64,000 bases of DNA from Gammaproteobacteria bacterium (GTDB lineage Bacteria > Pseudomonadota > Gammaproteobacteria > CAJXQU01). How positions within the stretch are numbered: position 1 is the stretch's first letter; each line of letters starts with the position of its first letter. The position numbers and the translations under genes were made by a program. Below are positions 1-64,000 of this stretch, piece by piece. Under the pieces are notes generated by a model. The model saw nothing but the letters and a program-made list of their open reading frames with translations. It had not been told where the DNA came from and made no database searches. The stretch is from positions 1,760,001 to 1,824,000 of the forward strand of contig CBDEGZ010000003.1 of assembly GCA_965238175.1 (NCBI GenBank), written 5' to 3'.

Positions 1-323
1 ATGAAGATGAAGATCTGGAGACTGTTGAAGCTACATTTCTTTTTGATTTATTACCAATTTATATTGCTTTTTTTTCATTTAATTTTCTTTATTTAAAAAA
101 ATTTGATATAAATCAAATAAGTTATGTCGATGAATTGAAAAGAATAGCAACAGTAAAAAAAGTAATTATAAAAAGGTATGAAGAAAAATATAACTTAGAC
201 ACTTCTACTATGAATGATGTAATCATTGATTGTGAATTATTGGGCCAAATTTTTTTCGAATTATTAGAGAAAGATCCATACTTGCAAACATTTTTCAAAA
301 ACTACAACACACCCCAAAGATAG
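1..323 (+). CDS. Hypothetical protein, 3' part (5' end outside window)
   Basis: The frame of ORF 135..323 stays open back to position 3 (EDEDLETVEATFLFDLL...), so the gene is cut by the window edge. Confidence 0.6.
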   Translation, partial: EDEDLETVEATFLFDLLPIYIAFFSFNFLYLKKFDINQISYVDELKRIATVKKVIIKRYEEKYNLDTSTMNDVIIDCELLGQIFFELLEKDPYLQTFFKNYNTPQR

Positions 324-371
324 TTGCGTATTTCCAAACAAAGTTAAATACACATTCGTCCATAAAAAATA

Positions 372-1079
372 TTAGTACATATTATGAATAGAGTATAATT
401 CTATCTTTTCGCCTTCGGTTTCAGCTTGTTCTAGAGTGTATTGCTTGATTTTTTCAGCCAAGTCTAAATCCTTGATATATTTATATGCGTAATCAGTAGG
501 GTAATAAGAACGATTATTTTTAAGAAGATAATTGATTTTTTCAGTTTCTACTAACATTCTTGCGAAACGAAAGGCATTCATTTGTGCAGCTACGTGCAAA
601 GCTGTATTCATTGTTTTTGGGTGCTGAAAGTTTACGCTATAACCAGCATCTATCATTATTTTCCCGTCACTTACCAAGTCATGCTCTGCCGAGAGAATAA
701 ACTCATTTCCTAAGATAAATAGTTTTCGTTCGCGCATAATATCTGGGTGATAGTCTTCAGACATTTCAGCGTATTTTTCTTGTGACTTTTGATTAATGAA
801 TTTATTAAACAATGTTGTGATCATCAAGTCAGTCTGTTTATGTGAGAGTTCATCTTCCATGACAAATTCTTTCTGTGTATATTCATTAGACCGATAAACT
901 AAAAGTAATTGATTGTGTAAATGATCAATATTTTTCTCAGAGTTACTTCTAACTGTCCCACGAAAAGCCCTACCTTTTGGCTTGTCTGGTTTTTTGTTGT
1001 ATTTGATTTGCTCTAAAATTGGTTTTATACGACCATCTAAGACTGCATCTACATGTGCTAACCAGTCTTTATTACTCAT
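372..1079 (-). CDS. Ankyrin-repeat-containing protein
   Basis: C-terminal GYSVNFQHPKTMNTALHVAAQMNAFRFARMLV...NNRSYYPTDYA fits the ankyrin TALHxAA consensus. Confidence 0.7.
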   Translation of the reverse strand: MSNKDWLAHVDAVLDGRIKPILEQIKYNKKPDKPKGRAFRGTVRSNSEKNIDHLHNQLLLVYRSNEYTQKEFVMEDELSHKQTDLMITTLFNKFINQKSQEKYAEMSEDYHPDIMRERKLFILGNEFILSAEHDLVSDGKIMIDAGYSVNFQHPKTMNTALHVAAQMNAFRFARMLVETEKINYLLKNNRSYYPTDYAYKYIKDLDLAEKIKQYTLEQAETEGEKIELYSIHNMY

Positions 1080-1127
1080 TCCTGAAAATACTCATAGATG
1101 ATATTTAATGTTATGGCAAGAAGAAAA

Positions 1128-2003
1128 TTATACATCATCAAATATTAAGAGGTTATGCTGATTATTGCTCAACCACTCATCTAAAATAAGTCTACTATCG
1201 ACCAAAGAATTTTGGTTTATGCCAACTGCGATTTGTTGATCAAGAAAACACATGAATTTAACCTTTCCTTTTTTTGAAAATGCTTCTTCATTAAATCCAA
1301 CGGGAAGTAACAAATGGTTATGTCCTTTTACTTCATCTTGAAACATAATATATAGATTATCTTCTGGTGCTATAATCAACCAACCAAACCAGACAATCTT
1401 TGTGGGTTCTGAATCTGATTCTAAGATAGTTGAATTTCCAAAAATTTTAGCTCCCAGTACATTTTCATACCCATCGACTTTTTCTGTCTTCATTTTAAGA
1501 TTGTAAGATATCATTCGTGTGCCGTCAGAAGAATAATTTTTTATGGTTTTACATTCATATTCATCCTTGAACTTATCGAGTGTTACGTTTGATTTTTCAT
1601 CAGTCTTCGCATGAAAAAAATTTGCAAGAATAACGGCTTCTTTTGATATTGTTGGAATGACATTATGTAGCTTTTCAAACGTAAGCTTAGTAAATTCATT
1701 TGAAGGGTCAGTCAAATACAAATCAAGCAATAAATGTTGGGGGTCACTTAAAGGAACCAACTTTTTTGCAAACCGCTCTAAATTCGCCTTATCAATTCCA
1801 AAATCAATTTCTTTTATCTCTTTAAATTCAGGTGGAAGATTAGCTCTATTATTTTCTAATAAATATTCTGAATCACCTGCAATTATTTGTTGCAGTGTCG
1901 ACCATCCCGCGGCCTTTTGTGTTTTAGGATTTATTACTTGCCCATAAATATTTCTCAAAATATCTTCCTGCATAAGTTCGATTTGTTCTGGTGTGTATAG
2001 CAT
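1128..2003 (-). CDS. Hypothetical protein (possible N-terminal HTH-like region)
   Basis: 291-aa ORF divergent from the 2124 operon; IDKANLERFAKK segment is loosely HTH-like. Confidence 0.55.
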   Translation of the reverse strand: MLYTPEQIELMQEDILRNIYGQVINPKTQKAAGWSTLQQIIAGDSEYLLENNRANLPPEFKEIKEIDFGIDKANLERFAKKLVPLSDPQHLLLDLYLTDPSNEFTKLTFEKLHNVIPTISKEAVILANFFHAKTDEKSNVTLDKFKDEYECKTIKNYSSDGTRMISYNLKMKTEKVDGYENVLGAKIFGNSTILESDSEPTKIVWFGWLIIAPEDNLYIMFQDEVKGHNHLLLPVGFNEEAFSKKGKVKFMCFLDQQIAVGINQNSLVDSRLILDEWLSNNQHNLLIFDDV

Positions 2004-2123
2004 TTGAATAGACTATATATGGGCTATTTTCTTGTCTATGCGGTAAGTATGCGGGGCACGTTTGATTAGGACTGGTTTAATCATATCTCTAGTACATTCA
2101 AATATAATTTGAGGTTTGAGATC

Positions 2124-2831
2124 ATGAGAGAGAACATCATTAATAGTAAGGTTGAAAATGTAAGTATAAGCTATTCCACGCCCATTTTCGCCAAGTTCCG
2201 TATCTTTTTATTATGGTTGTTTGTCATTGGTACAGTGGTTGGAGGCTTTTACCTTAGCAATGAACATGGCTCGTTCATTAAAGGTTGGGTATACAGTATG
2301 ACCGGCGAGTATATTGGAACCGGAAGTGTGTTGTTCTTTTTTGTATCCATTGCAATGATAGTCTGGTTCATTTTTCTCTCAAAAATATTCTTTTTTGCAG
2401 ACGATCATTTTCAATTTAGACGCACTAAAACGATTTCTTTAAATACTGATGAGATTAGCTTTACTCAATGGGGAGTCACCAAAAAATTTGATCACAAATT
2501 ACCTGCTCGTTTTGTACTTCGTCCACATGATAAGGGAGTAAAAGAAGCTGAGCGACATAGCTATTTGGTCAACAAGGCAAGCAAAAAAGGCAAAGCCCTC
2601 GCTCCACGAAAATTCTACCAAAAGAGTTTCACTCTATCTCTCGAACATATGGGTGAGCGCCACGATATTGCCAGTATTTTTGGCAAGCTTCAAGCCGAGA
2701 AGACGGTTGCATTATTGGATGCCAAGTTAACCAGTATAAAAGCGGCGGCTCGAACAGGTCGAGGTGTGGCAGAGTATGCTGAAGATGAATGGAGTCGCGA
2801 GGCGGGTTCATTATTTCGTGACCAAGAATAA
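2124..2831 (+). CDS. Membrane protein, two predicted TM helices plus soluble domain
   Basis: Two hydrophobic stretches; ATG 2124 follows GAGGT (ORF extends to TTG 2109). Confidence 0.6.
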   Translation: MRENIINSKVENVSISYSTPIFAKFRIFLLWLFVIGTVVGGFYLSNEHGSFIKGWVYSMTGEYIGTGSVLFFFVSIAMIVWFIFLSKIFFFADDHFQFRRTKTISLNTDEISFTQWGVTKKFDHKLPARFVLRPHDKGVKEAERHSYLVNKASKKGKALAPRKFYQKSFTLSLEHMGERHDIASIFGKLQAEKTVALLDAKLTSIKAAARTGRGVAEYAEDEWSREAGSLFRDQE

Positions 2832-2858
2832 TTATCAAACAAGCAAAGGAGAAAAGTC

Positions 2859-3290
2859 ATGTCTGATGAAAAACAATCGGATCAAACGAATTTTCAAGAC
2901 ACCGTAACCAATGAAATTGAACTTCAGCAATCCCGTGATGAATATCACGACTGGCTGGATGAGGATTGGAAACGACAGCGAGACAACCTTGCCCCCGAAC
3001 AAGCTCCACAACTAACACCTTCATTTGCAATTGGAGATCCTAGAGAAGTGCAGCGTCAATATAACGAGCGTAAGCGTGATTACTATCAAAAACAGAAACA
3101 AATTGATGATGCTTTTGATGATCTGACAATGGATGTACGAGAAAACGGCACAACATTGAGTGATGAGTTTGAAAGTGAATCGAACGAAGTGGAAAAAAGA
3201 TCAGAAAGTAGGGCGCAAGAGGATCGTTACGTCACACGAGAATTTAACGATAAGCATTCACAAGAGAATGATTATTCACGTTCTCGTTAA
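2859..3290 (+). CDS. Acidic coiled-coil hypothetical protein ending in YSRSR
   Basis: AAGGAG RBS, 143-aa ORF rich in D/E/Q/R. Confidence 0.65.
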   Translation: MSDEKQSDQTNFQDTVTNEIELQQSRDEYHDWLDEDWKRQRDNLAPEQAPQLTPSFAIGDPREVQRQYNERKRDYYQKQKQIDDAFDDLTMDVRENGTTLSDEFESESNEVEKRSESRAQEDRYVTREFNDKHSQENDYSRSR

Positions 3291-3390
3291 GTGTTGAATG
3301 TGGATCTACACATGAGGAGCCCATGAGGAAAGCGAAAAATTATTGTGAGTATATTTAGGGTGCGTATTCAAAAATCATGGAGATATAAAA

Positions 3391-4617
3391 ATGAGATTTA
3401 AAAAAATATTTAACGGGGAATATATTCCAACCAAGGTAGCCGCCTTAGGTAGCTCATTCATGTCCGGCATGGGCGTCTATGTTTCTAATCCCGGTATTGA
3501 TGGGATCACACAAGGGGCTTGTATCGCCTTAGCGTTTTTCTTTTTACTCTCAGCCGGATGGAGTACGGCATTTGACATTGTGAAAAGTAATTGTAAGACG
3601 ACGACTAAAAGATATATTTTAATAGTCAGCTTATTAATGGGGCCCGCGATAGGCGCGATTTCTTCACAAACAAATATGATCTTTATGGCAGGCTCTTCGG
3701 CACATGAACTTGTCAGAGATGAATATGTTGGTGAAACAGAAGAAACCACAAAAGTAATTTATGCCAATGCACAAGAGATTTATTCCATGTTACCTTCGGT
3801 CGATGCACTGTGTCATCAGTTTACTCAGGATGCGAAATTAGAATTCGAGACAGGGCAGTTTTCCTCTGCACCAGGCACAGGTGCTGTTCACACATCACTT
3901 TCAGATACGGCAACAGCACTATGCACTGCTGCTGAGGCATTACGTACGGATATGGTCTTGTTTACACCTAAACAGCAAGAGATTAACACCCTGGTTGATC
4001 AAATGAGATCCGTTCTGCGATCTAAGAATACGGGTGAGTTTAAACAGGCCAAAGTTTCTGATTTAAGTTTGAACCTAACGAGCTTATTAGCCGAGTTGGA
4101 TAAACGAAATTTTGCATCGAGTTTGCTGGATATCATTTCGAGTTCAGAAGCCTCCGGCATGCATGTGAACCAACTCTCTTCTTCCTCAAAAATAAAAGCG
4201 AATCAGGTGGCCGCCTTAGGTCAGTTGAAAGCCTACATTCGAAGTCACTCAAATGCTCTTACAACGAGATTAAGTACGTTCAGAGGCAAAGAGGTAACGA
4301 TACCAGGTGCATTAGAAAAGATGACAATGAATGCCGCAGTACTGAAAATGTGGCGGAATTTTTTGGCCGTTATATGCATCTCAATCGCGATTGATTTCTT
4401 TCCTTATTTTTTATTGCTGATGTATTACTTCGGCACCGAAGGTAATTCAAGAAAGCATGCTTATGAAGAAGAGATGCGAGATATGACGGCAGTAGAACTG
4501 GAGATGGCAAAAATCGTGTTGAAAAAATTAGCTGAACGGAATAGTCAAGATGAAGTTGAACTTATCTCGAATGATAAAGATGACAATGACGATCCTGATG
4601 GTGGAGGTGACAAATGA
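3391..4617 (+). CDS. Membrane protein with long periplasmic helical region
   Basis: GGAG RBS; three N-terminal and one C-terminal hydrophobic segments. Confidence 0.7.
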   Translation: MRFKKIFNGEYIPTKVAALGSSFMSGMGVYVSNPGIDGITQGACIALAFFFLLSAGWSTAFDIVKSNCKTTTKRYILIVSLLMGPAIGAISSQTNMIFMAGSSAHELVRDEYVGETEETTKVIYANAQEIYSMLPSVDALCHQFTQDAKLEFETGQFSSAPGTGAVHTSLSDTATALCTAAEALRTDMVLFTPKQQEINTLVDQMRSVLRSKNTGEFKQAKVSDLSLNLTSLLAELDKRNFASSLLDIISSSEASGMHVNQLSSSSKIKANQVAALGQLKAYIRSHSNALTTRLSTFRGKEVTIPGALEKMTMNAAVLKMWRNFLAVICISIAIDFFPYFLLLMYYFGTEGNSRKHAYEEEMRDMTAVELEMAKIVLKKLAERNSQDEVELISNDKDDNDDPDGGGDK

Positions 4618-4856
4618 ACTGGGAAACGGTATCCATGGTGTTACGTTTTATTTATTCCAAACGCGAAAGCATCAGAACCTATCTGCTGATTATTTTTTTT
4701 ATTGCACTTGCAGCGATCAATATAAAGGTTAAACAAAAAGAATATGAGAGTGCAGAAGATAGAAATGCAGTGAGTAGAAGAGTACCTATTGAGATACAAG
4801 AAAAATGTAGGTATATCGATAAAACGTTTCAGATCTGTGATGTTAAAGAAATTTAG
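4614..4856 (+). CDS. Small membrane-anchored hypothetical protein
   Basis: ATGA overlap with upstream stop, GGAGG RBS, one TM segment, two C-terminal Cys. Confidence 0.55.
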   Translation: MNWETVSMVLRFIYSKRESIRTYLLIIFFIALAAINIKVKQKEYESAEDRNAVSRRVPIEIQEKCRYIDKTFQICDVKEI

Positions 4857-4860
4857 GAGA

Positions 4861-5499
4861 ATGGTAATGAAAAATTATTTCATTGGTTTTTTTACAATAG
4901 TTTTATGCTTGTTTTTTATTTTTAATAGTACGAAGGTTGATGCGAGAGAAGACCATCTCAACGTTGACGATGTAAATATTATTTGTTCGTTTAAGAGTTA
5001 TAAATTTAATGGCGTCATAAAATTAGTCGAACCAAAACCTGAAGCGCTAAGAGCGGTTGAATTGTTGACGGACATTGCAGGCATTGAAAACGATATTGAG
5101 GTTTTCGGTGCAGAAATAGATCCTAGTGCAACGTTTATTGCTTTTGCGACCTTAAGAGAGGGCAAGAAAATAATTGTTTACGATGCAGCTAAGATGTTCG
5201 TTTATGGGCAGAACACAATTACTTTTCAATCTTTGTCTATCATGGCACATGAGGTAGGTCACCATTTAGGATCTCATACAATTAGGAAAATGAGGCCGCG
5301 CCATGAACAGGAATTAGAAGCCGACAAAGTTTCCGGTGCCCAACTCAGAATTTTAAATGCAACGAAGAAGCAAGCGTTGTCATACCACAGTCTTGTCTCT
5401 GTTGAAGCGACAGAAAATCACCCCGGAAAAGAAAAGCGTATGAATGCTATTTTGGAAGGTTGGAAGAATGCGGATTTAGTGATGAGAAATAATCATTAG
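4861..5499 (+). CDS. Exported M48-like zinc metallopeptidase
   Basis: AHEVGHH zinc motif plus ELEAD third ligand and HPxxxxR motif; N-terminal signal/anchor; AGGAG RBS. Confidence 0.75.
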   Translation: MVMKNYFIGFFTIVLCLFFIFNSTKVDAREDHLNVDDVNIICSFKSYKFNGVIKLVEPKPEALRAVELLTDIAGIENDIEVFGAEIDPSATFIAFATLREGKKIIVYDAAKMFVYGQNTITFQSLSIMAHEVGHHLGSHTIRKMRPRHEQELEADKVSGAQLRILNATKKQALSYHSLVSVEATENHPGKEKRMNAILEGWKNADLVMRNNH

Positions 5500-5536
5500 T
5501 GTTCATGAAAGTAGAGCATAACAATATATATCTATA

Positions 5537-5565
5537 TTGACATGACTATATAGTCATGATAAAGT
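5537..5565 (+). promoter_or_regulatory. Sigma70 promoter with palindromic operator in its spacer
   Basis: TTGACA(5537-5542)-17 nt-TAAAGT(5560-5565); perfect 18-bp palindrome CATGACTATATAGTCATG at 5541-5558. Confidence 0.7.
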
Positions 5566-5585
5566 TAGTAGTAGAAGGATAGATA

Positions 5586-6017
5586 ATGGCAATTCCCGCG
5601 TTAAATGAAAAGGGTGAATTAGAGGCCGGTGAGCATGAAGCGACACTGGATGAAGTAGAAGCCGTTTATGGTTCTTCTTCACCTCGCAGGCAATACCTAA
5701 TGCAGGGATTGCGTGATGCAGCTTATAGCTTGAGTGAAGCTGGTGTTAAAAGCATCTGGATTGATGGCAGTTTTATCACGGATAAGCGTGAGCCGAATGA
5801 TATAGACGGGTGCTGGGAATACACTAACTCGGTCAATATCAGCAAGCTTGACCCGGTATTTTTAGGTTCAAGAGAAGATGCGAAAAAAAAATATGGTTTG
5901 GATTTTTTTATTTCCAATATTGTCGAAGCAGGAAGTGGCTTACCTTTTCCGAAGTTTTTTCAGGTAAACCGTGAAGGTGATGCCAAGGGCATTATTGTTG
6001 TGAAGTTAGGAGACTGA
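5586..6017 (+). CDS. Minimal nucleotidyltransferase-fold protein (DUF6932-like)
   Basis: WIDGSFITDKREPNDID = GS...DxD polymerase-beta-type NTase motif; N-terminal IPxxxxxGxLxxGxH. Confidence 0.75.
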   Translation: MAIPALNEKGELEAGEHEATLDEVEAVYGSSSPRRQYLMQGLRDAAYSLSEAGVKSIWIDGSFITDKREPNDIDGCWEYTNSVNISKLDPVFLGSREDAKKKYGLDFFISNIVEAGSGLPFPKFFQVNREGDAKGIIVVKLGD

Positions 6018-6019
6018 TA

Positions 6020-6433
6020 ATGATTACAAGCGATAAACAGTACGCGGCTTCTAAAAAGCAATTGGCAGTGCTTCAAGAATCATTAGCGACTGACATGAAA
6101 AAAGATATCCCTAAGCTTATTAAAGAAGCAGGTAAGGCCCAATTGCAAGAATTGATCGATGAGGTTCAATCTGAAATTGCGGAATACGAAACCTTAAAGA
6201 GCTGCGACTTGGAGGATTTAAAAATTCATTCCATTCAGGATTTAATGGTGATACCTATTCGCTACCGAATTGTATCGCATATGAGTGTTGATGCGTTTAG
6301 CCGTAAGGTGGGTATTAGCGCCCGGCAGATACACCGGTACGAGTCTGAAAATTACAATAATGCCAACACAAGCACTTTGAAGAAGATATTGGATAAGTTG
6401 GATGTGAGTCTTGATGGTCATGTCACTTCGTAA
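6020..6433 (+). CDS. XRE-family HTH protein (HigA-like antitoxin/regulator)
   Basis: MITSDKQY start and C-terminal HTH (SVDAFSRKVGISARQIHRYESENY); starts 2 nt after upstream stop. Confidence 0.75.
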   Translation: MITSDKQYAASKKQLAVLQESLATDMKKDIPKLIKEAGKAQLQELIDEVQSEIAEYETLKSCDLEDLKIHSIQDLMVIPIRYRIVSHMSVDAFSRKVGISARQIHRYESENYNNANTSTLKKILDKLDVSLDGHVTS

Positions 6434-6811
6434 GCAAAAAGCTTGGAAAACGAATAGCTACGAAGAAAGGCCAGTATTTCTGCTTGTTTTAGAGTGGGCA
6501 ATAAAATGGAAACATTCAAGAATGAGCTAATATTTTTGAAGCAAAATTAAAAAAGCCCAACCATCCAATGGTCGAGCTCAAGATTATTACTTACATGGAG
6601 GCTTCGTTGTTAAGAGCCATGCTTTAACCCTCAAAACTAACCAGCCCAAATAATATAAACAACTATCTTCATAATCAATTACTACGCTGCAAACTATTGT
6701 TATTTGATTGAGGGTAGTAATACCCAAGTTTAGTTAATCATTGTTTCGCCATATTGGGGGGGGTGTACTATCATGTAGAATCTATAGGGGAATTTGGGGA
6801 CTCTTCAACAC

Positions 6812-8098
6812 ATGAAAAACATCGGTTTCAAATCACAGTCTGGCTTTTCACTTATAGAGCTCACTATTGTATTACTCATAGTTTCTTTGTTGGGGCTAGG
6901 CGCACTGAAAAGCATTGGAACGATAAGAGAAAAGATCAGCTTTTCAGAAACAAATAACAGTTTAGATAAAATCACAGCATCACTTCAATTATTTCTCATA
7001 AACAATAACCGATTACCTTGTCCTGCTGATCCCACTTTAGATTCCTCCGATGCTAATTATGGTCTTGAGATGGCGGCGGCAACTGCGACTACCAATGTCT
7101 GTGATGCGTCACGAACAATTGGAATTGGATTTGTTGGTGTATTACCTTTCAATTCATTAAATCTTGATCCGTCCATTAGGTACGATGGTTGGAATCAACA
7201 ATATACTTATGCTGTAGCTGCAAATACTACAACCTTTGAATCATATACTCAGGATAGTTGGACACCCGGCGGCAATATTATTCAAGTTTTGAACGATTCT
7301 GCCACTGCGGTACCTATAACAAATGAAGCTATTTTCGTCTTGGTATCGCATGGGCCAAACGGTAATGGTTCAATCCGTATTAATGGAAATGTCAGTGCGG
7401 CTTCACCTGCCGGGGCTACTGATGAACTTGAAAACCTTAGAGATGATCTTGTTTTCGTTGATGCTATTCGTACTGACGATGAAGTTGCGCCATATGATGA
7501 TGTGATGGTTTTTAAAACTGAAGAGCAGTTAGTCTTTCCGTTAGAACAATTAGGTTCTTTGGAGTCAAAAAGAAAAATTGTGAATGAACAATTAGATGCT
7601 ATTGAACATAGCTTGTTTGATGCGATTGCCTCCAACAATACCGATCCAGATGGCGTCCCAAGTGATCCAGCTACTCCTGCCCCTTTATATTGTAGTTGTG
7701 TTGCTGGTTATATTTATCCATCGGGGCCAAATATTGGGTTAGAAATACCAGTGTGCTCATCAGGATGTAATAGAACGATTAGACATGCGATTGAGCCGCC
7801 TTCGGGAGGAGCAATACCCGTTCCCTTTGTGGCATTAAATTTAACCCAAGCCGATGTTACCGATCCTTGGGGTACACCTATTGATTATATTATTGGTGCA
7901 GGTGGACTATTAGAAGATTTTGCTGGCACCGCAGGAACTGAAGGCATCTATTCAAACTCGGCAGCCGCGACGCTTTATACTTTAACTTCGGCAGGGCCAG
8001 ATACGAATTTAGCAACGATAGCTGATAACATCACGAGAACAGTTACGCCAGGTGAAATGGTTGGAAGACTTGCTGCTGCTGGAATTAAAGTGGACTAA
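6812..8098 (+). CDS. Prepilin-type N-terminal cleavage/methylation domain protein (pseudopilin-like)
   Basis: G^FSLIELTIVLLIV prepilin motif; RLPCPA, DGWNQQYTYAV, LVSHGPNG, DPWGTPIDY, SAGPD motifs. Confidence 0.8.
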   Translation: MKNIGFKSQSGFSLIELTIVLLIVSLLGLGALKSIGTIREKISFSETNNSLDKITASLQLFLINNNRLPCPADPTLDSSDANYGLEMAAATATTNVCDASRTIGIGFVGVLPFNSLNLDPSIRYDGWNQQYTYAVAANTTTFESYTQDSWTPGGNIIQVLNDSATAVPITNEAIFVLVSHGPNGNGSIRINGNVSAASPAGATDELENLRDDLVFVDAIRTDDEVAPYDDVMVFKTEEQLVFPLEQLGSLESKRKIVNEQLDAIEHSLFDAIASNNTDPDGVPSDPATPAPLYCSCVAGYIYPSGPNIGLEIPVCSSGCNRTIRHAIEPPSGGAIPVPFVALNLTQADVTDPWGTPIDYIIGAGGLLEDFAGTAGTEGIYSNSAAATLYTLTSAGPDTNLATIADNITRTVTPGEMVGRLAAAGIKVD

Positions 8099-8107
8099 AC
8101 GAATCTC

Positions 8108-8305
8108 ATGAAAACATCTGAAGCACTATCACGGTTTCTACTATATACATTCGCAGCCTTCATCGTTCTGTTGATGCCAATAATTTTTATGGGTGAAGCT
8201 TCATCGGTGGATGAAATGTATGGACTAATGTTAAGAAGTTTATTGTTCTCTGTTGCTATTGGAGTATTGGGAACGCTACTTGTTCAGATAAGATCTAAAC
8301 AATAG
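8108..8305 (+). CDS. Small two-TM membrane protein
   Basis: 65-aa ORF with two hydrophobic helices, 9 nt after the pseudopilin gene. Confidence 0.5.
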   Translation: MKTSEALSRFLLYTFAAFIVLLMPIIFMGEASSVDEMYGLMLRSLLFSVAIGVLGTLLVQIRSKQ

Positions 8306-8368
8306 ATTCGTGACACTTATATAAACGTAAAACCACACAAGTTTAGCTAAAAAAGAGAGTCGAAAATC

Positions 8369-8590
8369 TTACCAAAACTGTTCAATATGCTCACGCACGG
8401 CCTGATCAAAACAACTAAGATTGTCGTCTTCAACCAATTGCTCGATATACCGATCACAAACGGCCAATTTGATCATCATCAGACCGTAATTGGATAGTTG
8501 TTTCCGATAGTACGCTTCCTTTTCTTTTTGGTTCATTATTAATAGTTTATTGTCCGGCACATCAACTCCTTCTTTTTGCAGTTTAAACAA
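8369..8590 (-). CDS. Small hypothetical protein
   Basis: Directly abuts the recombinase stop; start uncertain. Confidence 0.4.
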   Translation of the reverse strand: MFKLQKEGVDVPDNKLLIMNQKEKEAYYRKQLSNYGLMMIKLAVCDRYIEQLVEDDNLSCFDQAVREHIEQFW

Positions 8591-9196
8591 TCACAAACAA
8601 TTCTTGTAAAGGTCTTCAATCTCTTGAGGCTGAATACACAGATATTCCAAAGTTTCTTGTTCTGAGGAATGCCCAAAGGCGCGTGAAATAAGTACCAAGG
8701 GTTCATTAAAGGTTTTGCGCATGTGATAGCCCCATGTCTTACGCAGACTGTGAGAGCCGTAATTGCCGGGTAAATCGATATCCTTGCACCATTGTTTAAC
8801 TAGGTTATGTACACGGTTCGGTGAAATCGCGCTATACGGTTTTGTCAGCGAGCATATCAACGGGGCTTCTGGGCAATTATTGGGGTGATGCTGAAGCCAG
8901 AAATGCAACACTTCAATAGCCGATTGATTGAGCGAGATGGCTCGATACTCACCATTTTTACTTTGCTTGATGTCCAGTCGGTCACCGGCTTTTAAATGAC
9001 GGACTTGACCCAAACTAATCGAAACCAGTTCATTGGCACGATAGGCCGTATTTATTCCAAAGACAAATAAACACAAATCACGCGGACGATTTTTTAATCG
9101 TTTTTTGATGTTTTTAATCGACGATAAATTGCGAATAGGTTCGACTTTGATAGAAGAACCTTTAACGGGGTGGTTTGGGTTTTTAATGGCGCTCAT
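8591..9196 (-). CDS. Small tyrosine recombinase (catalytic domain only; resolvase/invertase-like)
   Basis: RDLCLF..GINTAYR (R), HSLRKT (HxxR), GHSS (H), TLEYL (Y); 201 aa, no arm-binding domain. Confidence 0.9.
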   Translation of the reverse strand: MSAIKNPNHPVKGSSIKVEPIRNLSSIKNIKKRLKNRPRDLCLFVFGINTAYRANELVSISLGQVRHLKAGDRLDIKQSKNGEYRAISLNQSAIEVLHFWLQHHPNNCPEAPLICSLTKPYSAISPNRVHNLVKQWCKDIDLPGNYGSHSLRKTWGYHMRKTFNEPLVLISRAFGHSSEQETLEYLCIQPQEIEDLYKNCL

Positions 9197-9252
9197 AACT
9201 TCCTAAGCAGCGCTTTAGAGGGGTGGGGAGACAGGTTTGAGCAGCCCTGACC

Positions 9253-9390
9253 AACTTCTCGGGGAAAGTTAATAATATATGGAAACATCAATTCCGTCAA
9301 AGGCTTAACTTTCTCTGAAAACACCAAAACATACACGCGCCCGCTCAAAAATGAGTGCTGATAATGGATACCAACTTTCCCCGAGAAGTT
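9253..9390. repeat. Perfect 18-bp inverted repeat pair enclosing a sigma70-like promoter
   Basis: AACTTCTCGGGGAAAGTT (9253-9270) is the exact reverse complement of AACTTTCCCCGAGAAGTT (9373-9390); minus-strand TTGACG-17-TATTAT at 9300-9272. Confidence 0.8.
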
Positions 9391-9440
9391 AAAGACATTT
9401 TTTCAATAAAACTGTTTTTAACGAAATAAATTCATCTATT

Positions 9441-9920
9441 TTGGAGCGTGTGGAGATGGTCAAAGGACAGATTTCTTATACAACTAATTTATTGGGAATG
9501 ACGCTTACTTTTCTTTGGATAGTTTTAAGTACGACAGTCAACGCTGAAGATATGGCAGACCTAGCAAAATTCTCGACTAAAGAAGATTATATTACCTGCT
9601 GGAAACAACCTTGCGTTAGAGTTGCGGGTAGTGAATGGTCAGAGAAAAATCCTAATGGTGTTGCGGTATCGGTGCGGATGGGATCACAACCCGCAGCGAC
9701 CGACGATCAAATTAAAATGGTATTGACCCGCGATTTAAACCATTACGGAGTCAAGAATATTAAATTTTTTTACGAACAAAATGATGCTGTTGCCAGTGGT
9801 ATATGTCTTCATGTGCGTGGTGGTACAGAAGGCGTGTTTATGATTAGTAATGTAAGAGAAGAGTTGGAGGCCGTAGCCAAAAGAGCGTTAAATACAAACC
9901 CACTGTTTCTACCAGATTAA
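9441..9920 (+). CDS. Exported hypothetical protein (probable start ATG 9498)
   Basis: MTLTFLWIVLSTTVNA-ED looks like a signal peptide. Confidence 0.55.
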   Translation: MERVEMVKGQISYTTNLLGMTLTFLWIVLSTTVNAEDMADLAKFSTKEDYITCWKQPCVRVAGSEWSEKNPNGVAVSVRMGSQPAATDDQIKMVLTRDLNHYGVKNIKFFYEQNDAVASGICLHVRGGTEGVFMISNVREELEAVAKRALNTNPLFLPD

Positions 9921-10639
9921 ATTTTAGGTGCTAGAAACTCATTCAAAGCAATGTCTTGATTACTTTTGAGGCTATTATCTTCTGAATTATCAGCGCCATC
10001 TTTAATTTCAGACTGTATGTCTGATTGCGGGGCGGCCTCACGCTCAGCATAGGTTTGCTCTTCGGTATTGGCACGTTGTTCAAGCCCTTCAAGAATCTGA
10101 GCTTGGCGCTCAGGGGTTGTCTCGGAATTTTTTAATTCTGCTACGGCTGTCTGTGCAGAATTATAATTAAATTGTTTTTGTGCCCACTGCGCATAATCGC
10201 CATATTCAGGATGGTCTTTATATTCATCCTTGATACTACCATCATCGTTAAGCATTTCATTGATAAGGTGTTGCTCTAACCGTTCACGATAATCAGTCAT
10301 ATTTTCATCATCATGGCGCGGTGGGATTTCATCAGGGTCGAGAATTTGTAGTGCAAGGTTTTCACGCCACGCATCACCATAGCGTTGATGAAAGTCCTGT
10401 TCCATTTTTGCAATATCAGAGGCTAGTTTTTCATTATCGGCAATAATGCGATTAACCAGATCAATCAGATCAGCACTTCTTTGTTTGTCTGATTGTTGTT
10501 TTTCATGGTGTTTATTTAACGGAGTTGTTGCACCACTGCGTTCCTGCAAACCGGATAACGAACCGCTTAGCTGACCACGAAGCATTTCGTTTTCAGAGTA
10601 AATGCCATCGTGTTTAGATTTGTCCGTTATCTCTGCCAT
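9917..10639 (-). CDS. Acidic helical hypothetical protein
   Basis: 240-aa ORF, convergent 4-bp overlap with 9441..9920. Confidence 0.65.
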   Translation of the reverse strand: MAEITDKSKHDGIYSENEMLRGQLSGSLSGLQERSGATTPLNKHHEKQQSDKQRSADLIDLVNRIIADNEKLASDIAKMEQDFHQRYGDAWRENLALQILDPDEIPPRHDDENMTDYRERLEQHLINEMLNDDGSIKDEYKDHPEYGDYAQWAQKQFNYNSAQTAVAELKNSETTPERQAQILEGLEQRANTEEQTYAEREAAPQSDIQSEIKDGADNSEDNSLKSNQDIALNEFLAPKI

Positions 10640-10717
10640 CTATGCCCATCATTCGCTTGGGCATAGCGCTTTGCTATAGCAAAGCCTGAATCGCAATCAA
10701 GTGCCTTGATTGCGATT
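10640..10717. repeat. Three consecutive inverted repeats
   Basis: CTATGCCCA/TGGGCATAG (10640-10666), perfect palindrome GCTTTGCTATAGCAAAGC (10668-10685), 13-bp stem AATCGCAATCAAG/CTTGATTGCGATT (10689-10717). Confidence 0.75.
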
Positions 10718-10884
10718 ATTCTGAACAGTTCTCCTGATATTGATCGCCCCAATGTCCCGCCACCCTTAAGTTTTCAATCATTATTATTCCCATAAATAAT
10801 AGTGCAAATTGATTAAAAATTTCTTAATACAACTAAAACGGGAAAAAGAAAAATAGGAGAAGTTGTTTCTGGTTACGAATAAAT

Positions 10885-11067
10885 TCACTCGTTGTCTCTC
10901 AAAAGCTCAGCCTTGATAGTGGCAAACTCAATGAGCTCTTCACGCAGTTGATAATCATCAAGTTTAAGGAATACGTCCAGTAATCGCATGCCTTGGTTGT
11001 TATCCAAGCTTTCTAGCTGTTCGAGCTTGTTTGCGATTGATTCTAAAAACGAGGAGCGTTCATTCAT
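10885..11067 (-). CDS. Small hypothetical protein downstream of structured leader
   Basis: AAGGA RBS; 60-aa helical ORF. Confidence 0.55.
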   Translation of the reverse strand: MNERSSFLESIANKLEQLESLDNNQGMRLLDVFLKLDDYQLREELIEFATIKAELLRDNE

Positions 11068-11084
11068 GGTGTGACATCCTTTTC

Positions 11085-11250
11085 GACTGGTGGGCCGGAT
11101 GTAGTTGACCGTCCAAACAACGGTGTGCCTTATTGGAGCCCCAAGGGCCTTGTATTCGACACCATCCGACCCAAAAAGGCGAATGTTTGGAACAGGTCAA
11201 CTAAACCCGCACGAGTGAATGGGCACTCGCTATTATTAGTCATGGCATAT
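11085..11250 (-). ncRNA. Putative C4/CI-type antisense RNA or structured leader
   Basis: Stem GGGTCGGATG/CATCCGGCCC (11172-11163 with 11101-11092) and complementary pair TAGTTGACC/GGTCAACTA (11203-11195 with 11110-11102). Confidence 0.4.
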
Positions 11251-11327
11251 TTACGCAGGCGAGAAAAGCGTAAAAGAGTAACCGCTCTTTTTCAGTCTGC
11301 ACAATGGCGCTTTTCCACGGTGGGTAT

Positions 11328-12062
11328 TCAGCAGTTGATTACGACAAGCTCACCCCCAAGTTCCTGTTCGATATAGTCAGCAATTAACCGCCGTGCATAT
11401 TCATCCGGCGTGATGCCCGGCACAATATCCGCCTGCACATCATCCACAAACTCCCGGCGCCCCGTTTCACTGATAAAGGGTTTATCTTCTTGTAAGGCAT
11501 CGGCATAAACACCCAGCCAGAAAGAATAAGACGCACTGGCACCAAATAGTCCATCAAGCTGAATACGAACCGACATATCTCCGACTGTGATAACAAACTC
11601 ACCGACTTCACCCCATTGTGGCACGGTACCCATCGCAGCCATGGTCGCTGCTTCAAGGACACAGCCCGGCGATTCGGGACAAGCGGTGATATCCGGGTTG
11701 CCGTTATTCAGGCGGCGTGCAAGATTCCTTGCCTCTTGACGCAGACGCATGGTTTCTTTTTCATCAGCCATCATCATGGCGTTGTGATGTTGACTAATAA
11801 GGTCACGAAAATACGGTAAGGCTTCTTCCATCGTATCGGGAAGATGCGCCGTGTCATATTGGAATTGAAGCGTCTCTTTTCGTTCAACGCAGGTTGTTCT
11901 ATTGCTATAAATCTCGGCTTCTTCATAAAGCTTGATGTCGCCGACTAGTGCGGCGGCTTCGCCTAAATTGTCGATGCCTAGTTGAATGCAATTTTTAATT
12001 AATGTCGTGTCGAGCTCTGCATCTGCGTCTAGCGTTAAAAATACGTCTACTTGTTGTCTCAT
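11328..12062 (-). CDS. KlcB-like plasmid/ICE protein
   Basis: HHNAMM, GTVPQWGEVGEF and DKPFISETGRR segments resemble IncP KlcB-family proteins. Confidence 0.55.
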   Translation of the reverse strand: MRQQVDVFLTLDADAELDTTLIKNCIQLGIDNLGEAAALVGDIKLYEEAEIYSNRTTCVERKETLQFQYDTAHLPDTMEEALPYFRDLISQHHNAMMMADEKETMRLRQEARNLARRLNNGNPDITACPESPGCVLEAATMAAMGTVPQWGEVGEFVITVGDMSVRIQLDGLFGASASYSFWLGVYADALQEDKPFISETGRREFVDDVQADIVPGITPDEYARRLIADYIEQELGGELVVINC

Positions 12063-12133
12063 GGTTAGTTCTTTCTGTTGTGTGGTACGTCATTGCACCA
12101 TCGAGACCAGCCGTAAGACTGGTCTCTGTGTTG

Positions 12134-12613
12134 CTATGATGTTTTAGATAAAAGTGAAAGCTCTAATTGTGCTTTGAGTGCCATCAATGTATTCACATGG
12201 TCGTGCCATGCTGCGTTACTGGTGGGGCAGTTGGCACTGGCAAGTTTTGTAAGCTGTTCAGTCACGACTTCTGTTACTGATTTTTCATTCCCCTGTGTGG
12301 CGATGGAAAGCGCTTTGTCTAACAGAGTAATGATATCAGCAGGGAAGTATTGACGAGGGTCATCATAACCAAAGGCATAATCAGAATTGTCGTAAGGTAT
12401 TTTCTCTACCCCGTCTTTTTTGATGGAGGTAATGACGGTGTTATGAAGCCCCCAGCCCTCAACCTCGACCTCATAGCCTGCTTGTACCAGCACATTTTCA
12501 ACCTGCCAAGTCTCTATCTGACCATCACCATCGTTAAAGCCAAATTTGTCAAAAGCTTCTTCCCATAACCAATCATAGTGACCACCGCAATTTTCGCATT
12601 CTGTAATAGGCAT
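12134..12613 (-). CDS. Hypothetical protein with N-terminal CxxC
   Basis: AAGGAG RBS; CENC, WEEAFDKFGFNDGDG; co-oriented with ardA. Confidence 0.65.
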   Translation of the reverse strand: MPITECENCGGHYDWLWEEAFDKFGFNDGDGQIETWQVENVLVQAGYEVEVEGWGLHNTVITSIKKDGVEKIPYDNSDYAFGYDDPRQYFPADIITLLDKALSIATQGNEKSVTEVVTEQLTKLASANCPTSNAAWHDHVNTLMALKAQLELSLLSKTS

Positions 12614-12666
12614 TGTTTATCTCCTTCTATTTTTATATTTGTGTGTTTTTTGAATTACTCTTAGGC

Positions 12667-13185
12667 TCAATGACTCCAGAACACATGAATGTGTTGATAG
12701 CCAGTTTCGATGGTGTAAATATCACCACTCAATTCCATATCGCATCCCATGCGCTCATAGTCGATATAGAACGCTAAATGTTCAGGAATATTGGAGGTGG
12801 TGTCTTCGGTTAGCTGCTGGGCGTAATCAGCAAGACTTTCATGTTCACCCTGATAACCCTCATTTAATGCTCTTTGGGCATCCTCAATATCACCGCACCA
12901 ATGGTTTAATACAAAAGCACCCAACTCGCCGTGCTCTTCAAGAAACAGGGCGATATTATTGGCACTTTCCAGTCCTTCATATTCTGATAATTCGACACCG
13001 TAGAACCCTTCGTAATCATGGAGCGCATACTCTTCCGCCCCTTGTTCTGGGCTTTCGGATAGCATCTTATTCACTTGGTCTTGAATATCATTTAAGTCTT
13101 GGGTGGCATCAATCCAGACACCATGCAAAATACCGTTGTTGTATGCGGCTAAATCTGCCACGTAAATTTTAGGTTCTATGCTCAT
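12667..13185 (-). CDS. ardA: Antirestriction protein ArdA
   Basis: IYVADLAAYNNGILHGVWIDA, EEYALHDYEGF, YIDYE motifs; highly acidic DNA-mimic composition. Confidence 0.93.
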   Translation of the reverse strand: MSIEPKIYVADLAAYNNGILHGVWIDATQDLNDIQDQVNKMLSESPEQGAEEYALHDYEGFYGVELSEYEGLESANNIALFLEEHGELGAFVLNHWCGDIEDAQRALNEGYQGEHESLADYAQQLTEDTTSNIPEHLAFYIDYERMGCDMELSGDIYTIETGYQHIHVFWSH

Positions 13186-13654
13186 TGTCTTTTCTCCTAA
13201 ATCGTTGCTGAGGTTTATGAAGCAGCTTTTGCGCTGCTCATGAACCTCTGGCGACTAGGCCGACTAGCGGACGTGAAAAATCCAGAAAAATTGCGGAGTG
13301 TCTGCGCTTTTTGAGGCGTAGAAACCGTCATTTTTCTTGAATTTGAGGGGAACAAGACCCCCTCTTGGGGTATTGAAGTATCGCTTGGTGGAGACTGGTT
13401 TTGGGCTAAATCATTAACTTCCCAGTAGGGGGAAAACAAGTGCGCATCATAGATGCGCTCAATTCAGGCAAGCAGAGCGCGCTAGACGTTAGTAATTTGA
13501 AACCCGATAGTCCCGTTATTTTTAGCGAAGGTTGGAAAGCACGGCCACTGTACTTGCAATGCCAACGCCCAAATGACCGATTTTGTTTTGTATCACAGAC
13601 AACAAATTACAACCGATGAGTTGCGTGTTTACACGCCTTCAATAGATGGAAACA

Positions 13655-13828
13655 GTAAAACCTCACGACCCTTGAAAAGACCACATGCTTTAACACAAAG
13701 GCTGGAAGAATCGCGCAAACGCTAAAGCGTTTCTCCATTGCCATTTCGACCTTCTCATATAATCAGGTGCGCTGACTTCCAGTGCTTTGTTTTACCTCGC
13801 GGCCATTCAAGGGTCGTAAAAGGTTTAC
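13655..13828. repeat. Long imperfect hairpin (~175 nt)
   Basis: Nested pairings GTAAAACCT/AGGTTTAC, ACGACCCTTGAA/TTCAAGGGTCGT, ACAAAG-GCTGGAAG/CTTCCAGT-GCTTTGT, GCGCA/TGCGC. Confidence 0.7.
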
Positions 13829-13853
13829 GGCCTCCAAATTCAAGGAGGACAAC

Positions 13854-14030
13854 ATGAAACTCATGACTCGATTTGAACTGGTTGCTTACAATAAAAGTGA
13901 ATTACAAGGACTTTATAGAAACGTGTTTAACACGCTTGTTCAAAGCAATCCGCAAACACCTGAGCGAAGCAATGCGCTGGCATCATTGGAAAATATTTGC
14001 CGTGAACTGGCATGGCGAGAAACTCCGTAA
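13854..14030 (+). CDS. Small hypothetical protein (58 aa, MKLMTRFEL...)
   Basis: AAGGAGG RBS 5 nt before ATG 13854; followed by a terminator. Confidence 0.65.
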   Translation: MKLMTRFELVAYNKSELQGLYRNVFNTLVQSNPQTPERSNALASLENICRELAWRETP

Positions 14031-14034
14031 ACAT

Positions 14035-14061
14035 AAAGAGGCGCTGCAAAGCGCCTCTTTT
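14035..14061. terminator. Bidirectional rho-independent terminator
   Basis: AAAGAGGCGCT-GCAA-AGCGCCTCTTT(T) between convergent genes. Confidence 0.75.
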
Positions 14062-14082
14062 GCATTTTCAGAATAAAAGAAT

Positions 14083-14919
14083 TTAATGTTGCTCAGTTTT
14101 GAGCATGAGTTTATTGACAAAAGCACAGCTAAAACTGAATTTTAAAATGGCTTGACCATCCTGAAACGTCTGCACGTCTTTGCGATGGAGCATATCTATT
14201 TCCTCTTTGATCCAGTCGTTGTGGGTTGTCAAACAAATATTATGTCTGCGTGCATACACCGCCATACGTTGCACCTGATTAATAGCGGCAAGTATGCGTG
14301 CATAACCACAAACCAAAGCGGTATCGGCGATATCCTCTAGCACGATATCCGAACGTGGAGCGCTAATTTTTAGATTGTCTCCCACCTTTGTAAAACTGAT
14401 CTGGGATGCCCAAGCCAACGTAAACTCTATTTTCCAACTATTTTGCGTTGAGCCGGTAATATCGATCTGCGAAGCTGTTGGTTGCTCGCTAAACGATACA
14501 ATTTCACGCTGCTTTTTATCCAATGTGCCATCAAAAGCCGGGGAGTAGTCGATCACAGATCGTATGAACTGATCTTCAACACTGCCGGGGGCAATGAATT
14601 TATGGATCAACAGGGCGTCATAAATTTCGTTAAAAACACAATAAATATTCTCAGCTATTTTATCCACCGGAGGATCATAGAGATTGTCCATTGTTAGGCA
14701 ATCCAGCACAGCAATATGAGACAACTCCTTTGCACCTATATTCAACGCATCATTCTTACGCGAATACACAAAAGTTTTGGTGACATGTTGCGAACAGTCA
14801 ATATAGTTGTAGATAGATCTAAAACGTTCAGAACAACCTTCTAAAAGGCTGTTTCTATAAGCGAGTAATTTCTCGGTATCATCTGAGCCAAAGGGTGCCT
14901 GCTGTTCCATAGTCACCAT
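14083..14919 (-). CDS. Hypothetical protein
   Basis: 278-aa ORF, no recognised motif. Confidence 0.6.
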   Translation of the reverse strand: MVTMEQQAPFGSDDTEKLLAYRNSLLEGCSERFRSIYNYIDCSQHVTKTFVYSRKNDALNIGAKELSHIAVLDCLTMDNLYDPPVDKIAENIYCVFNEIYDALLIHKFIAPGSVEDQFIRSVIDYSPAFDGTLDKKQREIVSFSEQPTASQIDITGSTQNSWKIEFTLAWASQISFTKVGDNLKISAPRSDIVLEDIADTALVCGYARILAAINQVQRMAVYARRHNICLTTHNDWIKEEIDMLHRKDVQTFQDGQAILKFSFSCAFVNKLMLKTEQH

Positions 14920-15194
14920 TATCAGAAAAATAGATTAAGAATTTATAAATAATGAATAGACAGTTTTACTTTTTATATTTCACAGAGTACAACGCTAATC
15001 ACCGAATATTGAATACGGTTTCACTCGATAATCAGAGCACGAGTAAAGATAGGCAGCTCTTTTTGCTAAAACATCAATAGTCTTTAGTTTGAAATCAGGA
15101 GGCATTAATTAAATAGGAGTATGAGCTTTTTAAGCTAAAACATAGATGTTAAGGCAGAGGGATTCTCTCTAATTAAAATCAACAAGAAACTTGG

Positions 15195-17822
15195 TCATGG
15201 ATTATTTATGGCTTTCATTGTTTTCCTTCGTTCTTGGATTAAATAAATAACATTTTCTAAACTCTTAATGTCTTTTTCTAGCTCGATTGGTGAGGGAACA
15301 GGATCATTTTTATCTGATGCAGGATCATGCCCTTCGACTAAATCATTACAACGGTCATACAGTCTCTTAATTTTGTCACATTCATCCTCCTGAAATCCTA
15401 CAACGTCTTCTAGACTCTTGATGTTGATCCAGTCTCTATAGCGTCGGACGACACCACTAAAAACAACATCTTGAACAACACGCTCTATTGTCGAACGAAG
15501 GCGACTATAAACACTCATCATTTCCTCAGCATCTTCAGCAGTTGGATATTGCGACCATGGCTTTTTTATCAATGTAGTACGATCTTTTTTCAGTGCATCA
15601 ATGCGCTCTTTATAGGAAGAATGTCCCCAGGGTAATCCTTCACGGATATTTCCAGAATACTCACCTTTCCACTCCATATACTGAATTTTATGATCCAAGT
15701 TCTGTGTATCAATTTCATCACGGAGTTGTCCAAGAAAAGAAGTATCATGAGTAAAGACGATAACTTGACGTGACTTGGCTTCATGAACGAGTCTCCGAGC
15801 TACGTTTTGGCGCCTCCAATGATCAAGAGAGGAAACTGGATCATCGAATACAATCCCACAATTATGATTTGCTAATGACAGCTCAGCTAAAAATGAGCCA
15901 AGGGCGATTGCACGTTGTTCACCTTCACTTAATATCTCCTCCAGTGGTTTGTTTTTGGGTAGCTTCAACAAGAGTTGATGGTGCATTTTTCCTTTTATAT
16001 TTCTAGGCCTAAGTATAGTTTTGATGTGATCAACGCCAAGATTTGCGAACTCAATGTCCAGAGCATTTTTTAGTTCTTCTGTGACGGCTTGACTGGCAAA
16101 GTCCTTTGCCTTCTTTGATATTGGAGCTGTTTTTAAATTTTTCTTACACTTTTCAAGATAAGCTACTGTTTCTTTACGTCCAATCACGTCAAGTACGCTT
16201 TTCAATGATTTTTTTAGGCTTAGTCTTGCGAGTAAGTCATTGTATTCTTGGGTAAGTAACTTTTTACTTTCTTCATCAAATACCCTTATATACATTCTAG
16301 CTTCTCTTAATTGCTGAGCAGCTAATTTACGCAAGGCTTTACTTGGATTATTAGATAATTGGTTTACTTCATCCCATTTGTGCGTGACAAGAGTTTCTAG
16401 CATCCACTGCTTTCTTTTATTGATACTTTCTTGATAAACATCAATACATTGCACAAGTGTTGCATCATGCAATGTTATTTCATCTTTGAGGCTTTTGTCT
16501 ATTGCAACTACAAGATGGGCATTATCTATTTTTTTTCGTATCGTCGTAAGGTTTGCTCGTTTTTCAGTAACTGATTTAGCAATATCATCCTTGATATATT
16601 TTTCAAAACGTTCAAGTCTTTCGCCAGTTTCATCATTCAACAATGTTTGGCAAAGTGGACAAACTGCATCTTCATTCGTATGTGGAAACACATGTTCACG
16701 GCAGGCAATTTCTGTTGAATATCTTCGTGCGGCTTCAAACATTACCTTCCATAATTCTTCACCAGTTCCTGGTAATAAAGTCTCATTAGCTCGAAGTGCC
16801 TTTGCTGCACTCTTCTCAGCAGTCTCAGCAGCTATAAATTCATTGTCCAACGTATTTAGTTTTTGTACTGCGTTATCACTTACCCAAAGTGCCACATCAT
16901 TAATGTTCTTCGCTAGGTCTTTGAGACGTGATACGAAGCGTTTCAGCTCATCAGCTTTAGCTATGGGATCACTTTCGGTTAATGCTTGAGTTAACTCAGG
17001 TATACGATCAATTTCACTTTCCGACAATGTGCTTAGTTTCGTAATTACTTCTCGATCCGTTTTTTCATTGAGTTCTGATATCTGCCTACCAACCTCAGTT
17101 TCACCTAAAAGATGATCAAATACTGTTGTACTTGTATCAATTGAGAGAATATCTGAATTAAGCCTTTGCTCTAATTCAGGGATAACGGCTCTAGCAAGGT
17201 TCTCTACTATATCCAGTCCGTAAGGCAGGTAGGCAACATCTTGTTCAGCAGTTAGGTATGAGCGTGCACAACGAGAATCGAATACGGAAATCATTGATAA
17301 AACATCAGGTGCTACCTCCCCCCTTTGCCAACGTACATTTTCTTCATTACCATGAATTATTATTTTGAATATTGCTTCAGGAACAACGTTATCAGAAGCT
17401 AGATCATTTGCATTCGCATGTACAATCTCTTCTCTATCACGGGAACGGCAAGCCTGTTTCATCACCCGAACGTAACCTGATTTTCCTGTGCCGTTACCAC
17501 CGTAAATCACCGTCATGCCTTTTTCGTTAAATAGCAACCTTTGTTTCGGATCAATACGATTAACATAATTTAAACCAGAAATTTCTTTTAAAGTTGCTGT
17601 CACACCGGCTTGAATTGATGAAGGTAAGTGGTCGGGGCTTAGTGGTTTTGGAATTAAATTGTCAGGACTTGAAAGGCCGTGTTCTATTTTGAGTAAAGAA
17701 TAAAGTTGGAAATAGTCATCTTCTGACAAACCCTCTTCACTTTCTAATAATCTACGGCAAGCATCACTTTGCCAATCAGGTAATGTCTGTGTCCATTGAA
17801 GTATGTCATTTAAAAGGTTCAT
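15195..17822 (-). CDS. Rad50/SMC-type ABC ATPase with zinc hook, RloC-like
   Basis: Walker A GGNGTGKS, coiled coil with CPLCQ hook, signature LSEGEQR, Walker B IVFDDPVSSLD, FTHD; C-terminal extension with R..H motif. Confidence 0.8.
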   Translation of the reverse strand: MNLLNDILQWTQTLPDWQSDACRRLLESEEGLSEDDYFQLYSLLKIEHGLSSPDNLIPKPLSPDHLPSSIQAGVTATLKEISGLNYVNRIDPKQRLLFNEKGMTVIYGGNGTGKSGYVRVMKQACRSRDREEIVHANANDLASDNVVPEAIFKIIIHGNEENVRWQRGEVAPDVLSMISVFDSRCARSYLTAEQDVAYLPYGLDIVENLARAVIPELEQRLNSDILSIDTSTTVFDHLLGETEVGRQISELNEKTDREVITKLSTLSESEIDRIPELTQALTESDPIAKADELKRFVSRLKDLAKNINDVALWVSDNAVQKLNTLDNEFIAAETAEKSAAKALRANETLLPGTGEELWKVMFEAARRYSTEIACREHVFPHTNEDAVCPLCQTLLNDETGERLERFEKYIKDDIAKSVTEKRANLTTIRKKIDNAHLVVAIDKSLKDEITLHDATLVQCIDVYQESINKRKQWMLETLVTHKWDEVNQLSNNPSKALRKLAAQQLREARMYIRVFDEESKKLLTQEYNDLLARLSLKKSLKSVLDVIGRKETVAYLEKCKKNLKTAPISKKAKDFASQAVTEELKNALDIEFANLGVDHIKTILRPRNIKGKMHHQLLLKLPKNKPLEEILSEGEQRAIALGSFLAELSLANHNCGIVFDDPVSSLDHWRRQNVARRLVHEAKSRQVIVFTHDTSFLGQLRDEIDTQNLDHKIQYMEWKGEYSGNIREGLPWGHSSYKERIDALKKDRTTLIKKPWSQYPTAEDAEEMMSVYSRLRSTIERVVQDVVFSGVVRRYRDWINIKSLEDVVGFQEDECDKIKRLYDRCNDLVEGHDPASDKNDPVPSPIELEKDIKSLENVIYLIQERRKTMKAINNP

Positions 17823-18045
17823 AATTGACCTTTGAATTTCCCGAGCTTATTTTTCCTTTCTTGTGAAAAAGTGTAGTCGTTTAGCAAATAAAGTTGTTTA
17901 CATATCTGCCTTGGGTTGCTTTCAGCTATACCATGACAAGTATAGTAACTTTCGCAAGGTTAACTGTGTTAAATGAAGTGACATCTGTTCTAATAATAGA
18001 GGTAGCCGACTGATTTCTTGCTGATTGGGAAGCCTAGAGTCTCCA

Positions 18046-19353
18046 TCAGATTATGTTAAAAGCAATCTTCTCCAACACTTCTTTTTTCAACTCCAAGCTT
18101 GGCCCATTACCGTAACGTTCACGATTGTATTTGTGTCCCATCAGGGCGGCTTGCACTTTTTCCAATGTCTTTACCTCAGTCAACCGGTCTTCGAAGCTAT
18201 GTCGCAAACTGTAGACACAATGCTCGCTAGTTGGTAACAGATCATGTTCACGTAAAAACTTATTCAGATTAGCCGATAGGGCATCCGGCTTCCGATAATA
18301 ATGCTTGAATCCTTCTGGTATGTTTTGAAACGCAAAGAGTGACGTGCCAACCAAAGGTATTTTGCGTTTGCTATGTTTGGTTTTCAGTGCCCTGTCTTTT
18401 TCAGGCTGGATATCAATATACGGGATATCTGTATCAAGCCGGATATGTCCCTTCAATGGGTTCAAGCCCAGCAGTTCAGACGGTCTTGCACCGGTATCCG
18501 CCATGGCATAAAGAAACCAACGGCATTCGCTATCTAGCCCTTTTAGATTCGAGACGTTCAGTAATGTATTTTGGATATAAGCTGTTTCAAAAGGAGGGCG
18601 GTGACTTTCTTCATGCTCTTCCGAAAAACGCATTCTAGTGAATAACTTTTGAACATCTAAGTTATAGCGATAATGATCGTCTACAAAACTTAAGAGTGTT
18701 CTTAAGTGCATAAAGTCCTTATTCGCTGTTGCAGGATTGAGTCCGCCTTTTCCTAATGTTCGACTTTCCCACCACTGGCGCAACACGCTTATATGATCTC
18801 TTGTAATATCCTCTACTGAAAGATCACTATTTTCCCGGACAAAATTTTGCACGGCCTTGATACGTGGATTCTTCCATTTTCTTATCTGGTCATCACTTTT
18901 ATTTTTCAGGTTTGGGATCTGAAACTCAAAGTAGTCTTCCAAGGCCTTAGTCAGTGGCAGTGATTGCTTTTCTTCAGAACCCAGTAAAGCAGAGGTATTC
19001 ACTTCATTTCGACTCTCTTGATTTTTTAATGTCAGGGAACGACTGACAATTTCCGAAAGCTCACTTTCAGCAATGTGCTGTGACGTCTTATAGGTAAATC
19101 CATGAGCCTGAGCTAACGCTCGTAGTTTTTTAAGGTTGAATAATTCAGTGGGATTATCTTTAAATCGGGATTGATCCCAATATTGTTCAATCTGTTCATT
19201 CAATGCGGTCGCACGCTGTGCAGCGATGCGATCAGAATCTGTTTCCAGCGAAATTTGAACAAACTCGACCTGCTCAGGGTAATAAGGTTGATACTTTGCG
19301 GGTATACGACGTTTGAAATGCTTGGCTTTATTACGGGTAATAACATAAGGCAT
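18046..19353 (-). CDS. Tyrosine integrase with N-terminal arm-binding (DUF6538-like) domain
   Basis: FKRRIP...ISLET N-terminus; TGARPSE, YSLRH, MGH, RYG catalytic motifs; ORF extends to TTG 19362. Confidence 0.9.
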   Translation of the reverse strand: MPYVITRNKAKHFKRRIPAKYQPYYPEQVEFVQISLETDSDRIAAQRATALNEQIEQYWDQSRFKDNPTELFNLKKLRALAQAHGFTYKTSQHIAESELSEIVSRSLTLKNQESRNEVNTSALLGSEEKQSLPLTKALEDYFEFQIPNLKNKSDDQIRKWKNPRIKAVQNFVRENSDLSVEDITRDHISVLRQWWESRTLGKGGLNPATANKDFMHLRTLLSFVDDHYRYNLDVQKLFTRMRFSEEHEESHRPPFETAYIQNTLLNVSNLKGLDSECRWFLYAMADTGARPSELLGLNPLKGHIRLDTDIPYIDIQPEKDRALKTKHSKRKIPLVGTSLFAFQNIPEGFKHYYRKPDALSANLNKFLREHDLLPTSEHCVYSLRHSFEDRLTEVKTLEKVQAALMGHKYNRERYGNGPSLELKKEVLEKIAFNII

Positions 19354-19385
19354 GTGTGACAACTTGTGCTACAAAATGTGTAACA
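19353..19385. repeat. Integrase arm-type array 1 (3 copies of TGTGTRACAA-like, 12-bp period)
   Basis: TGTGTGACAA 19353, TGTGCTACAA 19365, TGTGTAACA 19377. Confidence 0.75.
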
Positions 19386-19498
19386 CGTTCCTTTCTACAG
19401 TTTACCTATGCAGAAATTAATATAGTGTCAAACACCCATTTTATGCTTTTGTTTCTGAGGGTTAGTTGTTTCGTAAAACTCTCTTTTATTATCATAAT

Positions 19499-19529
19499 TG
19501 GCGTCCCGTACGGGATTCGAACCCGTGTT
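19499..19529 (-). other. att core: 3' fragment of a tRNA-Glu-like gene
   Basis: Minus strand AACACGGGTTCGAATCCCGTACGGGACGCCA = T-arm + acceptor 3' strand + CCA; no anticodon or D arms upstream. Confidence 0.75.
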
Positions 19530-19583
19530 GCACAGCTTGTAACGTGTTGAGTTAGTTTGATTATTTTTCTATGTAAATAGCGT

Positions 19584-19617
19584 TGTGTGACAATTTGTGT
19601 AACAAAATGTGTGACAA
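19584..19617. repeat. Integrase arm-type array 2 (3 copies of TGTGTRACAA, 12-bp period)
   Basis: TGTGTGACAA 19584, TGTGTAACAA 19596, TGTGTGACAA 19608. Confidence 0.75.
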
Positions 19618-19650
19618 GAACATAGATAGTGAGGAATGGATTTAAGAGGA

Positions 19651-19947
19651 TTATTTTTCCAATTTATCCACAGCTATTGTTCTAGCTTTCGCTAACATGT
19701 CATCTTTATCTTTTCTTTGCTCAATCTCGGTATGCAACCTTTCAAATATTGGCAAGTAAACTTCTCCATGTTTCGCAACTATATGCGCTACCAATTCATA
19801 GCTTTCTTGCAAGATACTTAGGGAAATATCATTTTCCTTTAAGAAAAACTGCTTTTTATAAGGTTTGTGATTGTCAGTTCTTGTCGTTAGCACCCGTGAA
19901 TGCCATTTCATGACACATTCTTCGGCTGACCATTCTTTCTTTTTCAT
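19651..19947 (-). CDS. Hypothetical protein
   Basis: 98-aa ORF next to the att region. Confidence 0.55.
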   Translation of the reverse strand: MKKKEWSAEECVMKWHSRVLTTRTDNHKPYKKQFFLKENDISLSILQESYELVAHIVAKHGEVYLPIFERLHTEIEQRKDKDDMLAKARTIAVDKLEK

Positions 19948-19974
19948 AGCAATCTCAAAATAACTTACTAAGGA

Positions 19975-20214
19975 TCATATTTCGTAATCATCTGCGGCGC
20001 TTTTATAGGGGCCAGTATTAAAGATAACCTCTACTTTTTTGCCATGCTGATCTTTACAAAGCACAGGCGTACCAAGGCCATTTGTGGGTGTCAGGTAAAG
20101 GGTAATGTCTTTGGAATGGCGGACTAAAAACTCTTCTTCTAACTGGTGTAGTTCTTCAAAGAGCGCCTGCCGGAGTTGGTGAACATGAAGCTCACCGTGG
20201 AATTTGATTTTCAT
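19975..20214 (-). CDS. Hypothetical protein
   Basis: GGAGG RBS; 79-aa ORF. Confidence 0.6.
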   Translation of the reverse strand: MKIKFHGELHVHQLRQALFEELHQLEEEFLVRHSKDITLYLTPTNGLGTPVLCKDQHGKKVEVIFNTGPYKSAADDYEI

Positions 20215-20442
20215 GAGAAAACCTCCGTGAACTGAAGATTATATTTCCATAATACAACCCAAAGTATTAATAAACTGTTTATCGGCAACCATTGAATTTT
20301 GCAGAAACATATTCCAATAACCATGAGGCAGTCATGAGGAATGTGCTATTGGGAAGCTGATATCGTGTAAATCATGAAATAAGCAGGATATTTATAATTT
20401 TAGTTAATCACTTTTTGATGACTGATACGGTGAGGAAATACG

Positions 20443-20811
20443 ATGGCTTACAATGACTTTCCGCCTAGACTGATTAGAATGCGTGATGCGCCTTCTTATG
20501 TCGGAATGGATCGCCATCGTTTTTCAAAGAACGTCCGGCCATGCCTGACTGAAATCCCAATGGGTGTCCAAGGGATTGCTTTTGACCGACTTGAAATTGA
20601 TGCGTGGGTAGAGGAATATATTCAACGCAACGGGCGTCGTCCAAAACTTCAAAAAGTGGAGGATGATGTATGTCGAAACGTAACCAAATGCCGGGACTTC
20701 GCCTTAAAGGCAAGATCTGGCACATTGAAAAACGCTGTAGACACGCCGACGGCGGTTGGCTCCGTGAAAGCACGGGAAAAACTGGCCGCGCTGAGGCAGA
20801 AGCATTCCTGA
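20443..20811 (+). CDS. Putative excisionase/recombination directionality factor
   Basis: RLIRMRDAPSYVGMDRHRF...FDRLEIDAWV winged-HTH pattern; overlaps the integrase start. Confidence 0.65.
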   Translation: MAYNDFPPRLIRMRDAPSYVGMDRHRFSKNVRPCLTEIPMGVQGIAFDRLEIDAWVEEYIQRNGRRPKLQKVEDDVCRNVTKCRDFALKARSGTLKNAVDTPTAVGSVKAREKLAALRQKHS

Positions 20812-21824
20812 TAAGCCGGTTGGCTTATTTGGAAAAAGAAGCGGAACGTAAAAACGAGAGTAGCTATACGTTTTTAGAGGCGGGCTTGCGATATCTGGAA
20901 GATATTGCGATAAAGCCATCGGCAGATACGATGGCCATGCACCTGGATCAATTATTTCCCTTTATCGGGGAGCTTGTATTAGAGCAGGTTCATGATGCGA
21001 CACTCAAAACATTTATTAATAGCGAAGTGGCTGCTGGCAAAGCACCTAAAACGATTAATAATGCGCTTGGGGTGGTGTCGGCTGTTTTGAACAGAGCGGC
21101 ACGTGTTTGGCGAAATGAGGATGGATTGCCATGGTTAAAACATGCGCCACCGAAATTAAGCCGAATGTCTGCCATGGGAAAACAAGCGAAAGCCTATCCG
21201 TTATCGTGGGATGAGCAAGATCGTCTGTTTAAAGAGTTGCCAAGACATTTGGCTGATGCGGCTTTGTATGGGATCAATACAGGTTGTCGTGAACAGGAAA
21301 TTTGTCAATTGCGCTGGGACTGGGAGGTGAGGGTGCCGGATTTAAAAACGTCTGTTTTTATATTGCCGGAAACGCTGACCAAAACTGGAACAGAGCGCAT
21401 TGTTGTTCTCAATTCTGTCGCGAGACGGGTGATTGAAGGACGACGTGGCAAACATCCCGATCATGTTTTCACCTACCGTGATGCGCCGCTTAAAAAGCTA
21501 CATGCCAGTGGTTGGCGAAGAGCTTGGAGAGTCGCAGGGATGCCGGTAGAAAAAGGTGTTTTAAAGGGGGTTCATAATTTGCGACACAGCTTTGGAAGAC
21601 GTCTTAGAAGTGCAGGTGTTTCATTAGAAACACGTAAAGCCTTATTGGGACATGCGCACGGTGATATCACCACGCATTATTCTGCGGCTGAGTTAGCTGA
21701 ATTAATGAATGCAGTTGAAAAGATTGTTGATCGTGGCGTTGCACAAACACCGGCACTCTTTTTACTTCAAAGCACCAAGATAAAAGACACACTTCCGAAC
21801 ATGTCGGAAAAGTGTCGGAAATAA
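20670..21824 (+). CDS. Tyrosine integrase adjacent to tRNA-Arg
   Basis: NTGCREQE, HNLRH, LLGH, THY motifs; GGAGG RBS; TGTCGGAAA repeats at its 3' end. Confidence 0.92.
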   Translation: MSKRNQMPGLRLKGKIWHIEKRCRHADGGWLRESTGKTGRAEAEAFLISRLAYLEKEAERKNESSYTFLEAGLRYLEDIAIKPSADTMAMHLDQLFPFIGELVLEQVHDATLKTFINSEVAAGKAPKTINNALGVVSAVLNRAARVWRNEDGLPWLKHAPPKLSRMSAMGKQAKAYPLSWDEQDRLFKELPRHLADAALYGINTGCREQEICQLRWDWEVRVPDLKTSVFILPETLTKTGTERIVVLNSVARRVIEGRRGKHPDHVFTYRDAPLKKLHASGWRRAWRVAGMPVEKGVLKGVHNLRHSFGRRLRSAGVSLETRKALLGHAHGDITTHYSAAELAELMNAVEKIVDRGVAQTPALFLLQSTKIKDTLPNMSEKCRK

Positions 21825-21868
21825 AGAAATAGGTTAAAAGATATTTGGGGTTAAGTCTTTGATTTAAA

Positions 21869-21945
21869 TGGCGCGCCCTGAAGGATTCGAACCTCCGACC
21901 ACCTGGTTCGAAGCCAGGTACTCTATCCAGCTGAGCTAAGGGCGC
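21869..21945 (-). tRNA. tRNA-Arg(UCG)
   Basis: 77-nt cloverleaf GCGCCCTTAGCTCAGCTGGATAGAGTACCTGG-CT-TCG-AA-CCAGG...GGTTCGAATCCTTCAGGGCGCGCCA. Confidence 0.95.
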
Positions 21946-22117
21946 TTTGTATTTTCGAGCGGCAAAATATACCTGACTAGGGAAGTATTGTCACGATTAT
22001 TCGTATATGGTTTAGTTCAGGAAAAAATCATATTCCTTCTTATTTTAAAGCGATATAGGCAATAATGTATCCAAAAATGTACACTGGTAACTATTAAGAG
22101 TATATGAGGTGTTAATT

Positions 22118-22927
22118 ATGATCAGAAAGTCATTGTTGTTATGTTCTTTTTTTCTTATGTCTTTGATAAGTAATGTTTTCGCTGCGGATAAGCTTGAGGT
22201 ATCGTTAGTCTTTTTTGGTGAAGCTTCTAGCATGGCATCACTTGGTGTGGTTCAGGGAATTGATGAGGCTAATTTTCAGGGTGAGTTTTTGGGACAGAGT
22301 TACACAATCAAAAATTATGATGTGGAAGATATAGCACATGTTGCGGATGTTTCCGCTATTTTTGCGGTAGCTGATGAGGTAGGTTTACGCGAGCTGGCTA
22401 AGCTTAATCCTGATACACCTGTATTTAATTTAAGTGATGAGAATAATTCATTACGTGAGAATTGTATTACTAATCTTTTCCATGCAATTCTAAGTCAAAA
22501 AATGCGTGATGATGCAGTTGCACAATGGTTACAGAAAAATGCTGATTCAAAGGCAACTGCAGCGGGGTGGCATAAAGATTTTAAAAAATATGCGGCAAGC
22601 CAGGTAAATAAAAGATTTACCGATCTGCACGAAAAGGCCATGGATGATTCTGGTTATGCAGGTTGGATCGCGATGAAAGCAGTGGCTGATGCAGTGGCTC
22701 GTACAAGTTCAATTGATGGTGCGAAGCTGATGACATTTCTGAAAAATGATCTGGTGATGGATGGTGCAAAAGGTCTGAAAATGAATTTCCGATCAACTGG
22801 CCAATTACGTCAGATGTTGCTATTAGTTGATGAAGGTAAAATTGTCGGCGAAGCTCCCGTTAGAGGAGTTGTAGATACGACAGATTTGGAGACCTTAGGT
22901 ATTTTAGAATGTACACCGTGTCCTTAA
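22118..22927 (+). CDS. ABC substrate-binding protein of the PQQ-dependent alcohol dehydrogenase-associated type
   Basis: Signal peptide; GxxEANFQGEFLGQ, DGAKG, GQLRQ, LETLG..C terminal pattern. Confidence 0.65.
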   Translation: MIRKSLLLCSFFLMSLISNVFAADKLEVSLVFFGEASSMASLGVVQGIDEANFQGEFLGQSYTIKNYDVEDIAHVADVSAIFAVADEVGLRELAKLNPDTPVFNLSDENNSLRENCITNLFHAILSQKMRDDAVAQWLQKNADSKATAAGWHKDFKKYAASQVNKRFTDLHEKAMDDSGYAGWIAMKAVADAVARTSSIDGAKLMTFLKNDLVMDGAKGLKMNFRSTGQLRQMLLLVDEGKIVGEAPVRGVVDTTDLETLGILECTPCP

Positions 22928-22972
22928 AAAAAATCATGAAAAAATACTAAATATTTTTAAAGTTAGGAAAAA

Positions 22973-23731
22973 ATGGAATTAAGATTAAAAAATAAAACCG
23001 CGGTTGTGACAGGAGCAAGCACGGGCATTGGTCGAGAGGTCGCTTTAGTATTAGCTCGGCATGGTGCGAAAGTTGTGGTGAATTATAACGCCTCAAAAGA
23101 AAGTGCTGAGGAAGTCGTCGAAGAAATCAAACAAGCGGGTGGAGCAGCTAAGTCTGTCCAAGGTAATGTTGCTGATAGTAGTGATGTTGATTATCTAGTC
23201 GGTTCAGCTTTAGAATATTTGGGTGAGATTGATATTTGGGCGAATATTGCCGGCGCGGATATCTTAACCGGATCCGGATCAAAATTGAGTGATATTGAGA
23301 AACTGGAAAAATTAATATCGGTTGATTTGAAAGGAACGATGATGTGTTGCTGGCGAGTTGTAGAGCTAATGAAAAAAGCAGGATCAGGTTCAATTATTAA
23401 TATTTCCTGGGATTTGGCGTTACATGGGATGGAAGGCAGAAATCCTGAAATGTTTGCTGCAATTAAAGGTGGTGTAACAGGTTTTACCAAGTGTTTGGCT
23501 CGATCAAGTGCGCCTGATATACGAGTCAATGACGTGGCTCCTGGCTGGATAAAAACCTCGTTTGCCGATGATGTGATGCGTGAAGATTATTACAATATGG
23601 TGATTGAAAGTACTCCCTTGCGTCGTTTTGGATTGCCTGAAGATGTTGCAAATGCGGTGCTTTATCTGGCCTCGGATGAAGCCGCATTTATTACTGGGCA
23701 GACCTTAAAAGTAAATGGTGGCGTTGTCTAG
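22973..23731 (+). CDS. SDR family oxidoreductase (FabG-like)
   Basis: TGASTGIG, NIAG, VNDVAPG, ITGQTLKVNGG; usual YxxxK appears as FAAIK. Confidence 0.9.
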   Translation: MELRLKNKTAVVTGASTGIGREVALVLARHGAKVVVNYNASKESAEEVVEEIKQAGGAAKSVQGNVADSSDVDYLVGSALEYLGEIDIWANIAGADILTGSGSKLSDIEKLEKLISVDLKGTMMCCWRVVELMKKAGSGSIINISWDLALHGMEGRNPEMFAAIKGGVTGFTKCLARSSAPDIRVNDVAPGWIKTSFADDVMREDYYNMVIESTPLRRFGLPEDVANAVLYLASDEAAFITGQTLKVNGGVV

Positions 23732-23753
23732 AATTGATCAATATTAGATAGGA

Positions 23754-24563
23754 TCAAGGCGTTGGGGAGTTGCGAGAATTTATCCTGTCTAATAGTGAGA
23801 TATATTTTTGTAGACGACGTTCTGAACTTTGATCCATATTAATGAATTTGCCACCGAGTCTTGGTTTTGCACTATAGCGTTTATCTTCACAGTAGCGGAT
23901 CTCAAGTTCTGATTCTACAGGGGGTTGTTGATCACCAAGGTACATAACACATTTTGGTATAACATCTCCGTGTTTAACTTTATTTGAGGTTTCTCTACTA
24001 AGAACCGCAGCAAAACCACCAGTTGACAAATCTATCAACTCGCCTGTCACAAGATCATCTAATTCTGTATGAAGATGTACCGGCAAGTATTTACCGCGTG
24101 GTGTAGAAACACGTAAGTGTTTTCTTCTTAATTGATGTTCGAGATCTTTTGGGAAGGGAACTTTGTAGTAATGGATCCCATTATGTTCACCAACAGCAGT
24201 AAGTTCACATTGGAATTTAATGACTCGATCTTCCAGGCGTGTCTTAATCTCAAATTGTTTGATGTGGGAAATAGCTCTGTGCCCAGTTCCTGAACTGAGT
24301 TCATCAATGACAATATAGCCTTCTTCTTCATCGACCTCAAGTAATGCGCTGAGATAGGTTTCTTCAATTCCGGCAATTTTAACTGTTAACATTGCACGTG
24401 AGTTTTTGATCCTGCGCATCAGTTTAGCGGTTTCTGGAGAAGGAGGTGGTTTTATTTCCTGCTCAGGTTCTACGGGCAGAGGGTTTGAACGTAATAATAG
24501 CTTGTCTCGAATGGAACCAAATTGATCGAGTATATTTTCTAATAATCTTTCTTTGCTTAGCAT
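23754..24563 (-). CDS. ycgR: Flagellar brake protein, YcgR/PilZ family
   Basis: RRKHLR and DLSTGG PilZ motifs; follows flgN. Confidence 0.8.
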   Translation of the reverse strand: MLSKERLLENILDQFGSIRDKLLLRSNPLPVEPEQEIKPPPSPETAKLMRRIKNSRAMLTVKIAGIEETYLSALLEVDEEEGYIVIDELSSGTGHRAISHIKQFEIKTRLEDRVIKFQCELTAVGEHNGIHYYKVPFPKDLEHQLRRKHLRVSTPRGKYLPVHLHTELDDLVTGELIDLSTGGFAAVLSRETSNKVKHGDVIPKCVMYLGDQQPPVESELEIRYCEDKRYSAKPRLGGKFINMDQSSERRLQKYISLLDRINSRNSPTP

Positions 24564-24571
24564 TTTCTTAA

Positions 24572-25042
24572 CTAAGCTTCACCTAGTGGGGGTACATCAT
24601 AATTATTTTGCATCTTACCAGCACGTCCATAAACTGGTTTGTCGTTACCACGTAGTAGATCAATGACGCGATCTGTACTGGTTCTTGTCATTTCAATTGC
24701 TTGCCCATTGACACTATTTTTGCCATTGCAGGTTTCCACTTTTTCACAGAAGGTAGTCCATATATCGCCAAGTTCCAATGCCAACGTACCTTTTTTCAGA
24801 CCAATTTGTTGATCATGGTAACCATACTTTGACATTAGTTCGGATAAGGAATTACTCGATATTTCCATAGATTGTAATAATGCAATCTTTGAATTCGTAG
24901 CAGATGTCAGCATCTCACTATCGCGTTGCCTTATCGCTTGGTTTTCACGGTCAAGCTCTTTATCCAAATCTGTCAGGATAGTACCAATTTGCCCAAGTTG
25001 TTGTGAAATTTCTTGAAGCTTCAATGACTGTTGTTTACCCAT
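24572..25042 (-). CDS. flgN: Flagellar export chaperone FlgN
   Basis: NxxNG motif and C-terminal YGxxG; downstream of flgM. Confidence 0.85.
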   Translation of the reverse strand: MGKQQSLKLQEISQQLGQIGTILTDLDKELDRENQAIRQRDSEMLTSATNSKIALLQSMEISSNSLSELMSKYGYHDQQIGLKKGTLALELGDIWTTFCEKVETCNGKNSVNGQAIEMTRTSTDRVIDLLRGNDKPVYGRAGKMQNNYDVPPLGEA

Positions 25043-25079
25043 AACGTTGACTCTATCTTTATGATCCTATTTGTAGGTA

Positions 25080-25409
25080 TTAACTTTTCTTCTGAGGTAA
25101 TGCGGTATCAAAGTCGATCAATTTTGATGCAATACGTTCAGCGTCGACATTGTATGATCCTTCATTGATGGTTTTTTTCACTGCATCTACTTTGCTTTGA
25201 TCAACGACAGGGGCAGCGGCTATCGATTTCTCCGCTGCTTGTAGCTGGCTTGCGGCGGATGTCAGACTTACGCTGGATGACGGTGGAGGCGCAGAGCTTG
25301 TTTGAGTTTGATTAGACTCATCAGCTTTTTTATTAACATTAATTTGATTGCTACGTTGTTCTGTACTCTGAACAACTCCTGAACTTGAACCTTGAACTTC
25401 CGATACCAT
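25080..25409 (-). CDS. flgM: Anti-sigma28 factor FlgM
   Basis: VSLTS, VDQSKVDAVKKTINEGSYNVDAERIASKL. Confidence 0.93.
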   Translation of the reverse strand: MVSEVQGSSSGVVQSTEQRSNQINVNKKADESNQTQTSSAPPPSSSVSLTSAASQLQAAEKSIAAAPVVDQSKVDAVKKTINEGSYNVDAERIASKLIDFDTALPQKKS

Positions 25410-25438
25410 AATTATTTTCTCCTTTGGATTTTTATATC

Positions 25439-25465
25439 TAAGCGGCAGATATTTTAAATCCTTTA
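25439..25465 (-). promoter_or_regulatory. Sigma28 promoter of flgMN
   Basis: Minus strand TAAA-N15-GCCGCTTA. Confidence 0.75.
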
Positions 25466-25468
25466 GGA

Positions 25469-26188
25469 CTAATTTACATTTGTAGTCACTAAGCCGTTGT
25501 TTGTGACTGTGCCTTCAATCACTTTATTTGAATTTATATTCTTAACTTTGATTCGCCCACCAGCGATGCCATTGGACATTGCTTTGCCGGCCATTTTCAC
25601 CGTAATACCACCGGTTTGTGCTAATAACGTCACTTTCTGTCCGCGTTTAATTAGCATTGATGACTCTACAAAGTTTGGTGTGAGTATAAACCCAGTATTG
25701 AGAGATTTTTTTAGGGTTTTCCCAACAACTTCGTTCAAGTTGGAAAAATAACCTGAGTTAAGTCTGTTAATATCATGCCGCTCTACACGTAAATCAGATT
25801 GACTGAGAGGAGTATTTCTAGGCAGGGCATTATTCAACACAACGATATTTTTGAATTCTTTAACTTGTACTGGCACAAATAAAGACCAAGGTTTTACACC
25901 GTTGCATTTGATATTGACAGTATACCGCCCATTTTTGCCAGAACTTGATGTATTACTCGTTTCTAATATTTCTTTGCATTTCACTAAACGAAGACGTGGA
26001 TCTAATCTGCCAGCAACAATCTCAATATTAGATTTATTGTTTTCATTCATATATTGATCAGAGACAAATTCTTTAGCAGCAGATCTAAGACTATCAAGTG
26101 ACTGATACTCAACTGCTTCAGTCAAAGTAGGCATGAGTCCTGCTAAGAGAACTACATAGATTCGATTTAGATCTGTTTTTTTATTCAT
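25469..26188 (-). CDS. flgA: Flagellar P-ring formation chaperone FlgA
   Basis: LDPRLRLVKC, SAF domain, KRGQKV...GKAMSNG..G.RIKVKN. Confidence 0.93.
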   Translation of the reverse strand: MNKKTDLNRIYVVLLAGLMPTLTEAVEYQSLDSLRSAAKEFVSDQYMNENNKSNIEIVAGRLDPRLRLVKCKEILETSNTSSSGKNGRYTVNIKCNGVKPWSLFVPVQVKEFKNIVVLNNALPRNTPLSQSDLRVERHDINRLNSGYFSNLNEVVGKTLKKSLNTGFILTPNFVESSMLIKRGQKVTLLAQTGGITVKMAGKAMSNGIAGGRIKVKNINSNKVIEGTVTNNGLVTTNVN

Positions 26189-26205
26189 AATAGTTAAGGT
26201 GTGAA

Positions 26206-26221
26206 TGCAAAAAAAGTGCCA
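26206..26221 (-). promoter_or_regulatory. Sigma54 promoter of flgA
   Basis: Minus strand TGGCAC-N5-TTGCA, exact -24/-12 consensus. Confidence 0.8.
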
Positions 26222-26269
26222 GTTGTGATTTTAAAGCAAACATTAAATTTTCCTGAAGTTATGAAAGCC

Positions 26270-26296
26270 TAAAGGGGTTTTTACTTCTGCCGATAG
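26270..26296 (+). promoter_or_regulatory. Sigma28 promoter of cheV-cheR
   Basis: TAAA-N15-GCCGATAG. Confidence 0.8.
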
Positions 26297-26341
26297 GTTG
26301 AATCAAGATTAACAAAATTAACATCAGGCCGGAGAAAACAG

Positions 26342-27268
26342 ATGGCAGGTATATTAGACACTGTTGATGAACGTACCCAACTTGTAGGACAAAATCGACT
26401 TGAATTACTCATGTTTCGTTTGAGTTCACAACAACGATTTGGGATTAATGTTTTTAAAGTTCGAGAAGTGATTCAATGTCCTCCTTTGACGATCGTTCCT
26501 CAGTCACATCATGTAGTACGTGGCGTCGCAAATATTCGTGGCTTGACAATTACTGTAATGGATATGGCTGCAGCTGTAGGTTTACCTCCAATAGATGAGC
26601 CAACATCATGTTGGGTTGTTGTTACGGAATACAATCGAGCGGTTCAAGGGTTCTTAGTCAGTGGTGTCGATCGCATAATCAATATCAACTGGAATGAGAT
26701 CAAACCTCCACCGAAAGGGATGGGAAAACATAATTATATGACCGCCGTCACAGAAGTTGATGGTGAACTGGTCGAAGTGATTGATGTGGAACAGGTGATG
26801 GCTGACATTATGAGTATCCATGTGGATGTGTCAGATGGCCTTGCTTCTTTTCACTCAGAGAAAGGTATTCAACATCATGCATTGGTTATAGATGACTCTT
26901 CTGTTGCACGTCACCAGGTAACAGGTGTACTCGATCAGATAGGTGTGACTTATGATGTAGGAGAAAATGGTCAGCAAGGCCTCGAGATTTTGAGAGAATC
27001 TCTAAATAATGGGGAAACCCCGACGGAAAAATATTCAATGGTTATTAGTGATGTAGAAATGCCTTCGATGGATGGATATTCATTTACAAAAGCGGTTAAA
27101 GATCATCCAGAACTGAAAGATTTATACATTTGTCTACATACTTCTGTGAGTGGTAATTTTAATAATGCGATGGCTGAAAGGGTTGGTGCTGATAAACTGG
27201 TACCAAAATTTAATCCTGATGAACTTGCTACAACTGTTATTACCCGATTAAAAGAACTAGAGCAATAA
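26342..27268 (+). CDS. cheV: Chemotaxis protein CheV
   Basis: RTQLVGQNRLELLMF, CheW domain plus receiver (DDS, SDVEMP). Confidence 0.95.
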   Translation: MAGILDTVDERTQLVGQNRLELLMFRLSSQQRFGINVFKVREVIQCPPLTIVPQSHHVVRGVANIRGLTITVMDMAAAVGLPPIDEPTSCWVVVTEYNRAVQGFLVSGVDRIININWNEIKPPPKGMGKHNYMTAVTEVDGELVEVIDVEQVMADIMSIHVDVSDGLASFHSEKGIQHHALVIDDSSVARHQVTGVLDQIGVTYDVGENGQQGLEILRESLNNGETPTEKYSMVISDVEMPSMDGYSFTKAVKDHPELKDLYICLHTSVSGNFNNAMAERVGADKLVPKFNPDELATTVITRLKELEQ

Positions 27269-27311
27269 CCCAGGTTATTTTAGTGATCTGGGATAAAGGA
27301 GGTTAAAGGAA

Positions 27312-28211
27312 ATGGCTTATTTGGATTCTTCCGCAGAAGGTGGGACTTTAGCTTCGGCAAAACCGGCAAGTTCTACAAACATCTTAAAAGAGGGTGCCAG
27401 CGCTAACGAATACACACGTTTCTGCAACTTTCTTGAAAAACATTCTGGTATTGTACTAGGAGTGAACAAGGAGTACTTAGTTACGAATCGTTTACGTCTG
27501 ATCCTGGAAGAAAATGACTTAGGGTCTTTAGGGGAGCTGCTAGACATTATACAGTCTAGTGGCAAGAGTACGCTTTATTTAAAAGTCATTGATGCGATGA
27601 CGACTAACGAGACTCTCTGGTTTCGTGATGGACATCCTTTTGAAATATTAAGTGAGGTCGTTTTACCAGAACTTTTTTCTTCATCTGCGAGTCGGCCACG
27701 GATCTGGTCAGCTGCGAGTTCTACAGGTCAAGAAGCATATTCAATTAGTATTACTATCAGCGAGTTTATAAAACGAAAATCAAAAGCGTTATCTCAAAAT
27801 GCCGATATTGTTGCGACAGATATTTCCCAAACTGCACTTCAACAGGCAAAAGAAGGCGTTTATGATGTATATGAGATAACTCGTGGATTGAGTGAGAATC
27901 ATCAACGACAATATTTTGATCGAGAAGATCAACACCTTCGTCTTAAATCTGAAATAAAGCAGCGTGTTCGATTTCAGCAACTGAACCTTTTGCAAGGTTA
28001 TTCTACACTAGGAAGTTTTGATGTTATTTTTTGCCGCAATGTTTTGATCTACTTTTCAGATGAAGTGAAATCCGATATTTTGTCACGGATGGCAAAAACA
28101 TTGAGGCTTGGAGGGTATCTATTTCTTGGTGGCTCTGAACCTATTGCAAATTATTCTGATCAATTTGAAATGTTGCGTTGTAAGCAAGGCGTTGTATACC
28201 GTTTGAAGTAA
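27312..28211 (+). CDS. cheR: Chemotaxis methyltransferase CheR
   Basis: TTNETLWFRD, IWSAASSTGQEAYS, FCRNVLIYF. Confidence 0.95.
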   Translation: MAYLDSSAEGGTLASAKPASSTNILKEGASANEYTRFCNFLEKHSGIVLGVNKEYLVTNRLRLILEENDLGSLGELLDIIQSSGKSTLYLKVIDAMTTNETLWFRDGHPFEILSEVVLPELFSSSASRPRIWSAASSTGQEAYSISITISEFIKRKSKALSQNADIVATDISQTALQQAKEGVYDVYEITRGLSENHQRQYFDREDQHLRLKSEIKQRVRFQQLNLLQGYSTLGSFDVIFCRNVLIYFSDEVKSDILSRMAKTLRLGGYLFLGGSEPIANYSDQFEMLRCKQGVVYRLK

Positions 28212-28218
28212 TATCCTT

Positions 28219-28386
28219 TTAAGCCGAGGGTTCTTGTTGTGTTGCACAATATTACCGCCACCACTGGCAATACCATCAATCGCTATTTGTTCTATATGAC
28301 GATCTGGGAATACTTTAGACAGTTTCTGTTTTGCAATACGATCAGCTTTTTATCACCGAACTTTTGCATGATTATCGCGTTGTTTC
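28219..28386 (-). pseudogene. Agmatine deiminase (peptidyl-arginine deiminase family) C-terminal remnant
   Basis: Minus strand reads NAIIMQKFGDK / ADRIAKQKLSKVFPDRHIEQIAIDGIASGGGNI / ATQQEP across two frameshifts; family end motif is GGGxIHCxTQQxP. Confidence 0.7.
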
Positions 28387-28729
28387 AAAATCATAGGCCT
28401 TACCAGTCAATGTTAAAGAGAATAGTAACGTAACAGATCAGAGAAAAAACGGGTTATTGTCATGAGGAAGAAAGTTTTTTATTAGTAGATTATTTCTGTC
28501 TATTAGTTAATCTGAATTCGGAATAAGAAATACCTCTCCAGCAGACTTCTTTTAGCGTCTCTCTGCGTTGGAGTTGTTTCCAATAGCTCGCTATTGCTAC
28601 ACAACTCCGCCTTAATAGCCACTAAAAGAAGCCTACTGGACAAAACAGTCACCGTGTTTTCATCTAACTCATTGTCTTTTAATGTTTTTAGGGTCATTCT
28701 TAACCCAAGTTCATATATGGTCTCCTCCC

Positions 28730-28959
28730 GTATTGCAAGATAAAACATTCAGATAACAGGGACAGGATTGCTGTCATATATACGGCCTTCAATGAAGTTT
28801 TCAACTTCTGACCTGGATGTATTACGCGCCTATTTTCCTTATCAGGTTATCGGTATTAGTTACCCCTGAGCTCGACAGGTTTTCAATAGGCTGGTTTGAC
28901 CTGTTATGCCATCTTTAGTTTTACCTTCGCAATTCGTTGAAATGATTTGTTCTCTCTAT
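28730..28959 (-). ncRNA. Putative seekRNA/bridge RNA region of the IS1111-type element
   Basis: Structured non-coding region downstream of tnp containing segments matching the reconstructed target and the IS ends. Confidence 0.6.
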
Positions 28960-29973
28960 TTAGGCCGGTGAGTAGTCATCACCAGAAACCGTTATAGCCC
29001 AGGCCATTCTTGCCATTTTGTTGGCATACGCCACACACGCTCGATTATGCCCCCGCGTCTCAACTAAACGATTAATCCATTGACTCAGTTTATCGCCTTT
29101 CGTTTTGGCTCTTGATACCACGGCCTTCGCGCCTAGAATTAACAAACAACGAAGGTATTTATTGCCGCGTTTACTGATCCCCAGTAGCACCTCTTTACCA
29201 CCACTACTGTACTGTCGTGGAACAAGTCCTAATGAGGCGGACACATCGCGCCCTTTGTGATAATGAGCGCCGTTTCCCACTTCATTAAAATACGCGCTCG
29301 AGACCATCGGCCCAAACCCTGGAATAGTTTGTAAGCGTTGGCAAATCGCATTGTTTTTTGCCGATTGAATGATCAATTGGTCAAATGTCGCAATACAGGC
29401 ATCAAGTGATTGCCATTGTTCCTTTAGCTGGCGCAGTATCCTTTTGAAAGTAACGGACAACCGTTCGTTCTCATCACTTAATAGCAACGGGATAGATTGA
29501 CGTAGGGTATTTAGGCCGGGACGAAGGCTAATGCCATATTCTGCAACAAGCGCTCTCATTTGGTTACATAATGCGGTTCTTTGTCTGACCGCTAAGTCTC
29601 TTGCTTTATGTTGTGCCTGGTTGTCTTGTTGCTCAACTGATTTAATGCCCACACTTTTTAAATGAGGTTGTTTCGCAGCAACGGCGATGGCCAAGGCATC
29701 GTTATAATCATTCTTATTGCCGATTAGAAATGCGTTAACATGCTGAGGTGGTAGTAATTTCACCTGATGTCCCTGTTGTTGTATCGCTCGGGCCCAATAC
29801 TGTGACGTTGCACAAGATTCTATTGCGACTAAACAAGGAGGTTGAGATTGAAAAAAGGAGAGTACCTGCGCTCGCTTTAACATTTTCTTTTTGATTATAC
29901 GCCCTTGTTGATTACAGCAGACAGCATGAAATACGTTTTTTGCTATGTCTAACCCGATTGTTGTAGTCTTCAT
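28960..29973 (-). CDS. IS110-family recombinase/transposase
   Basis: TIGLDIAK, IESC, KNDYNDA (DEDD RuvC-like) and GLVPRQYSSGGK (Tnp serine loop); GAGGAG RBS before ATG 29973. Confidence 0.95.
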   Translation of the reverse strand: MKTTTIGLDIAKNVFHAVCCNQQGRIIKKKMLKRAQVLSFFQSQPPCLVAIESCATSQYWARAIQQQGHQVKLLPPQHVNAFLIGNKNDYNDALAIAVAAKQPHLKSVGIKSVEQQDNQAQHKARDLAVRQRTALCNQMRALVAEYGISLRPGLNTLRQSIPLLLSDENERLSVTFKRILRQLKEQWQSLDACIATFDQLIIQSAKNNAICQRLQTIPGFGPMVSSAYFNEVGNGAHYHKGRDVSASLGLVPRQYSSGGKEVLLGISKRGNKYLRCLLILGAKAVVSRAKTKGDKLSQWINRLVETRGHNRACVAYANKMARMAWAITVSGDDYSPA

Positions 29974-30126
29974 TTTGGTCTTCTCCTCTTTTGATTGTGT
30001 GTATGTCAGTTCAATCATGGCACCTAGATGCCGTTAGGGGGAGGAGACCATCACATCAGGTTAGTTAAATTCTTCTAAGAAATACTAAATTATTATTTGA
30101 ACAGACTGGTTGGATTTATATGAAAA

Positions 30127-30705
30127 TTAGTTGAGAACTTCTGATACGCGTTTACGGAGCGCAGGGATCACCTCCTCGTCAAACCATGGGTTACGACGTA
30201 ACCACAAATTATTTCTCGGGCTGGGATGCGGAAGAGGGAGTAATTGTGGCCAGTAATTACGCCAGGATTTTACCAAATCGGTCACAGATGAACTTACGTT
30301 ATCGAAATGATAAGTTTGTGCATATTTTCCAAGTACTAACGTCAGTTCAACATGTTCAAGTTGGTCTAAAAGCTTTTGTCGCCAAGCGGGTTCGCATTCA
30401 GAACGTGGGGCCAGATCGCCTGATTTTCCCGTACCAGGAAAACAAAAGCCCATAGGAAGCAGCGCGATCTTTTTTGGATCATAAAATTCCTCGTGTGTTA
30501 TACCTAACCATTCACGCAAACGATCTCCGCTTGGATCATTAAACGGAATGCCTGACTCGTGGACTTTTTTCCCAGGCGCTTGTCCTGCAACCAAGATTTT
30601 TGCTTTTGGATGTAACTGAATCACCGGGCGAGGATCAAGAGGCAGACTTTTTTCGCAGATTTTGCAAGCCCGAACTTCAGATAATAATGATGAAAATGAT
30701 TTCAT
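30127..30705 (-). CDS. Uracil-DNA glycosylase family protein
   Basis: CxxC, GQAPG, PFNDPSGDRLR, CFPG, LPHPSPRN. Confidence 0.9.
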   Translation of the reverse strand: MKSFSSLLSEVRACKICEKSLPLDPRPVIQLHPKAKILVAGQAPGKKVHESGIPFNDPSGDRLREWLGITHEEFYDPKKIALLPMGFCFPGTGKSGDLAPRSECEPAWRQKLLDQLEHVELTLVLGKYAQTYHFDNVSSSVTDLVKSWRNYWPQLLPLPHPSPRNNLWLRRNPWFDEEVIPALRKRVSEVLN

Positions 30706-30836
30706 AGCGATAGTCTAATTTTAGTGGAAATGTAGTTGGCTAGATGTGCCATACTATAAAGAGGATAACATCAGGCAGAAAGAGATTTTTGTTTTAGAAT
30801 CTGATTTTTTTAAACGCAAATTATAGTGTGGATATT

Positions 30837-31547
30837 TTAGTACCACTGGTTAATTCTAGTTTTGAGCCTTTCCTTACATTCTGAAAATTGTTTCTTGCGA
30901 TGACCATTAGCGCCTGAAGGGTGCGGAAAACCATTAAGGATACGTGTTCGATCAAGTCTACCTTGCGAAGCAGAATATTCAAGTACGTGTTCAACGGATT
31001 TACCGAGTGGAAGGATCAGGCAATCTCCAATCGCATCAAGCTCATTGCCTAATATTTCATTTATCATCTTTACTAAGACGGGATGAGTTGTTGGCTTAGG
31101 AGAGTGCCCAGTGTAGTTTGAACCTTTTTTAAATACGGGGTATTTGAGAACTGATCCTGTTCTCAATACTTCTGTTCCAAATAAATTTGCTGACGATGCA
31201 ACTTCAAAAGCCTTGGGGATGCCAAGTTCATCAAGCATAGAAACTAAATTCTTTCGCATTGATCCGGCAAAGGCAACATTGGGTTTTCTGAGATCAACTG
31301 CTTCTGATCGACTCAAACCTTGCTGGATTGCACTAGCTGCACCTTCGTAGGCAATACGCATTTGATTCCAGCCGGGCGTAATTCCAAGGATCCAAAGCTT
31401 AGGTCTTTCAGCACATAAACCTCTTGGTGAATACCAGACTTCGAGTATTTTATCTTTATAAATCCGAAGATCTTCAGAAAGATCATCAAGAGATGCGGGT
31501 GCTATCTCTGGTAATAAACCTTCATAGTGTTTTAGATCAGAAAACAA
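30837..31547 (-). CDS. Divergent UDG-superfamily protein
   Basis: LGITPG motif 1 and FPHPSGAN motif 2. Confidence 0.7.
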   Translation of the reverse strand: MFSDLKHYEGLLPEIAPASLDDLSEDLRIYKDKILEVWYSPRGLCAERPKLWILGITPGWNQMRIAYEGAASAIQQGLSRSEAVDLRKPNVAFAGSMRKNLVSMLDELGIPKAFEVASSANLFGTEVLRTGSVLKYPVFKKGSNYTGHSPKPTTHPVLVKMINEILGNELDAIGDCLILPLGKSVEHVLEYSASQGRLDRTRILNGFPHPSGANGHRKKQFSECKERLKTRINQWY

Positions 31548-31709
31548 CGGAATTATCTTCTACATAGATTCTGAGAAAGTAACATATTCAACTCAATAAT
31601 TGTGGCGATAATAGGAATGATTGTGATCACTAACCATTATTTCATACGAGTATTCAAGTTATGAAAACTCGGCCAACTAAGCAGTTATTATTAATCATTT
31701 CCAGATTAA

Positions 31710-32336
31710 TTATTTTGGATGTTTTTGGAGCGAAATAATTTCATTCACAATCTCATCGGCTAGATTAGACAATGCAGTTTGTTGAGCAACCACATAAGTT
31801 AAAAAATCATTATTAGTTAAAGCGATCATGTAACGGCTTGTCCTACTATTTAAATTTTTTTTTCCTTTATCAGTAAAGAGATCCCAATGTGCCACAAGAA
31901 CAACTTTTTCACCTAGCATACCATCAAGCCGATCAATGCGAATGTGTGTTTCATATTCGGGCCAGTGATCTCTTGGCCAGGGATAGTGCATAATTCGATC
32001 GCTGCCTGAAATATTCATTGCTCGCTCGATCAACGTTTTCTGGATCTCTTCTCGTAGTGAGCCTGCCCATTGATTATGCTCAGAGATTTTTATCTCATTA
32101 TTATTTTCTCGATACACCAGTTGTGGTCGATTGAGTATGCTACTTATTTCTACTGGCCCTATACCCAGATTCAATTGTGGGTTTAGTCGTTCGCCTGAAT
32201 AAATTTGCGATAAAGGTGTCAGTGAATAGTATCGTGATTCATCGAGCCTTGAGCTAGAAACACAGGCACTTAATCCTGGCAATATAAAACAGAGTGCGAT
32301 AATTTTATAAGTATAAAGTAATTTCATATTGAGCAT
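31710..32336 (-). CDS. pqiC: PqiC family lipoprotein
   Basis: LSAC lipobox, YYSL, LNRPQLV, QWA; downstream of pqiB. Confidence 0.85.
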   Translation of the reverse strand: MLNMKLLYTYKIIALCFILPGLSACVSSSRLDESRYYSLTPLSQIYSGERLNPQLNLGIGPVEISSILNRPQLVYRENNNEIKISEHNQWAGSLREEIQKTLIERAMNISGSDRIMHYPWPRDHWPEYETHIRIDRLDGMLGEKVVLVAHWDLFTDKGKKNLNSRTSRYMIALTNNDFLTYVVAQQTALSNLADEIVNEIISLQKHPK

Positions 32337-32358
32337 ATTGGCGTCCTAAAGTGTTCTT

Positions 32359-34113
32359 TTATTTCCCAAAAATAAGTGCGTCAGGTTTTCGCTGTAAAGT
32401 GTCAACTAAGGCATCAAGACTACGGGAAGCTTCGGTTAATTCATCCAACAACACTCTTAGTTTATATTGAAAAGTTGAGTCTTCAGAAAAAGCATTTGTT
32501 GTTTCTGACAACGTAATATCCATATTTGATAAAGTTGTGCTTACATCCTGCATAGTTTTGCTAGCAGAGCTTAATGCTTGATCAGCGCTAGCCAAAGTTT
32601 TATTTATATTTGGCGAAATAGAATCCGCCAGATGGCCAAATTTGTGACTGGTTTGTTTGATGTCTGCAAGCAGAGCTTCGAGGTTTTTTATACTTTGTTT
32701 ATTTTCTGGTGCGGCAACTAATTCTTTAACTTCAAGTACTGTATCGTTTAAATTATTGACGAGTTTATCAATCGGTAATTTTTCATATTTATTCGCCAGG
32801 TTAGCTAGTCTACGTGTTAGCTCTCCGAATTGCCCCGGCGCAGTTGGAAATTTTAAATAATAGCCGGTTTCACGAATGCGATCGGGCATATTTTCTTCAT
32901 CAAATTCAAGTTCAACATACATCTGCCCGGTTAATAAATTACCTGTTTTTAAACGTGCTTTTAAACCACGGGCGACAATGTTCTCGATAAATTCAGAAGG
33001 ATCTATTGCATCATCTTGTAAAGATAAACGTTCTGGATAGAGCTCCATTAAAACGGGCAATTCAACATTCAATGAGATTGGATCTATACGCGTTTCTTTA
33101 TCAAGAATTTTACCTACTGTCGTACCGCGGAAATCAACTGGCGCACCGACATTCAAACCTTTTAGATTCTCTTCAAAATATAAGACATATTCAAGTTTTA
33201 AAGACGGTGTTTGATCATTAATGCTGGAAGCATCTGGATGTAGAAAATATTCTTTACCTTCTATGGCAGAATTACTGTTAGACAAATTTCGTGGTGTATC
33301 AAAAACAATGCCACCGCTGATTAACGATGTTAATGATTCAACATGTGCTTTGACACCTTCTGATCCAAGACTTAGATCAAATCCACTGCTATTCCAGAAG
33401 CGACTGTTTTTTTGTACAAGGTGATCATAAGGTGCGCGAATAAAAATATTAATTTTTACATATTTTCCAGACTCATCCAGTTTGTATTTAACGACCTCGC
33501 CAACATCGATCTGTCGATAATAGATTGGCGAGCCGATATCGAGTGAACCAAGTTCGGTTGATCTTAAGACAAATGATTTACCTTTTGTTGAAAATGGGAT
33601 CTGTGGAGCTTCTTCTAAGCCAATATAAACCTCAGGGTTGTCATTTTCTCCCACCACACCGGGATCGATTGCTATATAAACACCCGAAATCAGTGTACTT
33701 AAACCAGTAATGCCTTTCGCACTGATACGTGGTCTAACAGCCCAGAAGTTACTATTTTCATTTAGATGCCTACCCATTGTCTGTTTCAGTTCAACGGTAA
33801 TAATTACATTTTCCAGATCGTTATCAAGCTCTATCTTTTCAACTTTACCAACATCAACATCTTTATAACGTATGCGGGTTTTTCCAACTTCGAATCCCTC
33901 AGCACTCGTGAAACTGATTTTGATTTCCGGACCTTTTTCACTGAGTACTTTTGCAATCAGCCAACCACCTGCAAGCAAGGCAACTAATGGGATTAGCCAA
34001 ACTAGCGACAGAGTCCGCGCACGTGTGACCTTAGCGGTGGGTAAGTCGTTTAACTCGATTGATTGTTTGTCATTCAATTTATCTTGTTTATTTTCTTTTT
34101 GTTTCACAGGCAT
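32359..34113 (-). CDS. pqiB: PqiB family multi-MCE-domain intermembrane transport protein
   Basis: WLIPLVA, GPEIKISF..AEG, three MCE repeats, helical C-terminus ending PDALIFGK. Confidence 0.93.
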   Translation of the reverse strand: MPVKQKENKQDKLNDKQSIELNDLPTAKVTRARTLSLVWLIPLVALLAGGWLIAKVLSEKGPEIKISFTSAEGFEVGKTRIRYKDVDVGKVEKIELDNDLENVIITVELKQTMGRHLNENSNFWAVRPRISAKGITGLSTLISGVYIAIDPGVVGENDNPEVYIGLEEAPQIPFSTKGKSFVLRSTELGSLDIGSPIYYRQIDVGEVVKYKLDESGKYVKINIFIRAPYDHLVQKNSRFWNSSGFDLSLGSEGVKAHVESLTSLISGGIVFDTPRNLSNSNSAIEGKEYFLHPDASSINDQTPSLKLEYVLYFEENLKGLNVGAPVDFRGTTVGKILDKETRIDPISLNVELPVLMELYPERLSLQDDAIDPSEFIENIVARGLKARLKTGNLLTGQMYVELEFDEENMPDRIRETGYYLKFPTAPGQFGELTRRLANLANKYEKLPIDKLVNNLNDTVLEVKELVAAPENKQSIKNLEALLADIKQTSHKFGHLADSISPNINKTLASADQALSSASKTMQDVSTTLSNMDITLSETTNAFSEDSTFQYKLRVLLDELTEASRSLDALVDTLQRKPDALIFGK

Positions 34114-34711
34114 CCCAAATTAAACGTGGATCAAAACTATGTGCAGCTAACATTGTAGCGATAACAACAATCGCAAAAGCAATCGAACCGGCACCGACTT
34201 CGATATAAGCCAATTCTCCAAACTGTACTAAAGCAGCCAGTATAGCAATAACGAAAATATCAACCATTGACCAGCGACCAACAAATTCTGTAATACGATA
34301 ATAAAAGGTCCGATCCTCCGGTCGCCAATCCGATTTTTCATGCACACTGACTAATAACCAGAACAATACGATCAATTTCATTAAGGGCACAAATATACTT
34401 GCGAAAAAAACGATCAAAGCAAGTGGCCACATGCCTTCATAGAGCAAGTAAATAACACCAGATAGAATGGTGTCAGGATTACTTTCACCTAATTGTGCAG
34501 TCGTTATTACCGGTAAAAAATTTGCCGGAATATAAAAAAATACAGCGGTCAGCAACCATGCCCAAGTACGGCTTAAACTACGCCTTATACGCAGACTGAC
34601 ACGGCTATTACAAGTCGGACAAAACAGTTCTCCAGAACCATCAACCTTAACAATCGAATGACAAAGGTGGCATTCTGCAAGATTAAAATCAGTTGCTCTA
34701 AGGTATTTCAT
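34088..34711 (-). CDS. pqiA: PqiA family protein (C-terminal half)
   Basis: CHLC/CPTC, PANFLP, GRWSMVDIF, FDPRLIWD. Confidence 0.9.
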   Translation of the reverse strand: MKYLRATDFNLAECHLCHSIVKVDGSGELFCPTCNSRVSLRIRRSLSRTWAWLLTAVFFYIPANFLPVITTAQLGESNPDTILSGVIYLLYEGMWPLALIVFFASIFVPLMKLIVLFWLLVSVHEKSDWRPEDRTFYYRITEFVGRWSMVDIFVIAILAALVQFGELAYIEVGAGSIAFAIVVIATMLAAHSFDPRLIWDACETKRK

Positions 34712-35331
34712 GAATGTTGTCGAAGTTGTATCTCATGACGAACACGGGGTGGATCAAACAGATTATTCAGTAAGGTCATTAAAATGATCAATAGCACAAA
34801 TGCGTATAGCGATGGGCCAGTAATGATCACTGCTTGCTCACCCAGTTTAACAACCGCGACAAGAAAACCTAGCAAAAATATTTCGATCATATTCCAGGGT
34901 ACACTGTGATGACTAAGGCGCAATACCGAATCACTCATGACAGGAATTTTACCGAATAAAGGAGGAAGCAATAACCATGCATACGCTAACAACTGTAATA
35001 GCGGTGTTAAAAATGTAGTGGTAAAAACAACGATAGCCAAAAAATGCTGATCAGATCCCCAAAGTGTCGAAGACGAAGAAAGAATGGTAGCTTCGACGAT
35101 TTGGCCATTAGCACTTATAGATAACAGTGGGAAAATATTTGCCAGTATAAATAAAATAAACCCAGTGATCGTCAACGGTAATAGCCGGTTAAAAAACGAA
35201 TTATCTCCTTCGCGAAGTACACCTTTGCAACGAGGGCAATGCGCTTTTTCAGAACGATCTAATGGAGGTACTAGCATCAACACATCACATTCGTGACAGA
35301 TTGCCAGATTGCTTTGTATTTGATCAGACAT
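34708..35331 (-). CDS. pqiA: PqiA family protein (N-terminal half)
   Basis: CHECD, CPRC, ANIFP, PWNMIEIFLLG. Confidence 0.9.
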   Translation of the reverse strand: MSDQIQSNLAICHECDVLMLVPPLDRSEKAHCPRCKGVLREGDNSFFNRLLPLTITGFILFILANIFPLLSISANGQIVEATILSSSSTLWGSDQHFLAIVVFTTTFLTPLLQLLAYAWLLLPPLFGKIPVMSDSVLRLSHHSVPWNMIEIFLLGFLVAVVKLGEQAVIITGPSLYAFVLLIILMTLLNNLFDPPRVRHEIQLRQHS

Positions 35332-35604
35332 TAGTAACTCTCGTTGAAATCAAGAGCCAATGGAATGTACTAAGTTAAGCGTGTTTAGCACGATATCTGC
35401 TCCTATGTTGTATCTCTTTTATCACGTGTCTTGGTGCGGTTAAGGAAATCTAAGGGGCCAGCTTGATATTTAACCATTAGAATTTATAGCAATGAGCACT
35501 TTCATCAGAATAAACTGTTTTTTCTTATCCCAAGTTCAGGTTCTAAGCGCTGTGAAATTGTGCCCAGAGCACCTTCTAATCTTCCACTTCTATGTCGTGT
35601 GAAT

Positions 35605-36021
35605 TCAACCCCAGCCAAGTTGTTGCAAACTGATAGTATCATTCCAGATCTTCGTTAAGTGTTTGATTTTATCACTCTCGAAGACCATCGCGTATACATA
35701 ATCTGCTGAAATAGATTTTCCTGTGGGCGGTATTGGCCCACCTTCGCCGGTTTGTGTGCCTTTAAATACCCCGTATGCTGTTACGGTGTTATTCGCATCG
35801 TCTGCAGAAAAAGAAAGTAACTCGTAATGAGCATCAGGAATGGGAGTGAATAGACCTTTCATCCATTCGGTATAGCCTTCTACGGTGGATATTTCTGCAA
35901 GTACGGTTGTTTGTGATGAAAATGACGCATCTGTGTGACAGTATTTCTTACAGTGTTCCCATCCCTTTCCATTTTCACATGCTTCAAAGAATAATTCTGC
36001 AGGTTCTAAAATATTGCTCAT
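35605..36021 (-). CDS. SnoaL-like ester cyclase/NTF2-fold protein
   Basis: GTQTGEGGPIPPTGK, YVYAMVF, KIWND. Confidence 0.8.
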   Translation of the reverse strand: MSNILEPAELFFEACENGKGWEHCKKYCHTDASFSSQTTVLAEISTVEGYTEWMKGLFTPIPDAHYELLSFSADDANNTVTAYGVFKGTQTGEGGPIPPTGKSISADYVYAMVFESDKIKHLTKIWNDTISLQQLGWG

Positions 36022-36393
36022 ATATATTCCTTAACTATTAGTTGGTTATCAAGTTTGATTGGTTAATTACATTATTAATGTAGGACGCCAGTATAAGGTA
36101 TTTTTCTGTTATTTTGATGGGAAACTATATATCAATGTATAAATAGATTCAGCAATGTGAATGAATGATTTATTAGGTGGATCTATGAGTAAGGATTGAG
36201 GTGTTTTGTTATAACATTTTTGTTCAATTGATCATCTCACGCTATTCATTTTAATAATCGTTTGCTTATGTCAGGAAGAGTAGGCAAGAAGGACCGATCA
36301 TTTCAGGATTTTCGATCTTGACCGATCTTTGCTATGTTACGGTGCAGTCGTTAAAGTAATATCAACGTAATTGGACTACTAAGGTGTATAATT

Positions 36394-36804
36394 ATGAAGA
36401 AAGCCATCGTTTTGCTTATGTCGATGATCGTATTCCACTCTACTGTACTTCTCGCCGAGGAGAACATTGAAATCGAGTTAAATAAACTGGAGGACAGAGA
36501 CGATAGTTGTCGTGCTTATCTGGTCTTCAAGAATCAAACCACTTCACAGTTTAATGAGTTTAAGCTTGATCTGGTGATGTTTGGTGCTGATGGCATTATT
36601 AGTCGCCGTCTTGCGGTTGACTCATCGCCATTAAGATCAAATAAAACCAGCGTTAAATTATTCGATATTGATGGGCTTTCTTGTGCGGGTATTAGCCTGA
36701 TTTTGATCAATGATGTCTTGAGCTGTCGCGATGAGTATGAACGCAATGATTGTGTGGATTTGATCGATGCCACCTCAAAAGGGAATGTCTCTTTTGTGAA
36801 ATAA
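36394..36804 (+). CDS. Exported Cys-containing protein associated with exbBD-tonB
   Basis: Signal peptide, ELNKLE...CR, four Cys; first gene of the exbB operon. Confidence 0.7.
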   Translation: MKKAIVLLMSMIVFHSTVLLAEENIEIELNKLEDRDDSCRAYLVFKNQTTSQFNEFKLDLVMFGADGIISRRLAVDSSPLRSNKTSVKLFDIDGLSCAGISLILINDVLSCRDEYERNDCVDLIDATSKGNVSFVK

Positions 36805-36851
36805 CAAATAGCTTTCGTGCAAGGGTCTCATAATAATTATAGGAAAGCAGT

Positions 36852-37508
36852 ATGAACGCCACACTGGAAAGAGCTTCATTTTTATTAGATGCGGGCGGCA
36901 TTGTCCTCATCATACTATTGATTCTATCGGTCATTGCCTTAGCCATTGTTTTATTAAAGTTCTGGCAGTTCCGGCAATTTCATTTAAATGATCAAAGCTT
37001 TATTCAACACACGCTCGATTATTGGCGCGCGGGACAAGCCAATGCCGCGATGGTTGAGTTGTTTAGAGCTTTTCACCCAGCGGCGCGGGTGATGGAAATT
37101 GCCATCAGAGGTATTGCTGAGCGACGCGTTGGTGAGGAGACAATTCGTGAAGAAGTGACGCGTGAAGGGGTAGAGCAAGTTGAGGAACTACGATCACATC
37201 TACGTAGCCTTGAAGTTATCGCTAGCATAAGTCCACTGTTAGGATTACTTGGTACCGTTATGGGAATGATCAATGCCTTCCAACAAATGGAAATTGCCGG
37301 TACTCAAGTTAGTCCGTCGATTCTTTCCGGTGGTGTATGGGAGGCGCTATTAACCACGGCGGTAGGGCTAGCGATAGCGATCCCCGTTGTAGTGGTGTTG
37401 AACTGGTTTGAGCGACAGGTCGAGAAGGCAAAACACACGATGGAAGACACCGTTACTCGTATATTCACTATACAAATGACAACTCTGCCGAACGAAGAGA
37501 AAGCGTGA
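36852..37508 (+). CDS. exbB: MotA/TolQ/ExbB proton channel protein
   Basis: PLLGLLGTVMGMINAF, EALLTTAVGL. Confidence 0.9.
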   Translation: MNATLERASFLLDAGGIVLIILLILSVIALAIVLLKFWQFRQFHLNDQSFIQHTLDYWRAGQANAAMVELFRAFHPAARVMEIAIRGIAERRVGEETIREEVTREGVEQVEELRSHLRSLEVIASISPLLGLLGTVMGMINAFQQMEIAGTQVSPSILSGGVWEALLTTAVGLAIAIPVVVVLNWFERQVEKAKHTMEDTVTRIFTIQMTTLPNEEKA

Positions 37509-37513
37509 TTTAA

Positions 37514-37918
37514 ATGCAGTTTGATTTTTCATCTAATCAAACGCAACAGCCTCGAGCATTAATTGGTTTGACGCCACTGATCGACGTGGTTTTTATTTTA
37601 TTACTTTTTTTCTTACTCGCTTCTAGTTTTCTTGAATGGCATACAATCAAATTATCCACGCCAGCAACGCAAGGAATGGTGGCTAATTCTTCAGGTGGAG
37701 CAGTGTTGATCAGGCTTGGGTCAAATGGCGTACTTGATATTAATGGTCGTCCGGTGCTTATCGATGAATTGCCAAGTAAACTGATTCAATTTCTGGATAA
37801 AAAACCCGATCAAAAAATTCTTATTCGGCCAGCCAAAGGTGTTCCTTTGCAACCGGTAGTTAGTGTCCTTGATGCGGTGAAAAAAGCTGGCGGACAAAAT
37901 GTCTCTTTGACACGTTAG
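37514..37918 (+). CDS. exbD: ExbD/TolR family protein
   Basis: LTPLIDVVFILLLFF. Confidence 0.9.
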   Translation: MQFDFSSNQTQQPRALIGLTPLIDVVFILLLFFLLASSFLEWHTIKLSTPATQGMVANSSGGAVLIRLGSNGVLDINGRPVLIDELPSKLIQFLDKKPDQKILIRPAKGVPLQPVVSVLDAVKKAGGQNVSLTR

Positions 37919-37927
37919 GAAGCAATC

Positions 37928-38332
37928 ATGAAATTTCCTCAAACAGAAAAAAAACGACAATTAATTGATCCGATTCTACCGCTGATCAATGTCGTGTTCT
38001 TACTTTTGATTTTCGTCATGATGATGTCGCGGGTTGAAGGCACAGATGGTTATGAGGTTGAACCACCTGTTTCTAGCAGTGAAGATCCTGCGGGTACTCA
38101 AGAGCGCATTCTGGTTTTGACAGAGGAGGGCGGTGTATTGCTCAATGGTATTGAAGCCACTGAAAGTAAACTATTGAAGTTCGCGCAAGATCAAAAACGA
38201 GATGCACCTAATCAAATCGTAAAAATTAAAGCAGATGCCGATGTTGGCGCAATGAAACTGATTTCACTGATGGAAAATTTGCGTATTGGTGGCATTGAGA
38301 ACCTGGTCTTGTTAACCGAGAAAAGAAATTAA
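37928..38332 (+). CDS. exbD: Second ExbD/TolR family protein
   Basis: LPLINVVFLLLIF (Asn in place of the conserved Asp), IKAD. Confidence 0.85.
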   Translation: MKFPQTEKKRQLIDPILPLINVVFLLLIFVMMMSRVEGTDGYEVEPPVSSSEDPAGTQERILVLTEEGGVLLNGIEATESKLLKFAQDQKRDAPNQIVKIKADADVGAMKLISLMENLRIGGIENLVLLTEKRN

Positions 38333-38337
38333 ATTCG

Positions 38338-39588
38338 GTGTTGGGTATGTTAACAGCGGGACGCTCATCTAGAAACTCTACTAATTCTGCTATTATCAAT
38401 AGCCGTTTTATTGAGAGTAATAATACGGGGCAAATTCTTGCAGTTACTGTTCTTTCCGTTTTATTACATTCCGGAATTATTTTCTGGTTTGCTTCTCAAT
38501 CACCGGAATTTCCCGCTGTCGAGTTTAGCGAATTCAAAGTTGGTCTTGTCAGCTCTGAAGGCGTAGGTGAAATCTTGCAGGCAAACTTACCCGATATTGT
38601 TGCAGCATCTGAAGTAGTGACGGAAGAATCCGGCATTGTCGCACTGCAAGATGAGCTTGTGAGTGATGTTATTAGAGAACAGGCTATTGTTGAAGAGATA
38701 GAGCATGCTTTGACTCCAGTACAAAGTACGCTGACAGAAAACATAGAAATCGTCACGGCCATCACCGCTGAAGCAGCTAGTGTTGCCGATGTGTCTTTGC
38801 CCGAGATCAAAAATGTAGAATTAGCCTTAAGCAATGAAATTGAAGAATCGCGTCCAATCGAGATAGTTGAGACCGTTGTACCTTCTGCAAGCTCAAGTGA
38901 AGATGTGATTGAAACTGCCGGCATTTCTGACGAGGTTGAGAATGTTGCTCCGGTTAATGATTTTTTTAAGCCAGCAGAGATATTGGCCGAAGGTGATCCA
39001 ATTACATCTTTACCGATCGAACATCTAGTGGCAGTACCAGCACCCATAGCAATTCAAGCAAATAATAATCCTACTCAAGCTTCCAATGATGTTGAAATTC
39101 TGGAAATCAAAGCACGTGATGTGATCGTTGTTAAACCGGAATCAGGCAATGAAGCTTCGCCAGCAAAACGAGTAGCAGTCATAACACGAGGTGATGACTC
39201 ATCACGACCTCGACAAAGTCCTGCAGAAAATCTGGGTTCTGATGATTCTGATCGAAAACCATTGGTGAAAGAAATCGAACCACCTAAACCTGTGATCATT
39301 CCTAAAACGTATGTTTTGGAATTAAAAAATTGGCTTGGGCAATATAAAAAATATCCAGTAAATGCTTATCGGTTAAAACAGGAAGGCGTTGCGATTGTGG
39401 GAATTGTGATCAATCGAAGTGGCGATATTATTTCTTATGATATTCGACGCAGCTCTGGACACAAAGCATTGGATTTGGAAGTGGAAAATATGATCAAACG
39501 TGCTAAAAAAATGCCGGCACTGCCTGCTGATTTTCCTAGAGAACAATTGGAGTTATTGATTCCGATCCGTTTTAAAGTTAAGGGTTGA
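38338..39588 (+). CDS. tonB: Energy transducer TonB with long acidic linker
   Basis: SxxxH TM motif (SVLLH), YPxxA..EG, SSG..LD, PIRF C-terminal domain; start uncertain. Confidence 0.85.
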   Translation: MLGMLTAGRSSRNSTNSAIINSRFIESNNTGQILAVTVLSVLLHSGIIFWFASQSPEFPAVEFSEFKVGLVSSEGVGEILQANLPDIVAASEVVTEESGIVALQDELVSDVIREQAIVEEIEHALTPVQSTLTENIEIVTAITAEAASVADVSLPEIKNVELALSNEIEESRPIEIVETVVPSASSSEDVIETAGISDEVENVAPVNDFFKPAEILAEGDPITSLPIEHLVAVPAPIAIQANNNPTQASNDVEILEIKARDVIVVKPESGNEASPAKRVAVITRGDDSSRPRQSPAENLGSDDSDRKPLVKEIEPPKPVIIPKTYVLELKNWLGQYKKYPVNAYRLKQEGVAIVGIVINRSGDIISYDIRRSSGHKALDLEVENMIKRAKKMPALPADFPREQLELLIPIRFKVKG

Positions 39589-40057
39589 TTATCAAGAGCT
39601 TTTTTTCGTTTAGCAGAATATAAAATAGTAGCTGTTTAAATCAAAAAGGTCTTTAATCTTTCGTTATAAAAACTCCGACTACACATTCTTTTATGTGAAG
39701 CATTTTACTATTTTAATAATGGCAGCTCTAGCAGTTCCAGTTTGTTTAATATTCTATGGTTCTTGGATTTATCAGTTTTATGAAAAGCCAGTTATAAGCT
39801 TTTGTGATTCATTACAAGAGGGCGGAATACAAGCGTGCAATCACAGGATCTGCGAATGTTAAAAATGCTTCGCTCAATAAATTTTCATCAGGAAGCAACT
39901 TGGTTCAACTACGCAGCAACACTTTTCTTCTCGGCTGTATTTGTTTTATGAAATTCAAAAATGGAAAGCTTGCAAAGGCATATTTAAGAGAAGCAGACTA
40001 AAATAAAGAAGTGAATTATGTTGAAGAAAATGATCAATAATCTTAGAAAGTACCCAT

Positions 40058-40927
40058 TTAACGAATCTCTTCAACCCTCACAAAAATATGATTCTGTTCG
40101 TTACCAGATCGACGTGTCTGATACATTCCAGAATTATTTTTATTATGGTATTCCTCAGTCACACCACCGAGTTCAATCCATTGTCCGAGTTTTCCTGAGA
40201 GTGTTGTCTCGGCTTGTTGAGTTTCAACGTGACTAACTCCAGAAGAAGAATTTAATCGTGATTTTTCTGGTGAGATAAACAAGGTCACATTATCACCAGA
40301 CAGATTCGGTACAACATAAAACCCTGAAGTAATATCGCGGTAATTTACCGAGTCGTAAACATCGGTTCCGTATGGATGTAAAACAACGGTTCTTTCATGA
40401 GTCGGTATCGCTTTGCCAGTTTGTATCCAGGCGGGCTGACCTTCGACAGTACGGACAAAATAGACATTGTCATCGTCAAATTGTGATCGGGTACTATTAC
40501 TTCGGTATCTGATCTCACCATGTTTGTTGCGTGCGGATATAACTGTTCCATCGTTGTAATCTGAACCTGGGTTTTGAGTTTCGATGCGAACATTGCCAGA
40601 ATCATAATAACCACCAACACTGTGCTCGCGATTTTGATGCGTTGCTTGGGAATCGTAACGGACACTTATTTTTAGTGAACGCAGAGGGCGATCAATAACA
40701 TCTAACGTTTTGATCAGATCTCGCATATTTTGATCGGTAGTACGAATAATCAATTGATCGTTCATACCTGAAACGCTACCACCTTCTACAAGGAGTGGTT
40801 GTAATATCGGCACAATATCACTCACTAGACGGTGTTTAAGTGGAATAATTTCCAGTGACATTTGCTCTGCATTTGCAGAGAGAATAATCATGAGGTTAAT
40901 TACAAATACAGTCAGGAATTTTTTCAT
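40058..40927 (-). CDS. Secretin-like N-domain/NolW-type exported protein
   Basis: Signal peptide, IPLKHR..PILQPLL, QLIIR, T..SG.LGQWIELGG. Confidence 0.7.
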   Translation of the reverse strand: MKKFLTVFVINLMIILSANAEQMSLEIIPLKHRLVSDIVPILQPLLVEGGSVSGMNDQLIIRTTDQNMRDLIKTLDVIDRPLRSLKISVRYDSQATHQNREHSVGGYYDSGNVRIETQNPGSDYNDGTVISARNKHGEIRYRSNSTRSQFDDDNVYFVRTVEGQPAWIQTGKAIPTHERTVVLHPYGTDVYDSVNYRDITSGFYVVPNLSGDNVTLFISPEKSRLNSSSGVSHVETQQAETTLSGKLGQWIELGGVTEEYHNKNNSGMYQTRRSGNEQNHIFVRVEEIR

Positions 40928-41436
40928 AGTGAAAGACGTCTGAAATTAGGATCTTGCCTGCTATGATCCCAAATCTGGTTAAACTCACGCTGAATTTCCG
41001 AGACAGTTTTTTGATCATAAAAATTAGCGCGGCCATCAAATCGATCAGAATGTGGGCGGCGAATATAGCCGCAGTCATCGGTCAAAAATAAAGCTTTATT
41101 ATAGCTATCGTATTCTCTATCTGGTTTGCGAATTTCGATAAAGCTACTTAACCGTTCGGCCAGATCTAACAGGCGGTGATTATGAGAGCGTAGTGTTTCG
41201 GGTTGCAGAACAATAATACGGATCTGCGTCAAACGAGATCTCAGGGCCAATTTTTTGATCGCAGCTATCATTTCCAAGGTGTCATAGATGCAAGGATCTA
41301 AATCCCGGCTGATGATATCCAAATGTCGTCGACAGCCATTGATCATTTGTACTGCTACTGCACGATTCTGATCACTGGACTCCAGGATCAGTTCTTGATC
41401 TGTTTCGCCGAGTATAAGGTGATCATAATTTTCCAT
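40924..41436 (-). CDS. Conserved hypothetical protein (domain often fused to GNAT acetyltransferases)
   Basis: SRDLDPCIYD, HRLLDLAERLSS, DPNFRRLSL; follows purB. Confidence 0.7.
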   Translation of the reverse strand: MENYDHLILGETDQELILESSDQNRAVAVQMINGCRRHLDIISRDLDPCIYDTLEMIAAIKKLALRSRLTQIRIIVLQPETLRSHNHRLLDLAERLSSFIEIRKPDREYDSYNKALFLTDDCGYIRRPHSDRFDGRANFYDQKTVSEIQREFNQIWDHSRQDPNFRRLSL

Positions 41437-41464
41437 AGGTTAATATTTTAGATTAAAAAAATAA

Positions 41465-42841
<1,377 letters not shown>

Positions 42842-42955
42842 TTACCTTAGAACTTGTTTTTAATATCAGTTGATCTTACATGAAATAGACTGCTAGCTCT
42901 AAGTGGTAATAAGGTTCATGTTTTCGTAGTGGTACGTAAATCAAGTTTTTATTAT

Positions 42956-43606
42956 CTATTGAAGCAAAGGTTCAAGTTCTTTCCATACTGTTTCAAGAAT
43001 AACAGCTTGTGCATGGGAATTAGGGTGAAATCTGTCTTGCTGCATCATGTCGGGATTTTCGCTCACGCCATCCAGTAGAAAAGGAACAAGTGGGATCTGA
43101 TTTTGTTCGGCCAGCTGGGAGTAGCTTTGTGCGAATTGTTCTGTGTAAGCTTTTCCATAGTTGGGCGGCAATTTCATACCGATCAATACTACGTCGCCAT
43201 AACAACGACAGTCATCGATCATTTTTTGCAAATTGGATCGCATTACCGAGAGTGACTGGCCACGTAAACCATCATTCGCGCCTAGCTCTATTATGCACAG
43301 ATCAGGTTTATGTTGATCAAGTAGCTTTTCTAGACGTGCCAGTCCGCCGGTGGTGGTTTCCCCAGAGATTGAAGCATTAACAACTTTCCAGTGAGACTTT
43401 TCTGGTGATTTTTGCAGGCGCTCCTCTAATAGTGTGACCCAACCTTGTTCTAATGAAATGCCATGCGCTGCGCTGAGGCTATCGCCATGAATGAATAGTG
43501 TCCTTGCTGAAACTGTTGTTGATAGAATAAGTCCCATAGCTATCACTATAGTCATCGTTATAAAATTCGAAAACAATTTAAAAAATAAACATCTAACTAA
43601 ATACAT
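42956..43606 (-). CDS. tesA: Arylesterase/acyl-CoA thioesterase I (GDSL); true start probably a later Met
   Basis: GDSLSA, NASISGETT, ELGANDGLRG, DRFHP. Confidence 0.92.
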   Translation of the reverse strand: MYLVRCLFFKLFSNFITMTIVIAMGLILSTTVSARTLFIHGDSLSAAHGISLEQGWVTLLEERLQKSPEKSHWKVVNASISGETTTGGLARLEKLLDQHKPDLCIIELGANDGLRGQSLSVMRSNLQKMIDDCRCYGDVVLIGMKLPPNYGKAYTEQFAQSYSQLAEQNQIPLVPFLLDGVSENPDMMQQDRFHPNSHAQAVILETVWKELEPLLQ

Positions 43607-43649
43607 ATCCGATTCTCAATTTTTTAATACTCAACTGACACTATAAAAT

Positions 43650-44330
43650 ATGGTCGAAGCAAATATTATTCAATGCCACAACGTTAACAAAGTTGTATCA
43701 ACAGCGGAAGGTCAACTAATCATTCTGGATGACATCTCATTTGGTATTTCAAAAGGTGAAACTGTCGCGATTGTTGGTCAGTCAGGTTCAGGTAAAACAA
43801 CATTGCTCAGTTTGCTTGCTGGTTTGGACCTGCCGACCACCGGTAGCGTTCGGTTATTCGATAAGAAGCTGGAATCGCTGGATGAAGATGCTCGGGCTGA
43901 GTTAAGAAATCAGTCTATCGGTTTTGTCTTCCAGGCGTTTCACTTGCTGCCCGGTTTTACCGCACTTGAGAATGTGATGGTGCCGATCGAAATTCAGGAC
44001 GATATCAATCCACAAGAGCGGGCAACGCAGTTATTAAAAGAAGTCGGTATGCAGCATCGTCTCGATCATTTTCCTACGACACTGTCTGGTGGCGAACAAC
44101 AACGGGTTGCGATTGCACGCGCTTTTGCTACTCAGCCACCGATGCTTCTTGCAGATGAACCTACCGGGAATCTTGATGCAGAAACTGGCCAGACGATTAT
44201 CGATTTGTTGTTTAAGTTGAATGCTGAGCAAGGCACGACATTGATCCTGGTTACGCATGATGAAGTACTTGCCTCCCGATGTTCTAGGCGTTTCAGGTTA
44301 GATAAAGGTCAATTGCAGGTTATTGAATGA
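43650..44330 (+). CDS. ybbA: ABC transporter ATP-binding protein YbbA-like
   Basis: GQSGSGKT, LSGGEQQR, ADEPTGNLD; divergent from tesA. Confidence 0.88.
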   Translation: MVEANIIQCHNVNKVVSTAEGQLIILDDISFGISKGETVAIVGQSGSGKTTLLSLLAGLDLPTTGSVRLFDKKLESLDEDARAELRNQSIGFVFQAFHLLPGFTALENVMVPIEIQDDINPQERATQLLKEVGMQHRLDHFPTTLSGGEQQRVAIARAFATQPPMLLADEPTGNLDAETGQTIIDLLFKLNAEQGTTLILVTHDEVLASRCSRRFRLDKGQLQVIE

Positions 44331-46825
44331 TCTCGACATTCTATTTGCGATTGATCAAGCGTCAGTGGCGTTTGGGGGCAGTACGATTATTCTGTTTGGC
44401 TGTCGCCATTGCCGTGGCAGTGACATTCAGTATTAATTTATTAAGTGATCGCCTGGAGCAATTATTTAACCAGCAAGCCAAAGAAGTGTTGGCTGCAGAT
44501 CAGGTTTTAGAGTCAACGACAGTATTAACATCTAGCCAAAAATTATTTCTAAATTCTTCAACGATAGAAAAGGCCGAAACGGTTGTTTTTCCAACCATGG
44601 CCAGCGCTGAAGATGAATTCTTACTGGTTAATCTGAAGGCTGTTTCAGAAGAATATCCATTACGAGGACAGTTGCGAATAGCCGATGCTTTGTTTGAAGA
44701 TCCTGTCCCGATCAAAACCGGACCTGAAGCAGGTAAAGCTTGGGTAGAAGATCGCGTACTTAATACATTGAATATCACGATAGGAGATCAACTCACTATC
44801 GGCGATCAGAAATTTGATGTAGAAAAAGTGCTCGTATATGAACCTGATCGAGGTGGTAGTTTTTACAGCTTCACACCGCGAGTGATGATGCATTTAGATG
44901 ATCTTGAAGCGACTGGTGTTATCCAACCGGCTAGTCGAGTGAAATACTATTATTTAATGGCTGGTAATGCTGAACTCCTTCAACAACTGCGTGATCAACT
45001 AACGTCTGAATTGCAAGCAAACCAACGTTTCTTGACCATAGATGACACTAATGCCACGTTAGCGACTACATTAGAGCGAGCATTTAGATTTTTATCTATT
45101 ACTGCGTTGATAGCTGTCTTGCTGGGAGCCGTTGGTGTGGCCTTGGTCAGCTATCAATATGCGCGTGAAATGACGCAGCCTTACGCCATTTTACGTTGCC
45201 TGGGTTTGCATGGAAAACGTCTAAAAATTTCAGTGATCTTGCCTTTGTCGATTTACACACTGGCAGCAATCCTATTTGGATTATTGATCGGATATGGCGC
45301 ACATTTATTGTTGTTGAACAGTCTAGGAGGTTTGTTACCTGATAATTTACCTGGCGCAACAATCAATCCGCTACTTATCTCCTGCTTAATGGCGTTAATT
45401 GTTGTGATCAGTTTTGCCTGGCCGTTTATCTCACAACTGCTGACAACATTGCCGAAGCAATTATTACATGCTGCAGAAGTGCAGCCTTTTCCTATTGTGC
45501 GAGCCTCAATGGGTATGTTGATAGGGATTCTGATTCTGGTGCAAATTGCCACACAAGAGTGGCGCTTAAGTTTTGGTGTCATCGGTGGAATGGCTGTTTT
45601 TGTCGCTCTAGCTTATGGCTTGACTCAGTGGATTATTAATCTATTAGTTAAGCATCGACAACGAAAGGGCAATGCTTATGCGAAGCTTGGCGCAAGGATG
45701 CTCAGTGCAAATCGGCGTATGGCGAGTTTGCAAATTATTGCGATTGGGATCACCTTCTTTGGTCTCGCACTGATCCAGACTCTGCGTGATGATCTACTTA
45801 CTACCTGGCAATCAAAAGTCCCGGAAAATGCACCAAATGTATTTGCGATGAATTTATTTGAAAGTGATAAAGAAGCCTTTCAGTCATTGTTGAAAAAAGA
45901 GCAGATTACGCATAGTCCTTTTTACCCGATTGTGCGTGGTCGCTTGACTGAAATCAATCAACAAGGCGTGCAGCGACGCGTGAGCAAAGAAGAAAGGGGA
46001 AATCGTGTGACAGAACGTGATCTGGCTTTAACGTTTAGCCAGGATTTACCCAAAGATAATTTGATCATAGAAGGCAGCTGGCATGCGCCGGTTAAAGAAA
46101 AAGATTCGCGATCTACCGTGCCTGTTTCAGTTGAAGCAAAATTAGCCGAACGTTTAGAAATAAAATTGGGTGACAGATTAGATTTCACTATTGCAACGCA
46201 ACGTTTGTCTGCTGTTGTTACCAGTCTTAGATCAGTCGAATGGGAATCTTTTACACCTAATTTTTATATGATGTTTCCACCAGGTGCTCTGGAAGGATTA
46301 CCTGTCACTTATTTAGCCAGTGTGCATCTGGAACGAGAACGAAGATCATTAATGGCTGACTGGATAAAGCAATTTCCTAACGTAGCATTTTTCGATGTGG
46401 ATTATCTACTAAAAAGAATACAAGGGATCACTCAACAGCTGAGTTTGGCCTTGCAAACCATTCTCTATTTTTCGTTGATTGCGAGCCTGGTTATTTTTAT
46501 TTCGATTGAATTAATCCTTTATCATTACCGAAGTTATAGCACCGCAATCTACAAAGCTTTAGGTGCAAAGACCAGCCTGATCCAGAAAATGTTTCGTTCA
46601 CAATTTATTCTGATCGGGTTGATCGCTGGTGGCATTGCTTATGGTCTTAACCTAATAACCAGTTTTCTTCTGAGTAAATATTTTATAGAAGGGGAAACGC
46701 AGATTAATATAAGCACGATTATTCTTTGTTTAGTGATCATACCATTGTTGGTTTTGATCGCGGGAATGATTTCTATTCAAAGAACGAAATCAGTATCGGC
46801 TAAGGAGTTGCTTGTTTCGGAGTGA
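44327..46825 (+). CDS. ybbP: ABC transporter permease YbbP-like
   Basis: YPLRG, FYPIVRGRL, RSVEW...PNF; coupled to ybbA. Confidence 0.88.
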   Translation: MISTFYLRLIKRQWRLGAVRLFCLAVAIAVAVTFSINLLSDRLEQLFNQQAKEVLAADQVLESTTVLTSSQKLFLNSSTIEKAETVVFPTMASAEDEFLLVNLKAVSEEYPLRGQLRIADALFEDPVPIKTGPEAGKAWVEDRVLNTLNITIGDQLTIGDQKFDVEKVLVYEPDRGGSFYSFTPRVMMHLDDLEATGVIQPASRVKYYYLMAGNAELLQQLRDQLTSELQANQRFLTIDDTNATLATTLERAFRFLSITALIAVLLGAVGVALVSYQYAREMTQPYAILRCLGLHGKRLKISVILPLSIYTLAAILFGLLIGYGAHLLLLNSLGGLLPDNLPGATINPLLISCLMALIVVISFAWPFISQLLTTLPKQLLHAAEVQPFPIVRASMGMLIGILILVQIATQEWRLSFGVIGGMAVFVALAYGLTQWIINLLVKHRQRKGNAYAKLGARMLSANRRMASLQIIAIGITFFGLALIQTLRDDLLTTWQSKVPENAPNVFAMNLFESDKEAFQSLLKKEQITHSPFYPIVRGRLTEINQQGVQRRVSKEERGNRVTERDLALTFSQDLPKDNLIIEGSWHAPVKEKDSRSTVPVSVEAKLAERLEIKLGDRLDFTIATQRLSAVVTSLRSVEWESFTPNFYMMFPPGALEGLPVTYLASVHLERERRSLMADWIKQFPNVAFFDVDYLLKRIQGITQQLSLALQTILYFSLIASLVIFISIELILYHYRSYSTAIYKALGAKTSLIQKMFRSQFILIGLIAGGIAYGLNLITSFLLSKYFIEGETQINISTIILCLVIIPLLVLIAGMISIQRTKSVSAKELLVSE

Positions 46826-46832
46826 ACTGAGG

Positions 46833-47543
46833 TTATTTGGGTTTTTTCGCGATCAAATTAATCAGTGTTTCTTCACGTTCCAATGGTGGTTTGATACCGA
46901 ACCAGTTTTCTAGAATTGCGAAGTCTTCACGACTCCACCATAAAAATGGATAGGATATCTGATCTTCCGATATTTCAAACCCTGCATCTTTGATAAGTTG
47001 TATATATTCACTAGCAGTTTTTTGTACACTCATGGGATGTCGGAATAAAAGCCGAATAACCCATGAATGAATATAGCGTTTGGTGGATTCAGCAAAGAGT
47101 AATACACCACCGGGTTTTAAGATTCTAAAATATTCCTTCATTGCTTCGGTTTGGTAAATCAAATGGTGAAAAGTCTGATGACAGAAAAGCATATCGACTG
47201 AACTATCCTCGAGTTGAATCATTGAGCTGGAGCATCGTACATAGGTTACGTTGTCCAGCCCATTTAGTTTGGCCTCTTGGGCGCAAGCGGTTAATATTTC
47301 CTTATCTATATCGATCGCGATTAATTTTTCTGGATTAAACCGTTTATTCAGTTTTTTTAATGAACGCCCATAACCACAACCCACATCGGCAATGACTGGG
47401 TAGTTTGGATTGTCTTTCATCAGCAAACGTGAAAGGTCTTTTAAAGCAACTTCGATCACCTGATCTGTCCAGGTTTTACTGCGTAAAAACCATTTTCCAA
47501 ATGTTGATTCCGGTACGTGTGCTTCAGCTAATACATTATTCAT
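46833..47543 (-). CDS. Class I SAM-dependent methyltransferase
   Basis: DVGCGYG, HQTFHH, RILKPGG. Confidence 0.88.
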   Translation of the reverse strand: MNNVLAEAHVPESTFGKWFLRSKTWTDQVIEVALKDLSRLLMKDNPNYPVIADVGCGYGRSLKKLNKRFNPEKLIAIDIDKEILTACAQEAKLNGLDNVTYVRCSSSMIQLEDSSVDMLFCHQTFHHLIYQTEAMKEYFRILKPGGVLLFAESTKRYIHSWVIRLLFRHPMSVQKTASEYIQLIKDAGFEISEDQISYPFLWWSREDFAILENWFGIKPPLEREETLINLIAKKPK

Positions 47544-47672
47544 TCGTTGTTTATTATTCTATCCATAAAGTTTCTTGAGCTTCATGGGAAACATGAGCTG
47601 CTAAAAAAGTAGGCTATCATATTTTTATCTGGCTTAATCTGCAAATGGTCTTGAATTGGTTGTTAGTTTTAC

Positions 47673-47873
47673 GTGGGATTGTTTATAGCCTTAATCTCTT
47701 AACCAGTTTTCTACTGAGTAAATATTTTATAGAGGGGGAAACGCAGATTAATATAACCACGATTGCTCTCTGTCTGGCGATCACACCATTGTTGGTTTTG
47801 ATCGCGGGAATGATTTCTTCTCAAAGAACTAAATCAGTATCGGCTAAGGAATTGCTTGTTTCGGAATGAACTG
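47673..47873 (+). repeat. Diverged direct repeat of the ybbP 3' end (46629-46829)
   Basis: Gap-free alignment of ~200 bp at offset 1044 with scattered substitutions; both copies encode ...KSVSAKELLVSE*. Confidence 0.9.
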
Positions 47874-47961
47874 TGCTTCAAGTTTCTTTATATAAAAAAC
47901 TATATCATTCTGATCTGTTTCATAGATCTGATTAGAGTAGTGTAATCAGACCTGCTATGCA

Positions 47962-49089
47962 TTAACTCAATAATCCTTCCAAAATCCTCTCATAAATCTC
48001 AGTCAACTTATCCAAATCGTCAACAGCAACGCATTCATTCACTTTATGGATTGTGGCATTCAAAGGACCGAGTTCGACAACTTGAGCACCGGTGGGGGCG
48101 ATGAAGCGTCCGTCGGATGTACCGCCAGCGGTGGAGAGTTTTGTTTCATAACCCATGACATTTTTGATCGCAGATTGAGTGGCTTCGACTAGTTTTCCAG
48201 CAGGTGTGAGGAAAGCTTGGCCGGAGCAACGCCATGTGATCTCATAATCCAGTTTATGTTTGTCCAGAATTGTGCACAGTCGTTGTTTTAGTTGATCAAT
48301 AGTCACTTCTGTACAAAACCTAAAGTTACACATAACAAATGCATCTCCGGGAATGACATTTTCAACACCCGTGCCAGATTGTATATTTGAGATTTGGAAG
48401 GAGGTTGGTGGATAAAATTCATTACCATCATCCCAGATTTCTTGCTCTAATTCCCGTAGGGCTGGGAGCATTTCATGTACCGGGTTTTTTGCCAGATGCG
48501 GATAAGCAACATGGCCTTGAATTCCCTTGAAGGTAATATCTGCACTGAGTGATCCGCGGCGGCCATTTTTGACGACATCGGCGAGTTTTTGATCGCTGGA
48601 GGGTTCTCCAACCAGGCACCAGGTGATCTTTTCGTTTCGAGCTTCCAGTGTTTCTATGACTTTGACGGTTCCTTCTGTCGCAACACCTTCTTCATCGCTG
48701 GTGATCAAAAAAGCGATAGATCCCTCTGGTTTAGGATTGTTTTTTAAGAATTGATCTACAGCTATGACCATCGCTGCAATGCTACTTTTCATATCTGCTG
48801 CACCGCGTGCGTAGAGCATCCCATCTTCAATGGTGGGTTCAAATGGATCAAATTTCCACGCTTCAACTGGGCCGGTTGGGACAACATCTGTATGACCTGC
48901 GAAAGCAAAAACTGGCGCTTCTGTTCCAAAACGTGCCCAGAGGTTATCAACCTTTCCAAAGCGCAGATGTTCGCATTTAAAGCCAAGCGCTGTCAGGCGT
49001 TCTGCGAGCATTTGTTGGCAGCCGTCGTCTTCAGGCGTTAGTGATTGACGACGGAGTAAATCAAGCGTGAGATCTAGTGTTTCGTTCAT
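47962..49089 (-). CDS. dapE: Succinyl-diaminopimelate desuccinylase
   Basis: [35 protein letters not shown]. Confidence 0.97.
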
Positions 49090-49161
49090 GGTTACCTCAA
49101 TAGATACGGATTTTTATTAATGTGTTTCTAATTAACCGACAACAAGTAATAGGTGAGAAAT

Positions 49162-50052
49162 TTACTCATCTTTCTCATCAATAATATTTGCAAAAGCGAG
49201 CAATATTCCTAAATTATTATTATTCATTCCTTCTATTAAAGTTGAAATTGGTAATGTAATTGAGTGACCATTGTCTTTGTTATTAAAGGTGATTGTTTTA
49301 CCCTCTTGCTCAATCGTAAAGAAGGATGGGACATCACGATTTAGTTTTTCAAGAAGCTTTTCTAATAAGGAGTCCTTCTTAAGTTTTTTTGCTATTAACT
49401 TAGCAATTTCTGTCGGTGTGTATGAGTTGGCATCTATATAACCAATAGTAGTGGTTATTCCTGGGATCTCAGTATCATCGATTCGAATCGGCAAGATATA
49501 CTCGCTCTGTTCCTCAAAAGCTCTCGCTTGAGCAGATTTGCGTTCATGGTTAGTCCATAGCTTTTCTTTATAGTGGTTCGAAAGGAACATCACACAATAC
49601 TTGGATTTCACTCGATAAACTTCATCAAGATGTGTATATAGATCTTTGCCCCATAGTGTATGTGTTTCATATGAGTCGTAAAAAACCTCAATATCATATG
49701 CTTTTAGTATTCCGACGATTTCAATAACGAGTTCACGATCCTCACCTGCAAATGATAAGGCAACATCATAATCAAAGACTTTTGGAGTGGGTGGTTTAGA
49801 TTGATTGACTATTTGTGTATGTAAATTTTGAAAATTCTCCCAAGTGATCTCTTCAGAAAAATTTATTTTATATTTTTTATTTTCCAATGCGGTGAGAATG
49901 TTTGTTACTACCCATTTTTTGCTTATGTACGTAGTAACTGAGCTTTTTGCCCATCCCGTACAATTTACAATATCCTCAGTATTTACAATCTTTCCATTAT
50001 TCTCTTTCAGAAATTCGTAGGCTAATCTGACTTTATCCCATTTTGTACTCAT
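49162..50052 (-). CDS. TIR-domain protein with N-terminal winged-HTH-like region
   Basis: YDVALSFAGEDR, VFYD, YCVMFLS..Y..K.WTNHE, ILPIRIDD; N-terminus EDIVNCTGWAKSSVTTYISKKW. Confidence 0.85.
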   Translation of the reverse strand: MSTKWDKVRLAYEFLKENNGKIVNTEDIVNCTGWAKSSVTTYISKKWVVTNILTALENKKYKINFSEEITWENFQNLHTQIVNQSKPPTPKVFDYDVALSFAGEDRELVIEIVGILKAYDIEVFYDSYETHTLWGKDLYTHLDEVYRVKSKYCVMFLSNHYKEKLWTNHERKSAQARAFEEQSEYILPIRIDDTEIPGITTTIGYIDANSYTPTEIAKLIAKKLKKDSLLEKLLEKLNRDVPSFFTIEQEGKTITFNNKDNGHSITLPISTLIEGMNNNNLGILLAFANIIDEKDE

Positions 50053-50056
50053 ACAA

Positions 50057-50548
50057 CTATCGAATAGTCTGATTAATCCATCTTACGAAGTCTGAAATAT
50101 TCATCAACTGAACCTTGTTAATCTTATCTGCGGGGATGTACTTGTTTGTTTCGCAGGCTTTTCTAAGCCACTCAATAGCCCCATCTTTTGCTCCACCACC
50201 ATCTATGATTATAAACACATTTTCTTCAGGCATCTGCTCAATACAGTTCAGATAAACGTATGGAAATTTTTCATCGACTGAACCTTTCGATTGTTGCCAT
50301 TTGCATTCAATTCTTACTTCAAAGGAATAGTGTTCTGATTTTAATACAAACTCGCTTTTACTGTTATGACCATAAATACTATCGTAAGGGACATTTTTCA
50401 ATAACAGTTCACTACCGTATTTGGTTGGGTTTTTTATATATTCTCTGTAAGGGACGCAAGTGAAGCCTTTATTTGAAAGTGAGTCCTCAATGATCCGTTC
50501 GAGGGTCTTTCCTGCTTCAACTGCAAGTCCGCCCTGGCTAGTTGTCAT
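50057..50548 (-). CDS. PD-(D/E)XK-family nuclease
   Basis: G..LE, SEFVL, IECKWQ, GSVDEK motifs. Confidence 0.8.
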   Translation of the reverse strand: MTTSQGGLAVEAGKTLERIIEDSLSNKGFTCVPYREYIKNPTKYGSELLLKNVPYDSIYGHNSKSEFVLKSEHYSFEVRIECKWQQSKGSVDEKFPYVYLNCIEQMPEENVFIIIDGGGAKDGAIEWLRKACETNKYIPADKINKVQLMNISDFVRWINQTIR

Positions 50549-50554
50549 AATTTA

Positions 50555-51373
50555 CTAATCTCCACGATCAAAAACAGCGATCAGTTCATCTGCTTTTTTA
50601 CGATTATTCTTATCTTGGCTGATATAGCGCTGTACTTGGAAAGTTGTGATTTTTGCCTCTTTGTATAATTCCCTTATCTCTGGTGTATTGTGGTTTGAGA
50701 TTACGACGCGGATCCCTCTGGAGGCCAGTTTTATTGCTGACTTAGCAAGATCTTCCTGTTTGTCCCAACCAAAACCACCAGTGCTGTAATCGGTGAAGCT
50801 TGCTGTTTTACTAAGCGGCGTATAGGGAGGATCACAATACACAACGTCTATATTTTTACGGGCTTTTTTCATCGTTGTCAGGAAATCAGCCGAAATGAAT
50901 TCCGCATGTTTACTTTTATCTACAAAAGCTTTCATGGCTTGTTCGGGAAATAGGGGGGTTTTATAGCGTCCAAAAGGGCTGTTGAATCCTCCACTTCCGT
51001 TATATCGACAAAGGCCGTTATAGCAATGTCTATTCAGATAGATAAATAAAGCAGCTTTCAGACGTATATCATTACTTTTATTAAAGACCGCACGAAAACT
51101 GTAGTATGCATCAGCAGTATTGCATTCGGGTTGAAAAAAACTGCGTGCGTATTCAATAAAATTATCGCTATCTTGGCATAAAATTTTATACAAATTGATC
51201 AGATCAGAATTGTTATCTGCCAGGATATATTTCTTGTAGGGTGCGTTAAGAAAAACTGCACCAGAACCTAAAAAAGGTTCAATGAGACGTTTTCCTGGCC
51301 CCAATTCATTACATATCCTTTCTATGAGACGGTATTTACCGCCAGGCCATTTTAGAAATGGTTTTGATGACAT
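50555..51373 (-). CDS. dam: Dam-family DNA adenine methyltransferase
   Basis: FLKWPGGK, EPFLGSGAV, YNGLCRYN..G.FN.PFG, YCDPPY. Confidence 0.92.
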   Translation of the reverse strand: MSSKPFLKWPGGKYRLIERICNELGPGKRLIEPFLGSGAVFLNAPYKKYILADNNSDLINLYKILCQDSDNFIEYARSFFQPECNTADAYYSFRAVFNKSNDIRLKAALFIYLNRHCYNGLCRYNGSGGFNSPFGRYKTPLFPEQAMKAFVDKSKHAEFISADFLTTMKKARKNIDVVYCDPPYTPLSKTASFTDYSTGGFGWDKQEDLAKSAIKLASRGIRVVISNHNTPEIRELYKEAKITTFQVQRYISQDKNNRKKADELIAVFDRGD

Positions 51374-51645
51374 TATTTTTGTTCTTCTGGGGTTTTAGCC
51401 TTGATACTGAGTGCGTGAATATCGGTTTGCATAAGATCGGTGACTGCTTCGTAGATCATTTTATGCCTTTTGATCAATGATTGACCGGAGAACTGATCAG
51501 AAACAATCAGTACATTAAAATGGCCTTTGCCATCTTTTGCACCAGCGTGGCCAGCATGTAGATGACTTTCATCAATGATGTCTAGTTGATCTGGTGTGAA
51601 AGCAGATTCCAACTTTTCCCGGATCATCTCAACCCGTTCACTCAT
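51373..51645 (-). CDS. bolA: BolA family protein
   Basis: DESHLHAGH, HF, RHKMIY, IHALSI. Confidence 0.92.
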   Translation of the reverse strand: MSERVEMIREKLESAFTPDQLDIIDESHLHAGHAGAKDGKGHFNVLIVSDQFSGQSLIKRHKMIYEAVTDLMQTDIHALSIKAKTPEEQK

Positions 51646-51944
51646 TATAGGTCTACTTTTTTAAATGGCTTAACGGTTACTTTTTGATAGACACCGGCTT
51701 TAAGGTAAGGATCTGCATCTGCCCATGTTTGAGCATCTGCAAGTGAATCGAACTGCGCGACGATCAAACTACCGGTAAAACCTGCTTTGCCGGGATCTTC
51801 ACTATCTATAGCAGGGTGGGGGCCAACCAATAAAACGCGCTCTTCTTCATTAAGCTTTTTCAGGCGTTCGATATGCGCAGGGCGAGTTTTCATACGAAGC
51901 TCAAGGCTGTTTTCGATATCTTCACTGATAATGGCGTAATACAT
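51645..51944 (-). CDS. yciI: YciI family protein
   Basis: RPAH, GP.PAIDS, GFTGSL, DPY. Confidence 0.93.
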   Translation of the reverse strand: MYYAIISEDIENSLELRMKTRPAHIERLKKLNEEERVLLVGPHPAIDSEDPGKAGFTGSLIVAQFDSLADAQTWADADPYLKAGVYQKVTVKPFKKVDL

Positions 51945-51948
51945 TTTT

Positions 51949-52530
51949 CTATTCCTCGTTTGAATCTTTACTTGCTACTGTTTCAGGTTCTTCTTGAATA
52001 TAACGTGATAAGTACACGGCTTGAGCGATGACAAATGCGATGGTCAGACCAAGAATTCCGAACAGTTTGAAGTTGACCCAGGTTTCTGTCTCGTAATTAA
52101 ATGCGACGTAAAGGTTTGCGCAACCGGAGAGGAAGAAAAATACCACCCATGCAAAGTTCAATTTCCTCCAAACGTGTTCTGGTAGTTCAACTTGTTCACC
52201 CATCATTCTTTTAATGATGGTTTTTTCTCCAAAGAATTGGCTACCTAGAAAAACGGCTGCGAAAAGCCAGTTAACGACTGTTGGTTTCCATTTGATAAAT
52301 CTTTCGTCTTGGAAAATGAGGGTTGCCCCACCAAGGACGACAATTAATCCCATGGTGATCAAATGCATTTTTTCGACTTTGCGATGCTTTAACCAGGAGT
52401 AGCTGACTTGCGCGATAGAAGCAATTATGGCAATGACGGTTGCCAGCATGATCCCATCTTGTGGATCTTCAGGGATCTTAAATGCGATAAAAAATAGCAG
52501 GATAGGTAAAAAGTCGAAAAGAAATTTCAT
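51949..52530 (-). CDS. yciB: Inner membrane septation protein A (YciB/IspZ)
   Basis: MKFLFDFLP, FIKWKPT, WVNFKLFG. Confidence 0.95.
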   Translation of the reverse strand: MKFLFDFLPILLFFIAFKIPEDPQDGIMLATVIAIIASIAQVSYSWLKHRKVEKMHLITMGLIVVLGGATLIFQDERFIKWKPTVVNWLFAAVFLGSQFFGEKTIIKRMMGEQVELPEHVWRKLNFAWVVFFFLSGCANLYVAFNYETETWVNFKLFGILGLTIAFVIAQAVYLSRYIQEEPETVASKDSNEE

Positions 52531-52646
52531 AGAGATATTTGAAGCCAGTTTTATAGAGAATTATTAGTGCGCTGATTCTAGCGGAATTTATTTAAATTCA
52601 CTATCTATGTGGATTAAATCATTTGTTAAGTACTCAGTACAAAGCT

Positions 52647-52700
52647 ATAAATAAGAATAATTATTAATTGCAAACGCAAACGACAATAGTTATCATTAGT
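52647..52700 (+). promoter_or_regulatory. Fur-box-like sequences
   Basis: GCAAACGACAATAGTTATC (52676-52694) and overlapping GACAATAGTTATCATTAGT each match 13/19 of GATAATGATAATCATTATC. Confidence 0.5.
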
Positions 52701-52748
52701 AGAGTGATTATAAATTAATACGCAAATATAAGAACTTGGGAGAAAGTA

Positions 52749-53729
52749 GTGAAACGGGATATAACAAGAAAGGGCCAAAGTATATTGGCTATGGGTTTAT
52801 TGACGCTTGCTGTGAGTACACAAACGGCAAAAGCAGAAGAGAATTTGTGGGTTTATACCAAGGGGACGGATACTCGACCTCAAGGTAGTTTTGAAATGAA
52901 AATAAGTGATATTGCCCGGATCAGTAAAGATTCTGGCCATTATCGTTTTCATGACATCAGACCAGAAATTGAATACGGTATTACAGACAAGTTAACCATT
53001 GGCGCAGAAATTATGATTTTTGATCATAACTATTCGGTTAATGATCCTGAGTTGAATCCCACGTATGAAACGCAGGAAACTGAAGGTGGCACTTTTAATA
53101 AAACACAATATGGTGGTTTTGAGATATCACTAAAATACAATATTTTAAGTCCTTATAAAGATTTCATGGGTTTGTCTCTGGGAATAGGTTATGAAGATCG
53201 TGACCGTTATCGTTTAGACGGTTCTGAAATAGATCAAAAATCTTATACAGCAACAGTCTTTATGCAAAAGAACTGGATCGACGATAAACTAACTTTAGCG
53301 GGTAATGGTAAAATAGAGTTGGAACGACGAAAAGGCCCAGGTGTTTTAGAAGAGGAGATCGCTTTTGATCTCAGCATAGGCCTTTCATATAGGATTGCGC
53401 CAAAGCATTTCATTGGTATTGAGTATCGCCGTCAGCAAGATCATTTAAGCCCATTTAATACTGAAACGGGTGAATATGATGATCCGAGTTTAAAACCTTC
53501 AGAATTTGATCTTCCTTTTGGAAAATTCCAAATAGGTACGAGGCATCAGTATGGTGAGTACATTGGTCCAACTTATCATTATGCAGAAAAAAACTGGTGG
53601 TTCACTGGTGGGATTTTGTATCAGTTTAATGGTGGTGGACATTCAGAAAATGCTTATCTTAAAGATGGCAAGAACTACGATGAACATGAGAAGTTTCATG
53701 TTGGATTATTCTTAGGATATGAGTTCTAA
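52749..53729 (+). CDS. Outer-membrane beta-barrel protein (DUF6662-like)
   Basis: Signal peptide, EIEYGITD, LSPYKD, GPTYHY, terminal GYEF. Confidence 0.7.
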   Translation: MKRDITRKGQSILAMGLLTLAVSTQTAKAEENLWVYTKGTDTRPQGSFEMKISDIARISKDSGHYRFHDIRPEIEYGITDKLTIGAEIMIFDHNYSVNDPELNPTYETQETEGGTFNKTQYGGFEISLKYNILSPYKDFMGLSLGIGYEDRDRYRLDGSEIDQKSYTATVFMQKNWIDDKLTLAGNGKIELERRKGPGVLEEEIAFDLSIGLSYRIAPKHFIGIEYRRQQDHLSPFNTETGEYDDPSLKPSEFDLPFGKFQIGTRHQYGEYIGPTYHYAEKNWWFTGGILYQFNGGGHSENAYLKDGKNYDEHEKFHVGLFLGYEF

Positions 53730-53734
53730 ATTAT

Positions 53735-54277
53735 ATGAAGCAGAGTTTTAGAAGATATATTTTAACGATATCAATACTGGGGCTATTTATAGCCCCAATT
53801 TTTGATCTCTATGCTGAAACATTTTTAACACCCGATGAGGCTAAAAAGGTTTTATGGCAAGATGAAGCAATGCAAGCTGTCCCGGTCGTTTTAACTGAGG
53901 CGCAAATGAAGTCGATCAAATCCGCTTCAAAAACTAGAGTGCGTACAGATAAAGTAAACTCTTGGAAAACCGAAACGGGCGGTTGGTTTATTCTTGATCA
54001 AGTCGTTGGTAAACACGAAATGATCGATATTGCAGTTGCCTTGACTCACGAAGGTAAAGTGAAAGGAATAAAAGTTCTTACGTACCGCGAAACTTATGGT
54101 GACGAAGTTAAAAATCCTAAATGGTTAGCGCAATTTATTAACAAAGATAATTCTGAGGTTTTAAAACTCGATAAACAGATCGTTAATATTTCTGGTGCAA
54201 CACTTTCATCTAGACACATAACAGATGGAATCAATCGTCTAACACATACTTGGGACCAAGTGCTCCAACATAAATAG
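53735..54277 (+). CDS. Exported FMN-binding protein
   Basis: VVGKHE, YRETYG, WLAQF, flavinylation motif ISGATLSS. Confidence 0.85.
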   Translation: MKQSFRRYILTISILGLFIAPIFDLYAETFLTPDEAKKVLWQDEAMQAVPVVLTEAQMKSIKSASKTRVRTDKVNSWKTETGGWFILDQVVGKHEMIDIAVALTHEGKVKGIKVLTYRETYGDEVKNPKWLAQFINKDNSEVLKLDKQIVNISGATLSSRHITDGINRLTHTWDQVLQHK

Positions 54278-54411
54278 ATCAAAATAAATTAAAGAAAAAA
54301 AGATAATTGTTTATTTTGCTAAATAAAGGTTTAAGTAAAATTATAGTAACGATGAGATTTTTAAGGACAGTTAAAGAGTCATAAAACAACAATAAAAAAA
54401 GAGTTGCTCGA

Positions 54412-54915
54412 TTGAGAAAAGTAAAATTAAGAATTCCGAAGCCATATCAGTTATGGCTTTTTTGCGTCTTGGGAACAGCATGGCTGAGTGGCACGACGTT
54501 TTTCATTTTAAAAACCTGGTTTGTTGTCGAAGGTGAGTTTGGCCTGGTGAAACATCCATGGCAATTTACTTCATTACAGATTCATGGCGGTGCTGCATTT
54601 TTAATGATGGTGAGTTATGGATTCTTGTTGGGAACTCATGCAACTTACGGTTGGAATGTAAAACCACGACGTATTTTAGGTGTGATTTTAGTAATCATGC
54701 CAGCAATATTAATGTTGACTGCTTACTTGCTTTATTACATTGCAGAAGATGATGCGAGAGAAATCGTTGGTTATGTCCATCTGGCTATTGGCTTGTTTTT
54801 TCCAGTTGTATTAACAGCGCATATATTAACTAAAACTAAGAAAAAGAAAAAAATTAAAGACAAAAATAGAAAAGTGTATAAGAGAAAAAGAAAGGAAAGA
54901 AAGTTCACACCATGA
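54412..54915 (+). CDS. Four-TM His-containing membrane protein (cytochrome-b-like)
   Basis: QIHGGAAF, GTH, YLLYY, VH, AH pattern. Confidence 0.65.
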   Translation: MRKVKLRIPKPYQLWLFCVLGTAWLSGTTFFILKTWFVVEGEFGLVKHPWQFTSLQIHGGAAFLMMVSYGFLLGTHATYGWNVKPRRILGVILVIMPAILMLTAYLLYYIAEDDAREIVGYVHLAIGLFFPVVLTAHILTKTKKKKKIKDKNRKVYKRKRKERKFTP

Positions 54916-55457
54916 AAATAAATTGGAAAAAATTTAATCGAAAAACACATTATTGGGGATCAATAATTTGTGCGATACCGATCCTTGTTGTTATCGGATC
55001 AGGTGTGCTTTTACAATTGAAAAAAGATGTTGATTGGGTTCAACCTTCCTCAATGCGCGGCGAAGGAAAAATACCTTTAATAAGTTTTGAACATGTCCTT
55101 GAAGCTGCAAAAACTGTCCCAGATGCGGCAATTAAAAGTTGGGATGATATTGATCGTCTGGATGTCAGACCAGGTAAAGGTATTATAAAAATTCGCGCAA
55201 AAAACCGATGGGAAATTCAAATAGATCATCAAACAAAAGAAGTGTTGCAAGTAGCTTATCGACGATCTGATCTGATCGAATCTATTCACGATGGCAGTTT
55301 TTTTCATGACTCTGCAAAGCTGTGGTTGTTTCTTCCGTGTGCGATCATTCTTTTTGTACTTTGGGTAACGGGATTGTATTTATTTTTAACAACACATTTT
55401 GCTAAAAGTAAAAATAAACAAAAAAGAAAAGTGCGATCAGAATTAGCTCGTTCGTAA
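54912..55457 (+). CDS. PepSY-associated TM helix domain protein
   Basis: RKTHYW..SGVLL, IHDGSFF, TGLYL. Confidence 0.8.
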   Translation: MKINWKKFNRKTHYWGSIICAIPILVVIGSGVLLQLKKDVDWVQPSSMRGEGKIPLISFEHVLEAAKTVPDAAIKSWDDIDRLDVRPGKGIIKIRAKNRWEIQIDHQTKEVLQVAYRRSDLIESIHDGSFFHDSAKLWLFLPCAIILFVLWVTGLYLFLTTHFAKSKNKQKRKVRSELARS

Positions 55458-55477
55458 CAAACTGTATTTAATTTAGT

Positions 55478-56125
55478 ATGCCAGCCATGTTACGTTTTCT
55501 TGTTGTTTTTTTTATGCTGACTCCAAGTTTAACTACTGCTATTGAGCATAACTTAAAGTTGGCAGTTAAGAAAAAAGTAAATGATATTTCATTTTTAGGC
55601 GAACTTGATTATCGTCGAGATCATGGCCATCTTTTTAAACGACATTATGATCTTGGTGTTCGTTTCCCTATTGATTTTTTTGGTGAGGGTTGGTCGTTTG
55701 GAGCACATTACCGATCAATTTATAACGCAATCGGTGATGGTGATTGGGATCTGGAAAAAAGACCTTATTTCCAAATACAAAAAACTTTTCTTACTGTGGA
55801 GGGTAATCTGCTTCCAGCATTAAAGTGGGCAATCAGAACACGTCACGAATTTCGTTTTCGAGACAAAAAAGACGATTCAACGCGTAATCGAATAGGTCTA
55901 AAAATAAAATCAGATAAAACTTTTTATAATCTCAAACCATTTGTGAGTAATGAATATTTTTATGATTTTAAAAAAGATCAGTTCACTAAGATCCGTTTTG
56001 CTTTTGGTATGGAGTTTCCTGAAACCAAAAGCGTTAAACCAAGCCTGCAATATAAAATAGATACGGATAGACGAAATGATGATTGGGAAACAAGATCTAG
56101 CCTTATTTTCAAATTGGTATTTTAA
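55478..56125 (+). CDS. Outer-membrane beta-barrel protein (DUF2490-like)
   Basis: Signal peptide, EKRPY, RxRxEFR, PFVSNE, terminal Phe. Confidence 0.65.
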   Translation: MPAMLRFLVVFFMLTPSLTTAIEHNLKLAVKKKVNDISFLGELDYRRDHGHLFKRHYDLGVRFPIDFFGEGWSFGAHYRSIYNAIGDGDWDLEKRPYFQIQKTFLTVEGNLLPALKWAIRTRHEFRFRDKKDDSTRNRIGLKIKSDKTFYNLKPFVSNEYFYDFKKDQFTKIRFAFGMEFPETKSVKPSLQYKIDTDRRNDDWETRSSLIFKLVF

Positions 56126-56179
56126 GGACTCAATTTAAAGTACTGACCGAAGAGTATCAAAAAGTTATAATGGCTGGTT

Positions 56180-56806
56180 ATGGCCCAATATCTTCAAATT
56201 CACCCAGAAAATCCGCAAGCACGGTTGATCCGTCAAGTGGTGGATTCTATGCGCAAAAGTGGTGTGGTGGTTTATCCAACAGACTCTTGCTACGCGGTAG
56301 GTTGTCAGATTGGGGATAAGACAGCACAGGATCAAATTCGTAAGTTGCGAGAGCTGGATGATAATCATGACTTCACTCTGGTTTGTCGCGATCTTTCAGA
56401 AATTTCTTTATATGCAAAAATCGACAATAGCGCGTATAAATTGATCAAATCTTTAACGCCGGGGCCATACACATTTATCCTTAAAGCGACACGTGAAGTG
56501 CCGCGACGATTACAGAATCCAAAACGTAAAACGATTGGCTTGCGTATCCCAGATAATTCGATCGCTTTAGCTCTTTTGGAAGAGTTGGGTGAGCCGATTA
56601 TGAGTTCCACCTTACAAATGCCGGGTGATGATTTACCGATGAGCGATCCGGATGAAATCAATGAAAGACTCGATAAAAGGGTTGATATGATCATTAACGG
56701 TGGATCTTGCGAACTTGAGCCTACTTCAGTGATTGAGTTGATGGATGGTGTGCCTGTGATACGACGATGTGGCCGCGGTGATGTCACTCAGTTTGAGGCA
56801 GTTTGA
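56180..56806 (+). CDS. yciO: Sua5/YciO/YrdC family protein
   Basis: IHPENPQARLI, YPTDSCYA, PGPYTFIL, TIGLRIP. Confidence 0.92.
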   Translation: MAQYLQIHPENPQARLIRQVVDSMRKSGVVVYPTDSCYAVGCQIGDKTAQDQIRKLRELDDNHDFTLVCRDLSEISLYAKIDNSAYKLIKSLTPGPYTFILKATREVPRRLQNPKRKTIGLRIPDNSIALALLEELGEPIMSSTLQMPGDDLPMSDPDEINERLDKRVDMIINGGSCELEPTSVIELMDGVPVIRRCGRGDVTQFEAV

Positions 56807-56841
56807 AGACTGATATTTAACAATGTCTCTGATATGATCTC

Positions 56842-57531
56842 TTGATGATAGAACTATCCCTTATCCAGAAAATTATTGTTTGTGTTCCCCCCATTTTATT
56901 AGCAGTTACTCTCCACGAAGTGGCACATGGTTGGATGGCTAAAATAAACGGTGATCGAACTGCAGAAATGATGGGTCGTCTGAGCTTGAATCCGCTCAAA
57001 CATGTTGATCCTGTTGGGACAATCGTAGTACCCGCGCTTATGGTTTTAAGTACGGGTTTCATCTTCGGTTGGGCTAAACCTGTTCCCGTTTCATATAACG
57101 AACTCAATAGTCCGAAGAAAGATATGGCCAAAGTGGCTATAGCTGGGCCAGCTTCAAACCTGATCATGATGATTATCTGGGCGATCATTCTCAAAATGTC
57201 ATTGCTCGCACCGAATTCAATGCAATGGGTTACTGTCCCGCTAACCTATATGGCATCGGTAGGTGTTTATATTAATTGCATTATAATGGTACTGAATTTA
57301 TTGCCAATACCGCCTCTTGATGGTAGTCGTATTGTTGCATCGTATTTGCCCAATTCTCTCGCGTATCAATACGGCCAAATGGAGCGTTATGGCGTGATCA
57401 TCTTAGTGGCTTTAATGGTATTAGGTATTTTAGGTAAAGTATTGCTACCATTGGTTTCAGGTATCACGAATTTGTTCTCGGGTTTCGCCGGGATTGATAT
57501 CTCTGACCTTGTGTATATCTTGTTTAGTTGA
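56842..57531 (+). CDS. Site-2 protease family (M50) protein
   Basis: HEVAH, AGPASN, NLLPIPPLDG. Confidence 0.93.
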   Translation: MMIELSLIQKIIVCVPPILLAVTLHEVAHGWMAKINGDRTAEMMGRLSLNPLKHVDPVGTIVVPALMVLSTGFIFGWAKPVPVSYNELNSPKKDMAKVAIAGPASNLIMMIIWAIILKMSLLAPNSMQWVTVPLTYMASVGVYINCIIMVLNLLPIPPLDGSRIVASYLPNSLAYQYGQMERYGVIILVALMVLGILGKVLLPLVSGITNLFSGFAGIDISDLVYILFS

Positions 57532-57559
57532 AAATGATAAAATTGTGGAGAGTCGTTAA

Positions 57560-58771
57560 TTGAGCCCAACTCAAAACCCACGCGTTCTATCAGGGATGCG
57601 CCCTACAGGTCGTTTACACCTGGGTCACTATCATGGCGTATTAAAAAACTGGATCGAGCTTCAAACTCAGTATGAGTGCTTCTTTTTTGTGGCTGACTGG
57701 CATGCGCTGACCACCGCTTACGACGATACTGGAATTATTGCTGATAGTGTTTGGGATATGGTGATCGATTGGTTGGCTGCCGGGGTTAATCCTAGTCAAT
57801 CAACACTCTTTATTCAATCACGCGTTCCAGAGCATGCAGAGTTGCATTTATTACTTTCTATGCACACGCCTTTAGGTTGGTTAGAACGCGTTCCGACCTA
57901 TAAAGACCAGCAAGAGAAACTAAAAGAGAAGGATCTGACAACCTATGGATTCTTAGGTTATCCATTGTTGCAATCTGCGGATATTTTGATCTACCGGGCG
58001 GGTAAGGTTCCTGTCGGTGAAGATCAAGTTGTGCATGTCGAATTGACTCGTGAAGTTGCACGACGATTTAACCATCTATACGGTAAAGAAGTAGGTTTTG
58101 AAGAAAAGGCCGAGACAGCAGCAAAGAAAATGGGAAAGAAAAATGCACGTCTTTATTTCAATCTTCGTAAGCAATTTCAAGAAAAAGGTGATACTGAATC
58201 ATTGGAAAAGGCACGTGCTTTATTAGCCGCACAGCAGAATATTAGCATCGGTGATCAGGATCGCCTATCAGGTTATTTGGAAGGTGGTGGTAGGGTTATT
58301 TTGCCGGAGCCAGAAGCTTTATTGACACCGCAATCTAAAATGCCTGGGTTAGATGGTCAGAAAATGTCTAAGTCATATGGTAATACGATTGGTTTGCGAG
58401 AAAGTCCTGAATCTGTCACGCAAAAGTTACGCACTATGCCGACGGATCCTGCCAGAGTAAAATTGACTGATCCGGGTGAACCGGCCAAATGTCCAGTTTG
58501 GCAATTGCATGAGGTTTATTCAAATGATGAAGTTAAAACCTGGGCTAGTGAAGGTTGTCGAACTGCTGCAATGGGCTGCCTTGATTGCAAGCAGCCTTTG
58601 ATAGATGCAGTAATAAAAGAGCAAGAACCGATCCACGCTCGTGCTGAAGAATATACTTCTGATCCCGAATTAGTCAGAAATGTGATCAATGAAGGTTGTG
58701 AAAAAGCCCGTGATGCTGCGCGTGATACGATGGAAGAGGTTAGGCAGTGTATGGGTTTGGTTTATAAGTGA
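57560..58771 (+). CDS. trpS: Tryptophan--tRNA ligase
   Basis: SGMRPTGRLHLGH (HIGH), YPLLQSADIL, KMSKS. Confidence 0.97.
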   Translation: MSPTQNPRVLSGMRPTGRLHLGHYHGVLKNWIELQTQYECFFFVADWHALTTAYDDTGIIADSVWDMVIDWLAAGVNPSQSTLFIQSRVPEHAELHLLLSMHTPLGWLERVPTYKDQQEKLKEKDLTTYGFLGYPLLQSADILIYRAGKVPVGEDQVVHVELTREVARRFNHLYGKEVGFEEKAETAAKKMGKKNARLYFNLRKQFQEKGDTESLEKARALLAAQQNISIGDQDRLSGYLEGGGRVILPEPEALLTPQSKMPGLDGQKMSKSYGNTIGLRESPESVTQKLRTMPTDPARVKLTDPGEPAKCPVWQLHEVYSNDEVKTWASEGCRTAAMGCLDCKQPLIDAVIKEQEPIHARAEEYTSDPELVRNVINEGCEKARDAARDTMEEVRQCMGLVYK

Positions 58772-58781
58772 GTCCAAACAA

Positions 58782-59657
58782 GTGACTAATCACCAAGAAC
58801 AAAAATCATTAGAAGATCCAGCCTTATCAGAAGAGCATGATCTGACTGATTCCGAGCAAACTCAAAACCGAAATCCTGCACAGACTGAAATGCCATTCGC
58901 AATTGTTCAAGGTCAAGCAGTTACTATTCCACCTAAGGATTTATACATTCCTCCAGAAGCATTGGAAGTTTTTCTCGAAGCCTTTGAAGGGCCTTTGGAC
59001 TTACTCTTGTATTTGATCAAAAAGCAGAATCTGGACATTCTCGATATACCTATCGCTAAGATCACAAAGCAATATATGAATTACATCGAAGCGATGACAG
59101 ATATCAAACTTGAACTTGCTGCTGAATATCTGGTGATGGCAGCAATGTTGGCAGAAATCAAATCTCGCATGCTATTACCGAGACCAAATGAGGATGAACA
59201 GGAAGAAGATGATCCGCGTGCAGAATTAGTCCGTCGTTTACAAGAATATGAGCGTTATAAAAAAGCGGCTGAAGAAATTGATGAAATGCCAAGGTTGGAA
59301 AGAGAGATCCGATCAGCAGTGATTTCTTTTCCGTATAAAAACCAAGATAGACCTTTACCAGAAGTGTCATTAGATGCCATTTTGAAAGCCTTTGGTGAAG
59401 TGATGTCCCGGGCTGAAATGTATACAAATCATCAAATAGCGCGCGAACCACTTTCTGTTCGAGAGAGAATGAGTATTGTCTTGGATGTGGTTAAGGGTGA
59501 TGAGTTTATTGAATTTACCCAATTGTTTAGGCCGGAAGAAGGGCGTGCTGGTGTAGTGGTTTCACTGCTGGCAATATTAGAATTATTGAAGGAAACCTTG
59601 ATCGAAATGATACAAAACGAACCTGAAGGTGCAATTTATCTGAGAGCAGCAGCATGA
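58782..59657 (+). CDS. scpA: Segregation and condensation protein A
   Basis: FEGPLDLLLYLI, IKSRMLLP, LAILEL; probable GTG start 58782 (ORF extends to 58689). Confidence 0.93.
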   Translation: MTNHQEQKSLEDPALSEEHDLTDSEQTQNRNPAQTEMPFAIVQGQAVTIPPKDLYIPPEALEVFLEAFEGPLDLLLYLIKKQNLDILDIPIAKITKQYMNYIEAMTDIKLELAAEYLVMAAMLAEIKSRMLLPRPNEDEQEEDDPRAELVRRLQEYERYKKAAEEIDEMPRLEREIRSAVISFPYKNQDRPLPEVSLDAILKAFGEVMSRAEMYTNHQIAREPLSVRERMSIVLDVVKGDEFIEFTQLFRPEEGRAGVVVSLLAILELLKETLIEMIQNEPEGAIYLRAAA

Positions 59658-60325
59658 GCGAAAAGAATAGTTTACAGATAAAAAATATCCTCGAAGCAGC
59701 AATGATGGTGGCTGATGAACCATTGAGTATTGATCGCCTGTTAGGTTTATTCAGTGAAGATGCAGGAGATCCACCTGAACAAAAGCAGATAAAAGATGCG
59801 CTAGAAAGTCTTGATCAAGACTATGCCGACAGAGGAATAGAATTAAAGCAGGTAGCGAGTGGTTATCGGTTGCAGGCAAAAAGTGAAGTTACGAAATGGG
59901 TCAACCGACTCTGGGTAGAACGACCTGCAAAATATACCCGAGCCTTATTAGAAACCCTCGCCATTATTGCCTATCGGCAGCCGATCACAAGGGGTGAAAT
60001 TGAATCAATCCGGGGTGTCAGTGTTAGCAGTAATGTCGTTAAAACCTTACTTGAAAGGGAATGGATTAAAGTTGCCGGACATAGAGACGTGCCCGGTCGC
60101 CCGGCCGTATTTGCTACAACACGTCACTTCCTCGACTATTTTAATCTCAAAAGTTTGTCAGAATTGCCTACCTTGGCTGAGCTGAGAGATCTGGATGAAA
60201 TTGCGACAGATCTATTTCAGGAACCATTTGATTCTGTAACCAAACCAATTCAAGAAAATGAACCTGAAGTTACAATTCATGAAGATGATCAAGAAGAAGA
60301 CAGTGACAAGAGTGCTTCAGTATAA
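59654..60325 (+). CDS. scpB: Segregation and condensation protein B
   Basis: ALLETLAIIAYRQPITRGEIE.IRGV, PGRP, FLDYFNL. Confidence 0.95.
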   Translation: MSEKNSLQIKNILEAAMMVADEPLSIDRLLGLFSEDAGDPPEQKQIKDALESLDQDYADRGIELKQVASGYRLQAKSEVTKWVNRLWVERPAKYTRALLETLAIIAYRQPITRGEIESIRGVSVSSNVVKTLLEREWIKVAGHRDVPGRPAVFATTRHFLDYFNLKSLSELPTLAELRDLDEIATDLFQEPFDSVTKPIQENEPEVTIHEDDQEEDSDKSASV

Positions 60326-60363
60326 TTACTCACTAAAATCATTTCTGAAAAATCAATATGCGT

Positions 60364-60455
60364 CATGTGGATCCACCAATGCCTTAACAGTATGGTTATT
60401 TGGTTCTGGGTTTGCAGCATTGTGTGGGTTGAGAAGGCGTAAAGAAGCCGTATAA
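60364..60455 (+). pseudogene. Remnant VPLPA/PEP-CTERM-like sorting signal
   Basis: Encodes ...VWLFGSGFAALCGLRRRKEAV* with no intact upstream gene. Confidence 0.5.
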
Positions 60456-60490
60456 AAAAGTTTATATATATAATTAACTAAAGATTATTT

Positions 60491-60567
60491 TGGCGTCCCC
60501 GGCAGGATTCGAACCTGCGACCTTTCGCTTAGGAGGCAAACGCTCTATCCAGCTGAGCTACGGGGAC
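60491..60567 (-). tRNA. tRNA-Arg(CCU)
   Basis: 77-nt cloverleaf GTCCCCGTAGCTCAGCTGGATAGAGCGTTTGC-CT-CCT-AA-GCGAA...GGTTCGAATCCTGCCGGGGACGCCA. Confidence 0.95.
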
Positions 60568-60572
60568 ATAAT

Positions 60573-61274
60573 TTATTTTAGCGATTCTTGCATTCGAGTA
60601 TAGATCTTTTTAGCCAGTTCTTGGGCTTGATCAAGTTCATGTTGTGTCATTTTTGAACTTAGTATTTGTTGGCTCGTTTCTGCTTGCTCATTTCCTGATA
60701 GTGAGGCGATGGAGTACCAGGCAAAGGCCAACTCACTATCTTGTCTAACTCCTAATCCCTGATTATAAAAATTAGCCAAGTTGTGTTGTGCTTCAGGAAT
60801 ACCCTGTTTTGCTGCAAGTTTTAGCCATTTGACTGATTTCACAAGATCTTTTTCCACAAGCTCGCCTTGTTGGTATGCGACTGCCAGATAAAACTGAGCT
60901 TCTGGACTACCTTGGACAGCGGCTTTTTCAAACCAACTGATTGCAGTGGCAGGATCTTTTTTGGTTCCGAAACCTTCATTGTAGGCCAGCCCAGTTTTAA
61001 ATTGTGCTTTTGAATGTCCTTGTATTGCACTCATTAGAAACCATTGGAATGATTTTTCTTTATCCGGCTCCGCTCCTTGACCTCCAGCATACATATTTGC
61101 CAGGTAGTATTGAGCGACAGGATCGGTTTCTGCAAGCCTTTCAAAAGCGCTAAAAGCCGCGTGATAGTCTTGTGCGTTGTAAAGCGCTATTGCCGAGTCA
61201 GTATCACTTGCTGCGTTGGCAAAATGAGATTGTCCGAGAGAAAAGGTTAGAAATAAAAAGAATGTTCGTAACAT
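60573..61274 (-). CDS. Exported Sel1-repeat protein
   Basis: Repeated AQxxLxxxYxxGxG...A..W..AAxQG; signal peptide. Confidence 0.9.
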   Translation of the reverse strand: MLRTFFLFLTFSLGQSHFANAASDTDSAIALYNAQDYHAAFSAFERLAETDPVAQYYLANMYAGGQGAEPDKEKSFQWFLMSAIQGHSKAQFKTGLAYNEGFGTKKDPATAISWFEKAAVQGSPEAQFYLAVAYQQGELVEKDLVKSVKWLKLAAKQGIPEAQHNLANFYNQGLGVRQDSELAFAWYSIASLSGNEQAETSQQILSSKMTQHELDQAQELAKKIYTRMQESLK

Positions 61275-61363
61275 TTAATTGTTTTGCCCAAATTTGATAT
61301 GGAGATTATACAGTATCAAGGTTAGGGATAATTGAATTTGAGACAATTAAATATGGGCTAAGA

Positions 61364-62589
61364 TGTAGAAGTTTAGACCCAATCTGACACATCACTAAAT
61401 CAAGCGGAGCGTAGCGACGCTTGATTTAGTGAGAGTTACCCGCTTTGATGTAACTGCAACGTAAACATCAAAACACAAAGAGGTAACTCTCATGATTCAT
61501 ACTAATGACAAAGTTATAAAACATAAAGTTGGTCTACTCAATCTCGCTGAAGAACTCGGCAATGTCTCAAAAGCCTGCAAGATGATGGGTTTGTCCAGAG
61601 ATACATTTTATCGCTACAAAGAAGCGGCTGATGAAGGCGGTGTAGAAGCCTTGTTTGATCGTAATCGGCGTACCCCAAATCTTAAAAACAGAATCGACCC
61701 GGCTATTGAAACCGTTGTGCTCGAGTATGCACTGGAAGAGCCCGCACATGGTCAAACGCGCACCAGTAACGAGCTGCGCAAACGGGGAACATTTGTCTCA
61801 CCCAGTGGCGTTCGTTGTATCTGGCTTCGTCATGGTCTTGCTTGCTTTAAAGATCGCCTGAAGGCATTGTCTGATAAGGTAGCTGGTGAAGGCTTGATCC
61901 TCACTGAGTCTCAAGTCGCGGCGATGGAACGCAAAAAAGACGACGATGAGGCTTGTGGCGAGATAGAAACGGCACACCCTGGTTATCTTGGCTCGCAAGA
62001 TACTTACTATGTCGGTACTTTCAAAGGCATTGGTCGGGTTTATCAACAAACGTTTGTTGATACTTACAGCAAGGTCGCTCACGCGAAACTGTACCCGACT
62101 AAAACACCGATTACGGCAGCTGACATGCTCAATGACCGCGTCCTCCCATTCTACGAAGAACAACGTTTGCCTATGTTGCGCATTTTGACAGATAGAGGGA
62201 CGGAGTATTGTGGGCGAGCTGACCAGCATGATTATCAGCTTTATATGGCGTTGAACAATATCGAACACACCAAAACCAAGGTCAAATCACCTCAGACGAA
62301 TGGTATTTGTGAGCGATTCCATAAGACGATCCTCAATGAGTTTTATCAAGTCGCTTTGCGTAAGAAAATTTACCAATCGATTGATGAACTGCAACTCGAC
62401 CTTGACGAATGGTTGCTCAAATACAATACTCAACGAACTCACCAAGGCAAAATGTGCTGCGGGAGGACGCCGATGGAAACACTCATCGACGGACAAGCTA
62501 TCTGGAAGGAAAAGTTTGTGAATTAAACTTAACCTGACAGTCGGTTACTGATAATTGGGTAACTGTCAGATCAAATCTGAATTTCTACA
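61364..62589 (+). mobile_element. IS481-family insertion sequence
   Basis: TGT...ACA ends, 26-bp imperfect IRs (20/26), flanked by direct repeat GCTAAGA (61357-61363, 62590-62596). Confidence 0.9.
61492..62526 (+). CDS. IS481-family transposase
   Basis: GNVSKACKMMGLSRDTFYRY HTH, QDTY, TDRGTEY, PQTNGICERF DDE core. Confidence 0.95.
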   Translation: MIHTNDKVIKHKVGLLNLAEELGNVSKACKMMGLSRDTFYRYKEAADEGGVEALFDRNRRTPNLKNRIDPAIETVVLEYALEEPAHGQTRTSNELRKRGTFVSPSGVRCIWLRHGLACFKDRLKALSDKVAGEGLILTESQVAAMERKKDDDEACGEIETAHPGYLGSQDTYYVGTFKGIGRVYQQTFVDTYSKVAHAKLYPTKTPITAADMLNDRVLPFYEEQRLPMLRILTDRGTEYCGRADQHDYQLYMALNNIEHTKTKVKSPQTNGICERFHKTILNEFYQVALRKKIYQSIDELQLDLDEWLLKYNTQRTHQGKMCCGRTPMETLIDGQAIWKEKFVN

Positions 62590-62620
62590 GCTAAGATTTA
62601 ATTTAATATGCTGTTTTAAT

Positions 62621-63688
62621 TTAGCTATCTGCCAATGTTTTTTTATTTTTGGTTGCTTCGGGGGAGCCTTGTTGTGCAGCTTTTGAAAACCAGGAAAGTG
62701 CTTTTTGAGGATCTTTTTCAACACCAGATCCCGTTGCATACAAGTAACCTACGTAGTTTTGTGCTTCAATGTTACCTGCAGTTGCCGCTCTTAAATACCA
62801 TTTTACTGCAATAGATTGATTTCCTTTAATTATCTTCCCTTCATCGTAGAGTTTGGCTAATGTTATTTGTGCGCTGACATTATCTTGATCTGCAGCTTTA
62901 TTCAACCAATTGATTGCTGGATCAATATTCCCTGATGCTGAGTTTTCGTTTAAAAGTAACAATCCATAGTTATATTGTGCTTTTGGATTACCTGCACGTG
63001 CTGTTTTTTCATACAAGCTTTTCGCTAAGCTTGGATTTTTTGCTACGCCGGTACCGGTGGCATAAGAATGAGCGAGGTTATATTGTGCTTGGACGATTTT
63101 CGCATTAGCTGCTTTTTCCGTCCAGATAAAAGCATGTTCAAGATTTTTCTTTAGTACTTTCCCAGTACGATAAAGATTACCTATATGGAATTGCGCGATA
63201 GGAAGTCCTTTGTTTGCTAACCCATGCAGGCGACTAACTGCATCTCTATTACCACTTTGGGCTGCTTTGCCGTACCAACGCGCTGCTTTTTTTTCATCAA
63301 CTTCAGTTCCTTCACCTGTTTGATAAAGAACTGCCAGATTATATTGAGCTTTACTGTTCCCATTTTTAGCACCAGCTTGATACCACTTAATAGCTTGCGC
63401 CTTGTCCGGGGTAACACCATCACCATTGTCGTACATCAGACCCAAAGCGAATTGTGCTCTGTTGTCATCTTTATTGGCGAGATCTTCAAAAATACTGATC
63501 GCTTTCTCGAATTCACTATTCTTATAGGCGGTAACTCCTTCAACAAAATCAGCTTTTGATATGCCAGAGAAGATTAGAAGCGTACTAAAAATGATTATTT
63601 TTGTGAATAGATCCATAAACAATATTTTTGAACAAATGTAATTGAGTTTATCGGCAGTTAAGCGAACTAGCATAGACTGATGCAGCAA
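62621..63688 (-). CDS. Exported Sel1-repeat protein (probable start at internal MDLFTK)
   Basis: Multiple Sel1 repeats; signal peptide after the internal Met. Confidence 0.9.
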   Translation of the reverse strand: MLHQSMLVRLTADKLNYICSKILFMDLFTKIIIFSTLLIFSGISKADFVEGVTAYKNSEFEKAISIFEDLANKDDNRAQFALGLMYDNGDGVTPDKAQAIKWYQAGAKNGNSKAQYNLAVLYQTGEGTEVDEKKAARWYGKAAQSGNRDAVSRLHGLANKGLPIAQFHIGNLYRTGKVLKKNLEHAFIWTEKAANAKIVQAQYNLAHSYATGTGVAKNPSLAKSLYEKTARAGNPKAQYNYGLLLLNENSASGNIDPAINWLNKAADQDNVSAQITLAKLYDEGKIIKGNQSIAVKWYLRAATAGNIEAQNYVGYLYATGSGVEKDPQKALSWFSKAAQQGSPEATKNKKTLADS

Positions 63689-63789
63689 ACGTGCCTGAAA
63701 TGTCCCAGATAGTCAGATTATTTAGTTAATCAAAAATATTGTTGTTGTCACGATTATTTATAGTTGTGTTTAGCTTTAATTTTTGGCCT

Positions 63790-64000
63790 CTAATAAGTGA
63801 GATTTTCGATAAAGTGATCTAGTCGTGACTGACTTTTTTGATCAAAATAGAGAAATTTTAGCCCAATACGCATATTTTCTTCATCGGCTTTATCTATCGC
63901 TTGAATTGCACAATCGAAGCTACATTCAGATAATTTATTCATATATGGCAAAGCTATCTTTATTTCATAGATATCATTATTGGTTTTTTTTGCGGAGGGA
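63790..64000 (-). CDS. PilZ-like protein, 3' part (5' end outside window)
   Basis: Open frame to window edge reading ...EIKIALP...CAIQAI...RIGLKFLYFDQKSQSRLDHFIENLTY*. Confidence 0.55.
   Translation of the reverse strand, partial: PSAKKTNNDIYEIKIALPYMNKLSECSFDCAIQAIDKADEENMRIGLKFLYFDQKSQSRLDHFIENLTY

Follow-up and report, generated by a model that had tools for sequence, protein, structure and literature searches.

A small tyrosine recombinase beside paired inverted lox-like sites: a candidate promoter-inversion switch on a genomic island

Results

Recombinase gene and divergent cargo gene

In the window, by which we mean the whole 64-kb stretch of DNA analysed, a genomic island carries the gene (positions 8591–9196, minus strand) for the small tyrosine recombinase of the original prediction. 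The 201-aa ORF is intact and matches PF00589 (Phage_integrase; E=1.9e-15, residues 33–188), and sequence and structural model together place its product in the tyrosine recombinase superfamily. In an alignment of 20 sequences, R53, K80, H149, R152, H176 and Y185 are invariant, indicating that the catalytic residues are intact. The AlphaFold2 model (pLDDT 84.3) consists of the catalytic domain only, preceded by 22 low-confidence residues; its best fold matches in the PDB are the catalytic domains of XerH, XerA and Cre, and Foldseek assigns a probability of 1.00 to these as well as to that of lambda Int. In sequence the enzyme is only weakly related to solved structures: a PDB search returned three matches, the best to XerA (E=3.9e-11) and none to a Cre chain, and NCBIfam matches were limited to sub-threshold Xer models. 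A 73-aa ORF (8369–8590, minus strand) follows the recombinase gene immediately after its stop codon, possibly within one transcript; it has no Pfam or NCBIfam match and does not resemble the equivalently placed ORF of the related locus L015.

The divergent gene on the other side of the intergenic region had been predicted to encode an exported protein at 9441–9920. This ORF exists on the plus strand and is open from a TTG at 9441, but we judge the ATG at 9456 to be the likelier start, giving a 154-aa protein (9456–9920) with a signal-peptide-like N-terminal segment. Export is putative, since we recognised the signal peptide by eye, in the sequence and in the alignment of homologues, rather than with a predictor. 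Among 130 homologues (E≤0.001), the N-termini are variable and hydrophobic, and C48 and C53 are invariant. No Pfam or NCBIfam family matches this cargo protein. No fold match reached E≤0.001, and the thioredoxin-like ones, all weak, are no more than a lead. A homologue searched in the Atlas retrieved only unnamed clusters with scores below 0.85, and the protein was not found in the 399 other genomes of our class sample.

Two exact inverted sites bound a 102-bp segment

The intergenic region holds a recombinase-proximal site at 9253–9270 (AACTT-CTCGGGGA-AAGTT; full sequence AACTTCTCGGGGAAAGTT) and a distal site at 9373–9390 (AACTT-TCCCCGAG-AAGTT; full sequence AACTTTCCCCGAGAAGTT), each with palindromic 5-bp arms around an asymmetric 8-bp spacer. 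Our repeat search recovered the exact inverted 18-bp pair of the original prediction (18 nt, 100% complementary, 102 nt between them); the inverted distal spacer matches the proximal one at 8/8 positions, and the start-to-start distance is 120 bp. The flanks that the sites had been said to share proved slightly longer than CC/AA, since both carry ACC/AA as part of a 23-nt repeat family at 9250–9272 and 9370–9392. The sites bound a candidate invertible segment of 102 bp (9271–9372). A degenerate third copy had also been described, at 9307–9321; we find a match at 9305–9321 (82% complementary to 9256–9272 over 17 nt), but it comprises only one arm and a partial, spacer-like stretch. It lies directly upstream of the −35 box and may serve as an accessory binding half-site; no counterpart was seen in the segments of loci L137 or L015.

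At up to three mismatches, the 18-mer occurs at two places in the 64-kb window, namely the site pair (0.07 expected), and at up to two mismatches the 3.35-Mb genome contains the pair plus a single two-mismatch site 0.9 Mb away. That the inverted repeat arose by chance, or forms an RNA or cruciform structure unlinked to the recombinase, is extremely improbable: nothing beyond the commonness of short inverted repeats speaks for it, none of 100 shuffled windows contained two or more copies at up to three mismatches, and, as described below, homologous recombinases of different phyla have the motif upstream of them too. In metagenome contigs, the exact 18-mer was found in 10 stretches that we judge to be chance matches, all of them single copies with neither a recombinase gene (best tblastn E=0.39) nor flank similarity. 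We also considered a shufflon, a prepilin-like gene lying 0.5 kb away, and rejected it because neither the window nor the genome has additional copies of the site.

The 102-bp loop is short, and the window's segment has no IHF-like site at up to one mismatch, two features that may weigh against a switch; scattered one-mismatch matches occur elsewhere.

A single strong predicted promoter faces the recombinase gene

The promoter scan found the predicted TTGACG-17-TATTAT toward the recombinase on the minus strand (9300..9272). This sigma-70-like promoter, defined by consensus match only (10/12), faces the recombinase gene as assembled; its −10 box ends 1 bp from the proximal site, so that it fills the recombinase-proximal end of the segment. 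On the plus strand, a weak hybrid promoter-like match, CTGACC-18-AATAAT (9247–9276, 9/12), extends across the proximal site and, as assembled, points to the cargo gene. Flipping the segment in silico destroys this weak match, places the sole strong promoter before the exported-protein gene and leaves no promoter of at least 9/12 matches facing the recombinase, in agreement with the redirection that had been proposed.

Conservation of the sites in related loci

Outside the window, genes for homologous recombinases (43–62% identity) on plasmids and in unrelated genomes across phyla have AACTT-N8-AAGTT at a distance of 60–240 bp upstream. In these relatives the arms are often longer, with 11–13 palindromic bp around the 8-bp spacer. 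On this comparative evidence, the arm motif is the recognition site of the recombinase family, and its conservation upstream of homologues supports the earlier suggestion that the pair is an inversion substrate for the adjacent enzyme.

Ten loci including the window carry a second, inverted site 120–130 bp away (120–123 bp in nine), with segments of 102–112 bp between the sites. Within the spacer, the central 6 bp recur exactly, in inverted form, at all ten loci, and all 8 bp at four. These central hexamers comprise nine distinct sequences, and a match at background occurs at 6 per 37,197 positions; such locus-specific identity lends further support to the proposed inversion substrate. The orthologous loci L013 and L140 are collinear at 72% DNA identity and differ at one spacer base of the proximal site, with the complementary base changed in the distal site, that is, by a compensatory change. 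Apart from the promoter end, which aligns between the window and L137, the segments of different loci show no usable similarity. The divergent gene is of signal-peptide or lipoprotein type in at least six of the ten loci, as judged from the N-termini by eye, and the cargo proteins are unrelated to one another.

Three further features of these loci weigh against a switch in their own right. One arm of the distal site is degenerate in five of the ten; L012, from the same genus as the window, has both a broken recombinase reading frame and such a degenerate distal arm; and the single orthologous pair, L013/L140, is collinear, not opposite in orientation.

In phylogenetic trees the two-site recombinases group together, again as expected for the proposed inversion substrate. 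FastTree places all ten in one clade of 11 rows (support 0.969) and IQ-TREE places 8/8 in a clade of nine (support 97/94); none of 500 label shuffles on the IQ-TREE tree required as few changes as the two-site trait. The sister clade consists of plasmid loci with a single lox-like 13-8-13 core ∼150–180 bp upstream of the gene. At a distance of ∼117 bp from this core, arm-like half-sites lie at the promoter, and ParA is sometimes nearby. Five of these plasmid relatives (L032, L033, L034, L142 and L143) have one core plus accessory arms in a TnpI/IRS-like arrangement. Their resemblance to resolution sites is an observation that counts against a switch.

The plasmid loci bring in another reading, according to which the window would hold a composite resolution and autoregulation site like that of TnpI/Tn4430: the second site would shape the complex and repress the recombinase promoter between the sites, multimers of the excised island or of a plasmid would be resolved at one site, and inversion would be absent or a rare by-product. 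We consider this unlikely, though it has several points in its favor. Besides the plasmid architecture itself, the nearly constant spacing of 120–123 bp would fit an architectural role of the second site, five of the ten loci have degenerate distal arms, and there is a precedent in TnpI/IRS, described in PMC2847244 as a 116-bp site with core and accessory motifs. Accessory sites, however, need not be identical in the region where strands are exchanged, and the plasmid loci indeed have accessory arms without central-spacer identity, whereas the two-site loci keep an inverted copy of a hexamer that differs from locus to locus. The compensatory change between L013 and L140 and the separation of the two-site loci as a clade apart from the plasmid type likewise argue against resolution and for exchange between two core sites.

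Among the 401 genomes of our phylum sample, only the window's own contains the double-site pattern with exact arms, a point in favor of the switch. Viral contigs contained 61 stretches with the pattern, most of them tandem repeats and none with a recombinase at E≤1e-5; the 39 loci of viral-contig relatives all fall outside the two-site clade, some with a single lox-like site and many with no recognisable site. In the open-access literature, we found no paper on this recombinase family or its sites.

Flank symmetry and orientation of the segment

We counted the consecutive palindromic bases beyond the 5-bp arms at each site, as found and after flipping in silico. Symmetry rises upon flipping in the window (0,0 to 2,3) and in L013 (1,1 to 3,5), L140 (1,1 to 3,3), L012 (0,0 to 3,3) and L009 (0,0 to 0,5). 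At three other loci the proximal site is symmetric as found (L137, 8 bases; L015, 6; L139, 7). We read this pattern, with symmetry only after the flip in five loci and as found in three, as a footprint of inversion. It implies that both arrangements occur among related loci and indicates that the inner arms were exchanged between the two sites in five of them including the window, which both strengthens the case for an inversion substrate and runs counter to the resolution reading.

Promoter direction was compared across the same loci. L137 (10/12) and L147 carry a complete in-segment promoter at the same position and in the same direction as the window, and flipping in silico turns the promoter toward the divergent gene in all three. 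As assembled, the complete 10/12 in-segment promoters (window, L137, L147 and L012) all face the recombinase. This shared direction at all loci where the segment holds a strong promoter would also suit a resolution site. For a switch that latches in the flipped state, that state should sometimes be seen, and the uniform direction of the 10/12 promoters is an observation against it.

Among public sequencing runs, a search gave six rows; the stretch is present in two, from one sample of one study, and no RNA run is listed as containing it. No inverted molecule was seen in the low-depth Logan contigs of this sample (depth 6.7 and 2), an observation against the switch; contigs drop rare variants and are therefore uninformative on rare orientations. 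In these contigs the segment lies as assembled, and no variant letters, joints or loose ends occur.

The region could also be a relic, once invertible and now fixed, for example because the recombinase is unexpressed or inactive, so that a plain recombinase promoter would be left. The missing orientation variant in the contigs and the decayed copy of L012 would fit such a history, and since the nearest protein among 5.8 billion sequences is only 63% identical to the recombinase, close relatives offer no way to judge recent activity. The ∼120 closest homologues, at 55–63% identity, come mostly from ENA, Logan and JGI contigs. The window itself looks otherwise: its sites are perfect, the spacers agree at 8/8 positions, and an intact ORF retains every catalytic residue, a state unlikely to last without selection. 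We regard a relic as quite improbable.

Discussion

A probable DNA-inversion switch

Taken together, the data show the two sites, the promoter match, an enzyme with intact catalytic residues and, from the comparison of loci, signatures expected of recombination between the two sites. The most probable explanation in our view is a DNA-inversion switch, in which the recombinase would flip the 102-bp segment and thereby redirect the promoter between its own gene and the exported-protein gene. The 201-aa enzyme would bind the AACTT/AAGTT arms of both sites, and strand exchange within the identical, oppositely oriented spacers would invert the segment. As assembled, the sole strong sigma-70-type promoter of the intergenic region would drive the recombinase gene. 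Transcription would begin inside the proximal site, at a predicted start near 9265, so that bound recombinase probably also represses its own promoter. After inversion, the promoter would drive the divergent gene for the small exported protein, from a predicted start near 9378, and leave the recombinase without one. Cells would then inherit the flipped state stably until the segment is turned back by leaky expression of the recombinase. Present-day inversion in the host, its transcriptional consequences and the latch-like, self-limiting behavior are what we infer from this arrangement.

Promoter inversion by site-specific recombinases is an established source of phenotypic heterogeneity and has been well studied in enteric pathogens and gut anaerobes. 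If the interpretation is true, it adds a distinct switch family in environmental, largely marine, Proteobacteria. With the family found on mobile islands before unrelated exported-protein genes, such phase variation may be common and overlooked outside host-associated bacteria.

A wider proposal is more tentative, and we hold it to be possible but somewhat doubtful: that these loci represent a hitherto undescribed class of latch switches, self-contained and widely dispersed, which would be the smallest lox-type systems known, with a 200-aa catalytic-domain-only enzyme, a segment of ∼102–112 bp and nearly fixed spacing. This class would have evolved from a plasmid resolution system by the turning of accessory arms into a second core site. 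With the recombinase's promoter carried on the flipped DNA, inversion would turn the exported-protein gene on and the enzyme off at once, resulting in a rare, heritable and nearly one-way commitment of a subpopulation, and the module would move between islands and capture unrelated cargo. The apparent evolutionary series, from a single core with accessory arms on plasmids to two cores with matched overlap on islands, would exemplify how a resolution system becomes a genetic switch. Some of the 200-aa enzymes, ∼60% of the size of Cre, appear from their upstream sequences to act on loxP-like 34-bp sites and, if independent of host factors, would be attractive compact tools for genome engineering. 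One plasmid relative with a 34-bp site is the Spartinivicinus ruber pC enzyme.

Comparison with known recombination systems

The original prediction referred to FimB/Cre-type enzymes, and by our comparisons the recombinase is similar in kind to these but belongs to neither family. Like the fim switch of E. coli (fimS, FimB/FimE), the window combines a ∼200-aa recombinase without a separate N-terminal core-binding domain with an adjoining short, promoter-bearing candidate invertible element for a neighboring gene whose product is exported or lies at the surface. Recombinase expression should depend on the orientation, as in the orientational control of fimE. Identity to FimB (20%, pairwise E=0.028) and FimE (21%, E=5e-6) reflects generic similarity only and does not suggest close kinship. 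The fim sites are 9-bp inverted repeats with unlike flanking half-sites and bound an invertible segment of 314 bp; those of the window follow a lox-like design, an 8-bp spacer between palindromic arms, and the segment they bound is shorter. Moreover, fim employs two recombinases, whereas here there is one, whose gene the promoter itself would drive in one orientation.

TnpI is a larger two-domain enzyme. The layout of its IRS in Tn4430 (and also Tn5401) resembles that of the plasmid members of our family. As described in PMC2847244, the IRS is a ∼116-bp region with core and accessory motifs for one recombinase whose gene adjoins it; the accessory motifs form direct repeats and have no crossover region. 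In contrast, both sites of the window are complete cores with identical inverted overlap regions, rather than one core with accessory motifs.

The invertons of Bacteroidales and Clostridioides difficile (Mpi, Tsr-type, RecV) likewise consist of short promoter segments between inverted repeats that switch genes for surface or exported products, and the window shares this generic layout of inverted repeats around a predicted promoter with a recombinase gene nearby. Most of their recombinases act globally, on many loci, and often they are of serine type or are larger tyrosine enzymes, unlike the single dedicated recombinase per switch described here, which lies on a mobile island and has no other genomic target.

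Cre and Cre-type enzymes (Vika, Dre, Nigri and Panto) likewise use sites in which an asymmetric 8-bp spacer between palindromic arms determines the orientation. Cre acts on a single site, used for plasmid dimer resolution and circularisation, and its cleavage offset at loxP leaves a 6-bp overlap. Some members of our family have 13-8-13 sites as in Cre/loxP, where, as given in PMC11260471, 13-bp arms surround an 8-bp spacer. The 5-bp arms and 8-bp spacer of the window follow the Cre/loxP-type site design, and identity common to all ten pairs only in the central 6 bp fits such an overlap. The site upstream of the recombinase gene and the fold of the catalytic domain are also Cre-like. The target-normalised TM-score to Cre chains is 0.43–0.46, at 14–16% identity, because only the catalytic domain aligns, and the 201-aa enzyme of the window lacks a core-binding domain, Cre chains in the PDB having ∼320 aa; it is not a two-domain Cre-related enzyme of ∼320–380 aa. 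Unlike Cre, it is associated with two sites, inverted around a promoter.

Inverted sites and a putative promoter lie upstream of a small tyrosine recombinase gene

The tyrosine recombinase ORF at 8591-9196 on the minus strand encodes 201 aa (PF00589, E=1.9e-15). Direct reading and a repeat search bore out the original prediction of two 18-nt sites next to it, one proximal (9253-9270, AACTTCTCGGGGAAAGTT) and one distal (9373-9390, AACTTTCCCCGAGAAGTT), which are exact reverse complements 102 nt apart. Each consists of 5-bp palindromic arms (AACTT/AAGTT) with an asymmetric 8-bp spacer in the middle, and the flanks ACC...AA, recovered as a repeat family, are common to both in direct orientation. 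At up to three mismatches, the 18-mer occurs in the 64-kb window at these two sites only (0.07 expected), and two or more copies were reached in 0 of 100 shuffles; at up to two mismatches, the 3.35-Mb genome holds one further, unrelated site with two mismatches. That the inverted repeat arose by chance is scarcely credible. A degenerate third copy had also been proposed, of which an 82% match over 17 nt (9305-9321) stands, as a partial match and not as a copy. The sigma-70-like promoter sequence TTGACG-17-TATTAT (10/12 matches, minus strand 9300..9272), which points at the recombinase gene, was confirmed, and its −10 box ends 1 bp short of the proximal site.

Alignment with 19 homologues showed that the catalytic residues R53, K80, H149, R152, H176 and Y185 are invariant, as is much of the N-terminal motif NPNHPxKGSSIKVEPI. 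An AlphaFold2 model (pLDDT 84.3) comprises one catalytic domain after ∼22 low-confidence residues; in the PDB its fold is closest to the catalytic domains of XerH, XerA and Cre (13-22% identity), and the closest solved relative by sequence is XerA (E=3.9e-11). NCBIfam returned Xer matches alone, far below threshold. Relatives (1544 of 1594 candidates at E<=1e-10) are mostly 198-239 aa long, with the top non-self match 63% identical. The distribution of the gene is sporadic, with matches in 2/7 genomes of its own family, 7/400 of a class sample, 2/401 of a phylum sample, 3/21 and 7/231 in the family and order of genome G564, and 3/126 in the family of genome G330.

The arms recur upstream of homologous recombinase genes

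In DNA of the relatives, taken from genomes, plasmids and viral contigs (39 viral-contig loci), AACTT-N8-AAGTT was found again upstream of the recombinase genes. At many loci, e.g., L006, L007, L011, L016, L029, L030, L033, L034, L043 and L071, the arms are lengthened to perfect 11-13-bp palindromes around the 8-bp spacer; the resulting 13-8-13 site is loxP-like and precedes the start codon by 150-180 bp. The spacer sequence changes between loci, and recognised arms around a free spacer are the pattern that would be expected of the enzyme's recombination site.

A single perfect 13-8-13 site is located ∼150-165 bp upstream of 190-200-aa relatives on plasmids (L029, L033, L034, L032, L142, L143), and a single loxP-like site of this kind, at the same distance, also precedes such relatives on viral contigs (L043, L071). 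Some of them lie beside ParA or toxin-antitoxin genes, and we regard these single-site loci as candidate minimal Cre-like resolution systems. Upstream of the gene on two further viral contigs (L051 and L052; ∼2280-2480), an arm-like 13-mer, AAAAGTCTAACTT, is present in at least four copies, some direct and others inverted, a hint of a more complex region with multiple sites.

Paired sites share their spacer core within each locus

Counting as full a site with at most one arm mismatch, 21 distinct loci have a full site (16 initial ones plus L140, L147, L148, L151 and L152; L150 and L029 are one record), and ten of these have an inverted second site: the window, L148, L147, L137, L013, L140, L009, L139, L012 and L015. 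The two sites start 120-123 bp apart in nine loci and 130 bp apart in one. In all ten, the two spacers are exact reverse complements over their central 6 bp, with nine different sequences among them, against a background of 6 such matches in 37,197 positions elsewhere in these loci; the full 8 bp match in four (window, L148, L137, L015). In the orthologous loci L013 and L140, which are collinear at 72% DNA identity, the proximal spacers are one base apart (TTATAGAA vs TTACAGAA) and the complementary base is changed in the distal spacers (TTCTATAT vs TTCTGTAT). Identity that is confined to the strand-exchange region within a locus, with a sequence that is variable across loci, is what homology-dependent strand exchange between the paired sites requires; a binding or architectural role of the sites does not require overlap identity.

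Inversion would swap the inner arms between the two sites. We therefore counted consecutive palindromic bases past the 5-bp arms (distal, proximal), as found and after flipping in silico. The counts go from (0,0) to (2,3) in the window, from (0,0) to (3,3) in L012, from (0,0) to (0,5) in L009, and from (1,1) to (3,5) in L013 and (3,3) in L140, the last two being mutually non-independent. These five loci have a hybrid arrangement, whereas L137, L015 and L139 are symmetric as found, with (2,8), (2,6) and (2,7) becoming (2,3), (2,2) and (3,2) when flipped. We read this pattern as a trace of inversion. By eye, the flanks of L147 and L148 do not discriminate between the arrangements. Since the flipped sites of the window are symmetric (distal TTAACTT...AAGTTAA, proximal ACCAACTT...AAGTTGGT), its common ACC/AA flanks would be explained if the segment is now oriented opposite to an arrangement in which each site is symmetric within itself.

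Flipping would redirect promoters to divergent genes for putative exported proteins

Like the window, L137 has a complete 10/12 promoter filling the recombinase-proximal end of the segment. TTGAAT-15-TATAAT occupies the same end in L147, and TTGGCT-16-TATAAT the opposite end in L012, likewise reading towards the recombinase. An in-silico flip redirects each of these four promoters to the divergent gene, and a scan of the flipped window revealed no promoter match of at least 9/12 towards the recombinase. In L013, a TTGACT abutting the proximal site would form TTGACT-17-TAGTAT towards the divergent gene only once flipped. In the window, L015 and L137, the start of the divergent gene lies 31-70 bp past the distal site. 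Judged by their N-termini, the divergent-gene products of the window, L137, L015, L012, L139 and L148 appear to carry a signal peptide or lipobox.

In the window, this ORF is open from 9441, and ATG 9456 was judged to be its start (9456-9920, plus strand). The 154-aa protein has a hydrophobic N-terminus with VNA|ED at its end. Its family (130 proteins at E<=0.001) shares two invariant cysteines and variable signal-peptide-like N-termini and has no Pfam domain; a fold search gave no clear solved relative. The cargo proteins of the two-site loci are unrelated to one another, and the recombinase and switch therefore behave as a portable module. The L137 cargo (361-1209) is an apparently secreted protein of 282 aa whose C-terminus bears a PEP-CTERM-like sorting signal, and that of L148 has the lipoprotein signal LAGC. 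A partial second copy of the window's cargo gene lies at G000:C3:980209-980364 in the source genome (63% identity, residues 30-81, open frame of 93 aa), with no recombinase homologue nearby in an own-genome search. An imperfect 17-nt hairpin (9905-9938), located exactly where the convergent stop codons of the cargo gene and a gene for a 240-aa acidic protein overlap, may be a bidirectional terminator.

The locus is part of a genomic island (window region 1-21945) with its end at tRNA-Arg(TCG) 21869-21945, with an adjoining integrase gene (20670-21824), a second integrase-like gene (18046-19362; DUF6538 and SAM-like domain), and genes for an 875-aa AAA_13/SMC-like ATPase (15195-17822) and ArdA antirestriction protein (12667-13185). 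A 434-aa prepilin-like gene with an N-terminal methylation motif (6794-8098) precedes a hydrophobic ORF of 65 aa (region 6794-8305), 0.5 kb from the recombinase; this neighbourhood recalls a PilV-type adhesin beside a recombinase, and no shufflon-like repeats of the site were found. At 5586-6433, genes for a DUF6932 protein (143 aa, E=2.8e-33) and, 2 bp away, an HTH_3 protein (137 aa) may make up a toxin-antitoxin-like pair or a defence pair. Beyond the island, from about 23.7 kb, come flagellar and chemotaxis genes, and among them lies an IS110-family transposase gene (DEDD_Tnp_IS110 and Transposase_20, 28960-30018).

Inversion is weighed against resolution and decay

We consider it probable that the site pair and segment form an inversion switch. 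Several findings count against this: the sole orthologous pair, L013/L140, is collinear; one arm is degenerate in half of the distal sites; and in L012, from the same genus as the window, the recombinase gene (∼1400-2013) is broken, changing frame immediately ahead of the PRDLCLF motif. With one arm of its distal site degenerate as well, L012 gives the impression of a module copy in decay. Likewise against inversion, no inverted molecule turned up in the public runs with the stretch, all of them assembled contigs from one sample at depths 6.7 and 2. That the window holds a fixed relic of a switch seems to us quite improbable.

Also against inversion, all four strong in-segment promoters point at the recombinase as assembled. 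For a switch that should latch once flipped, this demands infrequent switching, a bias or some penalty on the flipped orientation; absent these, it favours the segment being simply the promoter region through which a resolution-type recombinase regulates itself, a reading that we hold to be rather unlikely.

In an IQ-TREE phylogeny of 48 rows (loci hand-chosen, aligned stretches below 150 aa left out), the eight two-site loci then known fall within one clade of nine (support 97/94), and the two-site label needs two changes, so low a count being reached in 0 of 500 shuffles. With L147 and L148 added, a FastTree phylogeny of 48 rows places all ten in an 11-member clade supported at 0.969, whose remaining member is the single-site locus L138. 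The sister clade comprises cyanobacterial and Spartinivicinus plasmid enzymes. At their loci, a single core site is accompanied by arm-like half-sites round the promoter, ∼117 bp off, and overlap identity is absent.

Relation to known systems

This plasmid layout resembles the Tn4430 TnpI internal resolution site (PMC2847244), and by descent the closest functional relatives of the proposed switch seem to be resolution systems of plasmids, of the TnpI/IRS kind. The recombinase shares only 20-21% identity with E. coli FimB and FimE, which rules out membership of that family, and a two-domain Cre-type enzyme is ruled out by sequence, single-domain model and fold matches. No description of its family was found in searches of literature outside subscription journals. 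In mode of action, the proposed switch would resemble promoter invertons, the fim switch among them; its site design resembles that of Cre/loxP.
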